64,000 bases of DNA from Diadema antillarum (taxonomy: Eukaryota), in assembly GCF_040938485.1 (NCBI RefSeq), contig NW_027271609.1:1116001-1180000 (forward strand). Direction: 5' to 3'. How positions within the stretch are numbered: the first letter of the stretch is position 1; the number at the start of each line of letters is the position of its first letter. Both the position numbers and the translations under genes were made by a program. The notes under the pieces are model-generated. The model ran no database searches and was not told where the DNA came from. It saw only the letters and a program-made list of their open reading frames with translations. This document shows, in pieces, positions 1-64,000 of this stretch.

Positions 1-14312: not shown

Positions 14313-15164
14313 AACTAGAAATGTCGCTACAGCGACTGGTTATACCCCCGCCAAACAACATTTCATAAGCTTTGGTCAAAACAACATTTCATAAGCTTTG
14401 GTCAAAAAACTGAGGAAGTAGTTAAATCCGCAAGATCTTTCCTTGATCTTCTGCCATTAATATGCCGTTACCATGGCAACGTACTTTCGGGTACTGTCGA
14501 AAAACGCGTCTTGCACATCTACAACCAAAGGCACACATCTGTACCAAGTTTCATGGAAATTGGGCAAAAACTGAGGAAGTAGTTTGCAACACAAAATTTT
14601 CCATCATTTTGGCTCATAATATGTGAGCTGTTACCATGGCAACATACTTTTTGTCACTGTCAAGAAATGTGTCATGCTGACCTATATCCTAAGACAAACA
14701 TTCAATATGAATTCCATGAGAATTGGAAGAACACTGATGAAGCAGTTTTGCAATGAAGCATTTTGCCCTATATTTTACCAATAACATGCCGTTACCATGG
14801 CAACGCACTTTTTGCCACTGCGGAAATATGTGTCATGCACATTAACATATTCAGATGAACATCTGTACCTAATTTCATAAAAATTGATCAAAAACTGTGG
14901 GAGGAGTTCGCGACGCAAGATTTGTACCCATTTTTGCCCATAATATGCCGTTACCATGGCAACATACTTTTGGGTACTGTCAAAAAATACGTCTTGCACA
15001 TCTACAACCCAAGGCACACATCTGTGCCAAGTTTTATGGGAATTGGTCGAAAACTGAGGAAGTAGTTCGCGACGCAAGATTTGCAACGGACCGACAGCCC
15101 GACCGCCCGACCGTCCGCTGATTCCTATATACCCCCTTCAAACTTCGTTTGGCGGGGGTATAAC
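14313..15164 (+). mobile_element. Helentron-associated element (HINE-like), copy 2, with about 160-bp degenerate repeats
   Basis: AACTAGAAATGTCGC-taca-GCGAC start; subTIR TATACCCCCGCCAAAC (14341-14356); (CCGA)n-like microsatellite; 3' stem-loop 15128-15162. Confidence 0.8.
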
Positions 15165-15230
15165 GAAATATCTGATATTATGAACAAATTGTCTTGGTCC
15201 AAAGGATCTTGTTATACCGAGTTTCCACAG

Positions 15231-15415
15231 TACAGTCAACCTTGCCTAAGTCGAATCTATTTGGACTGAAGAAAAAGCTTCAACTTTGAGAAAATTCAAC
15301 TTATGAGGGATTCAAAATCCGTAGAATATAAAGACAAGAGAACTTCAAAAGACCTTAGATTTAGACAATTATTTGACTTATGAAAGGTTGACTTTTAAAA
15401 GCTAGGTCGACTGTA
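15231..15415. mobile_element. Tc1/mariner (pogo/Tigger-like) MITE
   Basis: TACAGTCAACCT...AGGTCGACTGTA ends. Confidence 0.65.
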
Positions 15416-15921
15416 AGTGTCATTCACGCAGAGAAAATAGCGGAATGTCGATTGCGATCAAAATACTGAGATTTTTGCTCCCATTCAGGTGGACATAAAC
15501 ATCTTGTTCATTGCCAATCGCAATAATTTGTCGACCAAACTGTGCATTGCAGCTGAATTTCATGAAACTGCAACTGAAGTTAATGAATTTGAACAAACTG
15601 CGCATACCTGAAATCTACTGCAGTGATGACCCATGCTCTTGCGTTTGTGCACTGTTGTGATGTGTAGTTTGAATGATGGGATAAAAGATTGCGAGATTCT
15701 TTGTTCCAACATACAGATACTTGCTGCATTGCAAATCATTGCACGATTTCTCTTACAATCGTGATAATTCTAAAATAACTGCAAGATAAATGGGGATTTG
15801 GATTGCGATGCTGATCGCACTATTTAGTGAGATTTTACATGTTCACACTGGCAGACAGATATCTTACGATAAGGATCGTGATGCAAACCTCAAGATTTGC
15901 ATCCCACTAATTTGTATCAGT

Positions 15922-16263
15922 AGTTACGTTTAGACGACGGGCCCTAACCTCAAGGTAAGGAAACCTTGAGGTTAAGCTCTTGCCCCCTAACTTCAACATG
16001 CGTCCACAAGACGAAGCTTAACCTCGAGGTAAGGAAACCTCGAGGTTAAACTCCTGCCCCTTTGAGTACGTTGATTTTTGTGTCCACATGGTGCTTAACT
16101 ACAAGTGGGACCCCCGCGGCTCGTAGTTAGAGCGCTAACCATGAGATATTTGGTGGCTCTTAACATCCAGCTAACCTCGAGGTTAGCTAACTACGAGTGC
16201 ATCTACACGGTCCCTAACTACAAGCTTAACCTCGAGGTTAAGGCTTTTCGTCTGAACGTAACT
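15922..16263. mobile_element. MITE with about 30-bp TIRs and a 3-bp direct flank (AGT), possibly PIF/Harbinger-like
   Basis: AGTTACGTTTAGACGA...TCGTCTGAACGTAACT; repeated internal TAACCTC(A/G)AGG(T) motifs. Confidence 0.65.
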
Positions 16264-17081
16264 AGTGTGAATGCTACTGTAGAAGTAGAAGTAGTAGAAG
16301 TAGAAGAGGTAGAAGTTGTAGTACTTAAGTAGTAGGAGAAGAAAAAAACAGGGGCAAAAGGGGGGGGGGGTAGGGCCTGTACGTGCCCTTCGGAGTGGCA
16401 TGACAGGAATGCATAACTGACAAGTTCTGATCCATGTCAATTACACTGTCTGTTGGTAGACTGTGGGTGGGAGACAGGGAAATATCTTGTCTACGGTTCA
16501 TGACATGTACAACTTCTCTAAATGACCTTAACATTTCTCTGTCTGCACACAGTACAAGGCTGGTTGGTATATTAGTTTTAAAGATTCATCCATCCCTACA
16601 AGGAAAACCAATTGGATTTAAAGTTGCAAAAGCCCAAATAAGGCAATGCAGCCTGGACAATTTTTCTTCTGATCTGCCATAACCCTTCAAGTACAATCCT
16701 TTTAATGTACCACTCAAATCAACCACATTATAGCAGTCAGTGATGGTACAATTGGAAATAGAATATTTTGATCCATACATATTCAGAATTAACAATATGT
16801 GCCAAAATAGCCCTTCCCTTGACTATTGCAAATATACTGTTGGGATTTTCATTGACTTGAATTCATGACTATGGATTTCACTTTCTACTATTCATTCCAT
16901 TGCCATAAGTTGTCAACAGCAAATCAAACTCCTTGCAAAGTTATCTTTTAAAATAATATAACTGCCAATTTCTAAGACATCTTGCTCACAAAATGCATGG
17001 TTTATACAATTATATCATAAAAATGAGAGACACATATAGTGTATAAATATATGATTCTTATCTCTCTCTCTCCCTCTCTCC

Positions 17082-17115
<34 letters not shown>

Positions 17116-17185
17116 TAAATATACCTTTTAAAAAATCTCTCAAGAGATGCATACTGTGCTATCCCCATGCTATTCACTTGAGCTG

Positions 17186-17198
17186 GTTGCTAGGCAAC
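17186..17198. promoter_or_regulatory. RFX X-box-like motif GTTGCTAGGCAAC
   Basis: Matches the RFX consensus GTTRCY-N(0-3)-RGYAAC in non-repeat sequence; function untested. Confidence 0.5.
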
Positions 17199-17652
17199 AG
17201 ACTTTGCCGATGGAGACATGGCACAGGAAATGGCAAGTCTGAAGAGTACGCCACTTTTCTGGATGAATCAGGAATTTAAGGATGATTACCACACTTCCTC
17301 ACCAAATCTTTACAGCATAATACCTTGTTGGGGTTTTGAAGGAAAGGAAAAAAAATAGAAGCGACAAGTAAAAGACCGGTACCAGAGAAGTTTCTTCTAA
17401 GTTTCAACTCATCAGTTTGGTTATATATTCAGCAATGATTTCATACATTTGCAGAATAAAAAAAAAGTAGAATAAACTACTGATCTTACATACAGTTGGC
17501 CTCAAAATAGTATAATTTGTTGTTTTTTTGTAGCACTTTTCGCAGCCAGTGTTATACAAAATTTATAGCTGAACACATTTCTTTGAAGATAGTTCCAATA
17601 CATTCTGCATGGTCCATGCATCAAAAAAGGCACTTTAGTCGTGCAGTGAACT

Positions 17653-17689
<37 letters not shown>

Positions 17690-18202
17690 GTCCCTCCCTG
17701 TCTCGATCTGCCTGTCTGTCTGTTTGTTTCTCTGTCACTCTCTCAAGACACCTGATGTTATTCTAAGCAATACTCAAAACTAATGGTCTTGACTTAGAAG
17801 TCAGTCTTGAGTCTATCATCATGAAGGTATGAAACTCACACTCTTTAAAAAAAAAAAATTAAAAAGGAAGAAAATATGAGGATCCGTCTAGAAAACTAAA
17901 TTGTAACAACACAACCACCTGCCCCCACAAAAAAAGGTGGGTAAATAAGTAGCAAAATATACAATGAGAGAAATATGTTTAGTTAAGAAACAGTTTTGAC
18001 CTTGATTCTTGTATGCAATATGAGTTTGATTCTACAATGTATTTATAGATAGCAAAACAACTACAAGAATATGATAACACAGTCCATGGTTTCTGTGACA
18101 CAAAAATTCAGACTACATAGTTTCACAACTTTCAACAACGGAACTTGAGCAAAAGAGGGCAGACTAAAATTCACCTCTGTAGTAACTTCCACATTCTTTA
18201 GA

Positions 18203-18593
18203 TTAAAGGGTGTGTACAGTTCTGGTCGAGGTGAAGATTTAGCTTTTAACGTTTTGTGAGATATTTAGAAAACACTCTATGAGATGTCAAAGAGCATGCA
18301 GTTCTAAGGGGTATCAAAAGTTTATTCGATGAAAATCGGTTTTGAAATGGCTGAGATATCCAAAAACAAGGTGAAACAAAGAGATACTAATAAAGTTGGG
18401 GCATGTCGCCTTTTATTATTAGCACTTTTTTGAATATCTCAGCAATTTGAAAACCAATTTTCATCAAATAAACGTTGAATCCTTCTTAGAATTGCATGCT
18501 CTTCCATATTTCATAAGAGGCTTTTCATTATCTCACTTAGGAATGTTCAAAACATGAATCCCTACCTCAACCAGTACTGTACAGTCCCTTTAA
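18203..18593 (-). mobile_element. TTAA-flanked T2/Kolobok-like MITE, subfamily A (opposite orientation)
   Basis: TTAAAGGGTGTGTACAG...CTGTACAGTCCCTTTAA; reverse complement of the 1821 copy. Confidence 0.85.
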
Positions 18594-19234
18594 GGGAAAT
18601 ATTTTGCAACAACGCCTTGGAATGTCCAGTCAACACGTTCTTTCTTCTTTTCCACCTTTTTCTTTTCTTTTCTTTTTGACGGTGCACAAGTTTTGAATCT
18701 GAAACTAGTAGGTATTCATTCCCAAGTCTTTGAAAAACTGTTGTAGTTAAGTTCTGTTATCCATGACTACATTCTGATTGGTGCATTTCGATCAGCATTT
18801 CCTCGGTATATAAGCAAGTTATTGATAGGTATATATGTCCATGAATCTGTTTGATTACATTTTTATTTCTTGGAAACATGTAAACTCAATGAAAGCATGG
18901 TAAATTTCTAAGATATGAAATTAAAAAAAAAGAAATCATAATTTCTGCTTGATTTTGTCAAACCATCACTGTAAGCATGATGCAACTCATACGATGAGTC
19001 AAATTGAAGACAAAAATGGAATTTCCCTTTTTACACAAACCATCCACTCAGAAGGTTACATACACTGTGGGTGGGGGGGGGGGGGGGGGGAGGGTTAGGA
19101 TCATGAGGAAAATGAGATCAGAGATTAGCAAGAGATACGAGTATATCCTGCAGAGTGTAAGAAAGACTACATGATAATACTCATTGTAACTTAGCAATAG
19201 ATCATCTTAACCTGTTCCATACGGGAACCTGGTG

Positions 19235-19972
19235 GCCTGTGTTTACCTTTGGGAGCAGCGATTAAAAAAAAAAATTAAGATACCACATTTGATGCATATA
19301 TGTGAAAGTCTTTGTATCACAAAACATCCTACCATATAGAATATTTGCAATAAAGTCTAAAATATGAGGAAATATCAGTATTTTTCTCATTAAATCGTAA
19401 CTGTAGATGGTTTAGTTTGGAAACATATCGTTCATATTTTGTGTATTCAATTATTTCAACAATAGTTAAAGGGATAGTACAGTATTGGTGGAGATGAGAA
19501 TTGGGTTTTTGCGAGATACCAAGAAAACACTTATGAAATAGTACAGAGCATACCATTTTAAGAGGAATTCAAAGTTTATTTGATGAAAATCGGGTTTGAA
19601 ATGACTGAAACATCCAAAAACAAGTAAAACAAAGTGATTGTAATAAAATGTGGGTCCCACACTTTATAAGAATCACTCTGTTTTGGATATCTCAGCCATT
19701 TCAAAACCAATTTTCATCAAATAAATATTGAATTCCCCATGGAATTACATGCTCTTTCATATTTCATAAAAGGTTTGTTATTATCTCACCAAAAAAATGT
19801 TAGAAACCTGAAATTAGGTCTCAACCAAAACTATACAATCACTTTAACATCCACTATACCGATTCCAATTTTTACAGTGGTTGTTTCTTTCCATAACTCA
19901 CATTTTAGAACTATTTTAAAGCACTAATACTGGGTTTTTGTTTCTTCTGCAAATGGTAAATCATGCCTTTAA
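19235..19972 (+). mobile_element. Family C element interrupted by a subfamily B MITE
   Basis: The two halves rejoin at a TTAA site; ends ATCATGCCTTTAA. Confidence 0.75.
19466..19847 (+). mobile_element. T2/Kolobok-like MITE, subfamily B, nested in a family C element
   Basis: TTAAAGGGATAGTACAG...ACAATCACTTTAA. Confidence 0.85.
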
Positions 19973-20530
19973 GTCTAATGGGACTTCAAAATCAAGTATG
20001 GAAAATCTTCCACCCATCAGTATGACAACAGAGCAGGGATACTGAAAATGCTAACCATTTGAGCAGAGCAATGAACACAACTTTACCCAGCAAGCGACAC
20101 GAGTAAATGCATACTATGAAATCCATGACATGGCAGCAATAGTTGTCAATGGCATCCACATGTTCCGCAGTGTTGTTACAACAGCCACAACTTCACTTTT
20201 CGGAGAGAAAAAACATCCATGTGACATAAACCAGATGAAACTCTCAGTAAACAATCACAAAACGGACAATCGCTGTTGCTTTTCCTATGCCCAACGCTCC
20301 AAGCAAATACAATATCTGGCACTGATTAATGGTGTGTACATCACAAGGAATTAAGACACACAAGTGCAATGATTGACATCCAAAGATTATCTACTGGCAA
20401 GACAATGTGATGTCCAATCTGCTCACCAGGCAAATATTTCCATATTCAGACAGAAAAAAATATTGAGTGTGGTCCTTCAAACTGACATATTTTCCAAAAT
20501 GATATCACGTTTTCCTCTTGTAGTACTCAC

Positions 20531-20789
20531 TTGAGGAGATGAGGATTCCCGCTGGACAAGTTCGCAACATCACAACATTTTGAAATTCTTAACACTTCCG
20601 CGCTTACCCATCTCTCCCGAAAATAAAGCAACCACAAAACTGCTGTATTTTTGGTACAAGGTCCCTGCTAATCAGCGGGTTCGAGCCGAGAGAAAGGGAG
20701 AGAGGATATAAAAATACCGTGGAGCGTTGTATGACGTGTGACACAATACCAAGCAACGATTGAAGCTTGTGAGATACAGCACCAGCTCC
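20531..20789 (-). other. Candidate exon with two alternative donors (after 20608 and after 20531)
   Basis: (TG)n-tacag| acceptor; GG|GTAAGC and CAA|GTGAGT donors. Confidence 0.3.
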
Positions 20790-21083
20790 CTGTACACATA
20801 CACACACACACATACACATACACATCTATAGGCAAGTACGCTGAAACTTTCACAAGCTCTGGAAGCTCTGCATTTGATAGTCTCTGTTCCCAGACAACTT
20901 TTTTTTTTTCTGTAGTGTTGAAGGCACAGCATTTCTTGGCTTTGCAAACTTACAGAATCGTTTGAACTAGAATGTTACTGGTTTGTCATATGTTTTGTTT
21001 ATTCATGCAGTTGCATTAACTACATTGATTATTCCACTGATAACAGATTGGGACCTGATTAGTTTCTTGCACTTTTACAGTAG

Positions 21084-21472
21084 TTAAAGGGATCGTCTAG
21101 TTTTGGTTGAGACCTAATTTCAGGTTTCTAACATTTTTTGGTGAGATTATGAGAAACCTCTTATGAAATATGAAAGAGCATGTAATTCCATGAGGAATTC
21201 AAAGTTTATTTGATGAAAATTGGTTTTGAAATGGCTGAGATATCCAAAACAGAGCGATTCAATAAAGTGTGGGACCCACATTTTATTACTATCCCTTTGT
21301 TTTACTTTGTTTTTGGATGTTTCAGTCATTCCAAACCCGATTTTCATCAAATACAGTTTGAATTCCTGTTAAAATGGTATGCTCTGTACTATTTCATAAG
21401 TGTTTTCTTGGTATCTTCCAAAAAGTTAAAAACCCAACTTTCATCTCTACCAATACTGTACTATCCCTTTAA
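21084..21472 (-). mobile_element. T2/Kolobok-like MITE, subfamily B
   Basis: TTAAAGGGATCGT...TACTATCCCTTTAA; reverse complement of the 19466 copy. Confidence 0.85.
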
Positions 21473-21540
21473 TTTTTTTCCTGAGCTGTTTTCTTCGACA
21501 CACAATACAGCCCACTGTTTGTCTCTATCAAGTTCATTCA

Positions 21541-22106
21541 AGGGCTTTTTACACTTGTGTTTCTTAACCCCGGACTTTCTCTGACCCAGGACTATCGTTA
21601 GTCCCGTACCAATTTTTTCAGCTTTTTACACTCGCCAATTAGTCCCGTACTATCTCTTGTCCGGGGCTAAGGAGAAAACTGACCTTTTTACACTCATATT
21701 TCTTAGCCCCGGACTTTCCAAACCACATGAATATTCATAATTACGCTGTGTACTGTACACGTACACGCACGCACCGGCAGCACTTGATTGCCTCGTTTCT
21801 GATTGGTCAGTGAGGGTCGGACTTCGTCTCCGTCGCTTAGCCCAGGATTATTTTTTCGTTCTGTTTACACTCACTTGCTTGGCACCGCAATTGCGGTGCT
21901 AGCACCGCAATTGCGGTGCTAACCCCTGCTATTTTGCAGGGCCAGATAGTACCGTACTATCGGTGGGGCTAGCCCACTTTGGCAAAAACGAGTGTAAACA
22001 GAAAGTGGGCTAAGGATAGTCCCGTACCAACGGTGGGGCTAAGGCCCCCCCTTAGCCCCACCGATAGTCCGGGGCTAAGCAAAAATTTACAAGTGTAAAA
22101 AGCCCT
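21541..22106. mobile_element. PIF/Harbinger-like MITE with a 3-bp TCA TSD
   Basis: AGGGCTTTTTACACTTGT...ACAAGTGTAAAAAGCCCT; TCA on both flanks; repeated TTAGCCCC, TAGTCCCG and TTTACACT motifs. Confidence 0.75.
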
Positions 22107-22453
22107 TCAGAAAGCTTTGGCAAGCAAGTACAGAAGAAAAGACTTTATAGTAGACTAATTAATCGCAAGTAAAGCAGAACCATTGTGACATCACTGAGAC
22201 TATTGTTCCTGCGTTGTGAAACTTGGCAAAGACTCTATCTCTTGATGCCATCTTTGACACCCCACCCCCAGCGCTAGCTCCTTCCTTAACCCTGACTTAA
22301 CCCTTCCTGTGCCAAGGGCTTTAGATGGTGCGCATAATACTACAAGTTTTTCTGCTCCAACTGGTACTACAAGCACACAAGTGATAGAAAGAAGAAATAT
22401 ATGTACACTCATATATACACCAACACATCTTCATTTTGAAATGTTTCAATTTA

Positions 22454-22831
22454 TTAAAAAGGTCCTGCTTACGACTAGGAGCAGTGATTTTTAAAAAAAA
22501 ATAAGTGAGTTATCACATTTGATGCACATGTGTAGGTCAGTTGTATCACAAAACATCCTACCATATATAAAAAATTGCAACAAAGCCTGACATATAAGGA
22601 GATATCACCTTTTTTTTTCTCAATAAACCATAACTGTAGATGATTTATTCTAGAAACAATTTTATTATAACTATTGTCCACATTTTGTACATTTAACAAT
22701 GATAAACATTGATTATACTGATTAACTTTTTCACGTTGGTTGTTTCTATCCCTAATTCACATTTTAGAACTATTTTTAAGCACTAAAGCTAGGTTTTTAT
22801 TTCATCTGCAAATGGTAAATAATGCCTTTAA
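22454..22831 (+). mobile_element. Family C element
   Basis: AAAGGTCCTGCTTAC...CATCTGCAAATGGTAAATAATGCCTTTAA. Confidence 0.75.
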
Positions 22832-25800
22832 CCCATTAAGGACGAATCTGGAGTATACTTGGGCCAGCGTCTGTGGGAAATGCATATTGTAGCAAAATCA
22901 AACCGCAGCCGAGTGCATGTTTGCAACCGTTGTCAATACTCGAGAGTGAGCCGCACCTTCACTAACGCCACGAAATAATCCTGTGCATCATTAGTTTTAT
23001 AAAATGGGTCGAAAACTAACAGCATTATTCACGTATCTTTGTGGGTCAATACCAGTCAGCTACATGTAGCACTCGCTCAAAAGTCAAGATGTCCGAAGAT
23101 GTTCGTCCCAAACATTTACGCACGTCGCACTCGGAAATCCCGCACAGTACTGTACGTACGTATAAGAGTATACGTACGCCACGTACTGTTATGCACAAGA
23201 AAGGCCGCCGGCTGTTGTGGCAGCCCGTGGCCCGAACTAGAAGTTGTTTACAGGATTGACAGCGCGTATAGTAGCGCGTGACGCACTTGTAACAACTGAG
23301 TGAGTGCGCACTGCTAGTGTAAAACATTGTGACGTACGTCAGGCCAGGGAAGTGGAAGAGAGACTCTTCTTAGTGCTTACCTGAAGAAAATAATGCACGC
23401 ACACGTGACTCATTTCAGCGCTTCCAATTGGCTACATTCTTGAACCCATTTTATAACAAAAGATAATGGAATGAAACTTTCCCTAGACACATGCACTGTC
23501 TTTTGGTAATAATATCCTATCATCCACTAGGTGAAATAGTATATAATGTGTCTGCATGTATGCAAGCTGGAATTGTCAGTTCCTGAAATAGATATTTCCT
23601 GAACAAAGATGACTTTCATTTGCAGGTCAATAATGTATCAAATAAGTATATAAAGGATAAGTTGTGATTCAGTTGATGAACTCCAATGCTGAATTTTCAA
23701 TAGCAGAACATTCAAAAACTATATCCCTTTGCATGCATGAGTTTTTCATCACAAGAATCAAGAATCCAAGCTGAGACCACTGAAAGAAGTAGGCCTATAC
23801 TTTGAAAATTTGCATCAGCACCAAAAACAGGTCATTCTTTGCATTGGAGGTGAAATTTTCTGAGGTCATAAGTCCTTGACCTTTAAAAAAAAAACTTGAC
23901 ATATGGGGCCTGAATGCAAGACTAATGGGAAGCACGCGGCTTTGGTGAATTTCATGGGCATGAGGTCCCATCACTGTAAATGACGTGGATGCCTAAAATG
24001 TTTTGAATACCAACATTCACATGGATGATGAAGCAACATCATCGTTATGGAAACACGCGGCCAGCATTTTTTCAGACCTCATGACACTAGGGGGCCTACA
24101 GCTGCGCTGGTGTCGTAAAAAAGACCTCAGCCAGATGAACGCGCCCATTTCACATTTATATACTAGGACTGGTTTTTGGCAGCACTCTGGAGTGAGCAAA
24201 AAGACTGAACAGTACCTCACAATGGCATAAGTACATCCACAACTGAAAATTAAAGTGAAACTACACCTCATGATGTATTCATCTTTGTAATGAATAATTC
24301 TCATCATCTATCAGTTACACGTTGACTTCAGATTCTGGCAGACATACAGCTATCTTTGATAGACATTACATCTGGGGGGGGGGGGGGGGGGGGGACAAGA
24401 CCTCAAATATTACATCATGTATTTTCAGGAGAGTGAAATAAAACTTTTTCTTTTTCATTTCTGTGACATTTCTGCAAAATAATGTTGCTGTTCTTATCAC
24501 TTTATGCAGAAACATTGATTGGATTACATTAATAACTAATATTTTACAACTTACATCAGTACTTTTGATACTCACATTTTTGAGTTAGGAGGATTTTTAT
24601 GTCGGCCAATTGAGATATGACGTCTTGACGCCCCAGGGATAACAGGCCGGTTTAATTTATAATTCAAACTGATGCTTCTGGGCATTTTGAATTATTTAAC
24701 TTATAAAAAAAAATGTATTCAATCACGGGTCTTTGAGATTTGATGCAGTAAATTTTGGATGCTATATCTCCTGCAATAATTAAATTGTAATAGTCCACTG
24801 ATTATTTCTAAGGTATTTCAAGCATAGGTGAGAAATGCACTGTGTATTCATTTCTACCTCAATTCATTGTGTTTGTATGAAATATCAACGTATTAAGAAT
24901 ATGTATTTTTATATTGTTTTCTTTTTTTTCTCATGCTTTGTTTTGTACAATGTCACTCTTTCTTGAAAATGATATGATTGGAAATGGAAATGGAAATGCA
25001 TTTGTGAAAGGGGTATTATTCTACAGAGGAGCTAGTTGCTCTGGTTGGATGAAAGTCTGCTATCCCGAAATCTACACAGAATGTTTGGAATGCCTGGCAT
25101 TGCATCACATAGAGGGATGACTCTAAATCATGTGCACATTACCTGTCTGGCTTGACATATAAACTACCTTGTAAAAATTACTTGTAAATTGAATTTTGGA
25201 GGAGTGCCATTGTAGAGTTACTAACTGTGCTGATGCTATAGAAGAGACATGCTGACACTCCCACCCTAACCTTTTACGTGACAGTTCATGGTGAAGGTGT
25301 AGGCATGGTTGATCAAGGAGCTAATATTATAGATCCTTCAAACTCAGCAAACCATGAATTCTTTGTGGGGTACTTGAAAGGTGTTCTAATGATGATCAAC
25401 TTTGCTCTCTCTTCTATGATGAAATGAATACAAAATTATGGCAAATATCTGAAAAAAATACAATGTATATATGTAAGCATGCTATTTTGAATGTAATCAC
25501 ATCTCAGTTGATATATATCACTTCTTGTTTCATTTTTATTACATTTGGTACGAAACTGGGAGAAAGCTTGTTTACACACAAATTGAAAAAGATCAGCGCT
25601 GTCTTCACTCAGTTGCTGGGACATAAGATGTCAAGGAATTTGGGTGAACTTAAAAACCACAGCCATGCTGTTCACGCCCGAGGACAAGTTCAATCGAGAA
25701 AAAGAAACTTAAACCAAGTAGCCTACATCCACTAAGGCCAACTTTATCCCCAAGCAACCTATGATGGGGTGCCTCATGTCCGTATCCTCTCATAAGTCTT

Positions 25801-26109
25801 TCGAGTCAAATTTCCACCCCAGGGCGTTGAGTGTACCCCTTTGGAGGGATTGCAGTTTCTCTATCAGGATGGGTTGGGGGGGGGGGGGGAGGGGGACGTC
25901 AAACATTTACACGTAAATACAGTATTTCTGGTCACAACTATGATGTGATTCTATGGCTATCCTATGGATGAAATCTTTTTACTCCATTTTTCTCCAAGAG
26001 ACTGTAATTTTCTTCAGGGACAGTGCATAGTGCACCAGATTTTCCTAAACAAGGTTTGAAACATTGGGGATATTATGCTATAATTTTTTTTCTTACACAC
26101 TTCCTTTTT

Positions 26110-26690
26110 TTCCTATTCAGGAAAGCAAAAAACAAAAAAAGAAAAATATAGAGAAAAAATAGAAAGAAAGAAGTGTATTCTTGTGATCTGATTGTAATGA
26201 GAACAGCCTCTTCATGCTAAAGAATAAATGTATGTTCCTAGATGCCACAAATATTTTGCTGCATGGTCTTATTTTTGCTAATCTAAAAAGCTGAGTAGTA
26301 CCCTCAAAATCAACAACATGCCATAATATTAATGCCTCCTTTGTAATACCGATGCTTAGGAGAGGGGGGGAAAAGGTCAGAGCAGGGATGAGGTGGAAAG
26401 GAATACATGATGCTATTTCAGAAAGATATGGCGCAAGAGAAGACAGAAGAGAAATATTGACTGAAGAAATGAGGAAAAGTGAAGCCAGAAAAAAAGATGA
26501 TGATAAGAGAAGAGAAAGATAACACTTGCAGAGAAAAGGGATAGAAGATGAAAGAAAAGACAAAGCACAGAAGAAAGGGAAAAATGGAGAAGAGAAAAGT
26601 CATAGGGAAAAACAAGAGGAAAATAAAATGAACAGAGAAAATGAAGAAAGGGGGGAAAAGGGATAAACGGGAGAAATGGGAAGATAAGGG
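26110..26690. repeat. Purine-rich (GAA/GAAA) low-complexity tract
   Basis: A/G-rich plus strand on both sides of a short unique core. Confidence 0.8.
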
Positions 26691-27823
26691 GTCAGTCTCA
26701 TAAAATGGGACAGAATGCGATACGGATCAGAAAGGTATAATGATCTAAACAGCTCCTTCCATGCCTGCCACACGCACATCTGAGGTGTTTACGTCACTGG
26801 CGGCACACGGCAGAGCGAACGATAAAGAAATGAATGCGGCTCATGTGGAAGTACCAGAGGAAATTGAGGTTGAGAGTTGTGTCTCTGCGTCGCGTGAAAC
26901 GAAGCAACCGTGCTAACCAGGGCTTTCTCTGAAGAGTGACGAAACTTGTACGGGGCTTGTCATCAGGGCCCTAACGACTAAACGTAATTAAATTGAAATT
27001 CGTCAGCAATAAACAAACAGAAGCAAATCCGAACACACGTTCGGTCATGTCAGGTAAGAGACCTTTCTAACGGATGAAATATCCATGGACAAAGTCATAC
27101 TGCAGAAAGAAAGTAGCACAACATGATAATAAACTTTCGTGTACGTTCCTGAAATTCCAGTAACCTCTCTAGACAAACATTTCGATAATTATGGTCATTT
27201 TGAAGTCATGAGGTCATCCAGATTACTGCTATCTAGGGACAACTCAAATACAGCCATTATGATCTTGGGAAGAATGACACTATGAGTAACACTGCTTACG
27301 CCCCTCCCCCTCTCTTTTCCTAAAAGAAAAAAAAAAGTATTGATTTCAGATTTTCATATGTTAGAAAGCCATCTACATGACTACTACCAGTAAATGGATA
27401 TGAAAGAAATGAGTTTCATTACGCCCTTTCAGGTTGACTAAGACCTTGTTTGTTTAACTCCATGTCAAAAATGTTTAATGTTAACATTTTTGTGTGTGTG
27501 TAAGTCTAAAGTGAACTACATTGACACATCTCCCGACTACATTTCCCAACTACATCTCCCAAATACATTGGCTAACTGTTGTCAAGGGGTGTTTACTGAT
27601 CAAGTTCAGCTAAATTCTGGGTGTGTGTTCAGTCTTTAACGGTTTACAAATGAAAGATGACTAAGGTGGTGTGTAGATTGCCCCTGCATTCGTCTCAGCG
27701 GAGGCAAATCAGTAAATTAACTCTTGTACAAATATCAAGAGTTGCATAATCATCCTGTAGTTCCTAGTTATCCCTAAATACCGTGACAGAAATAATGATA
27801 TATTTATGAATACATGATGATAA

Positions 27824-27873
27824 GGGGTCATTCACAATTATCAACATTTTCACAAGTGTACAAACCATACACT
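27824..27873 (+). repeat. Left TIR of the Zator element
   Basis: GGGGTCATTCACAATTATCAACATTTTCACAAGTGTACAAACCATACACT; matches the reverse complement of 35180-35229 with 6 mismatches. Confidence 0.95.
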
Positions 27874-27941
27874 TTTCAAGACCCCCCCCTCCCCCCAAAA
27901 AGTGTACGAAGAAAATGTTGATTTTTTCCCCCACATTTTAT

Positions 27942-28053
27942 AGCTACGGTCACAAAGGTCCTTGCGAACGCCGTACGAAGGACTAATTTGTACAGCCACA
28001 ATGGGACAAAAATCATTCGTATGGCGTTCGCAGGGCCATTTGTGACCGTAGCT
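27942..28053. repeat. 38-bp inverted repeat (hairpin or tiny MITE) in the Zator 3' subterminal region
   Basis: Arms 27942-27979 and 28016-28053, 34/38 complementary. Confidence 0.85.
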
Positions 28054-28058
28054 TTATT
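28053..28058 (-). promoter_or_regulatory. Candidate polyadenylation signal (AATAAA) of the transposase gene
   Basis: AATAAA on the minus strand about 60 nt after the stop codon. Confidence 0.55.
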
Positions 28059-28117
28059 TTCACTGTGTTCAGTTCTTGCTTGGTCTGTTTTTTTTTTTTT
28101 CCAGTTTGTTTCCCTCC

Positions 28118-28322
28118 TTAGTTCTTGCTTGGTCTGCCTTTCTTCAGTTTGTGTCCCTCCTCATCCTGGTGCTTCAGCAGTCGATACCGAGTGGGATACT
28201 TCTGGTCACACACTGGGCATCTGTGGCTGGCCTTGTCCTGATTGGCATCCCTCAAAGCACGTACTCCACCGTGGATCAATTTGGTGTGCTTCTCTTCATC
28301 GGCTTTGCTGGTGAAAATGTAT
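28118..28322 (-). CDS. Zator transposase exon 3 (C2H2 zinc fingers, basic tail, stop)
   Basis: Acceptor tttactttcag|A in phase 2. Splicing gives CTHCRYIFTSKADEEKHTKLIH (C-x2-C-x12-H-x4-H), followed by CPVCDQKYPTRYRLLKHQDEEGH and KKGRPSKN*. The three exons total 3,018 nt, an exact multiple of 3. Confidence 0.85.
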
Positions 28323-28780
28323 CTGAAAGTAAAGGAAAGAGAAGGCCACATTAGTTTCTGTATTTAGAGCACAAGATCAGGAGGGCAGAAATATGCAGAA
28401 ATAATGTGCCCATGGGGCAATTAATACACTGCTGGGAGATAGAAGTTAATTTGAATAGCCACAGCTAGGATGAAAAAGTCACTATTATAAAATTATATAT
28501 ATCTGCAACAACATATTCTTCAGTCACAGTGTAGGTTACTGATTTCCAAAATGTGGTAGCCCACTGGGTTTATTTTAAAATGTAGAGCAACCACACAGTT
28601 CTGTACTATGTTCATGTATTTCAGGGCAAATCTCTTCTGTGATGGCTGGGCTATATTAAACACATAGAGTTTATTATTGCTTTGATTTTTTAAAACTCTT
28701 TCGCCCCTGTTGTCCAATGGTCTATGCATGTATTGTATCAGTAGCAATTCAATTTTTATTCCAAATATAAAAAGGAAATG

Positions 28781-29140
28781 AATGAGCAACAACAAAAAAT
28801 GGAGAATATGAAAGATATTGAATACATGTACAGTATAATTATATTGTTTTGAATTGTGTAATTTTAACTTGTGGAAAAATGAACTCGAAATGAATAAATG
28901 AGCAACAAATAAATTGAGAATATGAAAGATATTGAATACATGTATAATTATATTATTCTGTATTGTGTAATTTCAATTTGTGGAAAATGTACTTGAAATG
29001 AAAATGAGCAACAAATAAATGGAGAATATGAAAGATAATGAATACTTGTATAATTGTGTTTAATATTTCATATTGTGTTTATATTTTGATTTGTGGAAAA
29101 ATTAACTTGAAATGAACTTGAAATGAACTTGAATGAGCAA
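28781..29140. repeat. About 3 copies of a degenerate 105-130-bp AT-rich tandem repeat in transposase intron 2
   Basis: AATGAGCAAC...GAGAATATGAAAGATA recurs at about 28781, 28897, 29003 and 29132. Confidence 0.85.
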
Positions 29141-29373
29141 CTAACTAGGAACTTTAGTCCATATTTCAAGATTGTATAGACTTCTGTGTTCTGTGAAAAC
29201 ACACCAGTGCAGAGAAAATAAAACTAGTGGTGTGCTGAGAAACCTATTCAAAAATGAACTATAGATCACTGATATCATATACAGTGTCTTTTATTCACAC
29301 TGCATATGACATTAAACAGTAGTAAGTAAAGAAAAAAATTTATTAGAAATTATATGCAGCACAATAATCATAC

Positions 29374-31883
29374 CTGCAGTGAGTGCAGCTGCGAGCTTCA
29401 AAGTTCTTCAAGTGCTGATCTGGACTACTGAAGGCCAACGATCTTTCCAGCTGGCGGAGTGTCTTGTAATGGCCTGGGTGTTCAGGGTCAGGGGTTATTG
29501 GAGGGAACAGCCATTTGTCACCACTTGGCATCTTCCACACTTTTGAAGCCCGGACTCCATCTTCCATGCACTTACATGTGCTTTCTCCACAACTGCCCTT
29601 GCGGAAGCACACAAAGCCACTTCTCCTGTCCATATGCGCAGAGATGTACTTCCACTCATCATGGGCCTCAGACAAATCTGAAGACTCCCGGATTCCACGT
29701 AGACTGGAGTGGAACATGTTCCGAACAACAGTGTATGTCCCATTTTCATCACCTGCGTTGGGTAACACAGCTTTAGAAGTGATCCTGAATCCATCGTGGA
29801 CTCTCCCATCCCAGTACATGTTCAGACGGTTCAGAGCATTTTCGAACACAATTGTCTCCTTTTCCAACTTCTCGTCAGGTGAAATACTCTGAAGAGCAGG
29901 TGGAACCGTCTCACCTGGCAGGCATGCCGGGAGAGACACACCTGCCAGAAACTTCGACAATGGAGACCAGAGGTGCTCAATTGGATTGTAGCGAGAGAGA
30001 CCAGCTGGCATGCACGTACTGATCAACATGTCATACTTTCCCTCCTTCCAAAGCTTACCAAGGAAGAATTCATTCAGATTCGTTTTAGGTGTCCAATCTG
30101 GGCCGCCGTCAGTTACAAGTACCAAGATGGGCTTGTCTAGACTGGGATTGTCCTTCATTATCACTTTCAGATCATTCATATGGTCTTCGATAGTTGTGGA
30201 AGTGTTTTTCACAGTCCGATTGAAAACCCAGAGGGGACCAGTGGAAGGGACTTCCACCACATCTCTGCCACATTTGTCCTTAGTGCTTGGGGCTTCAGCC
30301 TCTTTCATCTGAAGTTGCAGGTAGCCATCAGGTTCGATTAGATAGCCAGGGACTGGAAAATCATGGTCAGCATAGTGTGGGGTATCATCGCCAGGAAAAA
30401 ATGTTCTCAGCTGGTGGTATCTGGACACAGCTTGTCCTCCAATATGGATCTTGGCCTTGCTGTCACATGAAAATGCTACACATTCATCTGGATACATTGC
30501 ACACATCTGTCGCACGTTCGAGACAGTGGCAAAATATTCATGTGCATTTGGATTGTCTTTGCTGACATCACATGACTTCGTCCCAACACGTATATCAAGT
30601 GCGTCCTTGTGTCTGGCAGCTTCCCTTGAGTTGACTCTTGCAGGCTTCATCAAGTAGTACACTTTCGTCCGCGATATAGTATCCAACCCCTCCACATTTT
30701 CCAGAAGGTGTTTGCGGACATCATCGAGGGTGACTCCACAGGAGGTTGCAGTCCCAGTTCGCCTGCGTATGTGTGCACCAAAACCATGTAGCTGTACAAA
30801 GTTCATCATCACATCAAGCAGCTGTGGGTACTTTTCTTGCAGTGGTGTTTGTCCTGATTTCTGATAGAAAAAAATGCCATCTTCTGAACCATTATCTGAC
30901 TGCTGCGTGCTTGGCAAGTCCTCGGTCTTATCAACAGAATCCAGGGTTAGGACCTCATACACAAGATTGGGTCTGAATACCAACTCAACATAGTCTAGAA
31001 GAACGTAATGTCCCCCTCTGGCAACACACAGCAATGGAAACATATCCAAGAGTTCATCAACAGCATTCTTGAGTTTGTCGTCTGTCAACTTGAAATGTTC
31101 AGCTAAAACATGGCCTGGTATCCCCAGCATGTCAGAGCGATGGCACATGTCCTTTAGGCTAGGGAATGAGTACAACTGCATAGCATTCAGTGGATCGAAG
31201 AGACTTTTGTCCCCATTGGATTCCATTTCGGTAATTTTCTCTACAGCTTTCTCCCAACTAAGGCCTAGAGAATTCCCGGCAAGCAGTTTATATTCAGAGT
31301 TGCCCGTCAGCCGATTGAACCTCCTGGCATTCTGTGCTCGAACACTAGCCTGCAGACTGTCAATTGCTGTTTCTAGGGCAGTCTTTGCATTGAACAGAAC
31401 AGGAAGCATTTCCAGCATTTTCGTCAGTTTCTGCTGACAGGACTTAAGCTGGAGACCAAGATTCCCGCTTACTACTTTTAGTTGCGCAAGCTGTGTCAAA
31501 TGGTGCGACAGTTCACTGATACTGGACTCTGCCTTCTGCTGCCTTTGTGAAACAACAGAACCTTTCTTCACAAAAATTTGCTGTTTCTGCCACGAAGCAA
31601 CTAGAGGGAAATAATCTATAGCTGAAGCCGACACTGACGTCAGAGCTCTCATAAATTCTGGATGAGATTTCACGTCCTCAGTGAGTAGTTCCGTTGAAGA
31701 GATTTTCAATTTTTGACAGAGGAATGATACAGCAGTTATTTGTCCATCCAAAATGTGATTTTGAACTGTGCTTGTATTCATCTGAGAAGAACCAACCGTT
31801 TCCTCTGGCACCTGAACTGTCACAAGAACTGGCTCTTTTTCTGGCTGGCCATTGTCATGCAAATCTTGATCCACAGTTGCTGC
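29374..31883 (-). CDS. Zator transposase exon 2 (coiled-coil region plus DDE catalytic core)
   Basis: Part of the 867-aa ORF. Acceptor tctttatttcag|GCA at 31883 and donor CAG|GTATGA at 29374 (phase 2). Motifs AHxRRRT, FSCDSKAKIHIG (D at 30462-30464), DHDF, VTDGGPD (D at 30108-30110) and SRYNPIEHLWSPLS (E at 29976-29978, D-x43-E) are typical of Zator/TP36-like transposases. Confidence 0.9.
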
Positions 31884-32051
31884 CTGAAATAAAGACAAAT
31901 CATGTTCAATGTTAGTTTTTGAAAGTGGGTCAAACATCAAGGTCAAGGGTCAAAAGTAAAAAAAAAAGTTTTGGTATAATGTGCAAGGTCTTGCTGCTGG
32001 TAATACAATATGAAAGCCATATCTGCTCACATTCAAAAGTTATGACCAAGG

Positions 32052-32607
32052 TTAAAGCGGAATTAAACCCACCTATGTGCATTTTTATTATATGCAGAAA
32101 AATCAGAGAAAGAAAATGGTGAAAGTTTGAGCAATATCAGATAATCCATTCAATAGTTATCAATTTTCAAAGTTTTACCAAATCTGCGTAATGGCCACCT
32201 AGGGGATCCTTGAGTTGGCCACTGAGCCAATTTCTGTGATATGGACAACTCTCCATTCGTTTTGTACACATATTTTCACAATTTTTTTAATCAAGAGTAT
32301 ACATTTCCCCCTTGCTTGTTATTCTTATTCTTGCTTATTCTGTCCTTTCATAAAAATGAAAAATAGTGGTAATCTGTGTGGAGAGTTGTCCAAACTCTAA
32401 TACACTGATATTAGGAGAGTTGCCAAAATCAAGGATCCTCATAGGTGGCCATAACGCAAATTCTTATAGCAAAACATTGAAAATTGATAACTCTTGAAAA
32501 GATATCCGATTTTGATGTATAAAAAAAAAAACACCATTTTCTTTCTCTAATTTTTCTGCATATATATATTGAATGCAGATAGATGTCCGAGTTTAATTCC
32601 CCTTTTT
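32052..32607. mobile_element. TTAA-type foldback MITE nested in transposase intron 1
   Basis: Left end TTAAAGCGGAATTAAACCC and degenerate right end GTTTAATTCCCCTTTT. About 120 bp of subterminal inverted similarity plus an inner IR (GGCCACCTA..GGATCCTTGA). Confidence 0.65.
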
Positions 32608-33746
32608 ATAAAAAAACATATTGAGTACTTGACCACACCAAGATGTTAAAAAATTATTAAGAATTATGTACCAAAATATTCTGTAAAATATGAGCCCTCA
32701 TTTGTCACAGTCATATGTTAGAATGGCTCGCAGGAATTTTTTAAAGGCAACATAAGCTGCTAATCCTTAAAATTGGCAAAATTTAAAGATTCAAAATCAC
32801 TATTATAGGTGCAAATTCGCAACTTTATATATTGGAAAGGATTGCCAAGTGTTCATATTTTTATATTGTCTACACAAATCAAGTTTCACTGAATTGTAAT
32901 GAAATTAGAAAATATTTGTTGCCAATTTGATATTCATTTCCAAATGAGATGTGGTCTTGTACTCTGTGGGTTCAAGTTTCTGTGAGACAGACAGACAGAC
33001 AGACAGACAGAGTGGCAGACGGATGCATGAATAACGTTCCCTTCCTTTCCTGAAATAAAGCAGGAAAAGCAAAAAGAAAAAAAAAATACCCGAAATCAAA
33101 TGTGCAGTTATTGGCTATTTATCGTGCTACTGGTCTCCAGGGACTACAAGGAGTTTGTGCCAACAATTCCTACGACTCTTTCAACTTCATTTGTACTTCA
33201 AATTTGATGTCTTAAAAACACATTAATTTTTTGTTGGAATAAAGCATACATGTAATCATTGCTCACAGAGCAAAAACATTCAACAATGCTGGTTTCGAAC
33301 CCCCAATGCATCGACGAGCATAAAAATCGCTGCCCTCAATTTTAATATTGAGCTGTGCGAGATTCGCTGCCAGGGTGGGGTTGTCTACAAATATACATAT
33401 CATCATTATGAATTGCGCACTGGCCGTGCACAGGACTCATTCTATTCGGATTTTTGTGTATTCATCTGTGCCACAGAAAGAATTGCCCGCCAGTGCCGTA
33501 TGTAGTCCCTGGTCACATTTTCACGATAATGCCTGTTTGTTCAATAATCATGGGGGCTGAAAGTGGGGATATTTTTTATTACAATAGATCTCTACTTCTC
33601 TTGAAAAAGAGATCTGGTAGCTCCCAGCGACTAATCATAAAATTTCTAGGATGACAATATGTGCACACTACACGCCACCGTGGTGCACGGCGGCACCTTT
33701 TCCAACTTTCAAATCTTGTTCAAACAAATCTAGATCTAGATCTATA

Positions 33747-33958
33747 CCGTATGTACACGGGAGAGAACTGGGCCCCACAACATTCAGCTCAATAAAATTA
33801 AGTTTTTCTTGCTATTGCAAGAACAATCAACAGCTTCAAAAACCCATAAACTATTCCTGGATTTTGGTATTAGCTGTTGATTATTCTTGAAATAGGAAGG
33901 AGAACTGAATTTCGAGTTTACCAAGGCCAGGGGGCCCCGAGTTCTCCCCTGTAAACGG
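33747..33958. mobile_element. Tc1/mariner-like MITE (TA TSD) nested in transposase intron 1
   Basis: TA|CCGT...GGAGAACT..GGCCCC and GGGGCCCCGAGTTCTCCCCTGTAAACGG|TA. Confidence 0.6.
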
Positions 33959-34426
33959 TAGACATTACTGGTTGATCTATTACTTAGACTATTCTAGATA
34001 TGTAGGCAAATTTTCCTAGAAATAGTTTGATTTTAATTTGTATCTGAATATTTTCTACATTAACGCAATTTATGATGGTGGAATATGAATTCAAATGAAA
34101 TCTCTTACTTCCTCAAAATGGTCGTAAAGTGCGGCAAAAGTCATTAAAAATTGTGCGCAGAGTAATAATTGAGCGGGGCTGAGCCAGCCGCACCGCCGGC
34201 TGAGCCCGCCGGCCAGTAGCGCCGGGCGGCTGGGCCACCGGTCCGTGTTGCACTCCCAGTCCCACACTCTACAGCCTGCTTCAGGCCTGCTTCATAATCG
34301 GGGTAATTCTTCGGCATGTAAACATTGAAATACAAATTGCCATCAAAATATATGATAGAAAATCTGCCTACATACCAATAGAAAACAATTTATACACGAA
34401 TCTCAAATTTTACTGAAATTAGTTAC

Positions 34427-34729
34427 CTTTGGAACGACTTGGAAGAACGATTTGATCGTCCCCTTCTGATTTTTAACACGCTCCATCTTCAGCAGGGCTT
34501 TGTCCAGAACTTCAGTGAAGAGAACACATTGCGTAGACGCAGTGCGCCACAACTTTTGACCTTCCAACACGGCATCTGCTCGTTTCCGGTGCTCATTCAC
34601 AAACACAAAAGCATTTATGAAGTTCATATATTTGTTAACGGGATTTTTGTGAACAATGCACCCTCGCTTAAGGAGGAATTCTGTTAGATTTTCCGGGTCA
34701 GTAGGTCTATTGTCCCTATTGTTCGCCAT
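34427..34729 (-). CDS. Zator transposase exon 1 (MANNRDN...FFQVVPK, 101 codons)
   Basis: ATG in good context (AAGATGG). Open frame ends at an AAG|GTAACT donor in phase 0, matching the phase-0 acceptor of exon 2. An upstream in-frame ATG at 34738 is an alternative start. Confidence 0.75.
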
Positions 34730-34826
34730 CTTTGACATTGTTTCCACGTACGTACGTACGCGCACATTTTTCTACATAATAATATAATATACCTAGATAC
34801 CAAAGATCGCATGCGCGCGTATATCG

Positions 34827-34972
34827 ACTACGCGACTTTCGGTGGCACAACTCACCAACCTTGAACATGAAGAAGGTGCGTAACTATGCATTCTTCACTC
34901 GCTGTTTCATTTCGGATCCAAAGTCGGTGATTCGTGTATTAACCGAAAGTCGTGTAGTGTGCGGGGGCCTAA
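34827..34972. repeat. 17-bp inverted repeat, possible remnant of a Harbinger-like MITE, upstream of the transposase ATG
   Basis: ACTACGCGACTTTCGGT (34827-34843) versus ACCGAAAGTCGTGTAGT (34942-34958). The right end is GTGTGCGGGGGCC|TAA; no matching left terminus is visible. Confidence 0.55.
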
Positions 34973-35179
34973 GATAGCTATCTCTCGGTCATAAAGTGAA
35001 ACGATGCCGCGAGAAATTGTGGGATTTTGATGGAGTGCGCGAACTATTCGGTCAGCGTGGAAAGTTTCCAGCGAGACGAGAGGCCGGGCCCGTGATCAGA
35101 CGGGATGGGCGCGAGAGTATGGATCGACATTTTTTATAATTTGAAAAGCGTACGCCGGGTGCTGACCCCCTCCCCCCCC

Positions 35180-35229
35180 AGCGTACGGTTTGTACGCTCG
35201 TGAAAATGTTGATAATTGTGAACGGCCCC
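35180..35229 (-). repeat. Right TIR of the Zator element
   Basis: Reverse complement reads GGGGCCGTTCACAATTATCAACATTTTCACGAGCGTACAAACCGTACGCT. Confidence 0.95.
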
Positions 35230-35683
35230 TAAGTAAATTGATACAATAATGTTTAAGTAACAAAGCATTCCATGTTTATATTAACTTTGAGAAACAGAGC
35301 AAAATCAAATTGACAGCCCACAGAAAGTTTTATAAAAATTTGACAAGAAACATAAAGAAAACAGTTAGCAAGTAAATCTTTTTTTTTTCTTGATGCAACA
35401 GAGTGTATATCAGCCCTAGAGAAGTAGGGCCTAAATGAGATGTCTTGAAATGTATGTTTATATATTTAGTCTCACATTGATTTGTAACCTAATTGATGTA
35501 CGTGAACAAATATCATACTGGGAATAACATTTGATTCAAAGTGAACTGAATCGTGTCATGGCCTCAAAGCTTAGAGTCAAAAGTGAATGATTGCTTGAAG
35601 AGACAAATCCCAATGTGGCCATATTTCAAGACACTGCAGTAATGTTAACTACACAAACAGAACTTTGGATCAATGTATCTCTA

Positions 35684-35915
35684 CACTCTAAAGAATGAAA
35701 TGGTAAATCAACATTTTAAATTTTGTCACCCCTCCAACCTGTTTGTAAATGTTAAATCAAACACTCAAAATGTAAACTCTAGCACTCAAAATGTTGAACT
35801 ACCATTTCAGAAATTGTAAATCCAACATTTTGTTTGTTAAATTTAACATTTACACAAACATCCGAGGAGTGACAACATCTAAAATGTTGATTTACCATTT
35901 CATTTTTTTAGAGTG
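35684..35915. mobile_element. CACTA/EnSpm-like MITE
   Basis: CACTCTAAAGAATGAAATGGTAAATCAACATTTT versus AAAATGTTGATTTACCATTTCATTTTTTTAGAGTG; flanks TA and CA. Confidence 0.7.
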
Positions 35916-37928
35916 CAACATGGTGTGGGATTGCACTTAAATTTTGCTTAAGGAGGAGGCTAAGGAAAGATGATCTATATGTCTGGCTGTGCACGTGTGA
36001 AACAGTGATTTGTCAAAGTTGTGGAGGGAAATTACTGACTGAGCATTTGCACATGATCAAGAGGAACTTGATCTCGATAAAAGTAAAATGTGCAGGAGCG
36101 AGAGGATGAGATTAACAGCTGCAACTTCCAGGACAACCTACCCCCCTTCCAAATCATCGGCAGCAGGACAGCGGTAGCTGCATGGCCTGCCCGAGACTGA
36201 TTTTCGAAGGAGCGCCTTGTTTACGAAACCTGGGACTGAGCTGAGGCTGCATATTGGAAAGACAAGGAGAGCGAGAGAAGGAAGGAGATGTTTGTGACAT
36301 TTCTTGAGTTTCAGTCGGCAAACAAGGAAAAGTTTGCAGCACCCTGCCCACGGGAAGATGACAAAAAGGAAGAAGGGACGGGCATCTCGGGAGCCCGGCT
36401 GACAAAGAGAGAAGAAGACGACTCCCCCGACTTCAAATTGACACCTTCCCCTTGACGAATCATTAGTCAAAGCGTCGGAGACAAAAGGTGAACTTTTGTT
36501 ACGTCCTCCCGTCACTTTCGCTGTCAGTCCCCGAAGGAACACAAATGTGACATGACATTGTGGCTGACTAATGGAACACAGATGTATGAACAATGACCTC
36601 CATTCGTAAGGGGGAAAGGGGGCTGAGGTTCCACTCTCCATGCAGGAATATATGACATACTGTTCGTATAGTATGACTTCTTTTTTTCTGACGTTCATGG
36701 GATGAGCAACCACATGGGCCATGATCATGAATTCACTCTTTGGACTTATGTTGTGATTTGCTTTACTTTTACCAGTTTGGGGGCCACAAGGTACGACACC
36801 ATTACATCCTACTCCAGCATATCTCTAGACTAAAAGTCTTGCCTGGGAGAACACTGGCATCCTCTGTCAAATGGAAAGTCGCCCTTGACAAAATTAATGT
36901 TGTCCTCTCTTTCAGACTTAGCCTGGTTGCACAGAATATCATACTCTGTGTAAAAAGGAAGCGAGGTTTATCCATGCTGAACCGTCGTCCTTCTTTCCAT
37001 CTGTGCCTGGATATACAGTCTCCCTTGACCTAATTCTAGTGTCCTCTGTCACATGAAAAGTTACCCTCCTGTTAAGATTGTCCCCCTTTCTCAGTCTGCA
37101 CTGGGATGTATATCATCACCTTGGCAGATATATTATCCTTTGTTATACAGAAATATGATCCTACCATGAATGTTGTCTCCCTTTTAAGCCTATCCCTGGA
37201 CAGGAACAGAAGAAAAAGTACCCTTTATCGCATTGAAAGTTATCCTCCATGAACTACTGTCCCCTCAGGTCCTCCATGGAAAGCTGTTATCATTTTGACA
37301 AAATAGTATCAATAATATGATGTCTATCAGACAAGCACAAATCTAATCCACTGCTACACTACCATTCACTCTTTTCTAAAGTTACAAATTCATTAGAAAA
37401 GTGTTCAAGAAATCCTACATCTACTGGTACTTCTCTTAAGCATTGAATGACATTGCACTTGCTTTTTAAATCAACACAATATTTTCAGATTAAAATCCTA
37501 CTGGAATAATTCAATATGCTAGGTGAAAGGTTTGCAACTTAAAGGCTAGATTTACCTAATTTTCTACTGGATGAGGACGACATCCATGACAAATATATCA
37601 GGGCTTTGTCAATTTGAAGTAACAGCAAGTTGGGCTACAATACATATTCATTATGGTCATTCTTGCACTATCAGAAGCAGCATTCAGTTTATCCTAGAGA
37701 TGATGAATTAATCAGCCACAGTAAAACAAAGAAGGCACTATACAGTGGGTGAGCCTGAGGATATGAAAATTAATGACTGATTGTCACTTGTTTGAACTAC
37801 ATTTGAGAAGGTCAATCGATTGTATTATAGGATACTTCATTTTCGCAAGGCAGAAATTATCAATACTTACGTGCACACGCAGTTGCCAAACTTAACTGTC
37901 GATGATGAGCTCCACTCGTGAATTCACG

Positions 37929-38287
37929 ATGCAGGTTCACACGCGCACCTAAACTTTAAGTTACAACTTATGAGCCAGCCCCACCCAATGATTACAATGA
38001 CCTTGTGCCCATACAAAATAGCGCAGCGAACGAGATGCAAGGTTCACGCTAACTCACAAGCTCATTGATTATTGTGTTCACTTGGAGCGAAACTACGAGT
38101 GGGGACCCCCCATTGCTCGTGGAGAGAGTGTATAAACCCCAAGATGTCTCGTGGTTCTAATCATCGACTAAACTTTAAGATTGCTAACTTTCGAGTGCGT
38201 CCACACAGTGCTTAACTACAAGCTAATCATCGAGAGTGAAGTTTTCGACCTAAACTTCAAGTTTAGAAAGAGCATGTGAACCTAACT
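37929..38287. mobile_element. Degenerate relative of the 15922 MITE
   Basis: AGGTTCACA..CTAAACTT TIR-like ends; shares CCACA..GTGCTTAACTACAAG and GGGACCCCC...GCTCGT with 16084-16125. Confidence 0.5.
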
Positions 38288-38713
38288 AATAATACAACCC
38301 TCAGGGTGCTATAAATGCACCTGTTCCATTGCTCACTGTTGGGCGAGTTAAATGAATGGGCACTTAAACAAATCCGATTTAGGTGAGTGGAAGATACTGT
38401 TGGTAATGTTCTACATTTTTCTTCAGGACTGAAAATGTTGGCTCATGGCTGCGCTTATCATTTTTCTCCTGTTTGAAACACATTTCACCACTATCAAAAC
38501 GACTTTGCAGAGGCCTTTTGGAACACATTTCTCGAGTAGCTGCATTTATCATCTCTGTTGCAAGCCGAAAGTAAAGCAGCTCCATTGAGCTGTTTGACCG
38601 AAGTGAGCAGAGGTCATGTAGTTGCCGTTAGTAGGTCCGAGCTGAAAAGGCATTTCTATACGACTTTGCGATCATTATCTCTATAGACACAAGTTTCTGG
38701 CTCAGATGCATTT

Positions 38714-39404
38714 GTGACCCTGCACCTCAAAACAAACAAAAAGTCACCAGACATGAATTTTTAGTTAAGACTATATTCTGAAAGAGCAGACTTTAAGCTT
38801 TAAAATGATGTATAACTCAAATCAAATGGACTCTCCTAACCTATCTAAATATTGGAAAGAAAGCACAAACTCAGGAAAAGTGTGAACTGAGAAAAGAGGC
38901 TCTAAAGTACAGTGTCTATTCAAGCGCTTAATCTTTACCAAACCGTGCTGGCTGTGTGATAAATGGGACAAAAAACAGGAAGTAAACCACCAGAGTAACA
39001 ACAATTAAGGGATTATCAGATTAAACTGAAATCAAGCATGCCTTATTACCACATTCTGTCCATAATTACTGCTAACTTTCAAAGGAGTAGCACTATCCTT
39101 TCAAAAGTTATTAGAGTTGAAAGTGAAGAATGTGGACAAGGTTTTTCAGAAATGAAAAAGGGATTCTAAAGACACATCTAATCACACTATATTCTACCAA
39201 AAATGTTAGAGATAAACTGCGAAGAGAACACACTTTCCTGCCCGTTTTATGATACCAAATTTTAGCATAATGTAAAAGAAGACCCGCTCTTTCAGAAAAT
39301 ATGAACAAGTCAAGTTCGGCTAGATTGACCCATTTCACTTATTTTCAGTCCTCACGCAAAATCAGTGTGTGCGACTTTACGTTCGTTTTGAGGTGTACGG
39401 TCAC
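38714..39404. mobile_element. Non-autonomous TIR element with a 4-bp ATTT TSD (Sola1-like)
   Basis: ATTT|GTGACCCTGCACCTCAAAAC...GTTTTGAGGTGTACGGTCAC|ATTT. AWWT TSDs are described for Sola1; the superfamily call is inferred from the TSD only. Confidence 0.6.
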
Positions 39405-41377
39405 ATTTGATCAAGATCATACTTTTTTCAGCATTTCAGGAGCATCTTTCTAACCCCATAATCAAAACAGCTTTGCATTTATCAAATGCCTAAATCTTCC
39501 TGAAATTCCTTTGGAAACCTTAATTCTATGCCAGTAGTGAGTTGATAGACACCCTATGACTGACACATATGACATTCTATCAAGTTTCCCTGGATACAAA
39601 ACGGAAAGACATCTACAACAACAAGGACCTGACTATTGATGAGACCACCAAGGACAAATAAAACTTCATGAATGATGAATAACCAACAACTTCGATTACA
39701 CAAAATCCTGGATCTTTAAGAATATTATAAATTGCAAATTGTATTACTGTATTTGGTAGACAACAGTCTATGAAAAAAAAAAACAACACTGAAAAAGAAT
39801 CAGTACTGTACATCTATTTCAAGCTCACAGAAACAAGCTAGCAGGCCCACATGATGTCTATCAGAAATGACAATTTGAAAATCAAACACCCTTAGGTGTA
39901 AACCTGAAGATTTTTCGCAGTGGTTACTTACACATGATGCTCCTGCCTGACAAAAAATGTGTTCCACAGTATTAAAAGACCAGGTAAATCTCAGTAAAAA
40001 AACACACAGCCGCAGTAAGGCAATCTACATAATACTCACAAGTGAAAAAACATATTCCTCTTAAAATCCACAGCTGCAGGACTAGTGCACACAATTCCAA
40101 AGGCTACATGTCAAATATGATTTTCCCCATATCTGTCTTCTCCCTTAAGTATGTGAAAAGTCACTGAGAAGCATTCACTCAATCATTTCTTCCCATACTA
40201 TATGCTGGAGAGCTAATTTTTTTTTCTCATCGAAAATGAACAAAATGATGGCATACCTATTGGCAAAATGACAAATTTACGTCAAAAGCTGCTCCTGTGG
40301 GAGTTTGGTTCCTTCTGACTCCTGACAACGAGGGCCCAACAATCTCAAAACATTCCACTGGCAAAGAAAAATAATATCGCACGACACACATCAAATGGCA
40401 TCAACTTGTCAAAGAAATGACTCCGATTGTGCCTTTGTCAATGATCCACAATGCCAGTCACTCAACCGTGTAATACTCACTGTATGAAAGAAATTTCATG
40501 CTCACAGCTCCTACGATCTGTGCTCTTTTCAGAATAGAAGTGGTGGCAAATCAAACTTTGTTTGTTTGCTTGTAACTTTTTTGGGGGGAATGGAAAAGAA
40601 GAAAGAAACAGGAGAGAAGAGCGATAATATGAAGAAGAGAGAGCAGTAGTTTGTTGACTTTCCAGAGTTCTTCCTGTGGGCCACACGCAGAGAGAGAATT
40701 GTGAGAAATGAGGGGAAACGTTGATTTGGCACAAAACTTGTTGCCGATGTGATCCTCGCTTTTCATTTTCAAACCCCAAACCCATTGCCCTCCTAAATCC
40801 CAGCCATGTGAAAAGCTCTCTTTATGACGAGCGCTCTTTGTACTCTGTTGAACAGTTCATATCTTCTCTGTAATGTTTTATCATCTTAGCTTCATTCATC
40901 AGAAACTGGATATTAGAAGGTTGTACTTTTTCTTTGATATTAATATATGAAGAGTTAAATTGCAAAGCAAGTTAACTCCATTCTTGTTGAACTGAAATTA
41001 TTTGTAATTAAAGCTGCTAAACACAAAAACAAAAATGAGCAGAAAATATGGGATATTCTTAATCATAACTTTAAAAAAGTCCTCGCTGTGTTACAAGGTA
41101 TCACTGGAAAGATTTTATTTTTGCTCTTTTGGATGATGGACTTACTTTAAGAGGTTTAGTAATGATGCTTGGTATCTTCTGCATATATATCTTCAGCACA
41201 GAAAAGAAAATTTTACCCTAAATGTATACTCTCATCAAGTTTGCAATGAATTTCCAAATTTAATTTCTTTCCAGCCAGATTACTTTCTTGGAAATGTGAG
41301 TAGCCCATTGCCACTTATACTAATAGCTATAAAGTATTACCATTTTGAATAATGCAGAAACACTCCTTCTGACGATT

Positions 41378-41408
<31 letters not shown>

Positions 41409-41681
41409 GTGTGTATTTGGGGGGGGGGTATACAAATCAGCTCTATTTGAACCTTCAAAACAAAAACATGACTAAATGTGTATTTCAACAATTCAGGATC
41501 TACCTTTTAAAGACTTTCTGTGCATTAGTGTGCTCTCATCAAAATCTGACATAATAATTATATTTCTGCACGCAGAAAAGAAAGAAATAGAGAAGAGAGA
41601 GAGAGAGAGAGAGTGAGAGGGAGAGAGGAGGAAAGGGAGAGGTATCAAAATCCACAGGAAGTTTCACTTTTTGAGAGTGGC

Positions 41682-41696
41682 GTTGCTAACGGCAAC
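41682..41696. promoter_or_regulatory. RFX X-box-like motif GTTGCTAACGGCAAC
   Basis: Consensus match with a 3-nt spacer, next to a GA repeat. Confidence 0.4.
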
Positions 41697-42043
41697 CCCC
41701 ACTCCTGATGAAGGATGCGCATTAGGTGAAATCTGGCTGAGATTTGGGGAGAAAGGCAAAGTGTCAGAATCTTTATGCAATCGTCCTTACGGAGGATAAT
41801 GGACACAATAAAACCAATCACAAAAAGACGAGACAAGAGTCTGGATAGTGAAAGGATGCTGTGATTTGCTTTTTTTTCTGAAAAATGTCATTTTTTTTGG
41901 TCCATGTTCAGCATGTCTTAATTAGTGTTCCTGCACAAAAGTATGTGTGAGTCTTTGACAGCGTCATCGTAATGAAAATTCCATCTTATTTCAGAAAGCC
42001 TTTTGTGTCAGTGAAACTACTAAAGGAGAGTTGATGCTAATCC

Positions 42044-42420
42044 TTAAAGGACTGGTACAGTTTTGGTTTAGATGGGGATTCAGGCTTTAACTGTTTTGGC
42101 AAGAAAATTAGAAACCATGTATATGATATACAAGAACACATAATGTTTTTCTGGAGGAATTAAAAGTTTATTTGATGAAGATCAGTTTTGAAATGGCTTA
42201 GATCTCCAAAAACAAAGTTGAAGATACCCTCATAAAAGGTGGGATAGGACCACTTTGTTTTGTCCAACCATTTTCAAAACCGATTTTTATCAAACTTTTG
42301 ATTCTTCTTAGGATCATTATGCTTTTTAATATTTCATATATGTGAATTCTAATTATTTTGCAAAAAAAAAAAAATAAAACCTGAATCCTAGTCTCAACCC
42401 AAACTATATCATCCCTTTAA
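42044..42420. mobile_element. Diverged T2/Kolobok-like MITE
   Basis: TTAAAGGACTGGTACAG...ATCATCCCTTTAA, with the same internal AAAGTTTATTTGATGAA / GGTTTTGAAATGGCT motifs. Confidence 0.75.
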
Positions 42421-44815
42421 AGCATTCAAGCTGAACTGACATCCCAAAGGACATGTGAGCCCCTTCTCAACAAGAACCCATTACTTTCACACTGAGCTGG
42501 CTGGGCTTCAAGTCAACTTGATATCAGCAAACTTTGATGATAGCAGAGCCCCAAGGGAGTTAAAAATCAAGTGAGGGACCTTGTAAACACTCTTTGTAGT
42601 TAGCTACAGTAACTTCTAGTTTGCATTGATAATCTTGTACGCTTGCAAGAAATTTAGTGGTATTGAAGTTGCGGATGATTCAATGAAACAAGTATTCCTA
42701 TCAGAGCATATATCTAGCATAATTATTATGGGTGCGCTACCACTGACGATGCAACTTTTGATCTCATTTTAATTAACATTATCTTCAAAATAAAATCTGC
42801 TATTAACTTGACAAAGCCCTTTTGGCAAAAATTCATTATAACAACGTCTTTCACGGAGTTTCCTTAATTACAACTGTTGTGAACGAATACGGTATATGCC
42901 CAATATTTCGTGAGGTATTTACTTTTGCGAATTTTGCGAGTCGGGTGCTATTTGTAAATTTAAAAGCATGCAAAAATAACAACTGTAACCCCGGCATAAT
43001 TGTGACATGCACCTATACATTTCTCTGTTCAGTACTGTACTCCACGTCAGTGGATTTAACCACTCGCGAAATCGTCGGAAAGTCCCGATTTGACAAAAAA
43101 AAAAATTAGACTCGGTAATTATATAAACAATGTATATAGAGAGACAGACACAGGGAAATGACTCAAACACAAAAAAACAGATGGGGAGACTAAGAAGGTC
43201 TAAGTCTTTATTTCATTTTGCAAGTCTGTTTTATATGCCACAGAACAAAATTTTCAAGAAAGAGCTGATTACTATCTGGTAGTAGCTGAATGTGAGGCTA
43301 ACCTGTCAACAAGTATAATGAACTTTCAGGAATGAATGGAAGGTTAAATTAGCATGTGTGAGGTCATGTCCAGTAGAATGATATTCCACATTTCCTTTCC
43401 ATAGCGCCGCAACATCAGCTAAATTTGCTAACATTGACAAAAATAATCAGCTGGAGGGGAAATGAAATGACATCGACAGACTTCATCAAAAACTCATTAC
43501 ACTCAATTAGCAGCAAACAGCTAAACTGCACATGACAGGAATTATGAGATATATCAACATGTTGTGAGCCACTTCAAAGTGATGAAACCTGGAGATTCTG
43601 AATCAATTTTACTCTGTGTTTACAGAACTTTTTCATAAACATATTTAGAAGCATCATTCACTTGTCTCTGACTAAGATATTTTTCCAAGTGGGAAAGGAG
43701 ATGTGAATCATTTTTACCAAATATTGGGCTTTATTCATTCATTTATTTTAGTTGTCAATTTCTGTTCCATTCTTTGAGCATGTTGGTAGTTTAAGGTGCA
43801 AGTTTGTGTTTTTCATGTTCAAAGAAACTTGATGTCTTATCAATAAGAAGCAAAAAAATCATTACTTGACGGTAAAAAATGTGGGAACTGATGATATGCC
43901 CTTCTGCTTCTAACATTTTGCGAGGGGCCACCACTGGGAGAGCAGTTGATTTTGGCTATTCTGTTTTGTTTTCATTTCTCAAAGAGAGTGAGAGAATATG
44001 GAACGCTCTTCAGACCATGATATTGGGGCCAGTCTTCAGACCGTGATATCTGGGCCACGTTGCGGAGCCGTGCGTGGGGGGCAAGCGGAAAAGCATGGCG
44101 AAGGAAGTAGGGGCTCGGGTTCCTGCGATCCAAACAGGAAGTCAAAAGACAGACGAATGTGACAGACCTCTTGAAGAGCTCCATCGCTTGGTAGGATGGT
44201 CTGCTCTATCACACACGCAAACATTGATATATTAAAGGACAAGTTTACCTTAATATACATGTGGATTGAATGAATGCAGTAATATCAATAGTACACATTA
44301 GTGAAAGTTTGAGGAAAATTGGGCAATCCATTCAGAAGTTATGAGTTTTTAAAAGTTTCTGCTGAGACACTGCTGGATGAGAAGACTACTACAGGTCATG
44401 TGATGTCACATGTGTAGAATGATTAATGTAAAATGTAAAAAGATGTTGAGATGTTGTGATGATACAGAAGATGTTAAAGATGTTGTGGTCTTACAAGTCT
44501 GGTATATAGCATTTTCACTATCTTCTTTCTTCTCTTTAACATGACTTCAAGAAGAAATTCAACATAGATCTGCAGTGGTAGAAATAAGCGATTCTAATTT
44601 TGAAAGAGAAGGATCGGGGCCTTAGTTAGTGAAGTCCTGACCCCCCCCCCCCCCCCAAGATAAAAGGATGTTTTCAGGTTAAAAGATTTCCACCCCTTCA
44701 CAAAAATGGGGGTTGGGAGGGGGGGGGGGGGAGGTAAAAAGAAACTCATAATTATTGTCTTTCCTTTTCCTCTCAAAGAGAAAATCAACTCTCTCTGTAT
44801 TCTTTGTCATCAGGA

Positions 44816-44948
44816 NNNNNNNNNNNNNNNNNNNNNNNNNNNNNNNNNNNNNNNNNNNNNNNNNNNNNNNNNNNNNNNNNNNNNNNNNNNNNNNNNNNNN
44901 NNNNNNNNNNNNNNNNNNNNNNNNNNNNNNNNNNNNNNNNNNNNNNNN
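44816..44948. other. Assembly gap (133 N)
   Basis: Run of n. Confidence 1.
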
Positions 44949-45138
44949 CTTTTTCTTTAACTGCACAAAAAACAACACCAACAATGATATATCAAGCACT
45001 TCTACAAAATACCTCCACCTATGTGCAAATTATGCAACATCATAACAGAACAGAATGTAACAAACCACTCGTGCATTCCAAAACATAAAACTGAAAAAAC
45101 AAATAACAACAATAGAGGTATAAGTATCAAAAACTTAC

Positions 45139-45217
45139 CTTTGGATGAACCTTTCATTACATCATTCCAGCTTCTGCATCAAATGCTGACCATCGTCTGG
45201 AGCACTTAAAGCTTGAC
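45139..45217 (-). other. Candidate 79-nt exon (UTR or start exon)
   Basis: catcttctatag| acceptor and AAG|GTAAGT donor; stops in all three frames; ends ATG AAA GGT TCA TCC AAA G. Confidence 0.3.
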
Positions 45218-47030
45218 CTATAGAAGATGGGATGAGGGTGAAGAGAAAATAAAAAACTGACTCCACCATGAAATCAATGTTTTGCTTCATTTGGTTAGAC
45301 AAAATAACTAAATTTTTCAATCAATGCAAGTCTACCGACACAGGAATGATGTGATGCCAAATATAAGCTAATTCTTGATTGTAATTCTAAAGCACTCATA
45401 AACATGTCTTTAATAGATAGAAAAGTAATGAAAGCAGCAACATTCTTTTCATAAGTTTTTTTTTCTTTCAATTTAGAGTAAAAATTGACAAAAGAATGAT
45501 TGAATGAACAAGCAAGACTTACAATAGAAAGCAAAAGTAACGAATGCAGCGACATACTAAGCCTATGATCTTACTTGTGATTTACGAATACCACCTACAT
45601 GTACCTAAAACATGTACTGACATGGCCTCTCTCATTGATCATGACAAGCAGGTGTGTTGTGTGATAACTTTATGCAGACATCCCAAATCTTACGGCCCAG
45701 TTACACTACCGTGTACAGGGCTACTGTGTGTACAATGTTTTGGGTCATTTAGGGTATACATTAGTGCCTTTAAGGAGTCATTCGTTTGTGACATGTTTGA
45801 CATGTATACATTGTACTCAAAGGCAGTTTGTTGAGGTTTACAGAAGTATGTTGGGGCCCTCCAAATTTTGAGTGTGCAACAATGCACTGATCAATGTATG
45901 TTGACCATTCACTGTAAGAATGAGATTTTACACATTAGGAGTAGGGTTACTCTTCTTTATTACTATGGTGATAGTTATGTGATAAGCAATCATTTATGAT
46001 ATATTGAGCTTTTGTTCTTTACATCTGGACTTCATTAAAAAGAGAATTTTGGCTAGGAATATGAGAATATCAGATCTGTTCCCTGCATCTCCAAACCACA
46101 TCCCAGAAATACATCCCAAAACTAAATACAAAATTTATTTGGGAAAAGTTGTTGGAGCTGATTGCTTATACACCATCTGCTGAGATACTGTACTAAACAT
46201 AATCTTGAGCAGACTTTGGAGAAAAAAAATAGAAGGCTGATAAAAAAACACAGATGAACTGATCTACTTTGGTGAGCGCTGCATGAGAATGTTTTCCACA
46301 GGAACTGTCACCTCAAGCTTTGACAAGCCCTCTTCATCTAATGAGGCAATATGCCTAATGTGTCTCTATCTTTTGAAGAAAGGAGAGGAAAAAAAAATGT
46401 TACAAGGACGTGATTTGATTGAATTGCCAGATCTGACACATACGCGGCAACATTAAAATCGTGCGGGGAGAGAGGAGAGGTGATTGGTCGCAAAATGAAA
46501 CATAGCGCTGGAGAAAGAGATGTGGAATGTATTTCAATAACGGAGATAATGATCCCATTGGTGTGAGTGGAGAGACCTCCTGATCACCGTAATCAGCTCC
46601 TGATTACCCCAACGCTCCACTTACAACTTCACTTTCAATTCCATCAAAATCTCAGATTTTCAAAGGAGAATGTTGGGGGGGGGGGGGAGCGGGAGGGGCT
46701 GATGGTCGAGGTTGAAATTGCTGGTCGATCTTAAAGATAGATATCAGGTGCCACGTCACTGTGTGTAATGTGGAGACAAATTCAATTATTGGCGCAAGTA
46801 GACGGCGGTGGCATATGGCGGGAGTTGAGTCACGAATTATGATTTAACTTTGCTTCTTTTGAGTCCTCGGGTAGAGGCAACAAGGTCAGGGATCGAGGTG
46901 CTAATGAGGTAAAGCACGTTCCAAGTCTGTTTCTCTTGCAAGTATTCATTACTGGCATAAATTTGCTGCAAACCTGGTCTTTTATGGGGATTGACACACT
47001 TTTATAGATGTCCTTTTGCACAGCAACACT

Positions 47031-47044
47031 GTTGTCATGGAAAC
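47031..47044. promoter_or_regulatory. RFX X-box-like motif GTTGTCATGGAAAC
   Basis: Near match to GTTGCCATGGCAAC. Confidence 0.4.
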
Positions 47045-50000
47045 ATGCACATTAGTCTTCTCTGGACAACAACTTAGACCTAATGTCTTCCCTATCTCTC
47101 CAAGAAAATCTTACATCTTGAATTTACTATCATTACTGTTGTAAGGTTTTAAAAGCATCAATCTCTTGCGAATGTGGAATATTGCACATTGTGATAATCA
47201 CTGCAAATTTCACTCTGAAACAACTACTGCAAAACTGATAACACAGCTCTAGATATTTTTGAAAAATATTAAAATGACAAATTGAATCTATGTTCCATTA
47301 CAATTTCATTTCATCCATGAAATATAATGAGATGGAAAAGGAAAATACTGTATAAAATTTCCATTTTCACAGTATTTATCACCAAAGATGTCTTAGTGAC
47401 AAATCATATCACAACATACTCTCAGTTGACAAAAATAAAGCAAAATTCCATCATGTTATCACACCTTTAACTGAAAATTAAGATTGTGCTCAGACCTAAA
47501 ATACATGTATATATCACAAGAAATAATGAACTGACTGACAGTTAAGTTGGTAACTTCTATGTATAACTGAACCACATATGAACTTCCACCTCGACTCGAT
47601 GATTCATATGAATTTCATACCCTTGATGAAAGACTATTGCGGGAACAGTTTTCTAACAGACTTCCATTACAAGCCGTCTGAGACTGACAAGGCACAAATT
47701 TCTTCTTTTTCTTATCTCTTAATTTCTCGCCCCACAAGACCAGTGGGCAACCCTAAGTTTTCTCGCAAATTCAGAATTTAATCAAGACCGTAATCAACGT
47801 CTGGTAGAGCAGACAGTTTTCAATGAATCATTCTTTTCCTTGCTATTACATAGCACACTATGGGGTTTTGGTAATCCTCCCCCCCCCCAAAAAAAAAAAA
47901 AAAATCAAACTGAATGACCAAGGATTTTGTTTGAGAATTGTACTCTTGCTAATTCTATCACCTCTCAAATCTAGTCAGCTTTGCCATTAAATGCAGGCTC
48001 TTTTTTATTTTCCTTGTCTGCCACCCTTAACAAAAAATAGGTCATGGTGGTGATAAATTGAATTAATCCCGTACCCCCTCCAACCTTGCGATGCAATATA
48101 TTAAGTCTCTGAATGTCATCATTTTTCTACTTTCTACACTGGTCATTATTTGTTTTATGTTTAACTACATCTGTGTAAAGTATGAATGAATATTTGCACA
48201 TTCATTTCAATTGATGGAAAGATAGATGAATAGATAGACTGATAGATCATAGATATAGAAAATTAACGATATTCCCAAGTGTTAATTCCTAAATTATAGA
48301 AAAAAAAAACTGTAACACAATCGACTATTTCACAATTTTCGATGGTGTTATACTCCAGAATGTATTATGAACACATTTCTAGCATTTTCAAGGCTTGTAT
48401 AAACACTGTCATCAGATGAATGTCACTTTATCAGTGTAAGATTTTAAGATTTTATCTAACTCTATTGACCCCTGATAGGGAGCACGAGTCTCAAGAAGAA
48501 CATATGAATAAATGAACAAAAATGAAAATATTTACAATAATGAATATGTGTATAAAAATGAACATTCACATGGGTTGGTGTGTGTTTCAGAATATTATTG
48601 GTACATATTTGCTCATGCAATATAAATTGTGGAAAAATTAGGATTTTCTGTGTCATTTTTTATTCTTGTATTTTTCCTTAAACACTTCATTTGAGCACGT
48701 CAAGAACATTGCTGTTTAGCTCTCACACCCTGTTGACCTTCTACCAATGTGGTAGGTACCCCTTGGTAAACCCCAAATCAATTTCCCCACTGGTAATACA
48801 CTGTTCTTATCCCACTGATTGCTTGTCATATCAAATATGACAGCACTTTGCTAGTCTACCTTCAAGACTCTTGGTGATAGTGTGGGCACAATTTCCTTTT
48901 ATTAAATGTCTGGTGGAATGGAGAGTCAATTTCTGTCTTTTTTATTTATTTATTTATTTTTTTCATTTTGGCACCCTCCCCTGCTGAATCTTTTGCATTC
49001 TCATCACCTGCCAAATACAAATACAAAATCATAATCTTTTTTTGTTGTCAATAGCAAATGCAAGGCTGCTAATCTCCGCAGTTCATATCAAAAATATATT
49101 TCAAATGTATGTATGCATGCATGATGAACAACACAATTTAGATACATTTGAGGGTAGATATCATATCTCTGTTCAAAAAAAAAAAAAAAAATGGAACCAT
49201 GCACACATAAACATGCCAAACCAAATTTCAAAAAAAAAAAATTGTAACTTCAAAAATGAATTTCCTTATTGTTGAGGGGGAATAGCATTGAATAGAATTA
49301 AATTCTATTGAATAGAGATTACCTAATTCCCTTAATCCTATCATGTCCCCATGGCATTCAATTTGGACTGAAGTTAATTGCTACACCTGAGTGAGCTTAC
49401 TAACTTTCCAACCAGGTTGATTTTGGATGGACTGCTGAATGCTGATGAAAAAGTCAGACAGATTCAAAAGCTACATATAAGTATATGTGAGGATTTTCTT
49501 GTTTTTCCTCTCAATATTGCCTATTTAGTTGTTTTTTTTTATTGCTTGACAGAAATGCAATGCACGTAAAATCAATTGTTCTTATACAAACTGTTATGGG
49601 ATAATGTCACAATAATTCTTCTATTGGAATTCGCAAAAACATTACGCAGTTTTTGAGTGAAAGTCTGCAGGGAAAGAAAAAATAAAAGAAACAACAAGGC
49701 TTCTATTGAGAGTTTGTATCAAGTAGAAGTTGATTTGCATGGAAATCAAACATAAACACATCCAAAGTACACACCTGCCAAGTGTACGACAGGCCTATCT
49801 GATTTCTGTGTTTAACCCTCACTGGACAGTATGCTAAGAATGTCACTGACATTGTGTACAAACCCAGTTGCCACTGGAACAGGGAGAGAAGTTTAAAACA
49901 GGTAATGCTTTATGGCATGCCCACTTTAGGTCTGATTCCACCAGGCTTTTTTCCAGCACTACACACTTTTCAAGTACAGAGGGCGCTATTCCAATATCTG

Positions 50001-50726
50001 CACCTCATCCTTCCACGCAGACCTGGGGATATCCCAATCAAGGATACTCCTCACCTGAACTAGACTGAGCTTCTTGAATTTCTACTCATAAAATGCACTA
50101 ACTAAAATCTTTAGATTTCAGAAAGTTCAAGCACTGCATCACTTCAGCCATAAGTACACTCTAATTTCAACTGTTTGTAACAAATAACCAAGAAGGGAGG
50201 ATATGTGATGCCTCCTTGCCAGAATGTTGACATTGCTTTGGGGATTTTGTGCATTCATTAAAAGGAAATTATGAGTTAGATGTGTGGCGCCATCTCTTGG
50301 CAAATGTCAGCACAATGTTTATTCTGATTTTTTCCCCCCTCATTTAATCTCAAAGTTGTGGCCATCTTATTCTAAACAAATACTCCACAAAAGAAAACAA
50401 GAAAAGAAAAGGAGAGAGGTTTGTCAGATGTAAAGTATATTTCTATGATGTTAATAGTGTTATGTCACAAAGAGTATTACATCAAATTCATAATCTGATT
50501 AGCATTATTCTACCACAAGTTGTAAATTGACCAAAAGATTTATTCCCTTACAAAAGGCTGATGAAGAAGGGAGGTAATATTCAAATGATAACCTGTCTGG
50601 TGTTTTCTTTCTTTTTTTAAGTACAATTCCATGCCATGTTCAAGTTGGCCTTAGCAGAGCAAATCAACCAACCAGAATGTGTGAAGTTTCATCAAAATCT
50701 GACCTTCACTAAATTTCTCATAATTT

Positions 50727-50973
50727 GAAGAGTTTGTTCGCAAAAACCAATAAGTCCATATTTTCCAAATGGAGAAATTTGCGATTAAAGATCAAGAAAA
50801 ATAATGAGAATAATAAGAAAAATTTTGCTTCTTTTGACCATAACTTCAAAAATGTACCTTTATTTGTAGTGACCAATATAGCATTTAAAAGGTATTATTT
50901 TGTATTTTATGTCAGAGACTGTACTTCAAAATCTTCGAAAATGGACTTATCGGTTTTTGCGAACGAACACTTT
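50727..50973 (+). mobile_element. About 245-bp TIR element with an ATTT TSD (Sola1-like), family D copy 1
   Basis: ATTT|GAAGAGTTTGTTCGCAAAAACC...GGTTTTTGCGAACGAACACTTT|ATTT. Confidence 0.7.
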
Positions 50974-51602
50974 ATTTCAAGATAGTATTTTGTCCTGAAA
51001 TTTGGAGCAACCACATCCCCTTATGAGGGGACATGATGATATCACCTGACCTATGACCACTTGCACGTACGTCACAACTCCACTGAATTTTACTTTTTGA
51101 TGTGAAATCCACATGGATTGGTTGTATTCACATATAATTATAGTAGTCATGTAATTAAGTTGCTGTGACAACTGTGAGAGGGTAAGAGGCTGTAGCTATT
51201 TAACATCATTGAACAAAAATGTTTCTGTTTGTGCACAACGCAATGGGGAGCTGAGAGGCGATGACAACACAGCTCTGCTAATTTCCATATTAAAGGTGCA
51301 TGGTCCCGGTCTTTTTTAATAGTCAAATGCGTACGCGGGCGCACGGCCCAAGTTTCCTATAGAGACCTACATGTACTCTATCGACTCCTCTTTAGCGCTT
51401 ACGCTTTGGCCCACTTCTCCGAGTCCGAAGAAGTCCGATTCACTTTAGTCAGTGGTCCAATCACAGTTCGGCTCATGATTTGGCTGAGGGGGATGACAGC
51501 TTTAGCAAACTTCTTTTGTGATGTCATAATAACAAGCACATATGCACGCACCCTGGCATTACTACAGACTGCGCGATGTGCAGAGAAGACAACGAAGGCA
51601 AC

Positions 51603-51615
51603 GTTACTTAGCAAC
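51603..51615. promoter_or_regulatory. RFX X-box-like motif GTTACTTAGCAAC in a CpG-richer patch
   Basis: Consensus match about 200 bp upstream (minus strand) of a GC|GTAAG donor at about 51402. Confidence 0.45.
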
Positions 51616-51768
51616 ACCTACGCACTTTACTCTTGATGACAGTTCAACTTCGGTAATCTTCGTATCAATGCTAACGGTGATTGGCAGTATCATCAACAGC
51701 GCCCTCTACACTACTGGGACTATGCCCCTTTAAATGCTTGCAACAAAATTGCTTTTCAAGGAAAATAT

Positions 51769-52010
51769 GAAGAGTTTGTTTGCAAAAACCGATAATTCCA
51801 TATTTGCCATATAGGGATATTTGCAATTAAAGATCAAGAAAAATAAAGAGAATGATAAGAAAATTTTTGCTTCTTTTGACCATAACTTCAAAAATGTACC
51901 TTTATATGTAGTGACCAATATATCATTTAAAAGGTATTATTTTGTACTTTATGACAGGGACCGTACTTCAAAATCTTCAAAAATGGACTATCAGTTTTAA
52001 CAAACTCTTC
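51769..52010 (+). mobile_element. Family D copy 2, in direct orientation to copy 1
   Basis: ATAT|GAAGAGTTTGTTTGC...ACAAACTCTTC|ATAA; collinear with 50727-50973. Confidence 0.7.
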
Positions 52011-52062
52011 ATAATGTAGAGTTTAAAATATAATTGTGATACCAGTACTGTACTATGCTTAA

Positions 52063-64000: not shown

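Follow-up and report, generated by a model that had tools for sequence, protein, structure and literature searches.

Within the window, a 64,000-nt stretch of the genome of the sea urchin Diadema antillarum, positions 27824–35229 hold a complete DNA transposon of 7,406 bp with GGGG…CCCC ends, here assigned to the Zator superfamily. It is bounded by terminal inverted repeats (TIRs) and target site duplications (TSDs) and carries one transposase gene on the minus strand, arranged as follows (window coordinates):

27821–27823, no strand: left TSD, TAA; one TAA on the empty allele (contig C1528) against two on the filled allele
27824–27873, plus strand: TIR at the gene-downstream end, starting GGGGTCATTCAC; inner part AGTGTAC-AAACC-ATACACT
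27874–28117, minus strand: 3' untranslated and subterminal region, holding a hairpin with 44-nt arms (27939–27982 / 28013–28056)
28118–28322, minus strand: exon 3; 1 nt of the junction codon, 67 codons and the stop TAA (28120–28118)
28323–29373, minus strand: intron 2, 1,051 nt, GT…AG, with a 106–114-bp tandem repeat at 28777–29116
29374–31883, minus strand: exon 2, 836 codons and 2 nt; N-terminal region, helix-turn-helix (HTH)-like segment, DDE domain and Cys-rich tail
31884–34426, minus strand: intron 1, 2,543 nt, GT…AG, carrying nested unrelated repeats
34427–34738, minus strand: exon 1, coding part; ATG in frame at both 34738 and 34729, with 101 codons counted from the latter
34739–35179, minus strand: 5' untranslated and promoter region, with the G-run GGGGGGGGAGGGGG immediately inside the upstream TIR
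35180–35229, minus strand: TIR at the gene-upstream end, starting GGGGCCGTTCAC; the inner part is a perfect palindrome, AGCGTAC-AAACC-GTACGCT
35230–35232, no strand: right TSD, TAA, read from the sequence and the C1528 empty allele

The two TIRs match at 44 of 50 positions, in agreement with the 50-bp repeats of the initial annotation; by also pairing the base immediately outside each end, a repeat finder arrived at 51 nt and 88%. All six differences between them are CpG against TpG/CpA and are common to 12 of 12 full-length copies as well as to older short derivatives. Inside the gene-downstream TIR lies TTTCAAGA, followed by a C-run at 27881–27896. The TAA duplication that had been claimed is read on both flanks. 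The window copy is present on one haplotype only. At the empty site of the other (contig C1528) there is one TAA, and from this the boundaries of the element are known exactly. The nested repeats of intron 1 were identified as a palindromic unit (32089–32564) and a dispersed 287-bp repeat (about 32646–32928).

Transposase gene and splicing

The gene consists of three exons separated by canonical GT…AG introns. The phase-compatible exons proposed at the outset (34729–34427, 31883–29374 and 28322–28118) were recovered, with 3,018 nt open in the correct phase and without stop or frameshift. The product length of about 1,005 aa stands for translation from the ATG at 34729, with 1,008 aa as the alternative due to a second in-frame ATG 9 nt upstream, at 34738. 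The statement that the full gene is invisible in a raw ORF track does not hold: an ORF of 867 aa (29343–31946) covers most of it, and only the first 101 and the last 68 residues need splicing.

Intron 1 has the donor AAAG|GTAACT and the acceptor tttatttcag|G with a ctaac branch site, and intron 2 the donor CAG|GTATGA and the acceptor ctttcag|A. Both junctions (34427/31883 and 29374/28322), for which support had been sought, recur in the NCBI EGAP models P0001 and P0003, which were built from other copies in an annotation that drew on 12 RNA-seq runs. Models of this type contain extra internal splices removing 102 or 312 residues of conserved N-terminal sequence, and these alternative splices could produce truncated, possibly inhibitory isoforms.

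Homologs of all three exons are kept in the same order in elements of other organisms (L023, L024 and L026). Those of exon 1 lie upstream of the big ORF (39–45% identity, E values of 1e-9 to 9e-21) and those of exon 3 show 50–62% identity. Joining exons 2 and 3 restores a C2H2 zinc finger (finger 1). Urchin intron 2 has no counterpart in the sponge element (L024), whose ORF runs continuously across this site and through the finger.

Domains, catalytic residues and predicted fold

Exon 2 encodes an N-terminal region (aa 1–339) and, at aa 340–720, the HTH-like segment and an RNase H-like DDE domain. A domain search of the N-terminal approximately 440 aa of the protein gave no recognisable domain, and no known domain was found in the exon 1 product. 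The D, D-x43-E motif noted in the initial annotation was located at three residues (exon-2 numbering), all invariant in 47 sequences:

30462–30464, minus strand: predicted catalytic D474, codon GAC, on strand β1
30108–30110, minus strand: predicted catalytic D592, right after strand β4
29976–29978, minus strand: predicted catalytic E636, at the beginning of the helix after β5

There are 43 residues between D592 and E636 (DD43E), and the window-copy protein keeps every residue that is invariant across the 47 relatives, the triad included. The fold model is confident (pLDDT 85.8) and RNase H-like. In its own numbering, D135 lies in strand 129–136, D253 follows strand 247–252 and E297 opens helix 297–306, which is the RNase H-like layout: the first D on β1, the second where β4 ends, and the E on a helix further along. 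Two C2H2 fingers follow near the C-terminus. Finger 1 is split, with two cysteines in exon 2 (29387–29376) and two histidines in exon 3 (28288–28286 and 28273–28271), and finger 2 lies wholly within exon 3 (C35 to H57, 28219–28151), in which a Pfam zf-C2H2 match was obtained (E=0.002).

Superfamily assignment

The only Pfam/NCBIfam transposase family matched was PF07592/ISAzo13 (formerly TP36). With the Diadema protein, PF07592 gave E=0.053 and 13 bits, under the cut-off of 26.9, and the NCBIfam ISAzo13 model (NF033519) gave 2.7e-4 and 20 bits against a cut-off of 200 (1.5e-6 with P0009). As these scores are far under the curated thresholds, what carries the link to ISAzo13 is the agreement among relatives, features and fold. 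PF07592 was matched by nine of 14 family members at E values up to 0.1, and by 13 of 47 at E values up to 0.001 (best 2.1e-8). ESM features placed the protein close to ISAzo13 clusters only (0.82–0.86), and the named shape neighbours in the ESM atlas were all ISAzo13 (TM 0.63–0.67). The top atlas neighbours were eukaryotic clusters, commonest in Mucoromycota, and the protein family comprises 2,719 clusters. Both the 118-residue first spacer and the DD43E spacing fit the ISAzo13 profile region. Pfam scans of the Diadema protein and its relatives gave no match to DDE_Tnp_4, DDE_1, DDE_3 or Transposase_1. In the literature, Zator is paired with ISAzo13/TP36 and makes 3-bp TSDs (PMC10045372, PMC5718144, PMC7386202). 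The proposed Zator/TP36 identity is thus supported by family matches confined to PF07592/ISAzo13, with which ESM features and the predicted fold agree, and the element is placed on sequence and model evidence in Zator, as a eukaryotic relative of bacterial ISAzo13/TP36.

Other assignments were weighed against Zator. PIF/Harbinger elements also make 3-bp TWA duplications, and they encode a DDE_Tnp_4 (PF13359) transposase and a second Myb-like ORF. The TAA/TTA duplications and the GG-starting TIRs of the Diadema element resemble those of this superfamily, but PF13359 gave no match at E values up to 1, the element has one gene with no second Myb-like ORF, and its nearest folds are those of Mos1, Sleeping Beauty and ISAzo13; a PIF/Harbinger identity, refuted by the family scans, has a negligible probability. 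Tc1/mariner and pogo elements duplicate TA (2 bp) and carry a DDE_1, DDE_3 or Transposase_1 domain. That an element of this type within the IS630-Tc1-mariner group is present is scarcely more credible, even though the nearest solved structures are catalytic domains of Mos1, Sleeping Beauty and Metnase and Zator has been placed beside that group (PMC7386202): DDE_1, DDE_3 and Transposase_1 went unmatched, nothing but the fold class is shared, the spacing of the triad is that of the ISAzo13 region, and the empty sites contradict it by showing a 3-bp TWA duplication instead of TA. It is also improbable, to a lesser degree, that the element arose independently from bacterial ISAzo13, as a eukaryotic branch outside the Repbase Zator clade. 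The comparison with Zator was made through published descriptions, a broad survey supported the monophyly of Zator at only 73% (bioRxiv 10.1101/2021.09.26.461848), and the TIRs of amphioxus Zator-1 are 33 bp against 50 nt in Diadema. Against this, amphioxus Zator-1 has TSDs of the same length and sequence, the best atlas neighbours are commonest in Mucoromycota, to which Rhizophagus, with a reported Zator, belongs (PMC5751038), and a family of 2,719 clusters is not a small isolated lineage.

Relationship to known systems

Amphioxus Zator-1 (Branchiostoma floridae / B. belcheri) is likewise bounded by TIRs and 3-bp TAA/TTA duplications, and its polymorphic insertions were read as a sign of ongoing activity (PMC12905397). 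In this comparison, made by description only, the described amphioxus copies are short 'arms' around cargo, whereas in Diadema the whole autonomous element is present, including its three-exon gene. The predicted fold of the Diadema protein superposes on those of bacterial ISAzo13/TP36 over about 290 residues, including the HTH segment ahead of the DDE core, and ISAzo13 also makes 3-bp TSDs (PMC10045372). The bacterial proteins are unspliced and of about 310–540 aa (one cluster 696 aa), whereas the Diadema protein has an extra approximately 440 N-terminal residues, a Cys-rich tail and two C2H2 fingers, and its gene has two introns.

No solved structure was found for any sequence relative of the Diadema transposase. 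The nearest solved folds were Mos1, Sleeping Beauty and Metnase (PDB 3HOS, 5CR4 and 3K9K; Foldseek E values of 2e-5 to 3e-4), with only 8–15% identity and a TM of about 0.3 by query. With the RNase H-like DDE/D core in common, the chemistry is probably the same, but elements of the Mos1/Sleeping Beauty type duplicate TA (2 bp) and have DD34D/E spacing as opposed to DD43E.

An element of the sponge Dysidea avara (L024:5075–8821) encodes a transposase (P0007) 53% identical to that of Diadema, with the exon-1 homolog, the DDE region and the two C2H2 fingers in the same order. It is compact (3,747 bp), with a TAA duplication, a G-run after the upstream TIR and 51-nt TIRs that are 76–80% identical to those of the urchin. 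The Diadema TIRs are 76–88% identical to those of two aligned relatives, the same ends with matching TWA duplications were found in five of five complete relatives from other assemblies, and in each of the six related elements the upstream TIR has the G-run after it. The two TIRs have different neighbours in sea urchin, in sponge and in four other assemblies, namely the G-run after the gene-upstream TIR and TTTY…CCCC after the gene-downstream one. The inner CGTAC-N5-GTAC palindrome of urchin and sponge differs from one end to the other in a symmetrical manner. From these sequence features, the two ends of the element appear to be functionally different.

Copies and empty sites

The Diadema assembly of 1.75 Gb keeps both haplotypes of one animal (PMC13511894). 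Where other copies with the same TIRs were sought, 11 further full-length copies were found, together with several older short non-autonomous derivatives flanked by TAA or TTA. The 12 full-length copies lie in unrelated flanks and have a mean pairwise divergence of 0.095%; flank alleles differ by 1–8%, compared with approximately 0.09% among element copies. All exons and splice sites are intact in nine of the 12, with identical or nearly identical full-length exons, and the three broken copies contain one nonsense mutation and two frameshifts. Empty alleles with a flank overlap of exactly 3 bp were found for all three copies tested (C1528, C1151 and C109), and a fourth empty site lies on C189. 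The family has transposed very recently, and it probably still does.

The TSDs are TAA in five copies, TTA in four and mixed in one. At least one copy has swapped flanks in the assembly, which makes matching TSDs in the assembled copies weaker evidence than they seem. Contigs of the current assembly appear to be mis-joined because of hemizygous 7.4-kb insertions. Unclassified repeats make up about 30% of this assembly, and neither D. antillarum genome paper mentions Zator.

Proposed mechanism and activity

The element is very probably an autonomous cut-and-paste Zator transposon with a putative transposase. The spliced mRNA would be translated into a transposase of about 1,005 aa, whose HTH segment ahead of the catalytic core, and perhaps also the C-terminal fingers, would bind the conserved TIRs, the inner part of which carries a CGTAC-N5/6-GTAC core. 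D474, D592 and E636 would then cut the element at both ends through the metal-ion catalysis known from Mos1 and Sleeping Beauty. The cleaved ends would be joined to target DNA cut at TWA with a stagger of 3 bp, and gap repair would produce the duplication.

From its sequence, the window-copy protein would be expected to have transposase activity. That the family is a currently active autonomous Zator and that the window copy encodes a working transposase is favoured by a modest degree. A less likely explanation, still of some weight, is a genuine recent insertion whose own transposase is non-functional, the family being dead or regulated, or the copy having been moved in trans by another. The intact frame would then reflect youth and not activity, since with copies 0.09% diverged chance alone would be expected to leave the frame open in the absence of selection. 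Three copies have already lost an intact frame, and internal splicing as in the NCBI models could give truncated isoforms. Against it stand the nine copies with identical or nearly identical full-length exons and the presence of the triad and of all residues invariant across the 47 relatives. All three insertions tested are hemizygous, so active transposase was available from some source in the very recent past.

Implications

The Diadema element is a new element within the already known Zator superfamily, which is among the least studied of the cut-and-paste superfamilies. In the literature consulted, the mobility of Zator (amphioxus, C. elegans) is deduced from polymorphism only, and the authors of the amphioxus study state that definitive evidence of Zator transposition is lacking (PMC12905397). 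The Diadema Zator is well placed to be the first of this class studied in the laboratory, as it offers a precisely bounded autonomous copy with a gene model and predicted catalytic residues, near-identical sisters, non-autonomous derivatives and empty sites. This material suffices for an excision/integration assay, for the question of 3-bp TWA target choice and for comparison with the bacterial ISAzo13 ancestors. If the family is active and its transposase works, it would give biochemists a first Zator system to work with and possibly to develop into a tool. For D. antillarum, a keystone reef grazer struck by mass die-offs, the hemizygous 7.4-kb insertions contribute structural variation and are of use as population markers.

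Element ends and the empty allele

The repeat search of the window returned a single long inverted pair, 27823–27873 against 35180–35230 (51 nt, 88%). Its outermost paired base is flank, so that the true terminal inverted repeats (TIRs) are 50 nt long, with six mismatches, and the ends read TAA|GGGGTCATTCAC… on the left and …GTGAACGGCCCC|TAA on the right. The parts of the element are as follows:

27824–35229: Zator element, 7,406 bp, gene on the minus strand
27824–27873 and 35180–35229: left and right TIRs
34729–34427, minus strand: exon 1
31883–29374, minus strand: exon 2
28322–28118, minus strand: exon 3
31884–34426 and 28323–29373: introns 1 and 2

In the 1.75-Gb D. antillarum assembly the two haplotypes of a single wild animal are retained, and heterozygosity is 2.52% (PMC13511894). 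The left 1.2 kb of the flank matched contig C1528 at 232788–233984 and the right 1.2 kb matched it at 233982–235181, with a 3-bp overlap between the two matches, and this empty allele reads …GATGATAAGTAAATT… with one TAA. The ends of the element and its 3-bp duplication are thereby proven and the insertion is hemizygous; together with the direct reading of the ends, this bears out the 50-bp TIRs and the TAA target-site duplication (TSD) of the initial annotation. The same outcome was obtained with two other copies, L002 (against C1151) and L003 (against C109). No host gene was identified at the insertion site, and a 196-aa ORF just beyond the right end (36138–36728, minus strand) gave no Pfam match. 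The right flank also carries a repeat of ~230 bp (~35682–35915), with ~40 other genomic matches at 71–85%, most of them on both strands; the family is thus palindromic and MITE-like, and it has no relation to the Zator element.

The two TIRs (27824–27873 and 35180–35229) differ at six positions, each of them CpG versus TpG/CpA, and it is invariably the gene-upstream end that has the CpG. This pattern is common to all 12 genomic copies and to older short derivatives, so it predates the burst and does not represent decay of the window copy; it is a stable family trait. GGGG ends and matching TWA (TAA or TTA) duplications were seen in all five complete relatives, which come from a sponge and four further assemblies. 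The two that were aligned, L024 of the sponge Dysidea avara and L026, have 51-nt TIRs that are 76–88% identical to those of the urchin. Inside each TIR lies a CGTAC-N5/6-GTAC core. Every element has a G-run after its gene-upstream TIR; after the gene-downstream TIR come TTTY and, beyond it, a C-run. In the urchin and the sponge alike, differences between the ends fall at mirror-image positions within the inner palindrome.

Gene model and splicing

Translation in the correct phase showed the three exons to be free of stops, as had been proposed for three phase-compatible exons without stop or frameshift; the codon split between exons 2 and 3 takes two bases from the former and one from the latter (AGA, Arg). 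The splice signals are canonical (four of four), with a ctaac branch site and a pyrimidine tract in intron 1. In-frame ATGs are present at 34738 and 34729, downstream of a stop, giving a product of 1,008 or 1,005 aa; the earlier figure of ~1,005 aa thus holds for the second of these starts. The gene had also been described as invisible in an ORF track, which is true of the two small terminal exons and not of the remainder, an 867-aa ORF at 29343–31946 being plainly listed.

The large exon matches two D. antillarum NCBI proteins, P0001 and P0003, at 100%, and both predicted junctions were found in NCBI models from other copies, which contain …FFQVVPK|AATVDQ… and …CTHC-R-YIFTSK…. The EGAP annotation drew on 12 RNA-seq runs. 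The junction of exons 2 and 3 completes a C2H2 finger, with C-x2-C from exon 2 and x12-H-x4-H from exon 3, and a second finger follows. This junction is right residue for residue, since the protein P0007 of the sponge D. avara is an 855-aa uninterrupted ORF that runs through both fingers. Three elements of other assemblies also have homologs of exon 1 (39–45% identity), exon 2 and exon 3, in this order.

The NCBI models use an internal donor at 31796 (31797|31796) with acceptors before 31490 or 30860, so that exon-2 residues 30–131 or 30–341 are lost. The stretch removed is conserved in relatives (33–43% identity), and the full-length version is therefore unspliced exon 2; the shorter ones may be genuine isoforms or artefacts of prediction. 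It should also be noted that the NCBI model P0003 has a 7-transmembrane receptor N-terminus (PF00001) fused to the transposase, and is probably an annotation chimera from a copy inserted in or beside a receptor gene.

Two nested, unrelated repeats occupy part of intron 1, namely a palindromic unit of ~480 bp at 32089–32564 (arms 97%, 88% and 90% complementary) and a 287-bp repeat at ~32646–32928 with >25 dispersed copies at ~75% identity; these largely explain why the element is bigger than its 3.6–3.7-kb relatives. Intron 2 holds a tandem repeat at 28777–29116 (period 106–114 bp, 2.5–3 copies, 82–86% match). An Rfam scan of 27000–36000 found nothing.

Family assignment

Sequence searches were run exon by exon. 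The sole Pfam family matched by the urchin protein was PF07592 (DDE_Tnp_ISAZ013, formerly Transposase_36; E = 0.053, below the cut-off) and the sole NCBIfam match was ISAzo13 (2.7e-4, also below the cut-off), both spanning the catalytic residues. PF07592 was matched as well by nine of 14 close relatives (E up to 0.1) and, with E up to 0.001 (best 2.1e-8), by 13 of 47 that are more distant. Beyond C2H2-finger models and isolated weak matches of single full-length relatives, these sequences matched no other family. Exon 1 and residues 1–339 of exon 2 found no match in Pfam, PDB sequences or the ESM atlas. Genome-wide, the PF07592 model had no match in the urchin's own genome or in 14 control genomes, an uninformative negative.

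Against 1.84 billion representatives, a profile of the catalytic region recovered 2,719 clusters (E up to 0.001); the best 150 of these, which reach only 1e-45, are probably all eukaryotic. Across 47 sequences, with identities down to 27%, just eight columns are invariant, including D474, D592 and E636 (exon-2 numbering) with 117 and 43 residues between them, in agreement with the D, D-x43-E motif of the initial annotation. The 47-sequence profile returned only chance matches to designed repeat proteins from PDB sequences.

A first fold of the catalytic region from 16 sequences (pLDDT 51) was dropped before any fold search. With a deeper alignment, AlphaFold gave a model (pLDDT 85.8, pTM 0.73) in the order β1-β2-β3-α-β4-α-β5-α, in which D474 sits on β1, D592 just past β4 and E636 where the helix after β5 begins. 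The domain is DDE/RNase H-like and of the ISAzo13 type. Foldseek placed Mos1, Sleeping Beauty and Metnase at the top, with retroviral integrases and RNase H next. In the ESM atlas, unnamed neighbours were eukaryotic and all named neighbours were bacterial ISAzo13 transposases (TM 0.63–0.67 over 285–292 residues). By ESM features the closest neighbour of the domain was a eukaryotic cluster, found most often in Mucoromycota; after it came ISAzo13 clusters only.

The PF07592 and ISAzo13 matches, the ESM features, the fold and the TWA duplications together uphold the earlier assignment to Zator/TP36. Exactly these features, kinship with ISAzo13/TP36 and 3-bp TAA/TTA duplications, are those by which Bao et al. 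reportedly defined Zator in 2009. The element is a previously undescribed member of this known superfamily. Zator has been paired with ISAzo13/TP36, and both make 3-bp duplications (PMC10045372, PMC5718144, PMC7386202). The duplications of amphioxus Zator-1 read TAA or TTA (PMC12905397).

Copies and age in the genome

A DNA search of the D. antillarum assembly (1,754,659,819 bases, 2,963 contigs) found 12 full or near-full copies at 99–100%. Exactly the same 12 loci were returned by a protein search, plus several families just 27–38% identical. Ten copies are complete and have unrelated flanks, with a TSD of TAA in five, TTA in four and mixed in one. Pairwise divergence among copies averages 0.095% (range 0.014–0.175%), compared with 1–8% between the two alleles of the flanks, and the insertions are recent. 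All three exons are open in nine of the 12, one copy having a nonsense codon and two having single-base frameshifts, and the splice dinucleotides are kept in every copy. Short derivatives of ~460–730 bp, likewise with TWA duplications, share both ends at 83–94% identity, apart from one at 74%; of their six loci, three are present twice, in haplotig pairs.

The other Zator-like transposase families, 27–38% identical to that of the element and some with long open frames, lie in the same genome (G000) at:

C974:89452–90930
C75:1081906–1083174
C8:3095804–3097281
C1340, C379, C458 and C44: matches of ~819 bp

That the 12 copies stem from assembly duplication or a haplotig artefact was ruled out, as all flanks differ, and a domesticated host gene was ruled out by the TIRs, the TSDs, the multiple copies and the insertion polymorphism. 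The mixed duplication belongs to one of two copies with swapped flanks:

G000:C166:1655794–1663212: copy L006, with unlike flanking triplets (TAA and TTA)
G000:C183:711566–718984: copy L007

Contig C189 (at G000:C189:1579359) joins the left flank of L006 to the right flank of L007 via one TAA, and the allele of the right flank of L006 sits on C704 (G000:C704:620010); a single insertion locus thus has its two halves on C166 and C183. Ectopic recombination is a possible cause. Probably the contigs were mis-joined across the 7.4-kb repeat, the simplest reading given that the HiFi reads, with a mean of 6.8 kb (PMC13511894), are shorter than this near-identical repeat. As swapped flanks still match half the time, matching triplets around assembled copies are weak evidence; the weight given to the TSD match in nine of ten copies was lowered accordingly, and the argument rests on the empty alleles.

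Predicted activity

The window element is a very young autonomous Zator and is probably active. The encoded protein would bind the TIRs, excise the element by metal-dependent cleavage and insert it into TWA through a cut staggered by 3 bp. No experimentally characterised Zator element was found in the reachable literature. The value of this element is practical, in that it offers a clean, very young and probably active autonomous Zator.
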